This document shows positions 1 to 64,000 of a stretch of 64,000 bases of DNA, piece by piece. The notes beneath the pieces are model-generated. The model did no database searches. It was not told the DNA's origin and saw only the letters and a list, made by a program, of their open reading frames with translations. This stretch comes from Granulicella sp. Its GTDB lineage: Bacteria > Acidobacteriota > Terriglobia > Terriglobales > Acidobacteriaceae. The position numbers and the translations under genes were made by a program. The stretch lies in assembly GCA_027339965.1 (NCBI GenBank), contig DAHWNL010000015.1, forward strand, positions 45,000-108,999, read 5' to 3'. The first letter of the stretch is position 1; every line of letters starts with the position of its first letter.

Positions 1-714
1 CGGGATCCCCGCGAGAGGCTGGCCGCCGGGTTCTACCAGCAACACGTGCAGCGCCATGGGCGCCACGTGGTCGAGCAGGGTGCGGCGCTGCTGGGCGAGG
101 CCTGCGGCGTAGCGTTGGAGTTGGCGCCGGTGACTCTTCCCCATGAGGCATGGGCGGATCTCTGGGCGGCCGAGGTAGCAGGGGATGGGGTGAGCGAGCC
201 AAGACGCCTGTGCGTGCTGGCTGCGGGAGGCGGGTGGAAGGCCAAACAGTGGCCGGCGGCGCGCTACGCAGAACTGGCTGTCCGGCTGCGTTCGATGGGT
301 ATGGATGTGGTGGTCAACGCGGCCAGCCAGGATGATCCCGTAGCAGCCGAGGTGGTCGCCGCCGGCGCAGGAGCCGCGCGAGCCGTGGTCTGTGACGTGA
401 CGGGACTGATCGCCTTGCTGCGCCGCGCCGTGCTGGTGATTGGTGGAGACTCCGGACCGGTGCATCTGGCCGCAGCCCTGGGCATTCCGTTGCTGGCCTT
501 GTTTGGACCGACCGATCCGGAGAGAAATGGGCCTTGGGGGCCCGGGCGTAGGGTTGTGTTGCGCGATCCAGCCTCCTTGACCAGTTACAAGCACGTCGCT
601 CACCTGGATCCAGGGTTGGCAAACTTGTCTGTGAGCGCGGTGCTGGACGGCGCGCAGCGCCTGATAGAGGCCGCTGGGCCAACGGATCTTCCGGATGGGC
701 GGAGTGGCCTTTAG
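1..714 (+). CDS. Glycosyltransferase family 9 (LPS heptosyltransferase-like), 5'-truncated by window edge
   Basis: Frame open from base 1; GT9 motifs 'GGGWKAKQWP' and 'GGDSGPVHLAAALGIPLLALFGPTDP'. Confidence 0.85.
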   Translation, partial: RDPRERLAAGFYQQHVQRHGRHVVEQGAALLGEACGVALELAPVTLPHEAWADLWAAEVAGDGVSEPRRLCVLAAGGGWKAKQWPAARYAELAVRLRSMGMDVVVNAASQDDPVAAEVVAAGAGAARAVVCDVTGLIALLRRAVLVIGGDSGPVHLAAALGIPLLALFGPTDPERNGPWGPGRRVVLRDPASLTSYKHVAHLDPGLANLSVSAVLDGAQRLIEAAGPTDLPDGRSGL

Positions 715-723
715 AATGACGGG

Positions 724-1314
724 ATGGGAGCAACCGGCGAGACCCAAGCCACGGTGCGAACAGGTTGGCAGAGGGTGGCGCGCAGGTTGCGTGTGCCGCT
801 GGGCTTTGCCGTGGCCGCAGTCTTTTTGATCTTCGCGCGGCCCAGCCGCCAGACGCTGGCCTGGAGTCTGCTATTGGTGATTCCCGGCCTGTGGCTGCGC
901 AGCTATGCGGCTGGCTATGTCAAGAAGAACGCGGAGTTGACGCGCACCGGGCCCTACGCCTATACGCGCAACCCGCTCTATTTGGGCTCCATGAGCATCG
1001 CAGCCGGCTTTGCGGTAGCGGCGGGACGGTGGTGGCTGGGGCTGTTGCTGGCAGTGATGTTCCTGGCCATCTATCTGCCGGTGATTCTCTCTGAGGAAAC
1101 TTATCTGCGGGGCGCATTTGCCTCCTTTGACGAGTATGCGCAGAAGGTCCCCCGGTTGCTGCCAAGGCTCACCCGGGCGCAATTTGTCGAAGTGGAGACG
1201 GAACAGGGCCGATTCTCGCCAGAACGTTACCGGCATCATCGCGAGTACAATGCCCTTATGGGCGCGGCCGCGATCTATGCTGCATTGACCGTGCGCATGC
1301 TGTTGCGACATTGA
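724..1314 (+). CDS. Isoprenylcysteine carboxylmethyltransferase / PEMT-family membrane methyltransferase
   Basis: Hydrophobic helices; 'LTRTGPYAYTRNPLYLGS' and 'EETYLRGAF...FDEYAQKVPRLLP'. Confidence 0.8.
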   Translation: MGATGETQATVRTGWQRVARRLRVPLGFAVAAVFLIFARPSRQTLAWSLLLVIPGLWLRSYAAGYVKKNAELTRTGPYAYTRNPLYLGSMSIAAGFAVAAGRWWLGLLLAVMFLAIYLPVILSEETYLRGAFASFDEYAQKVPRLLPRLTRAQFVEVETEQGRFSPERYRHHREYNALMGAAAIYAALTVRMLLRH

Positions 1315-1321
1315 ACCGCCG

Positions 1322-2278
1322 TTGTCAAAGCTCCAGGGAGATGATGATTTGACGGCCGCTTGGATGGCCCCTTGGCGGGTCTGGAGAGACTCGTTGGCGG
1401 GAATGGGCGGGAGGTTGGTTCTCGTCAGGGTTCCCTGCCTGCTCGGCTGGCGCCCGGCAGCGGCGCTCTCAAGCGCGGCGACTGCAGCGCTAGGGATGCT
1501 GTTGCTTGGCTGGATGCTGCCCCGGCAAGCCAACGCACAGTTTTTTACCCGGCCGGAGCCCCCCGCAGCGCAGCGCCAGATTCCAGTGCTTCAGCCGCCT
1601 CCAACCACATTCACCTATCCAGAGCATGAGACCCTGACCTACAGCGTCGATTGGCGGGTTTTCAAAACCGGGCTAGCTGTCTTCCACCTGGATCAAACGG
1701 GAGGAGTGCTGAAGATCGCGGCGACTGCGGATACGATTGGAGCGGTGAATCTGCTGTTTCCCGTGGTGGATGGCTTTCAGTCCGGCTTCAACGTGAAGAC
1801 GGGATGCTCAACGGGATTTGACAAGCAGACGCAGGAGGGCCGGCGCAAGATTGCCAGCGACCTGAGTTTTGATTATGCGAACGGCAAGCAGACCCTGAAT
1901 GAGCGCAACCTGGTGAAGGGTACACAGAAGGTCCTGGTCACCAACATCCCCGCCTGTGTCACCGATTCTCTCTCGGCGATGTTCTATGTGCAGTCACAGA
2001 ACCTGGAGCCAGGACAGACGTTTTACTTCCCCCTGGCCGATGCGATGCGAACCGTAACCGTGGGCATGAAGGTGGAGGGCCGCGAGGAGATCACCACGCC
2101 GGCCGGAACCTTTGAGACCATCAAGGTGCAGCCGACGGCCGATGAAGGCGTGGTGAAGAACCGGGGCAGCATCTGGATCTGGTACACCGATGACGACCGG
2201 CGGCTGCCCGTACAGATGCAGGCGCAACTGTTCTGGGGCACCATCACCTTCCATCTGCAGTCAGTTGCCTCAAATTAG
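1322..2278 (+). CDS. DUF3108-like exported beta-rich protein (true start probably 1394-1496)
   Basis: Signal-like segment ending ANA-Q; 'ETLTYSVDW', 'EEITTPAGTFETIKV', 'IWIWYTDDDRRLPVQM'. Confidence 0.7.
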   Translation: MSKLQGDDDLTAAWMAPWRVWRDSLAGMGGRLVLVRVPCLLGWRPAAALSSAATAALGMLLLGWMLPRQANAQFFTRPEPPAAQRQIPVLQPPPTTFTYPEHETLTYSVDWRVFKTGLAVFHLDQTGGVLKIAATADTIGAVNLLFPVVDGFQSGFNVKTGCSTGFDKQTQEGRRKIASDLSFDYANGKQTLNERNLVKGTQKVLVTNIPACVTDSLSAMFYVQSQNLEPGQTFYFPLADAMRTVTVGMKVEGREEITTPAGTFETIKVQPTADEGVVKNRGSIWIWYTDDDRRLPVQMQAQLFWGTITFHLQSVASN

Positions 2279-2402
2279 AAGCGCGCGGAGAATAGGGTGG
2301 TGCGAGGGACTCGCTGGGAAACATTCGTAGCTCCCATTGCGGAGCCAAGGGAGCTGGAGCCAGGGGCTGGAATCTGGGGCGCTTCAATGGAGGAGGTGAG
2401 CC

Positions 2403-2726
2403 ATGAACAACCAAGAGATCGGTAAAGAACCGGATGAGTTGGTAACGATCGCCGTATTTCCCGAGCCGTCAGAGGCGAACCTCGCGCGGTCCGAGTTGGA
2501 GGCAGTGGGGATTCCCGCATTTCTGCAGGGTGAGACGGCCAACAGCATGATTCCAGTGGCATTTGTCTCCCAGTTGCAGGTGTACGCGCGAGACGAAGTT
2601 GAGGCCCGCAAGCTCCTGGAGGCCATGGAGGAGGCTCCAGAGTCGATGGAGTCCGTGACTGCGGCGGAGATCGAGGCCGAGCAGGCCGCGGCCAAGCAAG
2701 ACACTCCAAAGGAGGAAAAGGGATGA
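2403..2726 (+). CDS. DUF2007-like small protein (putative signal-transducing protein)
   Basis: Strong RBS GGAGGAGG; 'EANLARSELEAVGIPAFLQGE...LQVYARDEVEARKLL'. Confidence 0.7.
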   Translation: MNNQEIGKEPDELVTIAVFPEPSEANLARSELEAVGIPAFLQGETANSMIPVAFVSQLQVYARDEVEARKLLEAMEEAPESMESVTAAEIEAEQAAAKQDTPKEEKG

Positions 2727-3481
2727 GCCGGCCACGCGCCGTCGTCTGTCTCTCCGGCGGCATGGATTCCACGGTCTGCGCGACGCTGGCCGCGCGAGAC
2801 TATGACTGCTTTGCGCTGCACTTCAGCTACGGACAGCGCACCCAGACGAGAGAGCTGCGCGCCTCTCGCGAGGTGGCGCAGGCGATAGGGTTGCGGGATC
2901 TGATGGTGCTGGAAACGGATCTGTTTCGCCGCATCGGGGGGTCTGCCTTGACCGATACTCGAATTGCTGTGCCCAGCGCCGGAGTCGAAGGGGAAGGTTC
3001 GGTGGACAGCCGAGCAGGATCCAGAGAGCGCGCGGCCGAGGAGATTCCAGTCACATATGTTCCTTTTCGGAACGCCCACTTCCTGAGCGCCGCCGTAAGC
3101 TGGGCTGAGGTTTTAGGCGCTGCCAGCGTATTCATCGGAGCTGTGGAGCAGGACAGCTCCGGTTATCCCGATTGCCGGCCGGCCTACTACGAAGCTTTCA
3201 ACGATCTGATCCGGAGGGGCACCAAACAGGGTGAGATCCGCGTGGTGACGCCACTGATTCAGATGAGAAAGCATGAGATTGTGCGGCTAGGAGTTGAATT
3301 GGGCGCTCCGTTGCATGTAAGTTGGTCATGCTACGCAGGCGAAACGGAGGCGTGCGGAGTTTGCGAAAGCTGCGACCTGCGGTTACGGGCTTTCGCAGCA
3401 GCCGGCGCCGATGACCCGATCCCTTACGCAACAGGCGTGGTAACCGGTCGCATTGCAAATGGTGTAAGAAATGCCCGTTAG
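2723..3481 (+). CDS. queC: 7-cyano-7-deazaguanine synthase
   Basis: 'SGGMDS' PP-loop, 'TYVPFRN', 'GYPDCR', 'SCY...CGVCESC'; ATGA overlap with the upstream gene. Confidence 0.95.
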   Translation: MSRPRAVVCLSGGMDSTVCATLAARDYDCFALHFSYGQRTQTRELRASREVAQAIGLRDLMVLETDLFRRIGGSALTDTRIAVPSAGVEGEGSVDSRAGSRERAAEEIPVTYVPFRNAHFLSAAVSWAEVLGAASVFIGAVEQDSSGYPDCRPAYYEAFNDLIRRGTKQGEIRVVTPLIQMRKHEIVRLGVELGAPLHVSWSCYAGETEACGVCESCDLRLRAFAAAGADDPIPYATGVVTGRIANGVRNAR

Positions 3482-3519
3482 TCGATGCAGCGCATCGGAC
3501 TGACCGTGAAAGAAGGACA

Positions 3520-4716
3520 ATGAGGATGATGAGAGCGAAGCGGAGTGCCTTTTTTGCCAGTCTGGCAGGTGTATTGGGTGTGGCGATCTTTGTGGCCACA
3601 CCCGTGTTGGCTCAGTCCGGGGCGACGGTGCATGGCCACGTGTCGAACCCCGCAGGGGAGAACTTTACCCCCGGCGAGGTGCAGTTCACCACGGACATGA
3701 CCGTCCCGTACAAGCAGGCCAAGATCAGCAACACGGCCCAGATTGATGCCAATGGAAACTACACGGCCACGGGTATCAAGCCTGGTCAGTACTTTGTCTA
3801 CGTTGTCCGGGGCAACATCGTTGCCGACCAATTGCAGTTGTCGATCACAGCATCACAGAAAGATGTGACGCTGGATGACGACATGTCGCGCGCTGCATAC
3901 CTGAAGGCAATGACTCCGGAACAGCGCAAGCAACTGGAAGAGTACAAGAAGAAGAACGCTGCGGTTGCTTCCGCCAACAAAGTGATTGCCAAGCTCAACA
4001 AGACGCTGGTCTCGGTGCGGGCAGACCTGAAGGCTGCCGCCCCCAACCAAGGTGATGTCAGCAAGGATGTGGATGAGATGAAGCAGGCGGTCGCCGTGAA
4101 GCCGGACGTGGGTCTGCTGTGGCTGACCTACGGCGATACGCTGATGGCGCAGGGACGGCATCTGAGCGCGGCGGACAAGAACGCGGGCAAGTCTCCGGCG
4201 GCTGATCCCGCCGTGACGCAGAATTTCAGCTCCGCCGTGGACGCCTACAACAAAGCAATTACCCTGGAGAAGGCGGCGACCAAACCCAACCCTGCAGCAT
4301 TGGGAGCGGACTATAACCAACTCGGCAACGCAATGATTGCCTCGGGCAAGAGCAGTGACGCCATACCCGACTTTGAAAGCGCGGCCGCAGCTGATCCAAC
4401 CAATGCGGGCATGTACTACAAGAACGAGGCCGCCGTGATGTACAACGCCGGAAACATGGATGGAGCGCTGGCTGCCGCCAACAAGGCGATCGCCGCGAGT
4501 CCAAACGATCCCTTGCCTTACTTCATCAAAGGTCAAGCCCTGGTGACCAAGGTGACGGTCGATCCAAAGACAAACAAGATGACTCCGCCTCCCGGGTGCA
4601 TTGAGGCCTACCAGAAGTTTCTGCAGTTGGCGCCCAACGATCCCAAGGTGCCTCAGGTGCAAGCGGTCTTGCAGAGCCTGGGTCAGTCGATCAGCAAATC
4701 CTACCGGGCGCACTAA
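3520..4716 (+). CDS. Exported protein with carboxypeptidase-regulatory-like N-domain and TPR repeats
   Basis: Signal peptide (VLA-Q); 'TVHGHVSNPAG...GNYTATGIKPGQY'; TPR-like helices ending 'YQKFLQLAPND'. Confidence 0.75.
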   Translation: MRMMRAKRSAFFASLAGVLGVAIFVATPVLAQSGATVHGHVSNPAGENFTPGEVQFTTDMTVPYKQAKISNTAQIDANGNYTATGIKPGQYFVYVVRGNIVADQLQLSITASQKDVTLDDDMSRAAYLKAMTPEQRKQLEEYKKKNAAVASANKVIAKLNKTLVSVRADLKAAAPNQGDVSKDVDEMKQAVAVKPDVGLLWLTYGDTLMAQGRHLSAADKNAGKSPAADPAVTQNFSSAVDAYNKAITLEKAATKPNPAALGADYNQLGNAMIASGKSSDAIPDFESAAAADPTNAGMYYKNEAAVMYNAGNMDGALAAANKAIAASPNDPLPYFIKGQALVTKVTVDPKTNKMTPPPGCIEAYQKFLQLAPNDPKVPQVQAVLQSLGQSISKSYRAH

Positions 4717-4886
4717 GGATCGGAACGTCTACCAAGTGGATCGCCGCAGAGCATGAAGTGGAGATGGACTGTGCAGCGATCCAGCGTGGAGCGTGCCGAT
4801 CGCACGCAGGAAGGTTCTCAACCTGGCGGTCGCCCCGGTCAGCAGCTTCTGGCCGGGGCGCTGTCGTCTTGGGGAGGAAAAGTGAT

Positions 4887-6173
4887 TTGGAGAAACTTCC
4901 GGGAATAGATCGGATTCTACCCTTCGAGGAGGCGTTGGCAGTAGTGCTCCGGCACGCGCAGGCCTTGCCGCACCCCCAGGCAGTGGAGGCGCTGGCGCTG
5001 AGCCGCGCTCGAGGGCGGGTGCTGGCTCGAGCCGTTGTTGCGGACCGGGATCAGCCGCCGTTTGACCGCGCGACCAGGGATGGATATGCGGTGCGGGCTG
5101 CGGATCTGGCAGAGACGACATCAGGAGAGCTGCGCGTCGTGGGGTCGCTTCGAGCCGGCGAGACTTGGAAGGGCGCTCCGCTGCGGACCGGCGAGGCCAT
5201 CGAGATCATGACCGGAGCAGGACTGCCGGAAGGAGCCGACGCCGTTGTGATGGTGGAGGATACGGCCTGGGGAAACGGTGGCTTGCGCTGGCAACGCGCC
5301 CTGCGAATGGGAGACAACGTGGTGCCAAGGGGCGCGGAGACCAGGGCCGGCTCCGTGGTGCTGGCGCAGGGCAGTCTGCTCGGTGGAGCGGAGATCGGCC
5401 TGGCCGCCAGTTGCGGGCAGGCGAAGCTTGAGGTGTTTGCCCAGCCGAGAGCCGCCATTGCCGCTACCGGCGACGAACTGGTGGAGTTGGATGAGCCCAT
5501 GGAGGGTGCGCAGATACGCAACTCCAACAGCTATGCGCTGGCGGCGCTGGTGGAGGCCTCCGGGGGCGTCGCCGAACGGCTGGCCACGGCGCGAGACTGC
5601 GTGGAAGATCTGCACGCCCGGGTCGTCGAGGGCTGCAAGGCCGACCTGCTGCTATTCACCGGCGGCGTCTCGATGGGCAAGTATGATCTGGTGGAGCAGG
5701 TACTGGAGAGTTGTGGAGCGGAGTTTTTCTTTACCGGCGCTCTGATTCAGCCAGGCAAGCCGATCGTCTTTGGACGGTTGCCCAAGCTGGGCGGGCTGCA
5801 GCGGGGGGAGTGGACGTACTTCTTCGGATTGCCGGGAAATCCAGTGTCGGCGCAGGTTTGTTTTCACCTGTTCGTCGCTCCTATGCTGCGCGCCCTGTGC
5901 GGACGAAAGGAGGTTGCGCCCCTGTTTGTGGAGGCTCGGCTGGTAGAGGCCGTGCAAGGAGGCTCTCGCGTGACGCGGTTTCTTCCTGCCCGGTTGAGTG
6001 GGGCCTGGGATGGAGCCAGAGTGCAGTTGGTGGGTTGGCAGGGTTCGGGAGACGTTGTGGCCAACGCGCGCGGAAACGGCTACGCTGTGCTGCCCGCGGG
6101 GCTACCTGCGAGGGTGACTGCCGGAATAGACGGGTTCGCCGCCGGTGAGACAGTGCGTGTGCTGCTGCGTTAG
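4887..6173 (+). CDS. moeA: Molybdopterin molybdotransferase
   Basis: 'PPFDRATRDGYA', 'IMTGAGLPEGADAVVMVE', 'TGDEL', 'TGGVSMG', 'GLPGNPVS'; TTG start after GGAGG. Confidence 0.93.
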   Translation: MEKLPGIDRILPFEEALAVVLRHAQALPHPQAVEALALSRARGRVLARAVVADRDQPPFDRATRDGYAVRAADLAETTSGELRVVGSLRAGETWKGAPLRTGEAIEIMTGAGLPEGADAVVMVEDTAWGNGGLRWQRALRMGDNVVPRGAETRAGSVVLAQGSLLGGAEIGLAASCGQAKLEVFAQPRAAIAATGDELVELDEPMEGAQIRNSNSYALAALVEASGGVAERLATARDCVEDLHARVVEGCKADLLLFTGGVSMGKYDLVEQVLESCGAEFFFTGALIQPGKPIVFGRLPKLGGLQRGEWTYFFGLPGNPVSAQVCFHLFVAPMLRALCGRKEVAPLFVEARLVEAVQGGSRVTRFLPARLSGAWDGARVQLVGWQGSGDVVANARGNGYAVLPAGLPARVTAGIDGFAAGETVRVLLR

Positions 6174-6336
6174 AGATTTTTCCACGCAGGGTCTCTCCCG
6201 GCGCTACGGCTTTCAGTGGCCCTCTCTTCAAGATTCGGGTCTCCGGAACGCTTGCCTGTCGAGTTGGAATGAAGACTCTGCGACAAGCCCGCCTCGGAAA
6301 AACCATTTGCACCGGAAAAACGATAGGATGGCCGCT

Positions 6337-6816
6337 ATGAGCGAAAAATTGTCGCACTTCGATGAGGCCGGGCAGGCGCGCATGGTGGATGTGGGCTCCA
6401 AGCCGCCCACCCGCCGGGAGGCCATCGCCAGGGCGTTTGTCGAGCTGAAGGAAGAGGTTCTGGCAGCGCTGCCGCAAAATCCGAAGGGAGACCCGTTGCA
6501 GGTGGCTCGTTTTGCCGGAATCCAGGCGGCCAAGCGGACCAGCGAGTTGATTCCGATGTGCCATCCGCTGGCGCTGAGCTTCGTGAACGTCGAGGCCGGG
6601 GTGGTTGCCGGTGGGGTGGAGATTCGGGCAACGGCGGCGACAGTGGCCGGCACCGGGGTGGAGATGGAAGCCATGACGGCGGCTGCAGTGGCGGCGCTTA
6701 CGGTCTATGACATGACCAAAGCTCTGGATAAGGGCATTCGGATTCGGGAGGTGGCGTTGGTCGCCAAGAGCGGCGGCAAGAGCGGCGGCAAGAGCGGGGA
6801 TTACCGGCGACCGTGA
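6337..6816 (+). CDS. moaC: Cyclic pyranopterin monophosphate synthase
   Basis: 'LSHFDEAGQARMVDV', 'LIPMCHP', 'GVEMEAM', 'YDMTKA', C-terminal KSGGKSG. Confidence 0.95.
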   Translation: MSEKLSHFDEAGQARMVDVGSKPPTRREAIARAFVELKEEVLAALPQNPKGDPLQVARFAGIQAAKRTSELIPMCHPLALSFVNVEAGVVAGGVEIRATAATVAGTGVEMEAMTAAAVAALTVYDMTKALDKGIRIREVALVAKSGGKSGGKSGDYRRP

Positions 6817-6917
6817 TCCTGCCGCGCGAGCCATGGCGCAGGCCTATTGTGCCGCAGCCATTCCGTCGCCAGGTTCTGAAAGCCCGGAAAGGGATGACGG
6901 CTGAGACCCTTCCGCAT

Positions 6918-8057
6918 CTACCGAGCGTGGGCCAGGATGAGGCAGAAGGCGCCGTCGGAGTCCTGGAAGCTGCGCCGGGGATGGAAGCCGGCGCGAATGA
7001 GCAGATCGTCCAGGACTCCGCTGCGGAACTTGTAGCTGTTCTCCGTATGGATCGTCTCCCCGGCTGCGAAGGGGATGCGGTGCGGTTGTCCCCCGGCGGG
7101 GATCTCAATGGTCTGGCGGATGCGACTCTGCAGATGCATCTCGATGCGGCTCTCGGCAGTATTCCATCGAGCGAGGTGCTGGAAGCTGCTGGGAGTGAAG
7201 TTGGCCCCCAGCTCGCGATTGAGACGGACGAGAATGTTGCGATTGAAGGCCGCAGTGACGCCGGCGGCATCATCGTAGGCGCGGAGAATGGTCGAGACCG
7301 GTTTGCGGTTGTTAGGAGCCAGATCGGCGCCGAGCAGAAGAGCGTCCTTGCGCTGAAGGCGGGAGCGTAGACGGACGAGAATCTCTTCTGCCTCGACTGG
7401 AGAGAAGTTGCCGATGCTGGATCCGATCCAGAGAACCAGCCTGCGAGGCCGGAGAGTGGCGCTGAACGAGGATCTCTGTGCCGCGAAAGACCCGTGCGGG
7501 GCAACGTTTTGGGCAGGCTTCAGGGAGTAGTTCCCACTGACGTAGTTGGCGGCCTGGGGTAGTACCGTGAGGCCGGGCATGGCGGCGGTGAGGGCCTCAG
7601 CGGCCTTGGCCATGGCGGTGGGGCTGACGTCGATGGGCTGATAGAGCAGCCGCGGTTGAACTTCGATCGCGGCCTGCAGCAGCAGGCCGGTTTTAGCGGA
7701 AGAACCTGCGCCGAGTTCCGCGATTGTAAAGGGAGTGGGTCGGGGGAGTGGAGCGTCGTGGACGCCGGGAAAGAGAAACTCACGCAGGATCTCCCTGGCG
7801 TGGGCCGCAAGCAGGGAGCGTTCGGTACGAGTGAGATAGTATTCGGGCAATTCGGTGATCTGCTCGAAGAGGTCAGAACCCTGCTGGTCATAGAAGAGCC
7901 ATGGAGGAAGGGATCGGGGCTGGGAGGTGAGTCCGCGGAGAGCCTCGTTACGGATGGCGTCCGCGAGGCTGTTCGGGCTCCCGTCTGGGCTCACGGCTGG
8001 GCCGCCATTTGGAAACACACTCCAAGCAGACTGATTGGCAGAGATCGAAGCCTTCAT
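6918..8057 (-). CDS. egtD: L-histidine N(alpha)-methyltransferase (ergothioneine biosynthesis)
   Basis: 'FEQITELPEYYLTRTE', 'ELGAGSSAKT', 'GSSIGNF', 'AYDDAAGVTAAFNRN', 'IHTENSYKF'; downstream of egtB. Confidence 0.92.
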   Translation of the reverse strand: MKASISANQSAWSVFPNGGPAVSPDGSPNSLADAIRNEALRGLTSQPRSLPPWLFYDQQGSDLFEQITELPEYYLTRTERSLLAAHAREILREFLFPGVHDAPLPRPTPFTIAELGAGSSAKTGLLLQAAIEVQPRLLYQPIDVSPTAMAKAAEALTAAMPGLTVLPQAANYVSGNYSLKPAQNVAPHGSFAAQRSSFSATLRPRRLVLWIGSSIGNFSPVEAEEILVRLRSRLQRKDALLLGADLAPNNRKPVSTILRAYDDAAGVTAAFNRNILVRLNRELGANFTPSSFQHLARWNTAESRIEMHLQSRIRQTIEIPAGGQPHRIPFAAGETIHTENSYKFRSGVLDDLLIRAGFHPRRSFQDSDGAFCLILAHAR

Positions 8058-8150
8058 CGTTAACCGACGCCTCGTCGAACAACAGGTTGGGGTGGGGAGA
8101 AGACGGAATCTCGCTCCCGGAGGAGAGCAGCCAATCCCAAGGGAGAAGCC

Positions 8151-9575
8151 CTATGAAGCATCGCGAGCCAGTCGCAAGCCGCTGAACTGCCAACGGGTGG
8201 AGGGCGAAAAGAAGTTGCGGTAGGTAGCACGGATGTGCGCCTCGGGAGTGACGCAGGAGCCGCCGCGGAGAACCATCTGGGAGCTCATGAACTTGCCGTT
8301 GTACTCCCCCAGAGCTCCTGGCAGAGGTCTGTAACCGGGATAGCCGGTGTAGGGCGATTGGGTCCACTCCCAGACATCGCCAAAGAGCTGTTGGGGCTCG
8401 CTGAGGCCGAAGGAGGCGGGTTGGGGATGAAGCTGTCCGGACTCGATGAAGTTTTGGGGGCTCCCTCCTGAGTCTGCCGCCCCCCCTGCAGAGGTTCTGC
8501 CCTGGCGGTTAGGGCCTTCTTCTACCCTGGACGCGACGTACTCCCACTCGAACTCGGTGGGCAGGCGATAGCCGGACCATCGGGCAAAGGCATCCGCCTC
8601 AAAGTAGCTGAGGTGACATACCGGAGTCTCCGAGAGCTGGCCCAGAGGGAGAAGACCACGCAGGGTGAAGACGCTCCATCCGGAGGGCGTGGAGGAGTCC
8701 CCCACCCAGTAGAGGGGGGCCTGCCAGGCGTTGGCCTGGACGGCGTCCCAGCCCTCGGAGAGCCAGAGTTCGGGACGGGCATAGCCGTCGTCTTCAATAA
8801 AGGCGAGATATTCAGCGCAGGTGACCTCGCGCGAGGCCAGATGAAAGGGCGCCAGGTACACGCGGTGACGGGGGGTCTCATTGTCGAAGACGAAGGCATG
8901 AAGCTCATGCGGGTCGAGATTGGCTCCGATCTCCACGATGCCGGGGCGGAGTGGCGACCCCGGGGTGAAGCTGAGCCAAAGCAACGGCGGTGCCATGGCT
9001 TCGGCGAGACCAGCGCCGCTGAGGCCACCGGCGGCGGATTCGGAGCGATGACGAGCGGTGCCGTAGGCCGGGCGGAGCGGGTTGGTGAAGAAAGCGTGCT
9101 TGATGTCGGTAGCTGCCAACTCCAGATGCTGCTGTTCATGCTCGATGCCCAGGACGATGCGGCGCTGGGACTCGTCATCCGGGATACAGCAGAGCAGACG
9201 CTCGATCGCGGCATCCACGTGGCGGCGATAGGCCAGGATCTGCTCCAGAGAGGGTCGGGAGAAGGAGGAGCGCAGCTTCTTCTCCGGCATCTCTCCCAGG
9301 GCGCGGTAATAGGAGTTGAACAGAAAGCGGAAGCGGGGATCAAAGGGCTGGTAACCGGCAATAAACTCGCAGAGGACAAAAGCTTCAAAAAACCATGTGG
9401 TGTGGGCCAAATGCCACTTGACTGGAGAGGCCTCCGAGCAGGATTGCACCATCATGTCCTCCGGGGACAGAGGAGCGGTGAAGCGGAGGGTAGCTTCGCG
9501 CACGGAGCGGAAGCGGTCAAGCAGCGCAGCAGTGCGGGCGTTCTGGGCGGAGGGATGCATTGGCTGGGTTTGCAT
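8151..9575 (-). CDS. egtB: Ergothioneine sulfoxide synthase (DinB + FGE-sulfatase domains)
   Basis: 'SPVKWHLAHTTWFFE', 'FNSYY', iron motif 'HEQQH', 'GEYNGKFM', 'RGGSC...RATYRNFF'. Confidence 0.92.
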   Translation of the reverse strand: MQTQPMHPSAQNARTAALLDRFRSVREATLRFTAPLSPEDMMVQSCSEASPVKWHLAHTTWFFEAFVLCEFIAGYQPFDPRFRFLFNSYYRALGEMPEKKLRSSFSRPSLEQILAYRRHVDAAIERLLCCIPDDESQRRIVLGIEHEQQHLELAATDIKHAFFTNPLRPAYGTARHRSESAAGGLSGAGLAEAMAPPLLWLSFTPGSPLRPGIVEIGANLDPHELHAFVFDNETPRHRVYLAPFHLASREVTCAEYLAFIEDDGYARPELWLSEGWDAVQANAWQAPLYWVGDSSTPSGWSVFTLRGLLPLGQLSETPVCHLSYFEADAFARWSGYRLPTEFEWEYVASRVEEGPNRQGRTSAGGAADSGGSPQNFIESGQLHPQPASFGLSEPQQLFGDVWEWTQSPYTGYPGYRPLPGALGEYNGKFMSSQMVLRGGSCVTPEAHIRATYRNFFSPSTRWQFSGLRLARDAS

Positions 9576-10018
9576 AGATTAACTCCAGTTCCGGTTGAAT
9601 GCTTCTTCCACTCGATGCGGCGCTGGCAGGAGCGCTTCACAAAGAGCCAACTCTCCAGGAGCGGAGATGCTCGGCGAGCGCGGCGTCGTTGCAATGGCGG
9701 CAGCGCCGAAGCGCGGCGATCAGCGTGTACGGAGATGTGACAAGATGGTGCGCTGGAAGTTCCAAGGAGGTGGTGAGCCGACATTCGAAGGAGACACAGC
9801 CATAGCTCTACCTGGTTCGAAGATCGAGGTCAAGAGATCGATAGCGTGGGCAACCATCGCGGAGCCGTTGGAGTCGCTCAGGAAGGGCTGCTCTCAGATT
9901 CCAGTTTACTGAACCCTGCCGGGAGCAAGTGAGAATTTTTGATGCCACATGCGTCTTCTGCGCGGCGATGCCGTCTTTGAAGTTATGGAAGCCGAACCGG
10001 CGGGAGAAGGAGCTTGAG

Positions 10019-10783
10019 ATGCGTTGCGCAGTGAGAGATGTGTTTCTGGGGATTTTGGCAATCGGCCTGGCGGCAGGACCAGGCGCCAGGGCGCAGGGCG
10101 GCGGGCAGGGATCGTACCGTGGCCGCGGCCCGTTTGCCGGGATGCAGCGCGAGCGTGGGGAGGTGACGGCGATCAACGGCGACACGCTGACCGTGACGAC
10201 GGATGAGGGAAGCACCATCCAGGTGGTCACCACCGCAAATACCCGAGTGATGAAGGGGCGCGGGGAGATGATGAAGGTCGCCGACCTCAAAGCCGGCGAT
10301 GGAGTGATGGCGGCCGGGATGCTGGATGCCTCCACGCATACGCTTCATGCCGCAGTTTTGTTTGTTGTGGATGCGGCCCAGATGCAGGCTATGAAGGAGA
10401 ACCTGGGCAAGACGTACATTGTGGGGCGGGTGACGGCCGTGGATCTGGACAACGCGCGGATGACAGTGGAGCGAACGGACCATGTGTCACAGACGATCGG
10501 GTTCGATGAAACGACCTCCTTCCGCAGGGGTGGCCGGATGGTGGGAGGGATGTTCGGAGCCGGGCCGGGCGGAGCCGGTTCAGGCCGATCGGGTGCGGCA
10601 ACTCCCGAGCCGGGCGGCGATAGCATCACGCTGGCCGATATCAAGGTGGGCGAGATGGTGCGGGGAACAGGCTCGGTCAAGAATGGAATCTTTGTACCAA
10701 CGGAGCTGGTGGTCATGGAGCGTGGACGACGCAGAGAGGGAGGCGGAGCCATGGGTGGAAGCGCTGCGCCGGTTCCGCAATAA
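10019..10783 (+). CDS. Exported DUF5666-like tandem OB-fold protein
   Basis: Signal peptide; two repeats 'RGEVTAINGDTLTV..ADLKAGDGV' and 'VGRVTAVD..ADIKVGEMV'. Confidence 0.65.
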   Translation: MRCAVRDVFLGILAIGLAAGPGARAQGGGQGSYRGRGPFAGMQRERGEVTAINGDTLTVTTDEGSTIQVVTTANTRVMKGRGEMMKVADLKAGDGVMAAGMLDASTHTLHAAVLFVVDAAQMQAMKENLGKTYIVGRVTAVDLDNARMTVERTDHVSQTIGFDETTSFRRGGRMVGGMFGAGPGGAGSGRSGAATPEPGGDSITLADIKVGEMVRGTGSVKNGIFVPTELVVMERGRRREGGGAMGGSAAPVPQ

Positions 10784-10920
10784 GGCCGGCTACAAGTTGC
10801 CGAGCCCCCTGAGAACGAAGGGCAACTGACTGCGCAGTGTGGATCAGGTAAAGAAACATTCCATCCTCGGTGAGCTGCTGGCGGAACAGCGACGATCCAC
10901 CAGCGGAAGGAGACGTCTAC

Positions 10921-13900
10921 GTGGAGGCGTGCAAGATCAAAGCGACCGTCAGTGCAGCGATGGGGCTAACGGTGAGCATCATGGGGTTGCTGCTGCATGG
11001 CGCCGCAGTTCTGGCCCAGAACCCGGCTGCCCAGACTCCAGCCGTTCAGGGCTCGGCTGCGGCCGGGCGCGCCGTTCTCCAGCGCAGCTCTGCGCAGCTC
11101 ACCTCTGCGGCGTCACGCAGCGCGGAGCCTGCGCCGCTCCAGGGCGTGCCCGCCAACGAAACTGCCGGCGGAGCCACTTTACCTGAGGACGGCAATCAGG
11201 GTGGGACCATTCAAGGCCGGGTGGTCGCCGGAGCCGTGGCCAAGGGCAGAGGAGTTCCCCTCCCCGGGGTCGCGATGACAGCGACCAACACGCTGACCGG
11301 ACGGAAGTATGCCACCACCACGGATATCGATGGCAAGTACGCGATGGCGATTCCGCGCAATGGGCGGTACGTGGTACGGGCCGATCTGATGGGCTTCGCC
11401 ACGGCCACGCGGGAGGTGGTGCTGAACGGAGTGGAGGCGCAGGCGGCAAAGCAGGGAATCAGAGTTCTGCCCGCGGTGACCGACTTTGGCTTGCAACTGG
11501 CGAGCCAGGTGGAAGAGGCGACCAGGCGAGAGGAACCGAACAGTAGCCGCAGTGCCGGATCTGGAACCCAGGGGCTCAGCCTGAGCTTGAGCAGCGAAGG
11601 CGGGCTGGATGCCACCATGGGCGAGCAGAATGCGGGTGTGGCTCTTCCAACCATGTTGGGAGCGGGCGATGAGGCGGAGGATTCTGTGACGGTGAATGGC
11701 GTTACCGGCGCGACCAACGGGTTGGCGAATCTCAGCGAAGAGGAGATTCAGCAGCGCATTCAGAACGCCATTGCGCAAGCTCGCGCCAGCGGCATGCTGC
11801 CAGCTGGAGGAAATCCCGCCACTGTGGCCGCCGGGGCGCTGGGCGGCATGATGGGCGGACCCGGCTTCAGGAGCGGACCTGGAGGCGCCGGCGGGAGGCC
11901 GGGAGGCTTTGGCGGCTTTGGCGGCTTTGGCCGCGGAGGATTCCGGAACTTCAATCCAGCGCAGCCGCATGGAAGCATCTTCTATCAGACCAGTAATGCG
12001 GCGCTTAACTCGGCCCAGTGGTCCCCTGATCTTCAGCCACAGACCAAGCCTTCCTCGTACACCAACAACTTTGGCGTGACGCTGGCCGGGTCGCCGTACA
12101 TTCCAGGGTTGATCAAGCCGAACATCAGCCAGTTCATGTTTTTGAATGTGACTGGACAGAAGAATCTGAACGCCTTTCTGGGCGGACCATCGCGGGTTCC
12201 CACGGCGCTGGAGCGCCAAGGAAACTTCTCCCAGTCGACCCAGGTTGTCAACGGCGTGACGGTGCCGGTGGAGATCTACGATCCGAAGACCGGCCTGCCG
12301 GTCACGGACAATAATCTGGCCAACGCGACCACGCCCATGTCCGCCCAGGCGCTGGCGCTGTTGCAGTACTACCCGGCGCCGAATATCCCAACCAATGCGG
12401 AAGGATATAACTACGAGACGATCTCCAACGCGGGCAACAACCAGATTGCGATCAATACCCGCTATGTGCGCACGGTGGGGGGCATGGGCGGTTCGCCCTT
12501 CGCCTTCTTCCGGCAGAGGAACTCGAACCTGCCTCCATCGCTGAGGCAGAACATCAACCTCGCCTATCACTACTCGCACTCGGCCAGCGATCTGCGCAAC
12601 ATCTTTCTTCCTCTGGGAGGAACCACGGCGACCGACGGCAACCTACTGAGCGCGGGATACACGTTAGGCTACGGGCGGTTCACCAACCACGCCACGGTGA
12701 CCTGGAACCGGCTGAACACCCAGACCCAGAATTACTTTACGAACACCTCCAATGATCCCTCCACGACGGTGGGCTTGACGATTCCAAATGCGGGCGGTGG
12801 GCTGACGGCGACGAAGTTCTATAACGGTCTGCCGACGCTGAACATCTCCAACTTTGCCACGCTCTCCAATACCACACCCACTCTGTTGACGAACCAGGCC
12901 ATCAGCATCTCCTACTTTGCGGCCTATCGTCATAGCAAACACAATCTGCGTATGGGATTTGACGTTCGGTGGGTACAGGCGAACGAGATCGGCAGCAGGG
13001 ATCCGCTGGGGCAGTTTACTTTTTCCGGTTACGCGACCGAGAGCCCGGCCGACCAGGCCCGAGGAAGTCGGGCGACGACTGGTTCGGGGTTTGCCGATTT
13101 TCTGCTGGGACTTCCGCAGAGTACAGCGATTGAGTCGCTGCTCAACAAGATTTATCTGCGCGAGAACGTTTTCGACTGGTTCGCTACGGATGACTTCCGG
13201 GCAGCCTCCAATCTGACGTTGAACTACGGGGTGCGGTACGAGTATTTTGCGCCCTATACCGAGAAGAACAACCGGATCGTCAACCTGGATCACAATGCGA
13301 ACTTCACCGAGGTGGATCCCGTAGAGCCAGGCGGCACGGGAACGTATGAGGGCAAGTTTCCGGCGGGGCTGATCAATCCAGACCGCACGATGTATGCTCC
13401 TCGGCTGGGTTTTGCGTGGCGGCCGACGGGAGCCTCCAACCTGGCCAACGGCAACAACGTGATCGGGGAGTTGGTGGGCAAGCTGCTGCAACACTGGGTG
13501 GTGCGCGGCGGATATGGCATCAACTACAACACCGGGCAGTTTGGGACCATCGCCAGGTCGCTGGCCTACCAGCCGCCGTTTGCCATCACGCAGACCAACG
13601 ATATCCCAGTCGCCAGCAGCGGGAATCCAACGCCGTCCGCCACCGGATGCGTTACCACCACTCCAACAACAACGGCTAATATGACGCTGGGTAACGGCTT
13701 TGGTTGCTCCACGGCGGAGTTGGTGGAGAACGATTATGCGGTGAACAAGAACTATCGGCTGGGGATGGTGCAGGCTTACAACCTGAATCTGCAACGGACG
13801 CTGCCGTTGCAGATCGTGATGAACCTGGGCTACAGCGGGGCAAAGGGAAGTGGTCTAGACGTTGTGGGCTCACCCAACAGCACCCCGGACGGAGTCCTGA

Positions 13901-14664
13901 CGCCCGGGATCTCCCCCTTTTCTTATGAGACCTCGGTGGCGGGATCCCATGCCAACTCGCTGGTGGTCAGCTTTCAGAAGCGGCAACAGAAGGGGATCTC
14001 GATGGGAGTCACTTACACTTATGGGCATTCGATCGATGATGCGTCTTCCGTAGGCGGCTCAAGCGCCACCAGTGTGCAGGACTTCCGGAAGTTGTATCTG
14101 GAGGAGGGGAACTCATCGTTTGACATACGCCAGAGCGCCAGCGGCAATTGGCTCCTGGAACTTCCCTTCGGGCCCAACCGGAGGTTCTTCAACCAGGGCG
14201 GGTTCTGGTCGCGCGCACTGGATGGATTTTTACTGAGTGGGACGTTCACGTTCTCGACAGGTCAGTACTTCACTCCGTCCTACTCGGGCAGTCAGGCCGA
14301 GGCTGCTTCCGGCGGTCTGTTCACGCTGCGACCGGACCGAGTCTTCAGTGCGCCAATCAACGGAACGGGCAGAGTGAATGACTTCTTCAACAAGGCTGCC
14401 TTCACGGCTCCGGCGGGAGAGTATGGGACGGCTTCACGCGATTCCATTGAGGGGCCAGGCACCGTTTCCGTGGATGCATCGCTCTCGCGGCTCATGCAGT
14501 TCGCCGGAACCCGCTCCCTGGAGATGCGAGTGACAGCCGATAACGTCTTCAATACAGTGCAGTACAACCAAATCGATACGACGGAGAACTCGGCGAACTT
14601 TGGCGAGGTAACCAGCTCGGCTCCCATGCGGTCCTTGCTGGTCCAGGCACGCTACAGATTCTAG
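10921..14664 (+). CDS. TonB-dependent receptor (Oar-like) with N-terminal carboxypeptidase-regulatory-like domain; start uncertain
   Basis: 'NLTLNYGVRYEYF', 'APRLGFAWRP', 'VVRGGYGINY', terminal 'RSLLVQARYRF'. Confidence 0.88.
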   Translation: MEACKIKATVSAAMGLTVSIMGLLLHGAAVLAQNPAAQTPAVQGSAAAGRAVLQRSSAQLTSAASRSAEPAPLQGVPANETAGGATLPEDGNQGGTIQGRVVAGAVAKGRGVPLPGVAMTATNTLTGRKYATTTDIDGKYAMAIPRNGRYVVRADLMGFATATREVVLNGVEAQAAKQGIRVLPAVTDFGLQLASQVEEATRREEPNSSRSAGSGTQGLSLSLSSEGGLDATMGEQNAGVALPTMLGAGDEAEDSVTVNGVTGATNGLANLSEEEIQQRIQNAIAQARASGMLPAGGNPATVAAGALGGMMGGPGFRSGPGGAGGRPGGFGGFGGFGRGGFRNFNPAQPHGSIFYQTSNAALNSAQWSPDLQPQTKPSSYTNNFGVTLAGSPYIPGLIKPNISQFMFLNVTGQKNLNAFLGGPSRVPTALERQGNFSQSTQVVNGVTVPVEIYDPKTGLPVTDNNLANATTPMSAQALALLQYYPAPNIPTNAEGYNYETISNAGNNQIAINTRYVRTVGGMGGSPFAFFRQRNSNLPPSLRQNINLAYHYSHSASDLRNIFLPLGGTTATDGNLLSAGYTLGYGRFTNHATVTWNRLNTQTQNYFTNTSNDPSTTVGLTIPNAGGGLTATKFYNGLPTLNISNFATLSNTTPTLLTNQAISISYFAAYRHSKHNLRMGFDVRWVQANEIGSRDPLGQFTFSGYATESPADQARGSRATTGSGFADFLLGLPQSTAIESLLNKIYLRENVFDWFATDDFRAASNLTLNYGVRYEYFAPYTEKNNRIVNLDHNANFTEVDPVEPGGTGTYEGKFPAGLINPDRTMYAPRLGFAWRPTGASNLANGNNVIGELVGKLLQHWVVRGGYGINYNTGQFGTIARSLAYQPPFAITQTNDIPVASSGNPTPSATGCVTTTPTTTANMTLGNGFGCSTAELVENDYAVNKNYRLGMVQAYNLNLQRTLPLQIVMNLGYSGAKGSGLDVVGSPNSTPDGVLTPGISPFSYETSVAGSHANSLVVSFQKRQQKGISMGVTYTYGHSIDDASSVGGSSATSVQDFRKLYLEEGNSSFDIRQSASGNWLLELPFGPNRRFFNQGGFWSRALDGFLLSGTFTFSTGQYFTPSYSGSQAEAASGGLFTLRPDRVFSAPINGTGRVNDFFNKAAFTAPAGEYGTASRDSIEGPGTVSVDASLSRLMQFAGTRSLEMRVTADNVFNTVQYNQIDTTENSANFGEVTSSAPMRSLLVQARYRF

Positions 14665-14702
14665 AGCCAGAAGCGCAAAGGGAAGACGGCAGAAGGAGAC
14701 AG

Positions 14703-16874
14703 ATGCGGCGAATCGTGGCATCGGCGTTGGCGATCATGATGGGTCTGGGCCCCGGCGCAGGATCTGCGTTGGGCCAGGGAGCGGGGCAGACGGCGCCGAG
14801 CCTGGCCCCCACGCAGAGTTCGGCGTCCGCGCAGACGGTGCAGAAGATGGGCGCCGGAACCTTCCGGATGAAGGTGAGCACAAACATTGTGCTGACCAAT
14901 GTGGTGGTGCGGGATCGGAAGACAGGCGAGGTGGTGAAGGGGCTGAAAGCCAGCGACTTCCATATCTACGAGAACAAACGGGAACAGAAGATCATCAGCT
15001 TCGACTACGAGAACGTGGACCATGCAGTCACGCTGGCCGAGCAGACAACGGCTGAAGGAAGGATGTCTGTGGCGGATCTGCTGAACGGAAACTATGTGGC
15101 CGATCAGAAGATGTTGAAGAATCATCGCCTTATCGTGATCTTCTTCGATCTGAGCTCGATGCAGGATGAGGATATCGATCGCGCAGTGGACGCCGCTGAG
15201 CAGTACGTGAAGACCCAGATGCGGCCCGCGGATCTGGTGGCGCTGGTGAGCATGTCGACCGGGTTATCCCTGGACCAGGACTTCACCTCCAACAAGACAG
15301 CGCTGCTGCACGTGCTGGCCAATTACAACGGTACGGATGAGACCGGTTTCTCCAACGGCACCACCGGTTCCACCAGCGGAACGCCCGATGATTCGGGATC
15401 GTTTGCCGCCAACGACACCGAGTTCAACAGCCTGAATACGGACCGTGAGTTGCTCGCCATTCGCGCTATCGCCAAGAGCCTGGAGAAGACGGCGCAGCGC
15501 AAGTCCATGCTGTACTTTTCTGGCGGGCTGACCAAGAATGGCATTGAAAATGAGGCCAGCCTGAGGGCCGCAACCAATGAGGCGGCCAAGGCGAACATGG
15601 CCATCTACTCTGTGGATGCGCGGGGACTGCAAGCTCTCTCCCCGCTGGGAGATGCAACCCAGGGAAGCCTGCGCGGCAACTCAGCCTACAGCGGCGCAGC
15701 GGCGACGGCGCAGTTCAGCTCGAACTACAGCTCGCAGTCGACGCTGAGCACACTGAGTACGGACACCGGGGGCAAGGCATTCTTTGATGCGAATGACTTC
15801 GCTCCCGCCTTTGAGCAGGTTCAACACGATACGGAGGCCTATTACATTCTTGGTTTCCGGTCAACGAACCCGAAGATGGATGGCTCCTATCGGCACCTGC
15901 TGGTGAAGGTAGACCGGCCGGATGTGAAACTGGAGTACAGGTCTGGATACTATGCGGCAGCGGACTTCCGGCACCAGAAGAGCGAGGACCGAGAAGAAGC
16001 CCTGAACGAACAGATGCGCAGCGACCTGCCGGCAACCGATGTAGCGGTGTATCTGCAGGCGCTCTACTTCATGGAGGAGCGAAACATGTACTCCGTCCCG
16101 GTGAGCCTGATTGTGCCGGGCTCCCAGATTCCGTTTGTCAAAGGCGGCGACCGGGACAAGGCCGCGCTGGACATCTTAGGACAGGTGAAGAACGCTGAGG
16201 GCATTGTGGTTGGCAACGTGCGCCAGACGGTGAGGTTGGCCGTGAACCAGTCGCAGCAGGTTCGGCAGAAGAACATCGAGTACACGACGAACTTTAACCT
16301 GGCGCCGGGGCACTATCATTTGAAGTTTGTGGTGCGCGAAGATCAGACGGGAAACATGGGAAGTTTTGAGACCGATATCCAGGTTCCGGATCTGAAGAAG
16401 GCTCCGTTGAAGATGAGTTCGGTGCTGATCGCCAGCCAGAGAGTGCCCGAAAAGGACAAGTATGGCCAAAACCCGCTGGTGCGCGACGGTCTGGAGTGGG
16501 TACCCAATGTGGCGCATGTCTTCCGCCAGGGGCAGCATCTTTACGTCCTGTACGAGGTGTATGACCCGGCGCAGGAGAAGGGTGCGCGGAAGGATCCGAT
16601 TCGGGTGCTGACCAGCATCGAGTTCATGCGCAAGGGCACCAGGGTCTATGAGACACCGGTGGTGACAGCGCAGAAGGTGAATGATCCGGTACATAACGCG
16701 GCGGTCTTCCAGTTTGATGTTCCGGTAGAGCAGTTGAAGCCGGGAACCTACATCTGTCAGGTCAACGTGATTGACGATGCAGCGGCCAGCTTCAGGTTTC
16801 CGCGCCTGGCGCTGAAGGTGGAATCGACGGCCGCGCCAGCGCCCGCGGTAGCCGGGGTGGTAGGGACAAAGTGA
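14703..16874 (+). CDS. Acidobacterial-type VWA domain protein
   Basis: Signal peptide; 'VVVRDRKTGEVVKGLKASDFHIYEN', MIDAS-like 'FFDLSSM', 'IYSVDARGL', 'TGGKAF', 'YYILGF'. Confidence 0.85.
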   Translation: MRRIVASALAIMMGLGPGAGSALGQGAGQTAPSLAPTQSSASAQTVQKMGAGTFRMKVSTNIVLTNVVVRDRKTGEVVKGLKASDFHIYENKREQKIISFDYENVDHAVTLAEQTTAEGRMSVADLLNGNYVADQKMLKNHRLIVIFFDLSSMQDEDIDRAVDAAEQYVKTQMRPADLVALVSMSTGLSLDQDFTSNKTALLHVLANYNGTDETGFSNGTTGSTSGTPDDSGSFAANDTEFNSLNTDRELLAIRAIAKSLEKTAQRKSMLYFSGGLTKNGIENEASLRAATNEAAKANMAIYSVDARGLQALSPLGDATQGSLRGNSAYSGAAATAQFSSNYSSQSTLSTLSTDTGGKAFFDANDFAPAFEQVQHDTEAYYILGFRSTNPKMDGSYRHLLVKVDRPDVKLEYRSGYYAAADFRHQKSEDREEALNEQMRSDLPATDVAVYLQALYFMEERNMYSVPVSLIVPGSQIPFVKGGDRDKAALDILGQVKNAEGIVVGNVRQTVRLAVNQSQQVRQKNIEYTTNFNLAPGHYHLKFVVREDQTGNMGSFETDIQVPDLKKAPLKMSSVLIASQRVPEKDKYGQNPLVRDGLEWVPNVAHVFRQGQHLYVLYEVYDPAQEKGARKDPIRVLTSIEFMRKGTRVYETPVVTAQKVNDPVHNAAVFQFDVPVEQLKPGTYICQVNVIDDAAASFRFPRLALKVESTAAPAPAVAGVVGTK

Positions 16875-17201
16875 CCCGATCGAGAGTGCGGCTCCGCCCG
16901 AGCTCCGATCATCTTGCGCCCGGAAATTGCTATGCTCACCGGGGAGGCGTTTGAGGGAGAAGCAGGAGCCGGGTTGAAGACCCGATGCAAGAGTCAGAAA
17001 CGCGCTCTTGGGCTGCGCGAGCAGCGGGGCCCCACATCGCAAAAGGCGAGAAGCAGGATGCCCACCATTCACCGCTGGGCAGAGAGTCTGCAGGCGGGGT
17101 CCGGCCGGCCCGCTAACCTACCAAAACTTGGAGCTGAGAAAGCGTCAGCAGCCGTACACTGTGCTAAGCCGAAGATTGGCGCAAGGCAAGGAGGGTCTCT
17201 C

Positions 17202-18227
17202 GTGAAATGGTTCCGTCTGGGCACTGCTGGGCTTTCGGGCCTGTCTCTGGGGTTGCTACTGGCTTCTGCCGGAGCTGGGGCGCAGACCCGCCCCTCATCC
17301 CGTGCGGCGGCAGCAAAGTACCGCACCAACTTCATGGTCTATGACGTGCGGACAAAAGCGACGCAGAAGCTCTTCTCGCTGGAGGGAGAGTGGCATGCTC
17401 CCAACTGGAGCGCCGATGGGCTGTTCTTTATCTCTGACATGGGCGGATCCCTCTATCGCATTCCATTGCAAGGCGCCAACCGAGCAAAGCCGGAGAAGAT
17501 CGATGCGAACTCCAAGCTGACCTTCACCAACGACCATGCTCTTTCCTGGGATGGAAGGCGTATCGGCGCTACCGCGATCAGGCTTCCCATGCCGGCGCAT
17601 GCTCGCGGCGCGGCGGGCCTCGCCAATCCAATTCTGCTGATGGACAGTGATGGGAGCTCCGTACGAGAGATTCGTCCGGGCTGGATGCATGGCTGGTCAC
17701 CCGACAGCAAGTACCTGGCCTGCACCGAGACCCTGGGGCGTGGCTCCCATATCTATCGCATCCAAGCGGATGGAAGCGACGCATTGCAGATGACCTCAGG
17801 CAACACCAGGGACGACGGACCGGAGTACTCCGCAGACGGCAAGTGGATTTATTTCTGTTCCAACCGCTCCGGCAAGTGGGATGTATGGCGCATGCCCGCC
17901 AGCGGCGCGGGGCCAGGAGACAAACGGGCACAGCAGATCACGCGCGGCTCCGACACGCAGGACTGGTTTCCACACCTCTCCCGGGATGGCGAGTGGCTGT
18001 ATACCGTCTCCTACCCGCCGGATCAGCCGGACCATGGATACATTGGGGAAGGCATGAAGATCAAGCTGCTGCGGCTCAAAAACGGCCTACCTGCAAAAGG
18101 CTTCGAACTGACGACGGTGCGAAGTTTTTTTGGTGGCCAGGGATCAGGCAATACCAGTGGCTGGTCTCCAGATTCGAAGAAGTTCGCCTGGACGGAGTAC
18201 GTGAAGGTGTCAGCGTCGACAAGATAA
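17202..18227 (+). CDS. TolB-like (PD40) beta-propeller exported protein
   Basis: GTG after AAGGAGG; 'APNWSADG', 'HGWSPDS', 'DDGPEYSADGKWIYF', 'DWFPHLSRDG'. Confidence 0.8.
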   Translation: MKWFRLGTAGLSGLSLGLLLASAGAGAQTRPSSRAAAAKYRTNFMVYDVRTKATQKLFSLEGEWHAPNWSADGLFFISDMGGSLYRIPLQGANRAKPEKIDANSKLTFTNDHALSWDGRRIGATAIRLPMPAHARGAAGLANPILLMDSDGSSVREIRPGWMHGWSPDSKYLACTETLGRGSHIYRIQADGSDALQMTSGNTRDDGPEYSADGKWIYFCSNRSGKWDVWRMPASGAGPGDKRAQQITRGSDTQDWFPHLSRDGEWLYTVSYPPDQPDHGYIGEGMKIKLLRLKNGLPAKGFELTTVRSFFGGQGSGNTSGWSPDSKKFAWTEYVKVSASTR

Positions 18228-18287
18228 TCGCATTTCCAGACGCGCCTGAACCACAGGCCCACGTGAGCTAAGCTCCAAGGAGAGATT

Positions 18288-19247
18288 GTGAAGATTGGCG
18301 TCTTTACCCCACTGCTTTCCGAGCTTCCGTTATCCGGCGTTTTGCGCAAGCTGAAGACGCTGCAGATCGAGACGGTGGAACTTGGTACAGGCAATTATCC
18401 CGGGGATGCTCATTGCAAGCTCTCCATGCTGGAGAGTCCATCCGAGTTGCGGAAGTTCCAGAGCGTTCTCGCCGACCATGGTGCGACCATCAGCGCGCTC
18501 AGTTGCCACGGCAATCCGTTGCACCCCGTCCGCGAGCGCGCCACGCATGACCGGGAGATCAGCCGGAGAACGATTCTTCTTGCCGAACGGCTTGGGATTC
18601 CGGTGGTCGTCGAGTTTTCAGGATGTCCGGGAGATTCGCCGCAGGCGACGGCCCCGAACTGGGTGACGTGCGCCTGGCCTCCGGATTATCCCAAGGTTCT
18701 GGAGTGGCAATGGAGCGAGGTAGTCGCTCCCTACTGGAGCAACCATGCAAAGTTTGCCGCGGAGCATGGGGTCAGGATCGCCATCGAGATGCACCCGGGA
18801 TTTGTGGTCTACAGTCCAGAGACGCTTTTGAAGCTGCGCGCCCTGGCCGGGACCGAAGTTGGCTGCAACCTTGATCCCAGTCATCTTTTCTGGCAGGGAA
18901 TTGATCCGATCGCCGCCATCGGCGCTCTGCGCGGCGCGATCTATCACGTCCATGCCAAAGACACGCAGATGTATCGTGGCAATTTGGCTGTAACCGGCGT
19001 GCTGGACACCAAAGCCTATACCGATGAGCAACGCCGCGCCTGGATCTTCCGCACCTGCGGTTATGGCCATGGGGCGGAGTGGTGGAAGGAGTTCGTCTCC
19101 ACGCTGCGTCTCTACGGCTATGACGGCACGCTCTCCATCGAACATGAAGACAGCCTGCTCTCGCCCGAGGAAGGGCTGACCAAGGCGGCGCGGTTCCTGA
19201 ACGAGATTGTGATCTCCCAACCGGCGGCAACGGCGTGGTGGGCATAG
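18288..19247 (+). CDS. Sugar phosphate isomerase/epimerase (xylose-isomerase-like TIM barrel)
   Basis: 'IAIEMHPG', 'NLDPSHL', 'HVHAKD', 'LSIEHED'. Confidence 0.88.
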   Translation: MKIGVFTPLLSELPLSGVLRKLKTLQIETVELGTGNYPGDAHCKLSMLESPSELRKFQSVLADHGATISALSCHGNPLHPVRERATHDREISRRTILLAERLGIPVVVEFSGCPGDSPQATAPNWVTCAWPPDYPKVLEWQWSEVVAPYWSNHAKFAAEHGVRIAIEMHPGFVVYSPETLLKLRALAGTEVGCNLDPSHLFWQGIDPIAAIGALRGAIYHVHAKDTQMYRGNLAVTGVLDTKAYTDEQRRAWIFRTCGYGHGAEWWKEFVSTLRLYGYDGTLSIEHEDSLLSPEEGLTKAARFLNEIVISQPAATAWWA

Positions 19248-19401
19248 GCACCGCGCTGCAAAAGAGAAGAAGAATGGATGGGGACAGTGGCCGCCCGGCG
19301 GGCTCGATTCGATAGGTCTCCCGAGAGGTTCTCAGACCCGCCGGGCTGATCGAGATCACGGCCGGAGTCTGGAGTCTGCCTGTTGGCCGGCCCACTTTCG
19401 C

Positions 19402-19620
19402 TTACTTGTAAGGACAATGCCGGCAGCCGGTGTTGCAGCAGAAGCCTCTGCGCAGGTGGTAAGCGGCGGTGAAGACCAGATAGGGACCCTCCATGTAAAA
19501 GTCTTCCGGCAGAAGAGAGGGACCTGGCGCGCGAACACCCAAATCCCCGGGCACTGCCGATGGCCGCGCGGCGGAGATCGCGGATTCTGCCTGCTTGATA
19601 TCCTCACCGCAATCGCTCAT
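19402..19620 (-). CDS. Small Cys-rich DUF5522-like protein
   Basis: 'FYMEGPYLVFTAAYHLRRGFCCNTGCRHCPY'. Confidence 0.75.
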   Translation of the reverse strand: MSDCGEDIKQAESAISAARPSAVPGDLGVRAPGPSLLPEDFYMEGPYLVFTAAYHLRRGFCCNTGCRHCPYK

Positions 19621-19696
19621 CGCTCGTCTCGGAAAGCTCGGCACATGGCTGGGGGAAGCCTGACGGCTCACCAGAGTCTTTATTGTATCCGCGCGA

Positions 19697-21007
19697 TCAC
19701 AGCCGGGGATCGAGTGTTGAAGGGCCTCGGCGGAGCGGCGGCACAGTTCGCTGCGCGCATCCGACCAGGCCGAGGAAGCGGTTGGGAGCGAGTCCCGCGC
19801 CGGGAAATATCAGGTCGAGATTCCTGGCTCCCATCGTCTGCGTGACCAACTCGGCCAGCACTTGGCGATAGTCGGTGGTCAGCGCCAGATCGCGCCCCTG
19901 ATTGAGCTGCTCGTTGCTTAGGCCCGGCCAGCGGCCGTAGACCTTACCGCCTTTTACCTGCCCGCCGAGCACGAAGATGGCGTTGGCGTGTCCGTGGTCG
20001 GTGCCGCCGGTACCGTTTTCTCGAGCGGTGCGGCCGAATTCAGACAACGTGACAAGGGTGACGTTCTCGGAGCTGTCGCCCAGGTCGCGCCAGAAGGCCG
20101 CGATACCGTCAGAGAAGTCGCGCAGCCGGTTGGCAAGCTGACCCTGGACGCCCCCCTGCGCCTGATGCGTGTCCCAGCCCAGAATATCCGTAAAAGCGGC
20201 CTCCACGCCGAGATTGGCCTTGAGCAATTGCGCAATCTGCCGCATGGAGCTTCCAAACTCGCTGTTGGGATAGTTGGCTCCGTTGGCGGGTTGGTAGCGC
20301 ACAGGGTCCGCGGCGCGTAGCATCTTTACCGCGTCGAAGGTCTCATCGCCGGCGGCGCGCAGAAGTTGATCGCCGGTTTCGGCATACATGGCCTCAAAGG
20401 CCTGGGCAGCCGGCGAGAGTGTGGGTCCACGGCCAGCCACGGCGAAGCTGCTCAGGTTGGCGATGGCGATGGCTGGTACGCGTCCCATGAGCGTCAGCGG
20501 AACTTCCGATCCGAGAGCTAGCGCGCGAAAGGCGGTGTGGGGTTCGCCGCAGCAGGCATCCTGCGCCTGAAGCGCGCGGTTCAGCCAGCCGTCGCGGGTG
20601 CTTTTTACATCCGGGGTGCCCGCCTCCATATAATCCTGGGCGTCGAAGTGCGAGCGGTTCATGCTGGGAGATCCTGCGGCGTGCACAATGGCCAGGTGTC
20701 CCTGCTGATAGAGCGGCTGGAAGGACGCCAGCGCCGGATGCAGGCCGAAGAAGCCGTCCAGGTCGAGCACCTGGTTCTCCGCAATGGCGATGGTTGGGCG
20801 CATCGCATAGTAGTTCTTCTCGCGAAAGGGAACCACGACGTTCAAGCCGTCGGCCGCGCCTCGCTGGAAGACGACGACCAGACGCCGGCCAGGAATGGCC
20901 GCGGCAGCCTGGGCGAGCACACTGCGCACCAGGAAGCTGGGAATCGTCGCTGTGCCAGCCACGGCGAGAGCGCCGTGGTGCAGGAAGAAGCGGCGGGTGA
21001 TCGGCAT
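19697..21007 (-). CDS. DUF1501 family protein with Tat signal
   Basis: 'TRRFFL' twin-arginine motif; 'RGAADGLN', 'RSHFDAQ', 'GWDTH', 'SEFGRT', 'GTDHG'. Confidence 0.9.
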   Translation of the reverse strand: MPITRRFFLHHGALAVAGTATIPSFLVRSVLAQAAAAIPGRRLVVVFQRGAADGLNVVVPFREKNYYAMRPTIAIAENQVLDLDGFFGLHPALASFQPLYQQGHLAIVHAAGSPSMNRSHFDAQDYMEAGTPDVKSTRDGWLNRALQAQDACCGEPHTAFRALALGSEVPLTLMGRVPAIAIANLSSFAVAGRGPTLSPAAQAFEAMYAETGDQLLRAAGDETFDAVKMLRAADPVRYQPANGANYPNSEFGSSMRQIAQLLKANLGVEAAFTDILGWDTHQAQGGVQGQLANRLRDFSDGIAAFWRDLGDSSENVTLVTLSEFGRTARENGTGGTDHGHANAIFVLGGQVKGGKVYGRWPGLSNEQLNQGRDLALTTDYRQVLAELVTQTMGARNLDLIFPGAGLAPNRFLGLVGCAQRTVPPLRRGPSTLDPRL

Positions 21008-21037
21008 GTCTTGATCTCCTTTTTTATCCCTATCTGG

Positions 21038-23062
21038 CTAACGGCGCTGGAAGTCGGGCGATCCGATCAAGAGCCCGGCCAGCAGCGCATCTTCTCTCGT
21101 GCTCGCGATCGGCGGCGCAGCTCGACCGAAGCGCGGCCAATCGGAGACCGGCCGCATCTGCGTACCGTTCCACAGAGTTCCGGTCCGGAACTGCCGGAGC
21201 ACCGCGGCGCGTGTGGTCGCGCTGGCGCCTTGCGGCAACAGCATCGATTCGAGCCAGGCTTCTTCCTGCGCGGGGCTGGGATCGTCCGTCGCGGCGGCCC
21301 CTGCCGTGGTTGACGCCGGTCTCGACCAATCTACTTTGATCCCTGGGAGCCGATTCGACGCTAGCAACAGCGCAAAGTTCATGCGATCCGTCAGGTCACC
21401 CGTGTTCACCCAGGCCGCCGACGTCCAGTCATAGCCGTTCGGCTGGACGCATCCGTAGACGGGCATTCCCATTAAGCGCAGCTCATTGATCAGCGGCGCG
21501 TAATTCGTGATGTCGGCGCCGCTGGCTCGCACCGCCGAGACGATGTACTCGAGCGGGGTCTTCACCTTGGCGAGTTCATCGGATTCGGCCCAGAACTCCG
21601 GCGAATGGAAGAGCGTTTTCAGGACCGCGGAGATGTCTCCGTTGCTGGAAAGATAGGTCTTCGCCATGCGCTCCACCAGGCTTTGGGGCGGGTTATCGCT
21701 CACGAAACGCACGGCCAGCTCGCGGCAGAGCATGTGTGCAGTTGCGGGGCGGGTGGCAAGCATGTGCAGCAGCTCTTCGCCCTCCCTCTCGCCGTTCTGC
21801 TTGATCTTGAATCCCATCACCTTTTTCGTACCCGGCTCATGGCGGTTGGAAGTAAAGAGGAAGCCGCCGCCGAACTGCGGATGGTCCACGGTCCAGCCGG
21901 TGAGCACCTTGGAGGCCGCGATGACGTCAGCCTGCGTGTAGCCGCCGTTAACGCCCACCGTGTGCAGCTCCATCAGCTCGCGGCCGTAGTTCTCATTGAT
22001 GCCTGGGGGATCTTGATGTTTGCCGTTCGGCCTGCGCCATGCGCTCTCCCTGAAGCGCTCAGCGGCCAGCGAGTGCGGGCCTACACTCTCCGCGTTGTCA
22101 AGGTAGATCAACATGGCCGGGGTATGGGCCACGGCTTCCAGCAGGTCTTCAAAGTGACCCAGAGCGTAGGGTCGGATGGCGTCGCGCTCGTAGCCGACAA
22201 GGTAGTAGGGCATCTGCTCGGTCTTGTGCAAGTAGATGTTGAAATGATTCAGCCAGAAGTCCGTCATCACTTCGAGCAACTGTGCGTTGGAGTAGATGTC
22301 ACACAGCAGCCGGCCGGCGAGAAGCTCCTGGACGACAAGTGACTCGGGTCCGGCCAGCGCTTCCGTCATCTCCCGTTGTTGCGGGCTCATACCCGCAACC
22401 AACTCCGCCCGCTGAGGCGGTCTCAGCGCTCTCATGAAGGCGTCAAACGATGGCTCACGAATCGACGCCAACTGCAAGAGACGTTGGCCGGGAGGCAACG
22501 AAAGGGTCTGGCGGATGCTCTCCGGACTGACGAGGAGCAAGGCCTGATCAGCGGCGGCCGGCGCAGACGGCGCGCGATAAGGAGCCTGAACGGCAAGCCC
22601 CTGCTGCCTCCTGCGGATGCGATAGATCTGATTCGCATAGATCGCACGCTCGATGGGGTCCGCGGGGATCTCCACTTTGCCATTCATCGCCAGGCGCAAC
22701 ACCGCGTCGCTGGGGTAGCGAGCGATCAGCGTCTGGACGCCTGATTGCAAGCCGGGGTACTGCGCCAGGCGTAGATCCAATGCGGACTCATCGAGCATCC
22801 GGGGATGCAACTGCTCTGTGAACCAATTTTCCAGCCCTTGGGCGCGCACCGCCTCCAGGTCGCCAGGGCGCGGGCCGAAGGTGAAGCGGTTCAATGCTTG
22901 CAGTATCCGCGCCTCGCTTTGCGGCTGGGCCGGACCAGGCACGGGCCGCGCGAACTTCTGGTTCAAGGACGCCTCCGCCGGCGTCTGTGCCTTCGACGGA
23001 GATGCTGGAAGAGACAGAAGAATTGCGAGAAGGAGGGCGAGCGGAGGCCTCACAAGATTCAT
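21038..23062 (-). CDS. DUF1800 family exported protein
   Basis: 'LNRFTFGPRPG', 'MTDFWLNHFN', 'MLIYLDN', 'NENYGRELMELHTVG', terminal 'GSPDFQRR'. Confidence 0.9.
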   Translation of the reverse strand: MNLVRPPLALLLAILLSLPASPSKAQTPAEASLNQKFARPVPGPAQPQSEARILQALNRFTFGPRPGDLEAVRAQGLENWFTEQLHPRMLDESALDLRLAQYPGLQSGVQTLIARYPSDAVLRLAMNGKVEIPADPIERAIYANQIYRIRRRQQGLAVQAPYRAPSAPAAADQALLLVSPESIRQTLSLPPGQRLLQLASIREPSFDAFMRALRPPQRAELVAGMSPQQREMTEALAGPESLVVQELLAGRLLCDIYSNAQLLEVMTDFWLNHFNIYLHKTEQMPYYLVGYERDAIRPYALGHFEDLLEAVAHTPAMLIYLDNAESVGPHSLAAERFRESAWRRPNGKHQDPPGINENYGRELMELHTVGVNGGYTQADVIAASKVLTGWTVDHPQFGGGFLFTSNRHEPGTKKVMGFKIKQNGEREGEELLHMLATRPATAHMLCRELAVRFVSDNPPQSLVERMAKTYLSSNGDISAVLKTLFHSPEFWAESDELAKVKTPLEYIVSAVRASGADITNYAPLINELRLMGMPVYGCVQPNGYDWTSAAWVNTGDLTDRMNFALLLASNRLPGIKVDWSRPASTTAGAAATDDPSPAQEEAWLESMLLPQGASATTRAAVLRQFRTGTLWNGTQMRPVSDWPRFGRAAPPIASTREDALLAGLLIGSPDFQRR

Positions 23063-23255
23063 GGTTGCTCTCCTGGCGGGGAGGTCCGCGAGATCGCACA
23101 GCGGAAGAAGCCTCTCTGAGGGTACAAACGGCATTTCAGGGGGAAAGTTGCGGAGCGAACGGCTCAAATGCCGGCCCTCGGGGTCTTGGCTCAGCCGATC
23201 CGAGTCTTCAGGGAGTGTCCCAAGAGCCCGAGAGTCCCCATCCGATTCCACTCTT

Positions 23256-23334
23256 CATTCCCATAGGCGCCCGGCATTCCCAGAGGCGCCCGGCATTCCC
23301 AGAGGTGCCCGGCATTCCCAGAGGGGTCCGGCAT
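23256..23334. repeat. Tandem repeat, 4 x 19 bp (CATTCCCAGAGGCGCCCGG)
   Basis: Read directly; intergenic between divergent genes. Confidence 0.9.
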
Positions 23335-23446
23335 CTTGCTTTTGCGAGGTGGGAGCGAGACAATCCCCTGAGTCCCTGTATCGCAATGCGGGCCTGCTGC
23401 GCTATACTTCGGGTGCAGTAAAAAGGCATACGTCCGAGGTCTCCCA

Positions 23447-23758
23447 ATGAAGAAGCTAGTCACTGTTCCTGTCCTTGCCCTCTCCTTTCTCTCCACCAGC
23501 GCGATGGCCCAGACCTTCAAAGGCGTCGTATCGGACTCCATGTGCGCCCACAACAATCTGGCCAAAGCTTCCACCGCCGCCCATGCCGCCTGCGCCAAGA
23601 AGTGCATCGGGATGGGATCTCCTGCGGTTCTGATCGTGGGAACCAAGGTCTACAAAGTCTCGAATGCGAGCAAGTTGAATGCCTATGCGGGCAAGACGGT
23701 CACCGTCAACGGCTCGCTCTCGGGCAACACCATCACGGTGAAGTCGGTTAAGGACTAG
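23447..23758 (+). CDS. Small secreted Cys-containing OB-fold-like protein (DUF5818-like)
   Basis: Signal peptide AMA-Q; 'GVVSDSMC...CAKKC...GKTVTVNG'; TATACT upstream at ~23403. Confidence 0.75.
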   Translation: MKKLVTVPVLALSFLSTSAMAQTFKGVVSDSMCAHNNLAKASTAAHAACAKKCIGMGSPAVLIVGTKVYKVSNASKLNAYAGKTVTVNGSLSGNTITVKSVKD

Positions 23759-24197
23759 TCTTCCTCTGGTCTGCGGTGGGGCTGCCGTACGCAGCCGCGC
23801 CGGCCTGCTGCTCAAGCCATGTGCCGCAAGCCCCGCTGCATCACTCGGCAGCGTGCCGGTGTAGTGTGTACACCCGACGGCAGGTTACCCACGATCTGTG
23901 CCAGGCGAATCGGGCGCGGCTCTACCATCCCTTGGGTCTCCCAACCTGAAATCTGGGTTTGGGCGGAGTAAGTGTGATTGCCGGGGGACACAGCCCTTCC
24001 AAATCTCTCTTTTCAGACGCTTGTGTTCAACTAAGATGATCTCCAAGAGTAGACTCACGAGCAGGTTCTCGGGAGGAAGCGCCTGAAGAGAGCGAAGAAC
24101 GTCTCTTGCCGGGAAGCAACACTCTCCCCCGAGCCCGTGGGTTGCAGCCCAACGGTCGCCCCCGTCCGGAAGGCTGTTTCTTCGCCAAGGAGTCCGA

Positions 24198-24791
24198 TTG
24201 AAGAACGGTTACCGCATCCTGACAATGCTTTGCTTCGCTTTGATGGGCAGCTCGCTCGTGTATGCTCAGGCGATTCCCGCTGCGGTTCGGCCGCTGAACT
24301 TCTCAGTCTTCGGAGGCGCCACCGGAGATTACACCGGTCTGGCCGGCGGCAGAAACCTTGGCATCACCGCGGGAGCCGACATGGGCTTCCGCCCTTATCA
24401 TCTGTTCTACTTCTCCGTCGAGGCTCGTGGAACCTATCCCGTGGATCAAGGCAGCATCGATGGCCAGGAGAACTTCCTCTTCGGGGGCCGGGTGCAGCGC
24501 TATTACAACCGCTTCCGACCCTATGCGGACTTCCTTTATGGCCGCGCCAAGATCAATTATGTGAATGGCGGTTATCCCAATCCCGGGGGAACGCTCCTCT
24601 TCATCAGCTCCATCTCAAACGTATTCGCCTTTGGTGGCGGACTGGACTACGTCCTGACCCCCCACTTTGATCTCAAGGTCGACGCCCAGTTTGAGCACCT
24701 CAGTACGCCGGTCACCACCAGCGGTGCCATCTACTCCAAACCCATCACGGTGGGTGTCGTCTACCACTTCGGAGATCCCGCGCTGCCCTGA
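24198..24791 (+). CDS. Small outer-membrane beta-barrel protein
   Basis: Signal peptide; alternating aromatic strands 'PYADFLYG', 'GGGLDY', 'VGVVYHF'. Confidence 0.75.
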   Translation: MKNGYRILTMLCFALMGSSLVYAQAIPAAVRPLNFSVFGGATGDYTGLAGGRNLGITAGADMGFRPYHLFYFSVEARGTYPVDQGSIDGQENFLFGGRVQRYYNRFRPYADFLYGRAKINYVNGGYPNPGGTLLFISSISNVFAFGGGLDYVLTPHFDLKVDAQFEHLSTPVTTSGAIYSKPITVGVVYHFGDPALP

Positions 24792-24917
24792 CGCGCCCCT
24801 GCGGCGGAAGGTTCACCCGGAGACGCGCCCGCCACCTCCGCCAGGCTCTGCAAGTGTTTTAGCCGCAAGCCCTCTGCGCCAGGGATGAGAGGGCCGTTTG
24901 CCGCCGGGACTGCGACT

Positions 24918-25229
24918 CTAATAGCGCGTCACCACCTCACGATGCCGCTCCACCCACCAGCAGGGGTTATACCCCTCCTGAGGGTAAAGAGAGCGGCTGC
25001 ACGGCTGCGCAAACGTTCCGGTTGGGAAGTAATCCAGCTTTCCGCCCTTGAGGCCGGCAGCGGTGTACGTCTTCACGATCACGGATCCCATCCCTCCGCC
25101 GCGCGCGACTCTTCCTCTCCAGATGGCCCAGTCCAGCGGGTACAGCATGGCAGCCACCAGCAGCACAATTCCTATCCCGCGCAAAACCACCAGGAAGACA
25201 AACTTTTCGATTACCAGCTCTTGCTCCAT
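24918..25229 (-). CDS. Hypothetical membrane-anchored protein
   Basis: N-terminal TM helix; 'CSRSLYPQEGYNPCWW'. Confidence 0.6.
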   Translation of the reverse strand: MEQELVIEKFVFLVVLRGIGIVLLVAAMLYPLDWAIWRGRVARGGGMGSVIVKTYTAAGLKGGKLDYFPTGTFAQPCSRSLYPQEGYNPCWWVERHREVVTRY

Positions 25230-25322
25230 CCTCGCTCCGCTTTCTCATGGCGCCGACGCCCGTCCGCGTCGCTGGAGCCTTTCTCTCCCGCAGCCATCGA
25301 GCCAAGGAAGAAGCCTCTCGCC

Positions 25323-26231
25323 TCAAAGATTGAATAACTCGCGTAGCCGTTTGGTCTGCGACCGGCTCACCGGCACCTCAGTCTGCTTGCGATCGTCCAT
25401 GCGCAACTGATAGCTGGACTTGAACCACGGCACCACTTCACGGATGTGCTGAATGTTCACCACATAGGACCGGTGCACCCTCCAGAACTGCTCCGGATCC
25501 AGTTGATCGGTCAACTCCTCCAGGGTTCTGCAGTTGGAGTCCCCCTCCAGCGTCTTGGTCACCACCGAGATTCTTCCTTCGCCGATCGTGGCAAAGCACA
25601 GATCCTTCTGATCCACCAGCAGCAACCGGCTCTGGGCCCGTAACACCACCTTGCCGGACCGTCCCTGGCCATTGGGACCCGCTCCCGTCACACCGGAGGT
25701 GGCGATCGCCGCCTGCTCCTCCATCATCTTCAGCAGTGCATCCAGCTTGGCCTCCGCGCCCGCCATGCGGCTCTGGACCCGAAGCCCATCCGGAGGTTCT
25801 CCGCGGGCTTCTCTGCTGCCGGAGCCTGCGCCGCCAGATCCCTGACTCTCGGCGCAACGCTCCCGCACCTTCTCGATCGTTCGCTGCACTCTCTTGCTGT
25901 CAAACGGCTTCAGCAGATAATCCACGGCATTCACTTCGAAGGCCTTCACCGCATATTGGTCAAAGGCGGTAGCGAACACGACCTGTGGGAGTCGCATCTT
26001 GCGGTCCAGCGCCATCAACTTCTTCAACACCGCGAACCCATCCAGCCCGGGCATCCGCACATCCAGAAAGATCACATCCGGCTTGTGCATGCGAATCAGT
26101 TCCACCGCCTCGATGCCGTTACTTCCATGGGCCAGAACGGAGATCTCTCCCTCTCGATCCAGCAGATACTGCAGCTCTTGCCGGGCCAACGGTTCATCGT
26201 CGATAATCAGCGCGCTGAGCGGCATCGCCAT
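25323..26231 (-). CDS. LytR/AlgR-family response regulator (REC + LytTR)
   Basis: 'IIDDEPLAR', 'FLDVRMP', 'TAFDQYA', 'YLLKPF', 'FWRVHRSYVVN', 'VPVSR'. Confidence 0.92.
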   Translation of the reverse strand: MAMPLSALIIDDEPLARQELQYLLDREGEISVLAHGSNGIEAVELIRMHKPDVIFLDVRMPGLDGFAVLKKLMALDRKMRLPQVVFATAFDQYAVKAFEVNAVDYLLKPFDSKRVQRTIEKVRERCAESQGSGGAGSGSREARGEPPDGLRVQSRMAGAEAKLDALLKMMEEQAAIATSGVTGAGPNGQGRSGKVVLRAQSRLLLVDQKDLCFATIGEGRISVVTKTLEGDSNCRTLEELTDQLDPEQFWRVHRSYVVNIQHIREVVPWFKSSYQLRMDDRKQTEVPVSRSQTKRLRELFNL

Positions 26232-26480
26232 AGACTCGATTAAAACAAAGGTTGCTCTGTGCCGAACAGAGCAACCATGCCAGAGGCGCCCTTCAGCCTG
26301 GGCCGCCCGGCGCCCCTCGACCTTGCACGCGACGCGCCGTGTCAGGGCCATGATGAGGCTCCAGAACTTCGGGTTCCCGCAGCCATTCGCCTCAGATCAA
26401 CTGGAGCCGTCAACCGGCGCCATCCAATAGCAGCGGCTCGGCTCACCCCTGAAACTTGGTCGGCCAATCCTATAACCGCT

Positions 26481-27053
26481 TTAGTCACTGTACGCGCGCA
26501 GCCGCATGGGGGCCCCATCTTCGGCCAGGTCATGCCCGCAACAGGTGCAGAAGGCATCGGTGATCTTCACGCCGCGGTGGCACCGCCCACACACCGGGGA
26601 CAACTGGAACTGGCACTGCGGGCAGAAGTGGTAGCTCGACGCAATCATGGTGGAGCAGTTGGGGCAGCGCGACAGCACCGATTGCCGCAGCAGAAAGTAC
26701 ACCACCGCCCCAATCCCGCCAGGCAGCAGAACGCACACCAGCATCCACAGCCCAACCGACATCCCGCGCCGCCTGGCGTCACGGCTGACATAGCCCAGCA
26801 GCAGGGCGTAGCTGGCCGCCAGAGAGCCCCACGCGTAGCCCATCATCAGCCGCAGCGGCAACAACTCGTGTCTGTGGTGGGGCATCACCGCGTGGAAGAT
26901 GTACTGCATGCCGGCGAAGAGCAACAATGCCAGAACCATGGACCAGCGCGGAATCATGCGCAGCTCTTCATCTCCCGCGGCTTCCGGATCCTTCTTGCTC
27001 GCAGCCAGGTCTTTCCTCCCGGACAGTCTGCCGGAGAACATCTCTGGTTTCAT
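26481..27053 (-). CDS. Membrane protein with C-terminal double zinc ribbon
   Basis: Three or more TM segments; CPNC..CPQC..CGRC..CTCC. Confidence 0.8.
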   Translation of the reverse strand: MKPEMFSGRLSGRKDLAASKKDPEAAGDEELRMIPRWSMVLALLLFAGMQYIFHAVMPHHRHELLPLRLMMGYAWGSLAASYALLLGYVSRDARRRGMSVGLWMLVCVLLPGGIGAVVYFLLRQSVLSRCPNCSTMIASSYHFCPQCQFQLSPVCGRCHRGVKITDAFCTCCGHDLAEDGAPMRLRAYSD

Positions 27054-27481
27054 GGCTGCACCTCGTTATCATTGCCCGGGTTGTCACCCGGCGGATGATT
27101 GCGCCCTCGCCGGAACCATGCCAGCCCAAGGATTCCGGCCGTCACCGGCAACGACCAAAGCAGCAGGACCATCAACTGACCACTGGCCCCCGGACATCCG
27201 TTGGGGGTGGATTCATAGCCATCCAGCATGCGCCAGATCGCATAACAGCTTGTGATCATCAGCGGGGAGAAGATCGCCAAAGGCACCCACAGGCTGCGGA
27301 ACCTGCGCCGCTGCTCCCGCAGGTTCATGGCCTGTTCCCGCACCACCCGGTGCGTCCGGTTCACCATCGCGCCCCGCGCGGCCGTCGTCCTGAAGGCGTC
27401 AGGCAGCGCCTGGGATGCGCCGTATTCCTGTCTTGCCGGCGCCGCTGCGTGAGACCTGAACTGGGAGGGAGCGGAACTCAT
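27050..27481 (-). CDS. Two-TM membrane protein (candidate anti-sigma factor)
   Basis: ATGA overlaps with both neighbours; two hydrophobic helices. Confidence 0.65.
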   Translation of the reverse strand: MSSAPSQFRSHAAAPARQEYGASQALPDAFRTTAARGAMVNRTHRVVREQAMNLREQRRRFRSLWVPLAIFSPLMITSCYAIWRMLDGYESTPNGCPGASGQLMVLLLWSLPVTAGILGLAWFRRGRNHPPGDNPGNDNEVQP

Positions 27482-28140
27482 ACCCGCACCTCCGCAGAAC
27501 CCGCCCTGGCTCCCAGTCCGCGCCCTCCGCCGGCGCGCAGCTTCAGCAGCTCCGGCTTCAGCGCAGCCAGTCCTCGATACAGCCGGGACTTCACCGTCGA
27601 CAGTGGCACCCGGGTCAAAGTGGCAATCTCATCCAGCGACATCTCCTCATGGAAGCGCAGCATCAGCACCTCGCGATAGGCCGGCTCCAGGGTCAACAGC
27701 ACGGTGGCCACCTCGAACGCATTCTCGCGGCACGCAAGCTGCTCGAAGGGGCTTGGACCCTCCTGCATCATCTCCAGCGGCCAGGAGTCGCGCTCTTCAC
27801 TCTCCTCACGAATCTCATCCAGAGACGCCATGGTGCGCTTCCGCGATAGATCGATCACCAGATTCCGCGCAATGGCGAAGATCCAAGTGTCGAACCTCGC
27901 CTTTCCGTTATACTGCGAGCCGCGTTTCAACACGCGAATCCAGACCTCTTGAAACAGATCTTCGGCCACCTCCCGCCGGCTGGTAAGGAACATCAGATAG
28001 CGCATCAGACGGTGCTGGTAGGTCTCAATCAGGCGGTCCAGCAGCTCGGGATCCTGACGCTTCAACCCGCGAGCGATCGCGGCGCTCTCGCGCTCGATCT
28101 GCCTGGACGCCTCGGTCGTCAGTACGCTGGAGATTCTCAC
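27478..28140 (-). CDS. ECF RNA polymerase sigma-70 factor
   Basis: Region 2 'AEDLFQEVW..FDTWIFAIARNLVID'; region 4 'EIATLTRVPLSTVKSRLYRG'. Confidence 0.92.
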   Translation of the reverse strand: MRISSVLTTEASRQIERESAAIARGLKRQDPELLDRLIETYQHRLMRYLMFLTSRREVAEDLFQEVWIRVLKRGSQYNGKARFDTWIFAIARNLVIDLSRKRTMASLDEIREESEERDSWPLEMMQEGPSPFEQLACRENAFEVATVLLTLEPAYREVLMLRFHEEMSLDEIATLTRVPLSTVKSRLYRGLAALKPELLKLRAGGGRGLGARAGSAEVRV

Positions 28141-28462
28141 TTTATATTATGGACGTCTTCTGCGGTCAAAAAGTCTACGGAAGAATAAACCTTTATTTTA
28201 GAACAAGCTTCCTTGCGCCAGGCTGCCGGAACAGGCTCCCGGCAGGGCCAGCCAGAGATCCCCTGCGAAGCCGCCCCACAGCGTCTTCCTCCGCTCCCTC
28301 CCCTGCTCCCGGCAGCCTGCCTGCCGACGCGCCAAGCACTGGGGCACATGTTCCCATCCGCAGTTCACGGCTTCGGACCCTGGCCTGCTGAAGAGCCGGG
28401 ACTGAAATGCTGCTAACCTTTAGGAAATGCATAGTAGATGCATGGCCGCGGCAGCAGAGCGC

Positions 28463-28552
28463 GGAGGGATGTGTGAGTGGTTGAAACAGGCGGTCTTGAA
28501 AACCGCTTAGCCTTAACGGGCTACGGGGGTTCGAATCCCTCTCCCTCCGCCA
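28463..28552 (+). tRNA. tRNA-Ser (anticodon TGA)
   Basis: Acceptor GGAGGGA/TCCCTCC, anticodon arm GCGGT-CTTGAAA-ACCGC, long variable arm, GGTTCGAATCC, encoded CCA. Confidence 0.95.
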
Positions 28553-28580
28553 CAGTTCGTTCTGGTGGCGATCCTTGAAG

Positions 28581-28618
28581 CCTGATCAGACTCCTGATCA
28601 GGAGCCTGATCAGGAGTC
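28581..28618. repeat. 3 x 12-bp repeat (CCTGATCAGGAG) forming a 14-bp inverted repeat just downstream of the tRNA
   Basis: GACTCCTGATCAGG-ag-CCTGATCAGGAGTC at 28589-28618. Confidence 0.8.
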
Positions 28619-29023
28619 GGCCAGGCCCTGGCGGGTCCGCGCCGAGCACGGATGCTTCCTGATTCGGTCATGGAGACAGATCGTCTCCTCAGTTCGCTCC
28701 CCGGCTCACGCAGCAGCGCACCCACCATCCTAACGGGTGGCGGCTCGATCTCTCGCGCGGAAGCCTTGCCCGAAGCAGCTCTCCGCCCCGGGCTGAAGTC
28801 AAACCAGGCCTGGATTCAGCTGCGGCATAGCGCAGCTAAACGGCAGGCAGAGAGCCAGCCGTCCTCCTGCTCAGCGGGCGGACAAGAAAGCTGCGATCAG
28901 ACTGAAGTCTTCCCGGCTACTCAGGCGGAGACGCCCGCGCCACAGCCGCCGCCTCGTCCCCTCCGCTGCGAAGGCTCCCTGCAGGGAAGTCCCTTCCCTG
29001 CCTCTCCGCACCCGCCCACAATG

Positions 29024-29215
29024 TGACCCAAAATGGGACAAGGCAGCTTTGGGGAGTTCGCAGATTTTGTGCATTCAGAAAAGATGAATCGGTTCCAGCA
29101 AAACTTGCGAGGGAAGAGTCAAGGGCAACCCTATGCAAAGAATTGCATAGTTCTCGACTTTTTCATCTCGCAAGTAATTGATTTAACAATACTAGCGTTT
29201 GGCGCTTCAGGTGCA
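29024..29215 (+). promoter_or_regulatory. Putative sigma54 promoter with IHF site and enhancer palindromes upstream of the PEP-CTERM gene
   Basis: TGGCGC-N5-GTGCA (GG-N10-GC) at 29200-29215; AATCAATTACTTG (IHF consensus, minus strand) at 29171-29183; palindromes at 29024-29040 and 29131-29150. Confidence 0.7.
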
Positions 29216-29358
29216 TATTGTACGGTCACAACGATGTTCTCAACCGTCGTGCTGCACATCCGCACACATGCGCACTCCGGAGGGGAACGTCCTTGAAAAG
29301 CAAGCCGCAACGCAACAAGCACGAGCCGCGAAAGCGGAACGCAATCAGGAGGAAAACG

Positions 29359-29970
29359 ATGAGAACTCTTTCGAAGTTATTGGTACTGGCAGCGGCAGTC
29401 ACGGTCTCGACCTCGCTGGCCTATGCAACCACAATCGGTGCCGGCAGTATCAGCATCGGGCAATATAACGCGGAGTACAACAGCACCAACAACACCGTCA
29501 GCTTCATGTCTGGCGGAACGTCCGGCTATTCGGCCACGGCTAATGACGGTTACGGCAGTCTGATGGGCTACGACGGTGGCTCGGTCACCTTCAATGGCGA
29601 TGGGAGCGGCACCTACACCTTCAACCTCAGCACCACTGGGGCGCTGAGCCAAAGTCCACTGCTGACCATAGCCACTGCCACCTCGACCTTGACCTACGAT
29701 ATGACCGGGGTCACTATGATCTCCAACAGCGGTGGAGACATCAGCATCAACACCATGGGAGATTTTTGGGAAACAAGTGGGAGCACGGTCACGGGCGGCC
29801 CGACTGTCGGCTCGCTTGACCTGACGACCCAGGGCACGAACATGCAGCTTACGACCTACTCCGGCACTGCCGCCATCGCACCCGAACCCAGCAGTCTGCT
29901 GCTGTTTGGCACCGGCCTCCTTGGCGCGGCAGGAATTGCACGGCGGAAGTTCGCGGGCAAATTCGTCTAG
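29359..29970 (+). CDS. PEP-CTERM sorting-domain protein (Ser/Thr/Gly-rich)
   Basis: AGGAGG RBS, signal peptide, C-terminal 'APEPSSLLLFGTGLLGAAGIARRKF'. Confidence 0.92.
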   Translation: MRTLSKLLVLAAAVTVSTSLAYATTIGAGSISIGQYNAEYNSTNNTVSFMSGGTSGYSATANDGYGSLMGYDGGSVTFNGDGSGTYTFNLSTTGALSQSPLLTIATATSTLTYDMTGVTMISNSGGDISINTMGDFWETSGSTVTGGPTVGSLDLTTQGTNMQLTTYSGTAAIAPEPSSLLLFGTGLLGAAGIARRKFAGKFV

Positions 29971-30156
29971 CTGTTCCGTCTTCCGCGGGTCATGCAGGTA
30001 AGCCTCCAGGGCTCGCCTGCTTGCTCCCTCTCCATGGTTGCGCAAGCGACCGGCTTCATACCCATGGAGACGGTCGCGGCTAGTGCTTTTGCGGCGGTAG
30101 TGTCCATCTTTATGAGCACTTCTGATCTTCCAGGCATTCCAGAATCGGTTGGATGA

Positions 30157-30205
30157 AAACTGCTTCGCTGCAGGCCCCTCTTCGGGGCCTGCAGCGAAGC
30201 AGTTT
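30157..30205. terminator. Perfect 22-bp-stem hairpin between convergent genes (terminator or REP-like)
   Basis: AAACTGCTTCGCTGCAGGCCCC-tcttc-GGGGCCTGCAGCGAAGCAGTTT. Confidence 0.65.
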
Positions 30206-30374
30206 CCGTCTAGCAGAAGGCTCTTTGCGGACACTGCCAGGCGATCAACCCACGCAGAGGCGAGTGCGGGGCTGGGAGCTCCCCACTCGCTGTCGCCGGC
30301 AAAGCGAGCCGCAGAGTTCAGAGCGCGTGGTACGCACACCGTCCGTGGCTTGCAACCATCGTCGGCGAGCGGCG

Positions 30375-31436
30375 CTACTCGACCTCAAAGGTCCAGGTGG
30401 TCACGCTCGTGTACTCTTCCCCTGGCTTCAACACCGAGGAAGGAAAGTTGGGATGGTTCGGCGCGTCCGGAAATCTCTGCGTCTCCAGGCACAATCCGCT
30501 CCGCTTCCCAAAACTCACCCCTGACCTGCCCACCAGCGTTCCATCCAGGAAATTGCCTGAGTAAAATTGTATCCCCGGCTCTGTCGTCTGGACCCTGAGC
30601 ACGCGGCCTGAACTTGGCGCAAATAGCTTTGCCGCCTGCCGCAGCTCCCCCACCTTCCCCCGCACCACCCAGTTGTGGTCGTACCCCCGCCCGTTGACGA
30701 GTTGCTCGTTCGGCTCCTCGATCCGGGCTCCAATACGCATCGGCGTGCGAAAGTCAAAGGGCGTGCCTTCCACTGTGGCGATCTCTCCGGTAGGAATCGC
30801 CTCTGCGCCGGCGACCGGCGTATAAGCATCCGCCTCCAGCGTCAGATCATGCCCCAGAACCGTCCCCAAGGCCTCGCCGTCAAGATTGAAGTAGGTGTGG
30901 TTGGTCAGGTTCACCACCGTCGTCTGGTCGCTCCTTGCGAAGCTGGCCATGCGCACCACGTTGTCCTGCAAGGTATAACGCACCCGCACCCGGAGCGCTC
31001 CGGGAAAGCCCTGGTCGCCATCCGGACTGAGCAGGCTAAACTCTACGCCGTCCGGCACGCCGACGGCCTCCCAGTGGCGCTGATCAAAGCCTTCTTTACC
31101 CCCATGCAGCATGTTGGGGCCGTTGTTGATCGTGGTCTGGACCGTTCTTCCCTCCAGCTCGAACCGCCCCTTTGCGATGCGATTGGCGAATCGCCCCACC
31201 ATCGTGCCCAGATACGCATTGCGGCCTTCCACATAAGGCTTAAGCGCATCGTAGCCGAGCGTTACGTCGTCCCACCGGCCTTTTCGATCCGCTGTCTTGA
31301 GCCCCACCACGCGCGCGCCATAAGTGATCAGCCGCAGTTCGACCGCTGCGCTCTTCAGCGTGTAAACATGCACCGGATCGCCACTGGCGAGCGTCCCAAA
31401 AACCTCGCGCGTCACCTGCGTTCTTTGCTCTACCAT
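30375..31436 (-). CDS. galM: Aldose 1-epimerase (galactose mutarotase)
   Basis: 'GRFANRI', 'LHGG', 'NLTNHTYFNL', 'GYDHN', 'GLCLETQ'. Confidence 0.92.
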   Translation of the reverse strand: MVEQRTQVTREVFGTLASGDPVHVYTLKSAAVELRLITYGARVVGLKTADRKGRWDDVTLGYDALKPYVEGRNAYLGTMVGRFANRIAKGRFELEGRTVQTTINNGPNMLHGGKEGFDQRHWEAVGVPDGVEFSLLSPDGDQGFPGALRVRVRYTLQDNVVRMASFARSDQTTVVNLTNHTYFNLDGEALGTVLGHDLTLEADAYTPVAGAEAIPTGEIATVEGTPFDFRTPMRIGARIEEPNEQLVNGRGYDHNWVVRGKVGELRQAAKLFAPSSGRVLRVQTTEPGIQFYSGNFLDGTLVGRSGVSFGKRSGLCLETQRFPDAPNHPNFPSSVLKPGEEYTSVTTWTFEVE

Positions 31437-31589
31437 CCTCTCAGCATAACCCGCGGCTTTCGATCAGCGCACGCGCAGAGACGGGCGAGGGCGGGTCCGG
31501 TCTGCCTTGGCCCCGTTCTCGGCAGCTTAGTCGGGCAGCAACAGCATCCACTCGATCCGCCTGGGCGGACCGCGCGGAGGCATCCTGCT

Positions 31590-31862
31590 TCACATCAGAC
31601 GTTGGATTGCATCTTGAACGTACAGGCCGAGGATGGCCACGGTCAGCGCTCCAATCACCCACAGCGTACCTACCAGATAGGGTCTGATCTTCTCTAGCTT
31701 CCTCTGGATTTCGCTCTGTTCCCGAGCTTCCAGGCTGGTCGCCTGATCGAGGAAGATCTGGTCTTCCTCATAGCGCGTCAGCGTTCCACGGTACCCCAAT
31801 AGAATCAACAAAATAGCGGCTACAACCCCCCACACGATCCACAACACAGGCAAAACGGTCAT
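31590..31862 (-). CDS. Small two-TM hypothetical protein
   Basis: GAGGTG RBS; 'LWIVWGVVAAILLILLGYRGTLTRYEEDQIFLD' plus a second TM helix. Confidence 0.7.
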   Translation of the reverse strand: MTVLPVLWIVWGVVAAILLILLGYRGTLTRYEEDQIFLDQATSLEAREQSEIQRKLEKIRPYLVGTLWVIGALTVAILGLYVQDAIQRLM

Positions 31863-32208
31863 GCGACACCTCGATGCATTCGAATTTGAGCCACCCTCCC
31901 GAACCGAACAGGCAAAGTTTCCCGACATGAATAGGCAGGTCAGATGAGGCGGTTCGCCAGCATCATAGTCCTGTTGTGGCCCGGTTGGCTGTACAATTTT
32001 CACGTTCCCCGCGCTTTGTGGTTCGCCCAGGGACACCGAATCCTGGAGTCGCACCACCTGACTGCCCGGGAGATCCTCTGCTTTCCGGGTCGGCGGGGGA
32101 GATCCTGCCCTTGTCCTTGGCTCCGAACCGCACAGACCGGCCGCGCTCTTCATCCTCACGCAAGCTCACGCAAGGTGAAGAGGGATGCCTGCAGCCCTCC
32201 GGTCGCGA

Positions 32209-32319
32209 TAAAGCGTTTTCAGTGCAGGTGTAACGCGACGCCTCGACCTCCATGGGCGTTTTCCCCAATGAATACGCCACTGCACGCCCTCTCCGGCGTA
32301 CCCAGCAACACTGAAAATG
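32209..32319. repeat. Dispersed ~110-bp structured repeat, copy 1
   Basis: About 85% identical (manual alignment) to 50503-50612; terminal IR TTTTCAGTG/CACTGAAAA. Confidence 0.85.
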
Positions 32320-32538
32320 ATGATGATCGTCCTCTGAACTTTACGTGACAGGAGACGAACGAGGCTTCGATGCCGTGCCGAGCCTCGTCTGGCAGGGAGG
32401 GTACAGGCTTTGCTGCGCTGTTCCATCTCTGTGCCCTGACCTTGACGAGCGTCTTCCCGGTTAAAGCCCCCCCCCCCCGGCAAGTCGGGCCCGGGCAGCA
32501 CCATACACTCAGGGAAAGCTGTAGCCCCGGCCAGCTCA

Positions 32539-32982
32539 CTACCAGCGCACCGCCAGCAGACGTTCGTCCTCCTCCTCACCCGCCGTGATCTCAATCTCCG
32601 CATCGGCCTGTTCCATCACGCTGGCGAACCGGTGACCCCACTCCACCATCAGCAACCCATCAGCCGCCTCAGCCAGCTCCCACAGGCCGATGGAGTCCAA
32701 CTGCCGCTCCTCCTCCAGCCGGTAGAGATCCAGGTGGATCAGCCGGGTCTGCTCACCCGCATATTCATGCACCAGGGTGAAGGTCGGGCTGGTCACCTCG
32801 CGGGCATCAGCGCCCATGGCCGCCGCCAGGCCCCGAACCAGGGTTGTTTTGCCCATACCCAGATCACCCCGCAGCACCACCAGCATGGGCGTTCTCAGCA
32901 TGCCCGCCAGCAGATGGCCCAGCGCTATCGTCTCCTGCGCGCTGCGGCTGCGCAGCCGCCTCTCCTGTGTCCATTGCTTCAT
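32539..32982 (-). CDS. tsaE: tRNA threonylcarbamoyladenosine biosynthesis ATPase
   Basis: 'GDLGMGKTT', 'VTSPTFTLVHEY', 'HLDLYRL', 'VEW'. Confidence 0.95.
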   Translation of the reverse strand: MKQWTQERRLRSRSAQETIALGHLLAGMLRTPMLVVLRGDLGMGKTTLVRGLAAAMGADAREVTSPTFTLVHEYAGEQTRLIHLDLYRLEEERQLDSIGLWELAEAADGLLMVEWGHRFASVMEQADAEIEITAGEEEDERLLAVRW

Positions 32983-34667
32983 GGACTACTCCGAGCCGTG
33001 CCCACAGGCAGCAGAGCGCCGTCCTCGATAAACGTGTCCTTGAGCGCTGCTCCCGACAGCCAGGTGAAACCATCCGCGTCCACCAGCCGGGCGCGGAAGG
33101 CCTGCCACAGATGGCTTACCGTATCCGTCGCCAGCACGGTGTGCTCCTCCTGCGCCTGGCAGGCGAAGTCTCCGGCGAGACCATGGAGAAAGACCGCTGC
33201 TTCGACTGCTTGCGCCGCGCTCTCTGCGGCGTACTGCCCTAACAGCGCAGCGATCATGCCGGTAAGAACGTCTCCGCTGCCACCTTTGGCCATGGAGGGA
33301 TTTCCCGTGGTATTCACGGCCACGCTGCCATCGGGATGCGCCACCAGCGTTCGCCAGCCCTTGAGCACCAGGGTGACGCCGTGCTCCAGCGCAAACCTCC
33401 TCGCCAGACCCACGCGGTCCGCCTCGACCTCCTTGACCGTCATCCCCGCCAGGCGCGCCATCTCGCCCGGATGGGGGGTCAATACGATGGTGCGCGGCTC
33501 ACCCCTTTCGGCGGCAACCTGCGCCGCCCGCTTCAGCAGCGCCGTCGTCCCGGCGAACGCATTGAGTGCATCCGCATCGATGACCATGGGCAGGGTCACC
33601 CGCTCCACAAATCTTCGCACCCACTCCGCCGTGGAGCCCTCCTGCCCCAAACCTGGCCCAATCCCTACCACCGAGATCCCCCACAGAAAGCTGGACAGGG
33701 ATGGCTGCTCCAAGGTCTCCAGGGCCAGCCCTCCCGAACCTTCCGTCGCTAACGGGGCGAGCATCAACTCGGACGCCACCGAAGCGACGACCGGCACAAT
33801 CTCCCGCGGAACCGCCGCGGTCACCAGTCCTGCTCCGGCGCGCAAGGCGGCCAAGCCGGCCATCGACGGAGCGCCCGCCTTGCCAAACGATCCCCCTAGC
33901 AGCAGAACGTGACCCATCCGTCCCTTGTTTGTATCGATTGCTCGCGGCCTCTCCGCGATCGCCTTGGCGCGTCCGCTCCAATGCAGGCCAGCCGACGACT
34001 GGATCGCCTCCGGCGGCGTCCCGATCCCGGCCACCACCACCGGGCCGAAGGTCCTCCCCTCGGTCAGGTGTCCAAACATATGCGCCAGCTTGGGAGCCGC
34101 AAACGTCACGACAGCGTCGGCGCGGAAGGCGCCCGGCGACCGAATCTGCATGGAGTCGGCATCCCAGCCGCTGGGCAGATCGACGGCAACCACTATCACG
34201 CCGTTGCCGGCAAGCATGCGCTGCGCCTCCGCCGCCAGGCCTCGCAGCGGAGGCTTGAATCCGGTTCCCACCACGGCATCGATCACCAGAGCCGCTCCTC
34301 GCAAGGCCTGCTGCAAGGACTGAGCTTCCGTGACTTCCAGAAACTCTAGGTCTTGCTCCTCATCCCGGCGGCGCAGAAAAGACGCCAGCGCGAAAGCCGC
34401 TTCACCCTTGACCTCACCGGCCCTGCCCAGCAGAGCCACGCGCACCCGATGCCCTCTCTCCGCCAGGCGCAGCGCGGCCACGAGGCCGTCGCCGCCGTTG
34501 TTGCCTCTGCCGGCGAGCACCACCACCAGCCCATCGGGGCTCACACGCCGCTCGCAGAAGAGAGCCACAGCGGCACCCGCATGTTGCATCAGGGTCTGCG
34601 CGGATACACCCGCCTCCACCGACCGCCGGTCGGCTTCCCCCATCTCTTCCGCTGTAAGAATCTTCAT
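32979..34667 (-). CDS. nnr: Bifunctional NAD(P)HX epimerase/dehydratase (YjeF-type NnrE-NnrD)
   Basis: 'GRGNNGGDG', 'AVDLPSG', 'GPGLG', 'DADALN', 'TPHPGE', 'GGSGDVLTG'. Confidence 0.93.
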   Translation of the reverse strand: MKILTAEEMGEADRRSVEAGVSAQTLMQHAGAAVALFCERRVSPDGLVVVLAGRGNNGGDGLVAALRLAERGHRVRVALLGRAGEVKGEAAFALASFLRRRDEEQDLEFLEVTEAQSLQQALRGAALVIDAVVGTGFKPPLRGLAAEAQRMLAGNGVIVVAVDLPSGWDADSMQIRSPGAFRADAVVTFAAPKLAHMFGHLTEGRTFGPVVVAGIGTPPEAIQSSAGLHWSGRAKAIAERPRAIDTNKGRMGHVLLLGGSFGKAGAPSMAGLAALRAGAGLVTAAVPREIVPVVASVASELMLAPLATEGSGGLALETLEQPSLSSFLWGISVVGIGPGLGQEGSTAEWVRRFVERVTLPMVIDADALNAFAGTTALLKRAAQVAAERGEPRTIVLTPHPGEMARLAGMTVKEVEADRVGLARRFALEHGVTLVLKGWRTLVAHPDGSVAVNTTGNPSMAKGGSGDVLTGMIAALLGQYAAESAAQAVEAAVFLHGLAGDFACQAQEEHTVLATDTVSHLWQAFRARLVDADGFTWLSGAALKDTFIEDGALLPVGTARSSP

Positions 34668-34949
34668 CGCCGCCTGCCTTGGAACCGGGCCACAGTTCCT
34701 GTGCCTTAAGAAGCGAAGAAGCCGCAGGATGGCCATTCCTGGAATGGGGAAAATCTCTTGGAGGACGTGCCGCTGGGCGCAGCGGCTCCGCTTCCGCCTC
34801 ATCCCCCTTATAGCGCAGGTTCCGCGGCATCGTCGAGAAGCCTCTCCGTGCGCGCCGGAAGCCAGCCAGGAGGAGGCCCAGCGCTCGTCGTCTCGCCTGA
34901 CTACACTTCCAAGCGTCCTCATCCCGAAAGAGTCTTCCGGCGTAGGGCG

Positions 34950-36146
34950 CTATCGCCGCGCATCGGCCACCGTCTCCGTACTCGTCTGTGGAAACACGTT
35001 GTGTTCATACAGCGCGCGGTAAAAGACTCCCGTCATCTCCGCCGCCTTGGGTCCGGAGAGAAGTCCGCCGCCTTTGAGAAAGATCACCGTCACCACTGGA
35101 CCGGAGGGCGCTTGGCCATAGCTCACAAACCAGCCAAATCGCATTCCATCATCCGAACAGGTACCCGTCTTGCCAAACACCGGGAACTGTACAAAGCTCT
35201 TGCGCAGCGACCGTGCGGTGCCGTGGGTGAAGTCCACGGCTCCGGCCATGCCCGGCAGGATCTGCGGGATCACCTTCTGGATATCCAGCACCCGCTTCAC
35301 CTTGGGCTGAAAGTTCTCCACTTCCTGCCGAGAGGCCGGATGCTGCAGGTAGTAAAGCGTTCCGCCATTGGCGATCGCGCTTACCAGAGCTCCCAGTTGC
35401 AACGGTGTCATGGAGATGCTCTCGCCAAAAGAACACATTCTGCCCACGCCACCATCCACCGCCGGCAGAGCCACGTCGGGATACACCCCCAGATGCTCTC
35501 CCGGGATGTTGTACCCGGCCAGCTCGCCCAGGCCAAATTCGTTGGCATAATGCTTGACGCGTTCAAACCCCATGGTGCGGCCCAACACTTCAAAGTAAAG
35601 ATTGATCGAGCGCGCCAGGGCGTGAGTCAGGTCCACGGAGTAGTTCCCACCCAGATTGACCGGCGTATCCGCCTCGACCAGGCCCTCTTTCAGCGCCGCC
35701 AGCGCCACCGCCAGCTTGATGGTCGAACAGGGCTCCGCGCCGGCGCTCAAGGCCAGCTTCTGGTTGACCATCGTCAGAATCCGCCCATTCATCGGATTGA
35801 TGGCCACCACGGTCCCATTCATGCCGTCCAGAGCCTGAATCGCCGCCGCCCGCGCCACCGGATCCTCCCCGGCGGTCACGTCTCCCGCGGTGAGAGTCTG
35901 AATGTCGGCAAAGTTGCTGCCAATAAAACGCTGGGCGTAGAGATGCGTCGGATGGCGCCGCCGGTAGCGCACGCGCGCCAACTCGGTCTGACGGCCGGCT
36001 GCGGAGCCGCGCAGCGCTCGCCGATGCACGGTCGCCGCAGAGCCGTGCCGGTGCTTGTGCCGCACCGTGGAAGTCCTCGCCTGGGCTCCCCAGCAGCAGA
36101 CCAGCCACAGCAGCAATACCGGCAACCGTTTTGCGATCCGTTCCAT
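34950..36146 (-). CDS. Penicillin-binding protein, transpeptidase domain only
   Basis: Signal peptide; SxxK 'CSTIK', SxN 'SIN', 'GKTGT'. Confidence 0.8.
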   Translation of the reverse strand: MERIAKRLPVLLLWLVCCWGAQARTSTVRHKHRHGSAATVHRRALRGSAAGRQTELARVRYRRRHPTHLYAQRFIGSNFADIQTLTAGDVTAGEDPVARAAAIQALDGMNGTVVAINPMNGRILTMVNQKLALSAGAEPCSTIKLAVALAALKEGLVEADTPVNLGGNYSVDLTHALARSINLYFEVLGRTMGFERVKHYANEFGLGELAGYNIPGEHLGVYPDVALPAVDGGVGRMCSFGESISMTPLQLGALVSAIANGGTLYYLQHPASRQEVENFQPKVKRVLDIQKVIPQILPGMAGAVDFTHGTARSLRKSFVQFPVFGKTGTCSDDGMRFGWFVSYGQAPSGPVVTVIFLKGGGLLSGPKAAEMTGVFYRALYEHNVFPQTSTETVADARR

Positions 36147-36415
36147 CAACTCTCTGTCTCAGTGGCTTGCTTGGTTCAAGGTTCTTTGCCAATGCTGTTC
36201 CGGTGGCATGCCTCCGGTTCCAGATCAGCTTCCGCCCAGGCGGCACGATCCGCAATCAGCAGCCCAACCGGCGCCGGCAGGCCAACCATGATCTTCGCCA
36301 CTCAACCTTGCCGTTCAACTTCCACCCCTTTTCAGGGGTCACGCATGGCCACCGAGCTTGCCGGAGAGAAGCGCCCTGGAGTGAGTCCGAGCCGTGCCGG
36401 GCTCCGGGCTCCGGG

Positions 36416-38356
36416 CTATGGTTTGCGGCGCAGAAACGCCGGAATATCCAACTCATCATTGTCCCCGGGAGACTCTCCGGCATAGCCCGAGAATGACGGC
36501 ACTTTGGCGCTCGGCCACTGCGGCCTGGCCGGATCCTCCGCCGGAGCCGGAACCAACTCTTCCTTTGGTTTGCGGAAGAAATCATCATCGAATACCGAAG
36601 CCTTTACCGGCAACAACTCCCCGGAGCCCTCTCCGCCAGCATTTCGAGAATCCTGAGCCTGCTCGACCGCCGTCTCGATGTCAGCGCCCGCGGTCATGGG
36701 CAAAAGCTGCTCGGCATGCGGTCCGGAGACCGTCGGCGCAATGTGCTCGACGACGACCGGAATGGGCGCAGATCCGTCGGCCTGGGTGGGCGGGGAATCC
36801 GGTGCCAATGCGGCATGCGTAGCCGCCTCTATCTCCGAAGCCCCTGCTGGAACAGACGCATCGAACGTCTCAAAGTGGGCTTCCGGATTGGGAACGAACT
36901 CAACCCGTACGCTCTGGTCATGCCAGGCCTGCTGCCGGGCTGTCTCATAGTAGGACGAGACCGGGAAGGGCGCTCGGGAACCCTGCGCCGCCGTGGAAGC
37001 TGGGGTTCCAAGAGAGATGGCCGGGGCGGAGACAGACATCGACGACGCAACGAAGCCCGCGGAGGCTGGGTTTACCTGCGCCTGAGGATCGGGCGCAGAA
37101 CCGCCGCGCGGCGCCTCCTCCGTGGCTCGCTCACTGGCGAAGCGAATGCTCGGCTGGAGCGCCGGCGAGGAGTAGACCACCGGCGGCGCGGGAGCAGTCT
37201 CGCGCGCCTGCCTGGGCTCTTGGGAGTTGGAGACCAGCGGCCGGGCGACGATCCGGGGTGGTAGAACGTCATGCTGCGCGGTAGGCAGCGCCGAGGCCGC
37301 CATCATGCGCTCCCGTCGGGCCGGCATCGCCTCCCGGAATCCAGTTGCGATCACCGTGAACTTCACCTGATCCCCGAGCGCTTCATCCTGCACCGCGCCG
37401 AAGATGATGTTGGCGTCCTCGTGAGCCGCCTCCTGAATGATCGAAGAGGCCTCAATCACCTCGCTCAACTTCAATCCGCTGGAGCCCGTAATGTTGATCA
37501 GGATGCCGCGCGCTCCATCAATGGCTCCAGCCTCCAACAGCGGTGACGCGATGGCCGCCATCGCCGCCTCACGCGCCCGGTCCGGACCGGACCGGACGGC
37601 CGTTCCCATCACCGAGTACCCCATCCCCGCCATCGTCGTCTTGACGTCGGCAAAGTCGCGGTTGATCACCCCGGGGATGGTAATGATGTCGGAGATTCCT
37701 TGCACGCCCTGGCGCAGAATGTCGTCGGCAATCCGGAAGCTCTCAAAAAACCCAGCGTCCTTGGCGGTAATCAGCAACTTGTCATTGGGAATCACGATCA
37801 GCGTATCCACCGACTCCAACAGCTCCTGCAAGCCGCGCTCCGCCTGCATCGCCCGGCGTTTGCCTTCAAAGGCAAAGGGCCGGGTGACCACGGCGATCGT
37901 CAGCGCGCCCATCTCGCTGGCCAGGGAGGCGATCACCGGCGCGGCACCGGTGCCCGTGCCTCCACCCAACCCGGCTGTCACAAAGACCATGTCGGCGCCC
38001 TCCAACGCTTCAATGATCTTGTCGGTATCTTCCAGGGCCGCATTCCGGCCCACGTCCGGATTGGCGCCGGCACCCAATCCGCTGGTCAGCTTGACGCCCA
38101 ACTGCAGCTTGACCGGAGCATTGGATCCCTCCAGCGCCTGCACGTCAGTATTCGCCGAGATGAACTCAACTCCTTCCACCTGGGCTTCGATCATCCGATT
38201 GATCGCGTTGTTTCCACCACCGCCCACGCCAATCACCTTGATGCGTGCGTTGCGGCGCGTCTCTTCCTGATATTGAATCCGGAGGGGTTCCGTCTGGCGA
38301 AGATCGTACGCATCGGAGCGCTTCACGCCCAACGGGTCTTCTGGCAGGTTATACAT
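36416..38356 (-). CDS. ftsZ: Cell division protein FtsZ with a very long C-terminal linker
   Basis: 'GVGGGGNNA', 'GGGTGTG', 'NRDFADV', terminal 'LDIPAFLR'. Confidence 0.97.
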
Positions 38357-38545
38357 AGGCGTCTCTCCTTGAGCGGTGGTGAATCTCTTTGCTCCATTCT
38401 CCACGGCGGCGCGCCTGAATCGCACGCCTAAGCTCCCTCCTGCGTCGACGGAAAGAGCCAGCCGATGCCTGCCAGTCGTTCCAGCGTCCCACAACAGCAA
38501 CTGCCCGGCCTTATCCTTGGCCGGTTGGAGCGGAAGCCCGCAGAT

Positions 38546-39208
38546 CTACGGGGTGGGCATATGGATGACCACGGAAGCTCCAATCTGCTCCACTCCCACG
38601 GAACTTGGCCCGTCCACTGTGGCCCCGCTGCTGCCGAAACGGTTCATATTGCCAAGGCCCAGCTCGATCGGCCGCAGATCCAGCCAGGACGCCAGGCGCA
38701 CGGAGGTGCCGACAAAGCCCTCATACATGATGAAGTTGTCTTCCAGCCGGGGCAAAGGATAGACGGTGGTCAGGCTCGATCCGAAGGGTAGAGTGGCGTT
38801 GCTGCGCGCATACCCGGCCGAAAACTGCACGTATGGGTTCAACCAGAAGTAAGGTCCGTGAATCGATCCTTTCAGACCCAGCAACACGTCGTCCAGCACT
38901 GTCGTGTCGTTTCCTCCCGCCGAACTGCTCGCCGACTTGTAGGAGTGCAAGGTGCCCCCGCGGAGATCGACCCCCAAGCGCACGGGACCGATGTTGCGAA
39001 AGTCGTAATAGGCGCCCATCAGGAGCCCCTGAGGATAGACTTTGCCATTGGGGTCGGAGCACTGATGCTGCGGATCAAAGCAGGTAATGCCGGTAATTGG
39101 GGTGGACTGATAGCCGAGATACACACCCACCTGCGCCCGTGCCGCCCGGGCGCACCCCAAACCCAGCAACAGGGAGAAAGCAACTGCAACGCTTCTGCAA
39201 AATCTCAT
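38546..39208 (-). CDS. Small outer-membrane beta-barrel-like protein between ftsA and ftsZ
   Basis: Signal peptide ARA-Q; 'LGVDLRG', 'NPYVQFSAG', 'LDLRPIELG', 'IGASVVIH'. Confidence 0.7.
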   Translation of the reverse strand: MRFCRSVAVAFSLLLGLGCARAARAQVGVYLGYQSTPITGITCFDPQHQCSDPNGKVYPQGLLMGAYYDFRNIGPVRLGVDLRGGTLHSYKSASSSAGGNDTTVLDDVLLGLKGSIHGPYFWLNPYVQFSAGYARSNATLPFGSSLTTVYPLPRLEDNFIMYEGFVGTSVRLASWLDLRPIELGLGNMNRFGSSGATVDGPSSVGVEQIGASVVIHMPTP

Positions 39209-39266
39209 ATCCCCTTAGTCTAAAGCAGTTCTCCTTCCCTCAGAACTCGGCAAATAACAGAAGCAC

Positions 39267-40493
39267 TTAGAAACTGCCCGCAAAGATCGACTTTACCTTC
39301 TGAACCCACCCCAGGTCCTCGCTGTCCTTGTTGATTTGGGTCCGATGGGTGTAGAGCAGCATGCCAATCGCGGCGGAAAACTCCGGCCGCGCCAGCTCCG
39401 CGGGCATCCGGCTGAGCGGCACTGGGTAGCCGATCCGCGCCGGCACGCGGAGCAGGCTCTCCGCATGGTCCAGCATGCCCGCCAGAAGCGCTCCGCCGCC
39501 GGTAAAGACACATCCCGCCCCCATGGCGTCCAGCACGCCGCCGGAGCGCAGGTTGTCCCGCAGCATGGTCAGCATCTCGCGCGCCCGAGGCTCCAGAATC
39601 TCCGCCAGAAACCTCTGCCGCACCAACCGCGCGGACTGCCCGCCGGAGGCCAGGTCGCCCCCCACCTCAATCTCATTGAGTTGAGGAACGGCGGTCACCA
39701 CGCAGTTCCCGTACAACTGCTTCAACCGCTCGGCCTCCTCTACACCCACGTGCAGCCCAACCGCCAGATCATTGGTGAAGTGGTCGCCGCCGATGGGCAG
39801 CACCGCAGTGTGCGCCACGCTGCCCTCAAAGAACACCACCAGCTCGGTGGAACTCGATCCAATGTCCGCCACGCAGACGCCCAGCTCACGCTCATCCGCG
39901 GAGAGCACCGCTTCGGCCGCCGCGATACCCTCAAAGACCGTATCCACCACCTCCAGCTTGGCTCGGTTGGCGCAGGTCACCACGCTCTGCGCCGCGCTGC
40001 CGGAGCAGGTGGAGAGGTGCAGGCAAACCTCCAAACGGTTGCCGACCATTCCCACCGGGTCGTGGATCCCGCCTTGATCGTCCAGGATGAACTGCTGGGG
40101 AAGCAGATGCAGCACCTCGCGATCCGGCGCCAGTCCGATGCTGCGCGCCCGGTCGATCGCCGAACGCACGTCCTCGCGCGAGATCTCCTTCATACGGCTG
40201 CCCATGCTGATTCCGCCCTGCGAGTTCACCCCGCGCACATGCGGTCCGCCGATGCCCACCACCGTATTTTCAATTGGAGCCTTAGCGCCCTTCTCAGCCC
40301 GCAGCGCCGCCGCATCAATCGCCTGGACGGCGAGTCCAAGGTCTGAGATCACTCCCCGCCGCATGCCGCGGGAGGCCTCCACGCCATGGCTGCGATACCG
40401 CAGGACGCCATCCACCAGCTCTGCGACCAGAACGCAGCTCTTCGAGCTTCCTACGTCCAGTACGGTAATCAGATTGTCCGTCTTCGAGTTCAT
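39267..40493 (-). CDS. ftsA: Cell division protein FtsA
   Basis: 'LDVGSSK', 'DIGSSSTE', 'GGDHFTNDL', 'EEAERLK', 'FTGGGA'. Confidence 0.95.
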   Translation of the reverse strand: MNSKTDNLITVLDVGSSKSCVLVAELVDGVLRYRSHGVEASRGMRRGVISDLGLAVQAIDAAALRAEKGAKAPIENTVVGIGGPHVRGVNSQGGISMGSRMKEISREDVRSAIDRARSIGLAPDREVLHLLPQQFILDDQGGIHDPVGMVGNRLEVCLHLSTCSGSAAQSVVTCANRAKLEVVDTVFEGIAAAEAVLSADERELGVCVADIGSSSTELVVFFEGSVAHTAVLPIGGDHFTNDLAVGLHVGVEEAERLKQLYGNCVVTAVPQLNEIEVGGDLASGGQSARLVRQRFLAEILEPRAREMLTMLRDNLRSGGVLDAMGAGCVFTGGGALLAGMLDHAESLLRVPARIGYPVPLSRMPAELARPEFSAAIGMLLYTHRTQINKDSEDLGWVQKVKSIFAGSF

Positions 40494-41968
40494 GGAGTCA
40501 CTCCGTAGCTGCCGCCTCCGGAAGCGCCTGCGGCTCTGCTCCTGACAGGGGTTCCAGAGGCACCCCCAACCGCGCTGCGCCGGCTCGCTTTCTCACTCTT
40601 CGCCCTAGCCCCTTCGTTCGTCCGGCTGAGCGAAGCGCGATGGGCTCGGGATAACTCGGCAAAGACGCGCTCATTGGCGGCGTCAACTCCGGAGCCCGCA
40701 GCTCTCTTCTTGCCGCGTGCCTTGGCCGCCGGTCTCTGCGGAGAGGAAGGTACGGCCGGTCTCACCCTCCGCGCCAGGGGCATAGCTGCCCGGCCAGCCA
40801 CTGCCGGCCCCACACCCGCCGCAGCCTCCTGCGCCACGCCGCCTGCGGCCGCTTCCCCGCTCCCTTGCATTCCCAACACAATCTGTCCCTGATAACGCAT
40901 ATCCACGGAGGCCAGCTTTGGATAAGCTTGTCTCCACTCCGGCAGGTGCTGCTCAAACTCCTGGTACCGTTTGAGAAACTGCTCCTGCCCGAAGTGCACC
41001 AGAACATCAGACCCACCCGAAGTGATCAGAGCCCGCAGATCCTCTGCATCCGAGATATCCACCTCGCTTACGGAATCCGTCAGATGCTGTCCGGCGCCGT
41101 CCAGCGCCCTCATAAACTGAAGATACATCTGAATCTTTGCCGCCCGGTCCGCGGCAGGCTCCTGCGGCGTGACTCCTGTGAGCACGGGAAAGGAGTAGCG
41201 TGGATCCCCAGCCGCCTCCGGCGGCATGTCCAGCAGAACGCCGCTGGAGTCCACCAATCCGATCTCGGTTCCCTGGCGCACAAACGCCACCGGGACCCGT
41301 TCGACGATCTTGACTCGCAGGACGTCGGGGAGAAGACGCATCACAGTCGCATGGGCCACCCACGGCAACTGTTCCAGCGTGGTTCGCCGCTCGGTCAAGG
41401 GCACGCGAAAGATGCTCCGCTCCAGATCCGGGGCAAAGATACTCAAAACCTGGTCCCGCGAAAGGTGTTCGGCGCCCACAATCTGGACATCGTCCGAGGT
41501 CGCCAGCACAAACCGCGGGTCGCGCATCAGGTAAGCGCGCGCAGCCAGCCAGGCCATCAAGAAGGCGGCCAACAGAACAAAGGCCAGCGAGGCAAAGACA
41601 ATCCGGCCTCCGGTGCTGCGCGGCAAGCCGCGCAGCCGCACCCTCAGGCTTCCCCGTCGGGGAACATACTGCTCTTCCTCGGCGGCTCCATGGGCGGATG
41701 CCGTGGACCCCGTCCCGCACGTATCATCGCTTTCAACCCCGAGACCGCGCTGATAAGCGCCGGCGGGAGCGGGAGCGTTCCGGCTGGATGAGGGGGAGCG
41801 CTCTTCCGATGGTCTCGCCGAGATATTTCTATTCCTCCACTCCAGGCTTGGCCCTTCAGGTTCCTGACCCGCGGACGCCGGGGCAAGACTCTCCGCGGGC
41901 GCCATCAGCACCCCGGAGAGCAGCCCGGAGTCATACTCAGACCCGCGCTTGGAACCTGTCTTCCTCAT
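40490..41968 (-). CDS. ftsQ: Cell division protein FtsQ/DivIB
   Basis: TM helix, POTRA 'LEQLPWVAHATVMRLLPDVLRVKIVERVPVA', 'VDMRY'; overlaps the ftsA start. Confidence 0.88.
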   Translation of the reverse strand: MRKTGSKRGSEYDSGLLSGVLMAPAESLAPASAGQEPEGPSLEWRNRNISARPSEERSPSSSRNAPAPAGAYQRGLGVESDDTCGTGSTASAHGAAEEEQYVPRRGSLRVRLRGLPRSTGGRIVFASLAFVLLAAFLMAWLAARAYLMRDPRFVLATSDDVQIVGAEHLSRDQVLSIFAPDLERSIFRVPLTERRTTLEQLPWVAHATVMRLLPDVLRVKIVERVPVAFVRQGTEIGLVDSSGVLLDMPPEAAGDPRYSFPVLTGVTPQEPAADRAAKIQMYLQFMRALDGAGQHLTDSVSEVDISDAEDLRALITSGGSDVLVHFGQEQFLKRYQEFEQHLPEWRQAYPKLASVDMRYQGQIVLGMQGSGEAAAGGVAQEAAAGVGPAVAGRAAMPLARRVRPAVPSSPQRPAAKARGKKRAAGSGVDAANERVFAELSRAHRASLSRTNEGARAKSEKASRRSAVGGASGTPVRSRAAGASGGGSYGVTP

Positions 41969-42125
41969 CTCCGCCTGGCCCTGAGCAAGGCCGCGGAAAA
42001 TCGCCTTACTCTCCACTATAACGGGACGAAGCCACCCGGCTGCGGCCGTCCACACCGGGGTATCGCCTCAGGAACGCTCCCCTGGTGAATACGTTCTTGC
42101 TGCTTGAAACTCAGAGCAACCTGCC

Positions 42126-43223
42126 TTACCGGTTCCGCGGTCTGTCCGCATCCCGGGTCTTTACCAGATTGTCGAAGTCCAGGGATATCTGCACCAACTC
42201 CCCAGGCCTTTGCGCCTTCGGCTGCTCGCGCTGAAGCCAGGCGGGCAGGTCCACGCGCCACAACCGGGCCACGGCGCTGCCGACCCACATCGACCCCCGT
42301 AGTACATGCTTGGCCTTGAAGGGGCCTGCCAGGCGCATCTCGCTGATCCAGTGGGCAGCCGCGCTGGCCGAGCAGCCGCATTGGGTGCAGTCGGGATCGC
42401 CGCCAAAGACGCAGGGCTCAATGCGCGTGGAAAGATCGGCGGAGTAGTTTTTGGAGAGACGCGAAAAAGTGCATTGCCGCGGGGAGGCAGGCGGGTGCCG
42501 CAGGGCCTGCGCGAAGCCTTCCCCGGTGAGCAGTTTGGGATAAAGTGTGCGGAGGCGAGGCAGTTCACTGGTGACCCGCCGGCGCTGCTCGGCGGTCAAC
42601 CGCTCCTGGCTATGCTCATCGCGCTGGGGCGAGTAAAGGCTGACCCAGATGTGGCTCACCTCCGGACGCTCGCTCCAGAAGCGTACGTACTCCTCCAGAT
42701 AGCCGTCGCGCGTCAGCATCTGCGCGGTGATGGTCCAGTGAACGTTGATGCGGCGGCCGGCGATGTTCTCCAAAATGCGCTCGTAGGTTGCCGGATGCCG
42801 GCGCACGTCATGATGCTCCGGCAACCCATCGATCGAGACTGCCGCAGTGAAGTTGGGAAGGCTCATCCACTCCACGGGAATCGGGATGATGCCGCTGGTG
42901 ACCACCATGGCGTGCATGCCCCGAGCGGTAATCCAGGGCAAGATGCGGCTGAGCTCACGGTGGCGCAGCATGGGTTCGCCGCCCACCAGTGTCACGTGCA
43001 GCGGCCTGTGGCGACGGACCAGACCGAGCACGCCGCTGACCAGTGCGTCGCCGCGCTTGTCGCTCAGATCACGCAGCGTCAGCCCACCGCCCAGATGTTC
43101 CTGGCCGTACGCGTAACAGCCAGGGCAGCGCAGTGGGCACTCGCGGGTGATCTCGATGGACAGCATGGGGGTGCTGCCCGCAAGCACTCTCCCCCATGAC
43201 TTCAAAACATCCGAGGTGCGCAA
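42126..43223 (-). CDS. Radical SAM protein with C-terminal Cys cluster (twitch/SPASM-like)
   Basis: 'CPLRCPGC', 'GGEP', C-terminal 'CTF...PCVFGGDPDCTQCGC'. Confidence 0.88.
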   Translation of the reverse strand: MRTSDVLKSWGRVLAGSTPMLSIEITRECPLRCPGCYAYGQEHLGGGLTLRDLSDKRGDALVSGVLGLVRRHRPLHVTLVGGEPMLRHRELSRILPWITARGMHAMVVTSGIIPIPVEWMSLPNFTAAVSIDGLPEHHDVRRHPATYERILENIAGRRINVHWTITAQMLTRDGYLEEYVRFWSERPEVSHIWVSLYSPQRDEHSQERLTAEQRRRVTSELPRLRTLYPKLLTGEGFAQALRHPPASPRQCTFSRLSKNYSADLSTRIEPCVFGGDPDCTQCGCSASAAAHWISEMRLAGPFKAKHVLRGSMWVGSAVARLWRVDLPAWLQREQPKAQRPGELVQISLDFDNLVKTRDADRPRNR

Positions 43224-43459
43224 CCCGGAACCTCAAGGGCGCCCCGCAAACCGGCAACAACGTGCCATTCGCGGTCGCACAGCCGGCCCATTTGCCAGGC
43301 ACGGCTCCAGCGCCAGACACAGATTTGCGTTCTCGGCCCCACGATGCAAAGATCGGCTTCCGGCCGGCTACCCTCTATGATATCGCTTTTCCATCTTCGG
43401 CAGACGGGAAGATCCTGCCGCAAGCAGGTCTTCCGAACACGCTTGCTCGCTGTCCACCA

Positions 43460-44872
43460 TCAGCACTTGTGCTCATCCCCGTTTTCGTCCGGGCATCCCA
43501 TCGCACTCGGTGAAGAGTTGGGTGCGGGCGGCAGCGAGGAAAAGCTCATGTAGATGCCCTGCCTGGGCCGCAGGATCACCATCGCCCGCTCCGCAACGTC
43601 TTGTCCAGGCTCTAGATAAAGATCGTAATGGCGCAGGAGAACGCTAAGAATCATCAACATCTGGAAAATGGCATAGTTGGCCCCGATGCAGCTCCGCGGT
43701 CCCCCTCCAAAAGGCAGATGCGTAAACGGCGTCTGCTGCTTGATCTGCTCCCTGGCGAAGCGCTCCGGATTGAACTTTTCGGGACTCGGCCAGTACCGTT
43801 CTGCTCGATGGGCGCCATACACATAGACGATGACCATCGAACCGCGCGGAATCACGATATCTCCAACTCGATCCTCGGCCATCGCCATGCGGTCAATCAT
43901 CCAGAAGGGAGGATAGAGACGCAGTCCCTCCTGGATGACCTGGATGGTGTACTCCAGCCGGGCGATCTCCGCGTAACCCAGAGGCGCCGCACCCAGCACG
44001 GAGTCCAGCTCCCGCCTCACGCGCCGCAGGCAATCCGGGTGCGTGCTCAATAGATACAAAAGCCAGGAGAGGCTATTGGACGATGTTTCATGGCCGGCCA
44101 CCAGAAGCTGCATGCTCTCGCTCAGCAACATCTGGTCACTCATGCCCTGCCCATCGCTGTAGCGGGCATCCATCAGCGTCTGCAGAAGGTCGTGCCCGGG
44201 CGGCTGGCCCCGCCGCTGGCGAATGTACTCCAATAGAACGCCGTCGGCGCGCTCTCGCATCTGCTCGTGTTTGCGCAACTGGCCGGAGACCGAAAACCAG
44301 GGGTTCAGATATGGCTCGATCGTCTGGCGAACGATGAACTCCTGAATGGTGGAAATGGAGTGGCTGACCAGGCCAATGTCCTCACTCTTCAGACGAGCGC
44401 CAAAGAGCGAGCGCGCCACCATCGCAAAGGTCATCTTCATCAGGTGAGGGTGGATGTCCACCGGACCAAGACGAACCTGGCGGTCAAACTCCGGCAGAGA
44501 CTCCTGCAACGACTCCTGCATGATGCTCCCCAGCGCCTCCAACTGCTTGCGATCGAATCCCTTCTGGATCAACCGCCGCTGCGTCCGCCAAGCCTCTCCG
44601 TGGGTGGTCAGCAGACCTTTGCCCAGAAAGTGGCCCATTCGCCTGACCTGGATGTGCGACTTCTGATAGTTCTCTGCGTTGGTCTTTAGAACATGCTGCA
44701 TCACCGCAGGTTCGCGCGTCAGCAGAGCTTTCTTCATGCCCCCTAGATAGAACCAGAAGGTGTCGCCATAATGCTCCGTGTACTTTGAGAGAACGTCGAT
44801 GGGATTGCGCGCCATCGCGCGCGAGTCCAGAAGGGAGCGAAGCCGCGAGGCCCCCGGGGCGGAGGAGGGCAA
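43460..44872 (-). CDS. Cytochrome P450
   Basis: I-helix 'AGHETS', 'EGLR', 'FNPERF', heme ligand 'PFGGGPRSCIG'; AAGGAGG RBS. Confidence 0.95.
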   Translation of the reverse strand: MPSSAPGASRLRSLLDSRAMARNPIDVLSKYTEHYGDTFWFYLGGMKKALLTREPAVMQHVLKTNAENYQKSHIQVRRMGHFLGKGLLTTHGEAWRTQRRLIQKGFDRKQLEALGSIMQESLQESLPEFDRQVRLGPVDIHPHLMKMTFAMVARSLFGARLKSEDIGLVSHSISTIQEFIVRQTIEPYLNPWFSVSGQLRKHEQMRERADGVLLEYIRQRRGQPPGHDLLQTLMDARYSDGQGMSDQMLLSESMQLLVAGHETSSNSLSWLLYLLSTHPDCLRRVRRELDSVLGAAPLGYAEIARLEYTIQVIQEGLRLYPPFWMIDRMAMAEDRVGDIVIPRGSMVIVYVYGAHRAERYWPSPEKFNPERFAREQIKQQTPFTHLPFGGGPRSCIGANYAIFQMLMILSVLLRHYDLYLEPGQDVAERAMVILRPRQGIYMSFSSLPPAPNSSPSAMGCPDENGDEHKC

Positions 44873-45008
44873 ACTACACCTCCTTCAAGGGCGATTGTTT
44901 GAGAGAACCGAACCATAACCGGCCAGTGTCACAACTGAATTGGGGCGCCATAGGGAAAGATCCAGACTCCGCGAATGTCGGTTCGCGCCTTTCTTTGTTC
45001 TTCTGTCT

Positions 45009-46145
45009 TCAGTCTGCCTGGCCGAGTTGTCTCAAGAGCATCAGATGGTGACGGATGGCCCCGGCCATGGTGCGATTCTGCCGGTAGGGTATGCCAAACT
45101 CGGCGGCTGTCTGCGCGACGATGCGGGTGAGAGGAGCATAGTGGGTGTGGCAGACGTAGGAGCACAGATGGTGCGCCACATGGTGGTTCAGCCCACCCGT
45201 AAGCCAGCCCACAACCGGGTTCGACGTTGCATAGTCGGCGGTGGTGGCAAAGATGTGATAGACGCCGTTCTCAAACTCATCGCGGCTGGCGGGAAAGTGT
45301 GTGCTTGCCACCGTATGGGTGGTCTGAAAAACTAGCGCCACGCTCAGCCCGACGATCAGATGCACCAGCAGGAATGCCCCGGCCACCAACCACACTGACC
45401 GGCCCAGCACCACCACAGGCAAGATCAGCATGTAAGTGACGTAGAGCGCCTTGCCCATCAATAGGGTGGCGTACTCCCGCGCCGGATGCCGGGCTCGCCG
45501 AAGGTACTCGTGGCTAGGAAAGAAAAAGCACTCGAAGTCGCGCACAAAAACGTAATCCAGAGAGAAGACCGCGTAAAGACCCAGCGCGTAGATATGTTGA
45601 AATCGCTGCGCCCGGGTGCGCGGCTCATGCGGAGTAAAACGCAACAGTCCTCTTCCCGTCAGTGCATCGTCCTCCCCGTGGATGTTGATGCAGGAGTGAT
45701 GCCCGCGGTGGTGCAGAATGCGCCACATGTAAGAACTGATGCCGCAGAGATCAAAGACATAATTCAGTGTCTTGTTGACCCAGGGGCGGGACGAGATGGC
45801 GTTATGGTTGCTGTCGTGAGCGATATTCAGCAGCAGGAAGGTCTGGGCAAGCCCGCCTAAAACGTAGAGAGCCACAAAGGCTCCCGGTCCCATCCTGACG
45901 GCATAAATCGCGATCCAACTGCCTGCGAGCAACGCCATTCCAGCGACAATCTTGACCCACATGGTCCGGTTAGCCTTGGGAGAGATGCCCTGACTGGTAA
46001 AGTACTGTTCCAGACGCTGCCGCAAGACTTTGGGGAAAAGGGCGCGGCCCGCTGCATCGACCGGAGAGTCGCCGGCTATCGCTCGCGCCGGGTCACGGTC
46101 AACAGCTTCATCGCCGGTGCGCTCGCGAATCACCAGGTCCTCCAT
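45009..46145 (-). CDS. Membrane-bound fatty acid desaturase (start uncertain)
   Basis: His boxes 'HDSNH', 'HHRGHH', 'HHVAHH'; TM helices. Confidence 0.9.
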   Translation of the reverse strand: MEDLVIRERTGDEAVDRDPARAIAGDSPVDAAGRALFPKVLRQRLEQYFTSQGISPKANRTMWVKIVAGMALLAGSWIAIYAVRMGPGAFVALYVLGGLAQTFLLLNIAHDSNHNAISSRPWVNKTLNYVFDLCGISSYMWRILHHRGHHSCINIHGEDDALTGRGLLRFTPHEPRTRAQRFQHIYALGLYAVFSLDYVFVRDFECFFFPSHEYLRRARHPAREYATLLMGKALYVTYMLILPVVVLGRSVWLVAGAFLLVHLIVGLSVALVFQTTHTVASTHFPASRDEFENGVYHIFATTADYATSNPVVGWLTGGLNHHVAHHLCSYVCHTHYAPLTRIVAQTAAEFGIPYRQNRTMAGAIRHHLMLLRQLGQAD

Positions 46146-46416
46146 CTCCTCCGCGGTTATGGGTACTGTCTGCACGCAGGACGTCACAGTCCCCTCGCAA
46201 CCCCAACTTGCTCCAAATTCCATCCGGCCTCCCCGCAAGATCGGCGAACAGGGTGCGGACAGGGCAGATTATAACCCCGCAGTCCAAGTTTGCGACGGTA
46301 GCGCAGCGCCCGCGCTCCAAGCAAGACCGGAGTCGCAAGCCTCGGTAGATCCTCACCCGGCGGAGAGATGGCCGTGAGCAGACAAGGCAGGCATGACGGA
46401 GCGTTCATCTTGAGCT

Positions 46417-46506
46417 GGAAATCCTGAACTGGAAATCTTTGGACGGGCAATCCTGGCCCCGCAATCCTGGCCCCGCAATCCTGGACCCGCAGTCCTGGAC
46501 CCGCAA
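46417..46506. repeat. 14-bp tandem repeat (GCAATCCTGGMCCC): 4 good copies plus 2 degenerate
   Basis: Read directly in the divergent intergenic region. Confidence 0.85.
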
Positions 46507-47127
46507 ACATGATGGGCAATTGCGCTCTGCTATCCTTGGCCAATGGCTCGTGCTGTCACCATGAAATGGCTCATTTCCTTGCCACTCCGCTGCTGTGCCG
46601 CGTCGGCTCGCCCAGCTCTCGCGCTCTCTTGTCGCGACGGCTGCGGGCTCTGGCCATGGAAATCACGCGCGTGCAATATACTGGAGACTTCAGCGCTCAA
46701 CCGTTGATCTTTAAGACCCAATTCCGAGCCCGAAAAGAAGCAGGACCTGCCCCAAAGGTGGAGCGGAGATCGAGAGTTCAGGTATCTTTTTCCATCAAAG
46801 AAGGGCATGCCCCCGCGCCGCGCTTGAACAGATACGGTCGGTAAGTTGCTTCGCGGGCACAGCCACAGACAAACAGAATGGGCTGGCAGAGAGAAGGTCA
46901 CTGAGTGGTTGCGCGAGAGTTCCCACTCCAGCCTTACCCTGACAAGAGGCACCGATCATTGAGAATCCGGAGTTTGGCCGCCCGGATTCATTCTGCAACA
47001 TGGGCTGTTGTACGGCTGGGCAGAGGCTAGGACTCTGGCTCTTTCCATGCCCAGGGAGATGTCTTGGACACCAGCGCCAGATGCTGATCGCTATCAACCC
47101 AACACGGGAGGTCGTCACGGACCGATT

Positions 47128-50100
47128 ATGACGTCGATTTTGGACACGCTGGACCGACTGGGAGCCGAGCACCCGCACAAACGTCTCTACTCTTACCTTG
47201 ACCCGCACGGAAAGACGCTGGAGAGCTACACGTATGCGTCCTTCCTCCGCCGCACCAGGGCCATTGCGGAGCACCTGCTGAAGGACGGCCGCTTTGCCCC
47301 GGAGCAACGGCTGCTGCTGGCCTACCCGCCGGGGCTGGAGATGATCTGCGCCTTCTTCGGCTGCGTACGCGCCGGACTGGTTCCGGTGCCGGTGTACCCA
47401 CCCAGCTCGCGCGGCTTCCAGAGCGCCCTTTACAAGATGGTCCACATCGCCAAGGACTGCCAGGCCGCCGGAGTGCTGACCAACGAAGAGTACTACGCAT
47501 CGCTCAAGACCAACCTGGCCAGAAGCGGCGTCTGCGCCTCGGGAGTGGACGTCGATTTCATCTCCGGCCTGGCCTGGATCCCAACCGAAGGGTTTGTCGA
47601 ACCGATCCGCGCAGAGTTCTCCGCCGCGGCTTCGCGGACCCTTTTTCTGCAATATACCTCGGGCTCGACCATGGACCCCAAAGGAGTGGTGGTCTCCCAC
47701 GAGAACATCCTCCATACCAGTCCGCTGGTCATCGATCATCCGGATCCCGTGGTGGTCTCTTGGCTGCCGCAGTATCACGATATGGGCTTGATCGGCTGTT
47801 ACCTGTATCCGGCGCTGCAAGGCGGCACGGTCTACGGCTTCTCGGCTACCGACTTCATCCAGCGCCCCATCCTCTGGTTTGAGACCATTACTCGCTATCG
47901 CGCCACAGCATCGGCCGCACCCAACTTCGCCTACGACTACTGTCTGCGCGCCGGCCGTCTCTCCAAAGAAAGCCTTGCAGAGTGCGATCTGAGCTCACTG
48001 AAGATTCTCATGTGCGCTGCCGAGCCGGTGAAGCCGGAGACCTTTACTCGCTTCCTGGAGACCTTTGAGCCTTTCGGATTGAAGGCGACGAGCTTCTACG
48101 CCGCATACGGCCTGGCGGAGAACACGCTGGCTGTCTCCCTGGACGGCCGCTCCATCCTCTCGGTACAAAAGCACGCGCTGGCGCTGGGCAAGGCGCGGAT
48201 GACCACCGAGGTCTCCGAGATCGAAGCCTCGGTCCAGGTGGTCAGTTGTGGAACTCCGCTGCCCGGCATCCAGGTGAGGGTCGTCGACCCGGAGCGCCAC
48301 GTTGCGCTGGAGCCAGGACAGATTGGCGAGATCTGGATTGCGGGCCAGGGCAAGTGCCAGGGCTACTGGAACAACCCCGAGCTCACGTTGAAGCAGTTTC
48401 ACGCGCGACTGGTGGACGACAGCCCCTTTGACGATGGGTATCTGCGCACCGGCGATATGGGCTTCTTCCATCGTGGCGAACTCTTCGTCTGCGGCCGGAT
48501 CAAGGACATGATCATTCTGCGCGGCCAGAACTACTACCCGCAGGATATTGAACGCATCGTGGAGCGAACCTCAAGCCTTCTGCGCGCCCATTGCGTCGCT
48601 GCTTTCCAGATCCACGAAGCCAGCGAGCCGGCGCTGGCCATTGTGGCCGAGGTGAAGAACCCCAGTGTGCTTCCCGATGCGCGCAAGATCGCCACCGAGG
48701 TCCGCAACTACCTGAACGTGGAGGTGGCGCTGATCTGCTTCATTGCGCCCCGCGCCATTCCCCGAACCAGCTCGGGCAAGATCATGCGCCACAAGACCAA
48801 GCAGATGTGGCTTGACGGCCAGTTCAAGGTTCTCTCCGAGTTCTCCCGCGAGAAAGACTCCGGCGCCGCTGCGGCGGCCACTACGGCGCGCTCCTCCTTT
48901 GACGCCATGAAAGCGCGTTACAACCTGACCGGCATGGAGCCCTACAACCTGGTGGAAGCCGGACTGGATTCGCTCGACCTGGTGGTCTTCATGCATGAGC
49001 TGAAGGAATTGCTCAAGGACAAAGGTGCTGAGATCCTCGCCCGCCAGATCGATGTTGGCGTGATTCAGCGCGTCAGCGTGGCCGAGATCTTCCTGCTGGC
49101 CGAGCAGTTGGAGAGCGCTCCCGAGGAGGCTTTGCTGCATCTGCGCCAATCCCTAGCCACCTTCCGCGAAGAGCAGCAGGCAGCCGAACGAACCCTCATG
49201 CTCCAGGACAGCAAGCTCGCCTTCTCGCCCCGCACTCCCGCGCCGCTGCCCGAAGTTGTCATCCCGGAACATGTGCTGCTCACCGGCGGCACCGGATTCA
49301 TCGGCCCGTTTTTGATGAGGAGCTTGCTGGAGCAAACCCATGCGCGGATCTGCGTGCTGGTGCGCGCCGCTGACGAAGAGCAGGGCCGGCAACGGCTGCG
49401 CGCGGCCATGGAGTCGATGGGCCCATGTTCCTCGGCGCTGATGCGTAGCTTCGAAAGGCGCGTGACGCCTCTCTGCGGCGACCTGGGTCATCGCAACCTG
49501 GGCCTGAGCGACGAGACGTGGAACCGGTTGGCCAAGGAGGCCGACACCATCTTCCATAACGGCGCCACCGTGAACTACCTGTTCAACTACGACCGTATGC
49601 GCGAAGCCAACGTGATGGGCACGAACGAGGTTCTGCGTCTGGCCTTCGCTGGGCGCCCCAAGGAGTTCAATTACGTCTCCACCACCTTCGTCTTCGGCTG
49701 GGCGGTAAAGAAGGTTCTGCGGGAGACCGATCACAACCAGGATATGGAGTTGCTCGACTTCGGCTACAGCCAAACCAAGTGGGTCGCCGAACAGGTAGTG
49801 GCCGACGCCCGCAGCAAGGGCCTTTCCACCCGCATCTTCCGCCCCGCGCTGGTCAGCCCTTCGGTCTCCGGCGGCGGCAACAACTTCGATATTGCGGTGC
49901 GCCTGGTCGCCTTCATGATCAATCACGGAATCGGCGTCGATGCTCTCAACCAGGTGAGCTTTGTTCCGGCGGACATTGTGGCCGACAATATCGTGGCCAT
50001 CGCCACCACACCCGGCACGGCGAACCAGACCTACCACGTCACCCGCGACGATTACTCCAACATGCTCGACATCACCGGCCTGATCACCCGATCCACCGGA

Positions 50101-50400
50101 CGGCAGTTCGAGATCTTCAGCCTGCGCGATTTTGTGCCGGAGCTGATCCGGCGCTGCCGCAAGGAGGATCTGCTCTTCCCGTTGCTAGACTTCCTGGTGG
50201 GCTCGGTGGAGAACATCTCCGCGATGGAGTTCAAGCGTTACGACAGCTCGGCTTATCAGGCTGCCCGCGACGCCTCTGTCTGCGGAAGGCCGGATCCATC
50301 CCTGGAAGAGACGGTGAATGGCATTCTGAAGTTCATGCACCGCAAGGGCATCATCTCGGTGGCTCCGCACGAGGTGAACGAGCCCATCGAAGTGGCGTAG
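47128..50400 (+). CDS. Fatty acyl-AMP ligase - carrier protein - thioester reductase (FAAL-T-R) multidomain enzyme
   Basis: FAAL: 'FLQYTSGST..PKGV', 'SWLPQYHDMGLIG', 'PNFAYD', 'YGLAE', 'RTGDMG', 'PRTSSGK'; carrier 'GLDSL'; R domain 'LLTGGTGFIG', 'HNGATVN', 'YVST', 'GYSQTK', 'RP'. Confidence 0.9.
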   Translation: MTSILDTLDRLGAEHPHKRLYSYLDPHGKTLESYTYASFLRRTRAIAEHLLKDGRFAPEQRLLLAYPPGLEMICAFFGCVRAGLVPVPVYPPSSRGFQSALYKMVHIAKDCQAAGVLTNEEYYASLKTNLARSGVCASGVDVDFISGLAWIPTEGFVEPIRAEFSAAASRTLFLQYTSGSTMDPKGVVVSHENILHTSPLVIDHPDPVVVSWLPQYHDMGLIGCYLYPALQGGTVYGFSATDFIQRPILWFETITRYRATASAAPNFAYDYCLRAGRLSKESLAECDLSSLKILMCAAEPVKPETFTRFLETFEPFGLKATSFYAAYGLAENTLAVSLDGRSILSVQKHALALGKARMTTEVSEIEASVQVVSCGTPLPGIQVRVVDPERHVALEPGQIGEIWIAGQGKCQGYWNNPELTLKQFHARLVDDSPFDDGYLRTGDMGFFHRGELFVCGRIKDMIILRGQNYYPQDIERIVERTSSLLRAHCVAAFQIHEASEPALAIVAEVKNPSVLPDARKIATEVRNYLNVEVALICFIAPRAIPRTSSGKIMRHKTKQMWLDGQFKVLSEFSREKDSGAAAAATTARSSFDAMKARYNLTGMEPYNLVEAGLDSLDLVVFMHELKELLKDKGAEILARQIDVGVIQRVSVAEIFLLAEQLESAPEEALLHLRQSLATFREEQQAAERTLMLQDSKLAFSPRTPAPLPEVVIPEHVLLTGGTGFIGPFLMRSLLEQTHARICVLVRAADEEQGRQRLRAAMESMGPCSSALMRSFERRVTPLCGDLGHRNLGLSDETWNRLAKEADTIFHNGATVNYLFNYDRMREANVMGTNEVLRLAFAGRPKEFNYVSTTFVFGWAVKKVLRETDHNQDMELLDFGYSQTKWVAEQVVADARSKGLSTRIFRPALVSPSVSGGGNNFDIAVRLVAFMINHGIGVDALNQVSFVPADIVADNIVAIATTPGTANQTYHVTRDDYSNMLDITGLITRSTGRQFEIFSLRDFVPELIRRCRKEDLLFPLLDFLVGSVENISAMEFKRYDSSAYQAARDASVCGRPDPSLEETVNGILKFMHRKGIISVAPHEVNEPIEVA

Positions 50401-50502
50401 GAGCGCCAGGAACGCTCTTGGAAGCGAGGCAGCCACGCCAGGCCGCCGCCAACGCCTTGCGTCTTCACCAGCCGCGGCACCCGCCGGCGAAGACGCGCTG
50501 GC

Positions 50503-50612
50503 TAAAGCAGTTTCAGTGCAGGTGTACCCAATGCCTCGACTTCTATGGGCGTTTTCCCCAATGAAAACGCCACTGTAAGCCCTCTTCGGGACACCCATCA
50601 ACACTGAAAATG
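50503..50612. repeat. Dispersed ~110-bp structured repeat, copy 2
   Basis: Matches 32209-32319; inner hairpin GGCGTTTTC-cccaat-GAAAACGCC. Confidence 0.85.
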
Positions 50613-50707
50613 CCATAAAGCAGCGCTTGACTCGCGGGGTTTTTCATCGGCGTTCGGGCCGGATCCGGCACAGCGGCTCTCGCCTCGTGATCAAGGGGGG
50701 CCGTAAT

Positions 50708-51511
50708 TTACTGCTTGCGGAAGACCAACGTCTCTGCGAGGTGCTGTCCGGTCGGCAAGGTTCCTTCGTCGGTCATCGTCATCCGGCGTCCATCAGCGGA
50801 GACAATATAGCGGGCTTTCTCCGTCGCCTGGCCGTCGCGGCGATAGATCTCGTCCACGGTGCGAGCATTCACCAGCGAAAGCTGCACCGTGTCATTGCGC
50901 GAGTTCTGCAGATCATACTGCCGGCCATCCAGGCGCGCGTCATAGCGAAAGCCCGAGGAGAATTGAACCCCGCCACGGCCATCCGATTCAATCTTCAACA
51001 CCATCCCCTGCCGCATCAGAGTCCGGCTCATCTGCTCGGTCCACTCACCGGCGAAGGGATCCCGGAGCCGCCGCGCGCCCGCGCTTCGCTTCCAGACTGT
51101 AACTCCGTCGTTCTGGCCGCCGAGGTTCGCGTCCCCGTCTCCCTGGCTCCTGGTGGCGATCGTAAGCTCTTTGCCATCCTTCGATAACTGATCGTCCAGC
51201 GTCGCGACCACCAAGCCGTCCTTCTTCTCCGTCACCACGACGTGTCTCCGGTTGATCCGGTGCAACTCGATTTGATCAAAGAGCGGATTGCCCGCCACTG
51301 CGGTCTGCTTTCCGCTGGCGCTGGCGGTAAACGCCACGTGTTTCTCTCCGGAGATCACGACTCGCTCACTGTCTCCCCGGCGTGTGATCGACAACCGGTT
51401 GGGCGGAGTCAGCTTGCACTGAGCCGATTCGAGCGTCCAATTGCCGATGCGCGGATCTGCGGATCCGATCTGGACCGCGGCAAAAAGTCCAAGGATAACG
51501 AAGCGTAAAAT
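50708..51511 (-). CDS. Secreted protein with two internal beta-rich (lipocalin-like) repeats; start uncertain (ATT at 51511 or GTG at 51631)
   Basis: Repeats 'GNW..DQIELHRIN..SKDGKELT' and 'GEW..DTVQLSLVN..SADGRRMT'. Confidence 0.65.
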   Translation of the reverse strand: MLRFVILGLFAAVQIGSADPRIGNWTLESAQCKLTPPNRLSITRRGDSERVVISGEKHVAFTASASGKQTAVAGNPLFDQIELHRINRRHVVVTEKKDGLVVATLDDQLSKDGKELTIATRSQGDGDANLGGQNDGVTVWKRSAGARRLRDPFAGEWTEQMSRTLMRQGMVLKIESDGRGGVQFSSGFRYDARLDGRQYDLQNSRNDTVQLSLVNARTVDEIYRRDGQATEKARYIVSADGRRMTMTDEGTLPTGQHLAETLVFRKQ

Positions 51512-51732
51512 AAGGGGCTCCTTCGCCGTTGCCGGCTGCGACCACTCTAGCAGAGACGCAAACGGATGGGGGAGAGGATAAAATCCACCCAGTAGGATCC
51601 AGTGGGGTCGCGTAACAACCGCGGCGTCCACCGGTGTTCATTGCTGGCGTCGTCCACACCCATCCCTGCTCGCACGGGAGATGGAGGACCGGAACCGGAA
51701 GACGCCCTCGATCGCGTAGGGACGAAGTGGAT

Positions 51733-53979
51733 ATGAATCGCTTGAAAGTGCACCATTTCTGGGTCTCGGGGATCGTTCTTGCCGTTGTCCTCGCCCTGCT
51801 TCCCTCTTCTTTCCACGCTGGAAACCACCTGGAAACGGCCACTCGCGTTGAAGGCAGCCCGGCCGAGACGGTCGATCATGAACTAGCCAGCGACTTCCAT
51901 TCGCCCTTCGTCAACCGCGTGGTCCTTGTCATCCAGGGTCTTCCACCGGTTAATTCTCCGACCGGCGAGCAGGCATTGCGAACCGTCGTCTCTGCCGTCG
52001 AGGAGCAGCCGGGCGTCTCCGCCGTGATCTCCTATCTCCAGTTGCGCGACCCCCTCTTTTTGGGCCACGGCGGGGGCAGCTTCGTCCTGATTGGGCTGGA
52101 CTCAAACTCAGGCCCGGTAGAGCTGCTGATCCCCGCTCTGCATCAGTGTGCCCACCAACTGGAGGCGCAACTGCGCAGTACCTACCCCAAGGTCAAGCTG
52201 CAATTGACCGGCGAGGTTCCGCTCAACTTTGACCTGCGCCGGGTCAGCGCCGAAGATGTGCGCCACGGAGAGAGCCTGGTGATCCCCGCCACGCTGGCTC
52301 TGCTGCTTCTCGCCTTCGGCAGTCTGGCGGCCGCGCTGATTCCCATCGCCGTCGGCCAGCTCGCCATCGCCACCACCATGGCGATTGCGGGCCTGCTGGG
52401 CCAGCACTTCCATCTCTCCATCCTGATCCAGAATCTGGCCACCATGCTGGGCATGGGCCTGGGCATCGATTACACGCTGCTCATGGTCAGCCGGCTTCGC
52501 GAGGCGATTGCCGCCGGCCACGGCAAGGCTGACGCCGCGCGAATCGCCGCGCGCCGCGCCGGGCGCACCCTGCTGATCTCCGCCTCCACCGTCGCCATCG
52601 GCTTCCTGGCCCTGTTGACCGTACCCATCAGCGAGATTCGCTCGATCGGCCTGGCCGGATTTCTGGTGGCCGGCGTCAGCGTTCTGCTGGCCAACACCGT
52701 CGTCCCTTCTCTTTTGGCGCTGCTAGGCCCCCACATCAATGCCGGACGCCTGCCCTTCACCCCCAGGCTCGACCTGCGTCGCCCTGAGTGCGTCGGGGGC
52801 CGCTGGCGAAGCTGGGGCCGGCGAATCGTCGCTCACCCCTTTCTGGCCATCCTGCTCTCCGGCACGCCGCTGCTGCTGCTGGCTTATCAGGCCACGCGCA
52901 TGGATACCAGCTTGCCCCGGGGTGACTGGCTGCCGGCACAGGCTGAATCCGTTCAAGCGCTGGATGCGCTGCATCGTATGGGCCGCTCCGGAGTTGTGGA
53001 GTCCCTGCGCCTGATCGTCGATTTGCCCTCGGATTCAATCATCGGCTCTACCGCCGGCTGGGACGCCATCAATCGCCTCTCCAGCCGCGTGGCCGCTGAC
53101 CCGCGTTGCGCCCGCGTACTCTCTATCACCACCCTCACCAGCGGGGACCGTTCTTACGTGGACGAACTCTCCCGCCAGACCCAGCGGTCCCTGGTGAGCC
53201 GCAATGGCCACCAAGCCTTCGTCGAGGTTCTGCCCAAAGACTCCGTCTCTTTACGGGGGCAAGTGGATTGGATACGGCAGATACGCGCAACGGGCGCTCC
53301 TGAGCTTACGGGCGTGCCCAATGCCACGCTTTTGGCCGGCGGCATCCCTGCCCTGAACGCCGACTATCAAACCATCGTCCAACGTCAGATGATCCCCGTG
53401 ACCACCATGGTGGTGGTGGCGACGCTGATCGCCCTGCTCTGCGGGTTCCGATCTGTCGTCGTCGCGATCAAGGCGATCCTGCTCAACCTACTCACCGTAG
53501 CCGCCTCTTTCGGAGCTTTGGTGCTGGTCTTCCAGCGCGGCTACGGCTGCCGGTGGCTGGGCGTGAGCGCCGGGACCGGCAGCGTCTTTCCGCTGGTCCC
53601 CATTGTGACCTTCGCCATCGTCTTCGGTCTGAGCATGGACTATGAGGTCTTTCTGGTCGCCCGTGTCCTGGAGGCGCGCCGCAGTGGCTTCAGCGAGTTG
53701 GAGGCCATCCCCGAAGGCATGGCCCAAACCGCCGGATTGATTACCAGCGCCGCAGCCATCATGATTGCGGTCTTCATCGCCTTCACCCTGGGCAACTTTC
53801 TAGTGGTCAAAATGATCGGTTTCACCCTGACGGTAGCCGTCTTCCTGGATGCCACCCTGGTTCGCATCGTGATTGGCCCGGCTCTGCTGCGCGTCGCCGG
53901 CGACTGGAACTGGTGGCCGTGGGGGCTCAGCCGGCGTGCGAAAGAGCCAATGAAGTCCGCGACGCCGGCATCTTCGTAA
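51733..53979 (+). CDS. MMPL (RND superfamily) lipid transporter
   Basis: 'GLGIDYTLLMVSRLRE' and 'FGLSMDYEVFLVARV'; 'DATLVRIVIGPALL...NWWP'. Confidence 0.92.
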   Translation: MNRLKVHHFWVSGIVLAVVLALLPSSFHAGNHLETATRVEGSPAETVDHELASDFHSPFVNRVVLVIQGLPPVNSPTGEQALRTVVSAVEEQPGVSAVISYLQLRDPLFLGHGGGSFVLIGLDSNSGPVELLIPALHQCAHQLEAQLRSTYPKVKLQLTGEVPLNFDLRRVSAEDVRHGESLVIPATLALLLLAFGSLAAALIPIAVGQLAIATTMAIAGLLGQHFHLSILIQNLATMLGMGLGIDYTLLMVSRLREAIAAGHGKADAARIAARRAGRTLLISASTVAIGFLALLTVPISEIRSIGLAGFLVAGVSVLLANTVVPSLLALLGPHINAGRLPFTPRLDLRRPECVGGRWRSWGRRIVAHPFLAILLSGTPLLLLAYQATRMDTSLPRGDWLPAQAESVQALDALHRMGRSGVVESLRLIVDLPSDSIIGSTAGWDAINRLSSRVAADPRCARVLSITTLTSGDRSYVDELSRQTQRSLVSRNGHQAFVEVLPKDSVSLRGQVDWIRQIRATGAPELTGVPNATLLAGGIPALNADYQTIVQRQMIPVTTMVVVATLIALLCGFRSVVVAIKAILLNLLTVAASFGALVLVFQRGYGCRWLGVSAGTGSVFPLVPIVTFAIVFGLSMDYEVFLVARVLEARRSGFSELEAIPEGMAQTAGLITSAAAIMIAVFIAFTLGNFLVVKMIGFTLTVAVFLDATLVRIVIGPALLRVAGDWNWWPWGLSRRAKEPMKSATPASS

Positions 53980-54107
53980 GCACTCCCACGGAAGGAATCA
54001 CCGACCCCCGGTATCGGCCGATACGATGGCCATGGCCGGTCGCCGCTCTATGCGCTCCTCCTCGATGGCTGCATCCGGCCCGGCTTCGCGCTCGACGAGC
54101 TTCGCCC

Positions 54108-57100
54108 TTATTGCACCGTGAGCGTGACCGTCTGGCTTTGCTGCAAAGATCCGCTGCTTGCCGTTACCGTCAGCATGTACTTTTGTGTGTTTTGAGACTG
54201 GGTGCTGGAGATTGCACTGGCCTGCTGCCCTCCACAGCCTGAGAGCATGCCTCCCAACCCGGAGCCCAGCAGAAGAAGAAGCAGGGTGCGGCTGAGCTTT
54301 TCCTGCATCGACCTCCACAGCGGCTTGCGCTTTCGTCTTCCTCCCACCAGAGGCAGAAGCAGAAGCGCCAGCAGCGTCTTGCCTTCCGGCGTTCCTCTCA
54401 TCTCCAAGGGAATCCCGCTGCGCGCGCTGTTTGCAGCCGTCTGCACCGTCAGCGCCACCGCGGTTGCCCCGCTGTCAGCGGCTACCGAAACTGGCGTAAG
54501 GCTGGCCGTGGCTCCCGATGGCAGACCCGCCACCGCGAACGTGACCGGACCCGGAAAGCTGCCGTAAAGAGGTGCGACGTTGAAGCTGTAGGTGACCGAG
54601 CCGCCTGAAGAGGTTGTGGAGGCGCTTGGCCCGACGTTTGTAAAAGTGAAGCCGAGAGCCGCCACAGCGACGCTGACACTGCCGGCCGTGGAGCTGCCCA
54701 GAAAGTTTCCATCGCCGGCGTACCGCGCAGTGACCTCATTGCTGGAACCTGCACTGAGGGACGCTGCATACTCAGCCACACCGGCGGTCACCGGCTCGCT
54801 GGCCAGCGCTGTCCCGTTGTCGTAGAAGGTGACTGTACCAGTTGGCGTCACCGGAGTGGCGGCAATCGTGGCCACCACCGTGGCCCGGAGCGTAACCGTC
54901 TGCCCGGGCGTGGCGGAAGTAGCGCTCGCGCTGATCGTTATCGCGGATGGCTGCTGGGCCACAGCCAGGGTAAAGTTTGCGGTGGCCGCCGCACCGTTGG
55001 CATCGGTGACCGTCACTGTGTAGTTCGCCGCTGCGCCGGCCTGAGTTGGCGTGCCCGCGACGGCTCCCGTAACGGCGCTGAACGCCAGACCCGCCGGCAG
55101 CGCCGGAGAGACGCTGTAACTCAACGGCGCTGCACCTCCGTTACCCGCTACCGGCTGAAAGCCCGCCGTGGCCTGGTAAAACGTCAGCGTCGTGGAGGCT
55201 GCGGTGGTCTTCGCCGTCACTGCACTGACCACCGTCAGGCTGAAGGCCGCTGTGGCCGCCGCCCCATCGGCATCGGTGACCGTCACGGTATAGCTGGCCT
55301 CCGCACTTGCCTGGATTGGCGTGCCCGTGATCGTTCCTGTGCCGGCGCTGAACGACAAACCCGAAGGCAGCGCCGGGGAGACGCTGTAGCTCAGCGGCGC
55401 AACTCCACCACTGGCTGTCACCGGCGTAAAGGGAGCAGCGGCATGATTCTGAGTCAGTCTTATGGAGGCGACCGTCTGGCTTGCAACCAGAGTCGAGATC
55501 ACTTCCGTCAAGCTGCCGCCGCTGCCGGAGTGGGTGGCATCGCCAGAGTAGACCGCAGAGATGGGATGCTTCCCCGGCGCCGCAAAGCTCGCCTGCACGG
55601 TCGCGGTGGCAGTGCCGCCGGTGGTCTCCAGGCTCGCCGCGCCCAGCAACACCGCCACGCCTGAGATCGCGTCATAAAAGGAGACCTCGCCCGTCGGCGT
55701 GGAGCTGCCCGCAACTGCGCTTTGGACCGTCGCAGTGAACGTCACCTCCTGATTCGGCTGCTGCGGATTGGCCGCCGCCGTCAGCGTGGTGACGGTCGGC
55801 GCAGGCGCCAGCACATAGGTGAATCCAGTCAGATTGCCGATCTCCGGCGAGTTGCCGCTGCCATGCCCGGAGCTGTCCGCTACACCTTCGTCCCCGTAGG
55901 CCGCGTAGAGATACAGAGTATGCACGCCTACAATCTGCCCAGACAGCGGAATGCTGAACTCCGCAGTGGCTCCGGAGACGCTCATCCACGTTGCCTCACT
56001 CCATTCCCCGCCAACTCCATCCACCTGGTAGTACAGCGCCGTAGGAACTGGATTGGCTGGAGAAGGGGACTGCGCATCATCGACATAGGCGCTCAATGCA
56101 GTGTACTGGCTGGTCACCGTCGCGGTGAGCACAGGCGCGGTGTTCTCGGTAAGAAACGGCGTTCCAAGGCTAAGGTTCGGCAGAGCGATCGTGAGCGGAT
56201 CCGCGGACATTGGCGGCGCGGTGACGCTGACTGCGAGTGGCACGCTTGGCCCCGCACCCGCCCCATACGGGTTGATCTCGGAGACGCTGCTGCCGCCGGA
56301 GTTGGCCACGTAGACATCATGGGTCACCGGGTTCAGGACCAGCGCGGCAGGATCGCTGCCCACATCCACCGCCGTGACGCGGCTCGATGCGCCGTCAATC
56401 ACCGAGACCGTACCGCTATCGCTGTTAACGACATCGATCTGGTTCGTCACCGGATCAACCGTTAAGGCGGTAGGATCGCTGCCCACATTCACCGTGGCCA
56501 CCAACGAGTTCGTCGCCTCGGCAATCACGGAGACCGTGCCGTCGCCGGAGTTGGCTACATAGAGCTGTTGCGTTCTGGAGTCCACTCCCAGCGCCACCGG
56601 ATTGTCGCCCACGCTCACCGTCGCGGTCACGGAGTTGGTGGCTTCGCTGATCACCGAAACCGTGCCGCTAGCCTTGTTGGCCACATAGATCCGGTGGGAA
56701 GCTACATCGACGCAGATGGCCGCCGGATCCCCTCCCACGCTCAGCGTCGCGGTCACAGAGTTGGTGGCTCCGCTGATCACCGACACCGTCCCGCTGCCGG
56801 CATTGGCGACGTAGACCTGGTTGGTCAACGGATCCGTGGCGACAGCTACGGGATCGGAGCCGACGCTCATTGTCGTCTCTGCGCCGCCGGCACCATCGAT
56901 TACGGAGACGGTACCGTCGGCGCTGTTGACCACGTAGACCCGATTGGTCACCGGGTCCACCGCCAGCCCGGTTGGGTCGTTGCCCACACTTAGCGTCGCA
57001 ATCACGCCGTTTGCCGCTCCGCCGATCACGGAGATCGAATGGCTCCCGCTGTTGGCAACGTAAATCTGGTTCGTCACCGGGTTCACTGCCAGCGCATCCG

Positions 57101-58388
57101 GACTGCTGCCAACGCTGACCGTGGCAGCCACAACGCCGCCGGCACCGTTGATCACCGAGACCGTATCACCGGCGCTGTTGGCAATGTAGATCCGGTTGGT
57201 CACTGAATCCTCCACGGCCGCAGACGGGGCGCTCCCCACCGCCACTGTGGCCACCATATTCACCTCTCCGGCGATCACGGAGACCGTGCCACTGGACAGA
57301 TTGGCGGCAAAGACCTGGTTGGTGACGGGATCGACGGCCAACGTAGAGGGTTCTACCCCCACCGTCAGCGAAGTAACAGCGTTGGTGGCTCCATCGATCG
57401 CCGCGACCGTATTGCCATCCTGGTTGGCGACATAGATCTGGTTGGTCACCGAGTTCAACGCCAGCGCCACCGGATAGCTTCCAACACTGCCCACCGTGAT
57501 CGGCGTCACGGCGTTGCTTGCCCCGTCGATCACTGAGACCACGGCTGATCCTGCATCGGCGACGTAGACCTGATTCGTCACCGGATTCACCGTCAGCGCA
57601 TCAGGCGCGCTGCCCACCGTCACCTGGGTCACAGCGTTGCTGGCCCCATCGATCACAGACACCGTGGCGGCTCCCTCATCGGCGACATAGATCTGGTTCG
57701 TAACGGGATTCACCGCCAGCGCCACCGGATCGCTACCCACAGCAACCTGGGTCACCGCGTTGCTGGCCCCATCGATTACAGACACCGCGTTGCTCCCCGG
57801 GTCGGCCACGTAGATCCGGTCGGTCACCGGGTTCACCGCCAACGCATAGGGGTTGACCCCGACAGGCACTGAGGTCACCGAATCGGAGGCCCCGTCGATG
57901 ACGGACACTGTATTGCTGCTGTAGTTGGCAACGTAAATTTGGTTGGTGACAGGATTGACCACCAGCGCAAAGGGCTCTGCTCCCACGCTGATCGTGGCGG
58001 CCACCACGTTCGTGGCCCCGTCGATGACGGAGACCATGCTGCCTGCGCTCCCGCTGCTGTTGTTGGCCACATAGATCTGATCCGTTACAGGGTTCACCGC
58101 CAACGCAACCGGCTGACTGCCCACCATGACCGTCGCCGTGACCGTATCCGTCGTGCCATCGATGACTGAAACCGTATTGCTGGCCGTATTGGCGACGTAG
58201 ATCCGGCTGGTAACAGGGTCCACCGCCAGCGCAAAGGGTGAGGCTCCCACCGTCACGGTGGAGGAAACGGCTTGCGCGGCCAAAGGCACGGCCAGAAGCG
58301 TAACCAGAAACGTAACCAGAAGCATGACCAGAGAGGTTGCCCGAGCTTTGCAAAAAGGAACCGGCAGAATCCTGGAGACCACAGCCAT
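54108..58388 (-). CDS. Large surface protein: 16 YVTN-type repeats, several Ig-like domains and a C-terminal TM-TM-LSGC segment (start uncertain)
   Basis: Repeat 'VGSxPxALAVNPVTNQIYVAN..TVSVIDG'; Ig motifs 'PTGEVSFYD..YSGD', 'LPSGLSFS..GTITGTP'. Confidence 0.88.
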   Translation of the reverse strand: MAVVSRILPVPFCKARATSLVMLLVTFLVTLLAVPLAAQAVSSTVTVGASPFALAVDPVTSRIYVANTASNTVSVIDGTTDTVTATVMVGSQPVALAVNPVTDQIYVANNSSGSAGSMVSVIDGATNVVAATISVGAEPFALVVNPVTNQIYVANYSSNTVSVIDGASDSVTSVPVGVNPYALAVNPVTDRIYVADPGSNAVSVIDGASNAVTQVAVGSDPVALAVNPVTNQIYVADEGAATVSVIDGASNAVTQVTVGSAPDALTVNPVTNQVYVADAGSAVVSVIDGASNAVTPITVGSVGSYPVALALNSVTNQIYVANQDGNTVAAIDGATNAVTSLTVGVEPSTLAVDPVTNQVFAANLSSGTVSVIAGEVNMVATVAVGSAPSAAVEDSVTNRIYIANSAGDTVSVINGAGGVVAATVSVGSSPDALAVNPVTNQIYVANSGSHSISVIGGAANGVIATLSVGNDPTGLAVDPVTNRVYVVNSADGTVSVIDGAGGAETTMSVGSDPVAVATDPLTNQVYVANAGSGTVSVISGATNSVTATLSVGGDPAAICVDVASHRIYVANKASGTVSVISEATNSVTATVSVGDNPVALGVDSRTQQLYVANSGDGTVSVIAEATNSLVATVNVGSDPTALTVDPVTNQIDVVNSDSGTVSVIDGASSRVTAVDVGSDPAALVLNPVTHDVYVANSGGSSVSEINPYGAGAGPSVPLAVSVTAPPMSADPLTIALPNLSLGTPFLTENTAPVLTATVTSQYTALSAYVDDAQSPSPANPVPTALYYQVDGVGGEWSEATWMSVSGATAEFSIPLSGQIVGVHTLYLYAAYGDEGVADSSGHGSGNSPEIGNLTGFTYVLAPAPTVTTLTAAANPQQPNQEVTFTATVQSAVAGSSTPTGEVSFYDAISGVAVLLGAASLETTGGTATATVQASFAAPGKHPISAVYSGDATHSGSGGSLTEVISTLVASQTVASIRLTQNHAAAPFTPVTASGGVAPLSYSVSPALPSGLSFSAGTGTITGTPIQASAEASYTVTVTDADGAAATAAFSLTVVSAVTAKTTAASTTLTFYQATAGFQPVAGNGGAAPLSYSVSPALPAGLAFSAVTGAVAGTPTQAGAAANYTVTVTDANGAAATANFTLAVAQQPSAITISASATSATPGQTVTLRATVVATIAATPVTPTGTVTFYDNGTALASEPVTAGVAEYAASLSAGSSNEVTARYAGDGNFLGSSTAGSVSVAVAALGFTFTNVGPSASTTSSGGSVTYSFNVAPLYGSFPGPVTFAVAGLPSGATASLTPVSVAADSGATAVALTVQTAANSARSGIPLEMRGTPEGKTLLALLLLPLVGGRRKRKPLWRSMQEKLSRTLLLLLLGSGLGGMLSGCGGQQASAISSTQSQNTQKYMLTVTASSGSLQQSQTVTLTVQ

Positions 58389-58867
58389 CTCGCCTGGCGC
58401 TCTTGCAACTCGCGCCAAGCGGAGTGCAGCCTGGAACCGGGTTCTTGCAATGTCTCGCCAAAGCCGCGCACCGTCTCGCTGATGCGGCACACCGGAAGAT
58501 CGATTCGCTGCAACCGACGCCATCCCCGCTCAGCCCTCTGGTTACAAACTGCTTATCGGCTCGTGTCGGGGCGCACATGAGGATAAGTTAGGACGATTTG
58601 TATTTTATTTTTACTTTCGTAACAGCAATGCCGCACAAGGGAGCCAAATTTTGCTCCTTGCGCTGTGCGGACAGCATGATATTGAGTAAAAACTTAGGAA
58701 TAACCTCTCCGCAGTTTCACGGCATGGGAGCAAGGTCAGCGATGAGCTGGCCTGCCGGGTTTTCGGGGATACAGACGGCAGCTCCCGTAGAATCAAAAGC
58801 ATCGGCAAAGCCTAGGGGAACGATTGCAGTCATCGCTTCATCCCGCCCGCTGCCTGGGAGCTTCTAC

Positions 58868-59731
58868 GTGTCCGCATCCTCCAACCGGCTCTTCTTCCTC
58901 TATCACGAGCTCCGGAACACTCCCAGCAGCTACTCCTACGTGATGGAGCGCAGGCAGTTCGAAGCCCACGCCGATCTCTTCCTGCGCCTCCGGGCCGCTG
59001 CCGGCAACACCAACCTCTGGCCGGAGATCACCTTCGACGATGGCCACATCTCCAACCACGAGCTTGCCCTTCCCGCGCTCGCCGGCCGCAATCTTACAGC
59101 TACCTTCTTCCTCACCGTCGGTTGGATGGGCACGCGCGCAGGCTACATGAACTGGAGCCAGGTCAAGGCCCTTCACGCCGCCGGCCAGCGCATCGGCGCT
59201 CACGGCTGGTCCCACGCCCTGCTGACCCATTGCACCGATGCCGCGCTGGAGAAGGAGCTTAGGTGGGCTCGGCTGACCTTGGAGGACCGGCTGGGAACAG
59301 CCGTAACCTGGATGTCGCTCCCGGGCGGACGCTTCAACCAGCGCGTCCTCTCCGCCTGCCGGGCAGCCGGATATGAGCACGTGTTCACCTCAAGTCCCCA
59401 CGCCGAACCTGCGCAACTTCCCTTCCTTCCAGGCCGGCTGAATCTGCGCAGCGGCGTGAGCCCGGCAGACCTTGAGCAGCTTCTCGATCCTGCAAGCGGA
59501 GCCCTGCGGAGACTGAAGCGCCAGGACCGTTGGAAGTCAGCTTTGAAGCGAAGCCTTGGCGATCGCCTCTATGCTCGCCTGTGGGCCGCGCTCAATCGCC
59601 AGGAACGAGAGCAGCAAGCACCAGAGCAGCAAGCACCGGAAGAAGAACCAGCGCCCATGCCGCAGACCGCCATCGGCGAAGAGCAGAAGACCGGCGGCAA
59701 GTCCGGAGAAGCCGGGGTGCCTGAGCCATGA
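58868..59731 (+). CDS. Polysaccharide deacetylase (NodB/CE4)
   Basis: 'FLYH', 'ITFDDG', 'ATFF', 'IGAHGWSH', 'SLPGG'. Confidence 0.85.
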   Translation: MSASSNRLFFLYHELRNTPSSYSYVMERRQFEAHADLFLRLRAAAGNTNLWPEITFDDGHISNHELALPALAGRNLTATFFLTVGWMGTRAGYMNWSQVKALHAAGQRIGAHGWSHALLTHCTDAALEKELRWARLTLEDRLGTAVTWMSLPGGRFNQRVLSACRAAGYEHVFTSSPHAEPAQLPFLPGRLNLRSGVSPADLEQLLDPASGALRRLKRQDRWKSALKRSLGDRLYARLWAALNRQEREQQAPEQQAPEEEPAPMPQTAIGEEQKTGGKSGEAGVPEP

Positions 59732-60888
59732 GAGTCCTCCACCTCATCTCCAGCGGCGGCATGTATGGTGCCGAAGCTGTGATCCTGAACCTCTCCCGAA
59801 CCTTGAACCAGCAGGGTCATGCGAGCCTTGTGGGTGTGTTTTGCAACGATTCAAACCCTAACCTGCAACTGCACGAACTTGCCCTGGCGGAGGGCATCGA
59901 GTCTCACCGGATCCCATGCCACAGCCAGATCGACCGTTCTGTGCCTGCGGCGATCCGTTCCCTGGCTGAAAGCACGCGAGCCGAGGTGATCCACGCGCAC
60001 GGCTACAAGGCCGATGTCTACGCCTGGCTGGCGATGCGCGGCTCCAGCTCGCGGCGCGGCCTGCCGCTGGTCTCCACCTGCCATACCTGGTACGACGACA
60101 ACGCTTTGGTATGGCTCTACGGCGCCATCGACCGGTGGGTACTGCGCCACTATCAGGCCGTTATCGCCGTCTCTGACGGCGTGCGCGCCCGGCTGCTCGC
60201 CGCCGGCGTCCCGGCTGACCGAATCCACTTCATCCGCAACGGCATCGACCTGCGTCCCTTCACCTTCCGTGAAGGCCGGTCGCGTCTCTTCGCCGCCTCT
60301 GCAAACGCCGATGAGCTTGTAGTCGGGTGGGTAGGACGGCTCACCCGCGACAAAGGCCCGGATCTCTTCCTGCGTGCTGTGGCCCAACTGCGCTCCAGCT
60401 TCCCTTCTGTCCGTTACGTCATGGTGGGTGAAGGGCCCTACCGTCCGGAGTGCGAGCGGCTGATCGCGGAGCTGGCCTTGGCTGATGTGGTCCAGCTTCT
60501 GGGCCAGCGCTCAGACATGCCTGCGACCTTCGCCTCCTGCGACCTGATGGTCTCCTCCTCCCGGTTGGAGGGCCTGCCCATGGCGATTCTGGAGGGGATG
60601 GCCGCATCCCTGCCCTGGGTAGCCGCATCCGTCGGGGCTATTCCGTTGGCCGTTCACGAGGCAGAAAACGGCATCCTGGTCCCTGCGGAGAACGTGGAAG
60701 CCCTGGCCGCCGGCATGGCTCGTCTTCTGCAGGACGCCGCCGAGCGAGCCCGCATGGGAGCAGCCGCCAGAAGCCTCGCGGAGCGTGAGTTCTCCGCCGA
60801 GCGCATGACGGCAGACACCCTCAAGGTGTATCAGCAAGCGCGGTTGGAGGGTTTCACCAAGGACCGGCTTGGGGAGGAGCAACCTTGA
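59728..60888 (+). CDS. Glycosyltransferase family 4
   Basis: 'GGMYGAE', 'NGID', 'VGRL..DKG', 'EGLPMAILEGMA'. Confidence 0.9.
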   Translation: MRVLHLISSGGMYGAEAVILNLSRTLNQQGHASLVGVFCNDSNPNLQLHELALAEGIESHRIPCHSQIDRSVPAAIRSLAESTRAEVIHAHGYKADVYAWLAMRGSSSRRGLPLVSTCHTWYDDNALVWLYGAIDRWVLRHYQAVIAVSDGVRARLLAAGVPADRIHFIRNGIDLRPFTFREGRSRLFAASANADELVVGWVGRLTRDKGPDLFLRAVAQLRSSFPSVRYVMVGEGPYRPECERLIAELALADVVQLLGQRSDMPATFASCDLMVSSSRLEGLPMAILEGMAASLPWVAASVGAIPLAVHEAENGILVPAENVEALAAGMARLLQDAAERARMGAAARSLAEREFSAERMTADTLKVYQQARLEGFTKDRLGEEQP

Positions 60889-62165
60889 TCCCTTCCGACG
60901 GCAAAACCCGGAAATCCTCAGACGCTCCCCCAAAAACCGGAACTGCGCCGGCCCCGGCCTCTGACCCAAGCGTCTTCATGATGGACCTGCTGGCCATTGT
61001 GCCCTACTACACCGCGTATCTCTCCCGAGCGCTCCTCCGGGAGGGAACGAAGCTGACCGTCGGCTCCATCACCTACTATCTGGACCCGGACTGCTTCCGT
61101 TCGCTAGGCGTGCCGCTGTACCCCGGACCCCTGAACCTGGTGGGCAGGCTTCGCCTGCCGAAGCTTTCACGCCGCGTGCTCAAGCTGGTCGAAGTCTCGA
61201 TCAATCTTTGCGCGCTCACCCTCCGGTTTATTGCATCGCCTCCAGATGTCATCCATGTGCAGTTTTTGCCTCTGCTGCGTTCGCGGGCTCCGATGGATCT
61301 GTGGTTTGTCCGTTTCTTCCAGCGCCGGGGAACACAGATCGTTCTCACCGTGCACGACCTTTTGCCGCATGACACCGGAGAGCGCTACAAAAGCCTTTAC
61401 TTGAATCTCTACCGTCAGGTGGACGCGATCATCTGCCACTCCGATCATGTTGCGGGCAGGTTGGAGGATGAGTTCGGCGTGCCTGCATGCAAGATCAACG
61501 TGATCCCGCATGGCCCGTTCTTCTACGACATCGCGCCAACAGGTCCGGCAGAGATCCTTCAGCATCTCCCCATGGCGCCGGACCGGAGACTCTTTTTATT
61601 CCAGGGGATTCTCTCACCCTACAAGGGCGTGGATCTGCTGCTGAATGCGTGGCAAACGCTGGAACAGGCTTGCTCGGACGCATGGTTGGTGGTCGCGGGA
61701 ACCGGATCTCCGGAGCTTCTGGAGCAGATCCAGGAACAGGTGAAGCGGCTGGGCCTGCAACGCGTCCATCTGCACCCGCACTACATCTCCACCGAGGAGC
61801 TGGTGGCGCTCTACCGAGCGGCGGATGTAGTGGTGTACCCCTACCGCGCCGTGACCACCAGCGGCGCGCTGGCCACCGGCCTCGCCCTGGGCAAAGCGAT
61901 GGTCGCCAGCGATCTGAAGGTCTTTCGCGAGCTGCTGACGGACCAGGAGAACTCTCTCTTGGTGAACCCGGAGGATCGAGAGCGGCTTGCCGCGGCTTTA
62001 CTACTCCTGGCCAACCAGCCAGAGCTGCGTGCTGCCTTCTGCGCGCGCGTCCGGGAGATGCAGTACGGAGATAGAACCTGGCAGTCGATCGCAGTCCAGA
62101 CGCGCAACTTGTATAAGGACGTGTTGCGTCGGGCAGCGCCAGAGTCTACTTCGAGAGGGTGGTGA
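60885..62165 (+). CDS. Glycosyltransferase family 4
   Basis: 'TVHDLLPH', 'IPHG', 'PYKGVDLL', 'VVYPY..TTSGAL'. Confidence 0.88.
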   Translation: MIPSDGKTRKSSDAPPKTGTAPAPASDPSVFMMDLLAIVPYYTAYLSRALLREGTKLTVGSITYYLDPDCFRSLGVPLYPGPLNLVGRLRLPKLSRRVLKLVEVSINLCALTLRFIASPPDVIHVQFLPLLRSRAPMDLWFVRFFQRRGTQIVLTVHDLLPHDTGERYKSLYLNLYRQVDAIICHSDHVAGRLEDEFGVPACKINVIPHGPFFYDIAPTGPAEILQHLPMAPDRRLFLFQGILSPYKGVDLLLNAWQTLEQACSDAWLVVAGTGSPELLEQIQEQVKRLGLQRVHLHPHYISTEELVALYRAADVVVYPYRAVTTSGALATGLALGKAMVASDLKVFRELLTDQENSLLVNPEDRERLAAALLLLANQPELRAAFCARVREMQYGDRTWQSIAVQTRNLYKDVLRRAAPESTSRGW

Positions 62166-62187
62166 TGGAACTCTACACCCGCATGGC

Positions 62188-63425
62188 CAGGGCAATCGCA
62201 CTTCGAATTCGGCCGAACCACCTTTGCCACGGACCATGTTAGCTACTTACTTAGGGGGTTGTGAGGCATGAAGTTCCTTTCAGGGGGGATTTCACGTCGA
62301 GGCAAGAGACGCTGGATCAGTTGGGTGCCTGCTGGGAGGGTCTGGACGATCCGCGACGGCGCGGCCATGCCACGCTGCACGATCTTCATGAACTGCTGAT
62401 GATGGCGCTGTGCGCGGTGCTGTGCGGCGGCCAGGGCGCGGTCGATATAGCGGAATTCGCCGAGGCCAAGGAGCCTTTCTTGCGCAGCCTTCTCACGCTG
62501 ACCAACGGCTTGCCCAGCCATGACACCTTCAGCCGTCTGTTCCGCAATCTCGATCCGGATCAGTTTCACGATGCGTTTCAGCAGTTTATGGCGCAGTTTT
62601 CTGAGCAGTTGCAGGGTGTGGTGGCCATCGACGGCAAGGTGCTGCGCCGTTCGTTCGATCGGGCCAGCGGCAAGTCGGCGCTGCATAGGGTCTCGGCCTG
62701 GGGATCGGAGCAGCGGTTGGTACTGGCGCAAATCGCCACCGACGCCAAGTCCAACGAGATTACGGTGGTGCCGAAGTTGCTGCGGATGCTGGCGCTGAAG
62801 GGAACCATCGTGACCGCCGACGCGCTGAACTGCCAGCGCACCATCGCCGAGCAAATCGTCGAGCAGAACGGCGACTACGCGCTGGCGTTGAAGGGAAATC
62901 AGGGCACGCTGTTCGACGATGTGGTGCTGCTGCTCGACGACCCGGAGTTGAAAACAAGCACCGCAGCACCCGTTGTCGAGGCCGATCACGGCCGCATCGA
63001 GACCCCGCACGGCGACGGTTTCCACCGAGATCGGCTGGCTCCAGAAGCAGCACCAATGGCCGGGCCTGAAGGCCATCGGCAAAGTGGTTCGACGGCGCGA
63101 GACGGCGGACAAAACCACCACCGAAACCGCGTACTACCTGCACAGCCGGGCACTCGCGCCGGAGCGGTTCAACGAGGTCGTCCGCCAACACTGGGGCGTG
63201 GAAAACAGCTTGCACTGGCGATTGGACGTGGTGATGAACGAGGATCATCGGGATCGCACCCGCATGGGCCACGGGCCGCATCACCTGGCAGTGCTGCGTC
63301 ACATGGCCATCCATGCCATGCAGAAGGAGGGATCCAAGGGATCCTTGCGCGGCAAATTCAAACGCGCCGGCTGGAACGACTATCTATTCCGCCTTTTGGA
63401 GCTATTTTGAAATGCGATTGCCCTG
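62188..63425 (+). mobile_element. ISAs1-family insertion sequence (about 1.24 kb)
   Basis: Terminal IRs CAGGGCAATCGCACTTC / GAAATGCGATTGCCCTG enclosing an ISAs1-type transposase. Confidence 0.92.
62261..63410 (+). pseudogene. ISAs1 transposase, frameshifted at ~63003 (one extra C in GAGACCCCGC)
   Basis: 'PSHDTF', 'IDGK', 'KSNEI', 'LKGNQ', 'HGRIET' in one frame; 'HWGVENSLHWRLDV' in another. Confidence 0.88.
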
Positions 63426-63830
63426 GGCTGGGACGCCGGACCGGAATGCAGGACGGGACTGGGGCTGCGGCGTGGAGTTACGATCCGATGGGCAGGGTGA
63501 CAGCAACCTGCAAAACGCTCAACGGCGTAACGGAGCAGGCGAACTTCACCTACAACCTGGACGGAACCGTGAACACGCTGCAGGACTTCGGCGGAACAAC
63601 ACTGACGTACTCCTACACGCCGGCCGGGCTGCAGAGCGGGGTCAGCAGTTCCTCCGGAAGCAACTACGCCGCGTCGGGGACCTACGATGCGGTCGGCCAG
63701 CTTACCGGGTTGGCCCACCAGATCAGCTCAGGAAGCGCCGATATTCAGCGGATCCTCGGGTACAACAACCGGCTGCAGCCGAGCACGATTCAGGCGACCG
63801 CGAACGGGACCTACATCCAGAACCTCACCC
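63426..63830 (+). pseudogene. Internal fragment of an RHS/YD-repeat gene
   Basis: 'WSYDPMGRV', 'FTYNLDG', 'YSYTPAG', 'TYDAVGQL', 'YNNRLQP'; no start of its own, bounded by IS ends. Confidence 0.8.
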
Positions 63831-64000
63831 TAGAGCATCCTGCATAATGCTGTAGACGGCAGATGGCGACTCTTCCGCGACGCAAAGCGTATGGCTAAAG
63901 CCTACGAGGGGGAATATCGCCGCAATTTTCTTTCAGCTTATGAGCAGGGATACGGCACGCTGGAGGAATTGGCGGCGGAATTTCGCGTCAGTCTGGGGTG
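63831..64000 (+). mobile_element. Left end of a probable IS630-family element (transposase ATG at 63891, runs off window)
   Basis: Starts at (C)TAG where RHS similarity stops; HTH-like 'MAKAYEGEYRRNFLSAYEQGYGTLEELAAEFRVSLG'. Confidence 0.65.

Follow-up and report, generated by a model that had tools for sequence, protein, structure and literature searches.

Closest described systems

Polyyne clusters hold several desaturases together with a thioesterase, or hand the chain over to a PKS or NRPS. The heterocyst glycolipid route uses the ACP-reductase HglB and export by DevBCA, its chains being PKS-built and glycosylated, and the Myxococcus enzyme ElbD unites an acyltransferase domain with a reductase, an ACP and a ligase, in a domain order unlike that of the synthase considered here. 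CARs are not known in a cassette with a P450, a desaturase and an MMPL transporter. Enzymes of the A-T-R type reduce carboxylates, and a thioester reductase is defined by TGxxGxxG together with a Thr-Tyr-Lys triad (sections of PMC10510592); FAALs use holo-ACP rather than CoA (sections of PMC8460268).

The locus described here shares a FAAL, a carrier and a membrane desaturase with JamABC and caryoynencin, yet it adds a fused terminal reductase, a P450, an MMPL and a FABP-like protein, and it has one acyl-CoA-type desaturase and neither a PKS/NRPS hand-off nor a thioesterase. Like elb with ElbD, it joins ligase, carrier and reductase and would need no KS to yield its reduced fatty chain, but its other neighbours differ and no acyltransferase was matched by Pfam in the synthase or the cassette. 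Reductive release of a long-chain alcohol and export to the envelope would recall the heterocyst glycolipids, although here a preformed fatty acid would be loaded via the FAAL and the exporter would be an MMPL.

A conserved five-gene cassette

The window, a 64,000-nucleotide stretch of a Granulicella sp. genome, contains all five ORFs that a sequence-only reading had placed at 43460..53979. A P450 gene (43460..44872; PF00067, E 1.4e-82) and a desaturase gene (45009..46187; PF00487, E 6e-28; ORF open to 46238) lie on the minus strand and, as claimed, diverge from a plus-strand gene for a 1090-aa FAAL-carrier-reductase synthase. The barrel and MMPL genes follow in the order given by that reading, the latter (51733..53979; PF03176, E 5e-63) on the plus strand, but the barrel gene (50708..51511) proved to be on the minus strand, within an ORF at 50708-51631; a plus-strand reading was rejected, since that frame has stops. 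The barrel gene is therefore convergent with the synthase gene and head-to-head with the MMPL gene, so that synthase, barrel and MMPL do not form one operon. Pfam matches among the 19 window proteins scanned agree with the identities proposed for P450, desaturase, synthase and MMPL, and the same scan returned no KS or condensation family and no PPTase family, as the reading had noted.

All five genes occur in the same order in 68 of the 80 best genome loci, and 11 of the 12 loci without the full set end at contig edges, whereas the genes flanking the cassette are common to only 1/80 loci. The grouping thus goes far beyond chance, the five genes make up a single conserved cassette, and an outcome that the sequence-only reading had named as fatal to it, a lack of synteny in any other genome, is decisively contradicted. 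A radical SAM gene, ftsQAZ, a YncE-repeat protein gene and glycosyltransferase genes, each present in only 1/80 loci, were rejected as members. A HAD hydrolase (17 loci), an HpnB-like GT2 (7 loci) and a type III PKS (4 loci) recur near the cassette only in subsets of loci and on varying sides, and are thus local context rather than additional members. More than 1 kb is inserted between synthase and barrel genes in 14/75 loci, while the barrel/MMPL head-to-head region (51512..51732) is short in 75/75 loci measured. Cassette conservation is 74-95% identity. Pairwise distances of the five genes are correlated (rho 0.71-0.88, 57 loci); related loci not being independent, this is evidence of joint inheritance and no more.

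The distribution of the cassette is patchy and all-or-none: orthologues of synthase and desaturase are found, adjacent, in the same 20 of 401 genomes of the class, and the cassette is present in 18/83 genomes of the family. The desaturase has no match in one carrier genome and may thus be an optional tailoring enzyme. The cultured genera Granulicella and Tunturiibacter are among the carriers, and one locus (L054) is labelled Dormiibacterota. Spread outside Acidobacteriota by way of a locus labelled Janthinobacterium (L068) was rejected; its class search returned the same genomes as that of the window's class, so it adds no new lineage.

The FAAL-carrier-reductase synthase

The synthase (likely start ATG 47128, with a TTG just upstream as an alternative in relatives) combines AMP-binding (E 1e-63) and NAD_binding_4 (E 1e-59) in one protein. 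The best PDB matches of its first domain (47128..48846) are FAALs, namely 7R7E (E 4e-107), 3KXW, FadD23/32 and 3PBK; FAALs as a group reach E 1e-107 to 1e-48 against E 1e-17 to 1e-22 for acyl-CoA ligases, and the amino-acid A domain model TIGR01733 stays below its cut-off (139 vs 317). By sequence comparison, the activation domain is therefore closest to FAALs and not to acyl-CoA ligases or amino-acid A domains. Motif A3 is kept in 80/80 and A10 in 76/80 members, and, with regard to the insertion and the proline-lined alternative pocket that are specific to FAALs, the segment after YGLAE aligns without gaps to 7R7E, with LAYPPG and PVPVYPP conserved as judged by eye, in a part of the model that is of low confidence.

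The carrier domain (48895..49116) appears divergent while keeping its serine. PF00550 is weak in 23/23 aligned members (best E 0.002, below the Pfam cut-off) and PDB matches to ACPs are not significant, but G-x-D-S is invariant, Ralstonia included. The predicted phosphopantetheine site is Ser615 (codon 48970-48972) within GLDSLD, and a low-confidence model shows four helices with this serine starting the second; the full-length synthase model is poor (pLDDT 52). The only PPTase of this genome is of the AcpS type, so Sfp is not the native primer, and 7/19 other carrier genomes likewise have a single PPTase match.

The terminal domain (49270..50400) passes the NCBIfam thioester-reductase model TIGR01746 (244.7 vs cut-off 213.35). 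It matches the MxaA R domain at E 7.5e-53 and CAR at E 3.7e-28, and TGGTGFIG, Thr852/853, Tyr880 and Lys884 are kept in 79, 79 and 78 of 80. Like CARs as outlined in sections of PMC10510592, the synthase has A-T-R order and would activate its substrate with ATP, hold it as a carrier thioester and release it with NAD(P)H, but its A domain is a FAAL rather than CAR-type and its R domain is nearer MxaA. It would thus work like a CAR, yet falls outside the CAR family by score: the equivalog NF041592 gives 142.6 against a cut-off of 1300, although the A-T-R order agrees.

The synthase apparently belongs to a wider family that extends to Ralstonia, Duganella and non-tuberculous mycobacteria and for which no characterisation was found. 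Its distant full-length members adjoin enzymes acting on alcohols or lipid phosphates. A DAG-kinase-domain gene is adjacent in up to 27/35 Mycobacterium-like loci, PAP2 genes are near in 13/30 non-Mycobacterium-like loci and also in Ralstonia, a CarS-like gene stands beside the synthase in one locus (L135), and a related P450 stands beside 5/74 distant synthase loci. Such a neighbourhood of lipid kinases and PAP2 enzymes, with a related P450 in some loci, suggests a fatty-alcohol product. Another distant synthase locus (L150) carries DevB/DevC-like genes, and a further one (L153) independently combines MMPL, synthase and desaturase.

P450 and desaturase

The P450 motifs AGHET (74/74), ExxR (74/74) and haem-Cys (72/74) are canonical. 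The enzyme is 37-43% identical to P450s beside distant synthases as against 27-33% to its own paralogues, so this is a P450 subfamily repeatedly found beside FAAL-carrier-reductase genes; the underlying tree has 14 sequences only, and support for L148 is weak (0.66).

The desaturase (likely start GTG 46187, from the Shine-Dalgarno context) carries the His boxes HDSNH, HHRGHH and HxxHH in 74/74 sequences. Desaturases of the front-end/DesA3 type have three His boxes, the third being QxxHH; this third box is found in a Bacteroidota relative (38%) but not in the cassette enzyme. The atypical third box could, from sequence, indicate other chemistry. The Atlas label and nearest clusters are of the acyl-CoA or 'linoleoyl-CoA' desaturase type, and no sequence relative was found in the PDB.

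Between desaturase and synthase lies a divergent intergenic region (46188..47127). Relatives show conserved motifs there, and the region of this genome also holds a 14-nt tandem repeat (46447-46506). No Rfam family matched the region, and a scan for promoters and terminators gave chance-level results.

Barrel protein and transporter

No Pfam family matches the barrel protein, whose signal peptide was judged by eye. Its AlphaFold model (pLDDT 84) contains 20 strands in two tandem 10-stranded barrels, an internal repeat is detected at E 3e-5, and fold comparison gave Z 12-13 to SAHS and fatty-acid-binding proteins, several FABPs lying at Z 11-13 (rmsd about 3 Å over about 120 residues). On the strength of the model, the protein is predicted to consist of two FABP-like lipid-binding barrels. 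The likely start is ATT 51511, an AUU codon behind AAGGAG; an ATT start is present in 55/75 loci, and translation thus appears to begin at a conserved AUU codon. The head-to-head region that separates the gene from the MMPL gene carries extended -10-like motifs conserved in relatives, the consensus having been read by eye.

The MMPL (likely start ATG 51733) has MmpL3 as its best PDB match (E 3e-55) and retains the Asp-Tyr proton-relay pairs (GIDY in 68/68, MDYE in 66/68). An MmpL3-like RND protein with such pairs beside a periplasmic lipid-binding partner recalls the MmpL3 and Bst systems, except that the partner here is predicted to be a tandem FABP-fold protein without a Pfam family and that the MMPL scores far below the equivalog cut-offs for MmpL3 (NF052608, 238/1400), HpnN (73/752) and BstA (26/1400). 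The direction of transport is assumed to be export.

Proposed pathway and alternative explanations

The five genes travel together and their catalytic motifs are intact. We hold it somewhat better than even that the cassette makes an unsaturated long-chain alcohol, either hydroxylated or epoxidised, without recourse to CoA, and that this product is delivered to the envelope or the cell exterior. The FAAL would adenylate a free fatty acid and load it onto its own carrier at Ser615, primed by the housekeeping AcpS, thereby bypassing CoA. The R domain would then release an aldehyde with NAD(P)H, probably to be reduced further to the primary alcohol, although aldehyde versus alcohol is not readable from sequence. 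The desaturase would add a double bond and the P450 oxygen, each before, on or after the carrier and with ferredoxins encoded elsewhere. The proton-driven MMPL would move the product across the inner membrane, from where the periplasmic double FABP would carry it to the outer membrane or surface, the conserved AUU start tuning the amount of this FABP carrier. The likely role is that of an accessory envelope or surface lipid or of a secreted oxylipin-like metabolite. Several points speak against this pathway: the Pfam score of the carrier is below threshold, the full-length synthase model is poor, the one PPTase is of the AcpS type, the genes are arranged in separate, divergent units with long insertions between synthase and barrel in some loci, a carrier genome lacks a desaturase match, and the third His box of the desaturase is unusual.

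Insect CYP4G and plant CER1/CER3 remove the carbonyl carbon of aldehydes. It is conceivable but unlikely that the cassette makes a hydrocarbon (alkene or wax) in the same manner, the synthase stopping at the aldehyde, the P450 or the desaturase-fold enzyme removing the carbonyl carbon and the alkane or alkene being exported. The desaturase's HxxHH box would suit this, as would the closest solved FAAL, 7R7E, the olefin-synthase loading domain, and A-T-R enzymes often stop at the aldehyde (sections of PMC10510592). However, the P450 keeps an ordinary acid-alcohol pair and is remote from CYP152 (47 bits against a cut-off of 600), the R domain is nearer MxaA than CAR, the enzymes encoded beside distant synthases require a hydroxyl group, and a hydrocarbon would have little need of a FABP shuttle.

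Rather improbable is a role in detoxification or scavenging, in which the cassette would capture free fatty acids, or fragments of plant wax and cutin, oxidise and reduce them and then pump them out (or else bind and import them), without a dedicated product. Such compounds are membrane-permeant in acid habitats, the occurrence in 20/401 genomes is patchy and all-or-none, a FABP-type binding protein accompanies an RND-type transporter, and the chain-length range of FAALs can be broad (part of section 4.2 of PMC11837247). On the other hand, acyl groups handled by a FAAL and its dedicated carrier are kept from CoA and β-oxidation (sections of PMC8460268), the route costs ATP and NADPH, 74-95% identity suits a defined substrate, and the neighbour survey of the loci found no recurrent regulator, acyl-CoA or β-oxidation gene.

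The sequence-only reading had drawn an analogy to alkyne and polyyne pathways such as JamABC or caryoynencin, in which the desaturase would act repeatedly on the carrier-bound chain to form a triple bond and an acetylenic alcohol would be released. FAAL, carrier and membrane desaturase are JamABC components (part of section 3.2 of PMC11837247) and the third His box is HxxHH, but the analogy is weak because there is one desaturase, of the acyl-CoA or linoleoyl-CoA type to judge by the labels of its nearest relatives, and no thioesterase; neither a thioesterase nor a KS occurs in the cassette or recurs beside it, rubredoxin is likewise missing from the cassette, and the desaturase is dispensable in one genome. 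We regard this outcome as distinctly improbable.

It is very unlikely that the cassette provides the alkyl chains of ether lipids in the membrane, as an ElbD-like enzyme would for the glycerol ethers of acidobacteria. Although ElbD too combines ligase, carrier and reductase and has homologues in Acidobacteriota (parts of bioRxiv 10.64898/2026.06.23.733905), and phospholipid-type enzymes stand beside distant synthases, the cassette lacks an acyltransferase domain or gene, departs from the domain order of ElbD, is restricted to 18/83 family genomes, and includes a P450, an MMPL and a periplasmic FABP that are not elb components.

The core of the activate-modify-reduce-export pathway proposed earlier is thus supported by synteny, intact motifs, the FABP fold and the alcohol and lipid-phosphate neighbours, whereas its alkyne analogy is weak. 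A bolder version of the exported-alcohol pathway is put forward tentatively: a self-contained bacterial cutin- or oxylipin-like pathway in which an unrecognised, CoA-independent class of fatty-alcohol synthase, shared by Acidobacteria, Ralstonia and mycobacteria, would give a new unsaturated diol or epoxy-alcohol, passed in a diderm from an MmpL3-like pump to a periplasmic tandem-FABP shuttle whose dose would be set by the conserved AUU start codon.

Significance

Few metabolites have been verified in Acidobacteriaceae, a family abundant in acid soils, and only seven acidobacterial BGCs cluster with MIBiG references, for example myxochromide and occidiofungin (sections of PMC13712943). A targeted search of published papers returned no description of the cassette or its product, and a 2025 FAAL review does not include the synthase family, giving no match for 'reductase', 'aldehyde' or 'P450'. 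The cassette appears to combine chemistry of known kinds in a new variant, and as a strictly conserved five-gene pathway it is directly testable. The synthase may on its own convert free fatty acids to fatty alcohols and as such be useful for biocatalysis, and the barrel gene offers a candidate for the rare case of a conserved AUU start in a gene other than infC or pcnB. The cassette provides a candidate MmpL-plus-FABP route for lipids across the Gram-negative periplasm, and its synthase family may be relevant to unexplained lipids in several phyla.

Gene Organization of the Cassette

The cassette comprises genes for a P450 (43460–44872, minus strand), a membrane desaturase (45009–46238, minus strand), a 1090-residue synthase uniting FAAL, carrier and reductase domains (47008–50400, plus strand), a secreted double-barrel protein (unannotated ORF 50708–51631, minus strand) and an MMPL protein (51634–53979, plus strand). 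Shine-Dalgarno context and comparison with relatives place the likely starts at 46187 for the desaturase, 47128 for the synthase, 51511 for the barrel and 51733 for MMPL. All five ORFs proposed by the sequence-only reading were found; four assignments are backed by Pfam and NCBIfam, and the barrel protein matches no family in either. The same reading reported no KS or condensation domain and no PPTase, and Pfam likewise detected none among the 19 window proteins scanned. It placed the barrel and MMPL after the synthase, and this needs one correction: the barrel gene lies on the minus strand, and the genes therefore form two head-to-head pairs, P450-desaturase/synthase and barrel/MMPL, with synthase and barrel convergent. 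The desaturase-synthase spacer, longer in the window than in most relatives, contains two short 14-nt tandem repeats of 2.2 and 4.3 copies (46407–46506). Outside the cassette, a radical SAM gene flanks it at 42126–43223 (no family above cut-off), and 54108–58523 encodes a 1471-residue YVTN beta-propeller/Ig protein with an 'invert_tail' anchor domain.

An AUU codon is the apparent start of the barrel gene (51509–51511, minus strand). ATT is the best Shine-Dalgarno-spaced start in 55 of 75 loci (L002–L080); 7 loci have ATG there instead, and in 26 of the 75 no in-frame ATG, GTG or TTG precedes the signal peptide. The same scoring, applied as a control to the other four cassette genes, picked ATT three times, most MMPL genes giving no start and being uninformative there. 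On that reading, database entries for the protein are either truncated (216 aa) or over-extended. Such starts are rare and IF3-sensitive, with infC and pcnB as the E. coli cases (PMC5499595).

Conservation and Distribution

A locus scan using one genome per species returned at least 674 related stretches, of which the best 80 loci were kept (74–95% identity); their record titles are nearly all Acidobacteriota and include Granulicella, Edaphobacter, Tunturiibacter, Terracidiphilus, Terriglobus and Bryobacteraceae. Wherever cassette genes are present in these 80, gene order and orientation are invariant. The desaturase occurs in 76, the barrel and MMPL in 75 each and the P450 in 73; the five-gene synteny whose absence elsewhere was to count against a cluster is complete in 68 (counted from the locus listing), and the window's flanking genes are shared by just one. 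Eleven of the 12 incomplete loci stop at a contig edge on the side of the missing gene; for four contig-edge loci the absent gene was located on another contig, and for L074 no MMPL gene was found. One locus, L006, truly lacks the desaturase: the P450 sits directly upstream of the synthase, the absence is clean, and no desaturase match occurs anywhere else in that genome, which makes it a natural deletion control. More than 1 kb is inserted between synthase and barrel in 14 of the 75 loci measured, and the head-to-head spacers remain short.

In an unbiased class sample of 401 genomes, the synthase (at least 74% identity) was present in 20 and the adjoining desaturase (at least 70%) in exactly those 20. 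This distribution marks the cassette as an accessory element, patchy and all-or-none. Eighteen of these carriers belong to the window's family (83 sampled, including the window's own genome) and two to one other family; the eight full-length barrel matches in a phylum sample of 401 genomes all fall within the window's family. The five genes are one cassette. One further full cassette (L096, G313:C1:3360000-3379999) has frameshifts in synthase, barrel and MMPL and intact P450 and desaturase genes, reflecting either half-cassette decay or long-read errors. The cassette also occurs at 75–78% identity in records titled Janthinobacterium lividum (L068) and Dormiibacterota (L054), the former title being probably wrong because the locus groups with the window's class.

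Synthase, Tailoring Enzymes and Export Proteins

Among solved structures the synthase is closest to FAALs (7R7E, E 4e-107; FadD23/32; the E. coli FAAL), with CoA ligases ranking far behind. Its C-terminal domain is closer to the MxaA reductase (7.5e-53) than to CAR (3.7e-28), passes TIGR01746 and falls below the CAR equivalog cut-off; nearly all synthases (78–79 of 80) retain the NAD(P)H motif together with the Thr and YxxxK. The MxaA reductase releases an alcohol. The middle domain reads by its motifs as a divergent carrier: PP-binding matches it weakly in 23 of 23 members, every one below cut-off, GxDS is invariant even in a 37% Ralstonia relative, and DSLDxV resembles fatty-acid-synthase ACPs, though the PDB match is non-significant. 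In the AlphaFold model, poor overall (pLDDT 52), the predicted phosphopantetheine serine, Ser615, opens the second of four helices. Only one PPTase is encoded in the window's genome (98.9% complete); its length and sequence identify it as AcpS-type, and a match to the Sfp-type N-domain family is absent. The carrier would therefore be primed by AcpS; a single PPTase match was likewise found in 7 of 19 other carriers of the cassette.

The P450 retains AGHET, ExxR and the haem cysteine. It is 37–43% identical to P450s beside distant synthases and 33% to the best plasmid-encoded match; in a comparison of 14 sequences, for which no exclusive clade is claimed, it shares with the former YxKSxIQ and PPFWx(I/V)DR segments that the genome's own P450 paralogues lack, and these may be read as putative substrate-contact regions. 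Four 2Fe-2S ferredoxin-domain genes lie elsewhere in the window's genome. The nearest desaturase relatives are Bacteroidota 'acyl-CoA desaturases' (38%), whose representative has QxxHH as third His box, whereas HxxHH occupies this position in 74 of 74 cassette sequences and marks them as a distinct subfamily.

The best match to MMPL is MmpL3 (E 3e-55). MMPL keeps both Asp-Tyr pairs, and by family cut-offs it is not MmpL3, HpnN or BstA. The barrel protein, with a signal peptide evident by eye, is confidently modeled (pLDDT 84) with 20 strands in two repeats; the model matches fatty-acid-binding proteins (FABPs; Z 11–13), a likeness of fold that is not in itself proof of binding.

The Wider Synthase Family

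With clustering at 50% identity, full-length FAAL-carrier-reductases make up about 50 of the top 150 clusters, with named members in Ralstonia, Duganella, Rugamonas, Mucilaginibacter and non-tuberculous mycobacteria. Among 74 metagenomic loci gathered with a mycobacterial query, none carries orthologues of the cassette desaturase, barrel or MMPL, and five carry a related P450. Neighbor clustering covered 65 of these; the nine at the end of the set, partial matches to the FAAL only, were left out. By a single-linkage count, with one member scanned, up to 27 of the 35 Mycobacterium-like loci share a DAG-kinase-domain cluster, and the 30 other loci contain PAP2 (13), P450 (4), Lgt (3), a second desaturase type (2), a CarS-like gene (1) and, in L153, MMPL. 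The substrates of kinases, PAP2 enzymes and cytidylyltransferases are hydroxyls and lipid phosphates; guilt by association therefore favors an alcohol as the family product.

The Mycobacterium-like loci (L099–L133) hold another conserved set, a second undescribed lipid cluster, of SDR, DAG-kinase-domain gene, synthase, PF10118 metal hydrolase, alpha/beta hydrolase and 2Fe-2S flavin reductase. Four sets that differ from the cassette surround the synthases of L135, L146, L150, L153 and L143/L145/L163: CarS-like with a gene that by eye looks like phytol/dolichol kinases and has no Pfam hit; an AlkB-like desaturase and a DevB/DevC-like exporter; MMPL with desaturase; and Lgt and Lnt, genes of lipoprotein maturation, together with PAP2. 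On a Ralstonia megaplasmid (CP025986; L082, 9899–13264), a full-length FAAL-carrier-reductase of 37% identity adjoins a PAP2 gene, the other four cassette genes being absent beside it; 110 plasmid records span at least 80% of the query, and the full-length matches listed are all Ralstonia.

Proposed Pathway and Alternatives

In the most likely reading, which we hold with moderate confidence, the FAAL would load a free fatty acid onto the carrier domain and the reductase would release a fatty alcohol, desaturase and P450, in whichever order, would yield an unsaturated diol or epoxy-alcohol, and MMPL and the periplasmic double FABP would carry this product to the envelope or outside. The chemical and transport steps are drawn from family knowledge (PMC8460268, PMC10510592), around observed co-occurrence and motifs; chain length is not reliably predictable (PMC11837247, section 4.2). 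Set beside this alcohol, a hydrocarbon formed via decarbonylation is an unlikely product, and a cassette devoted to detoxification or scavenging is slightly less likely again. We regard an alkyne as improbable. Least credible is a supply of ether lipids, for which ElbD provides the context (bioRxiv 10.64898/2026.06.23.733905). Elsewhere in the genome, L175 (3973–7331, G000:C81) holds a second reductase (NAD_binding_4) and, after it, a separate AMP-ligase gene; the two may represent a split fatty-acyl reductase or an ElbD-like pair.

Literature and Significance

The suggestion that this combination is not a described pathway agrees with full-text searches directed at the cluster or its enzyme, in which most subscription journals fall outside coverage and no description of the five-gene set was found. 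The available text of a 2025 FAAL review (PMC11837247) contains none of the words 'reductase', 'aldehyde' or 'P450' and names no product from Acidobacteria, and FAAL fusions with alpha-aminoadipate-reductase-like domains receive passing mention as unexplained architectures (PMC8460268). In a survey of 618 Acidobacteriota genomes just seven clusters group with MIBiG references (PMC13712943), and its supplements may list the cassette as an anonymous NRPS-like family; an NRPS-like region is mentioned without detail in PMC12935467.

Taken together, the cassette is a real, strongly conserved and apparently undescribed lipid-biosynthesis-and-export unit, assembled from known enzyme classes around an uncharacterized FAAL-carrier-reductase family, and cultured strains make it easy to test.
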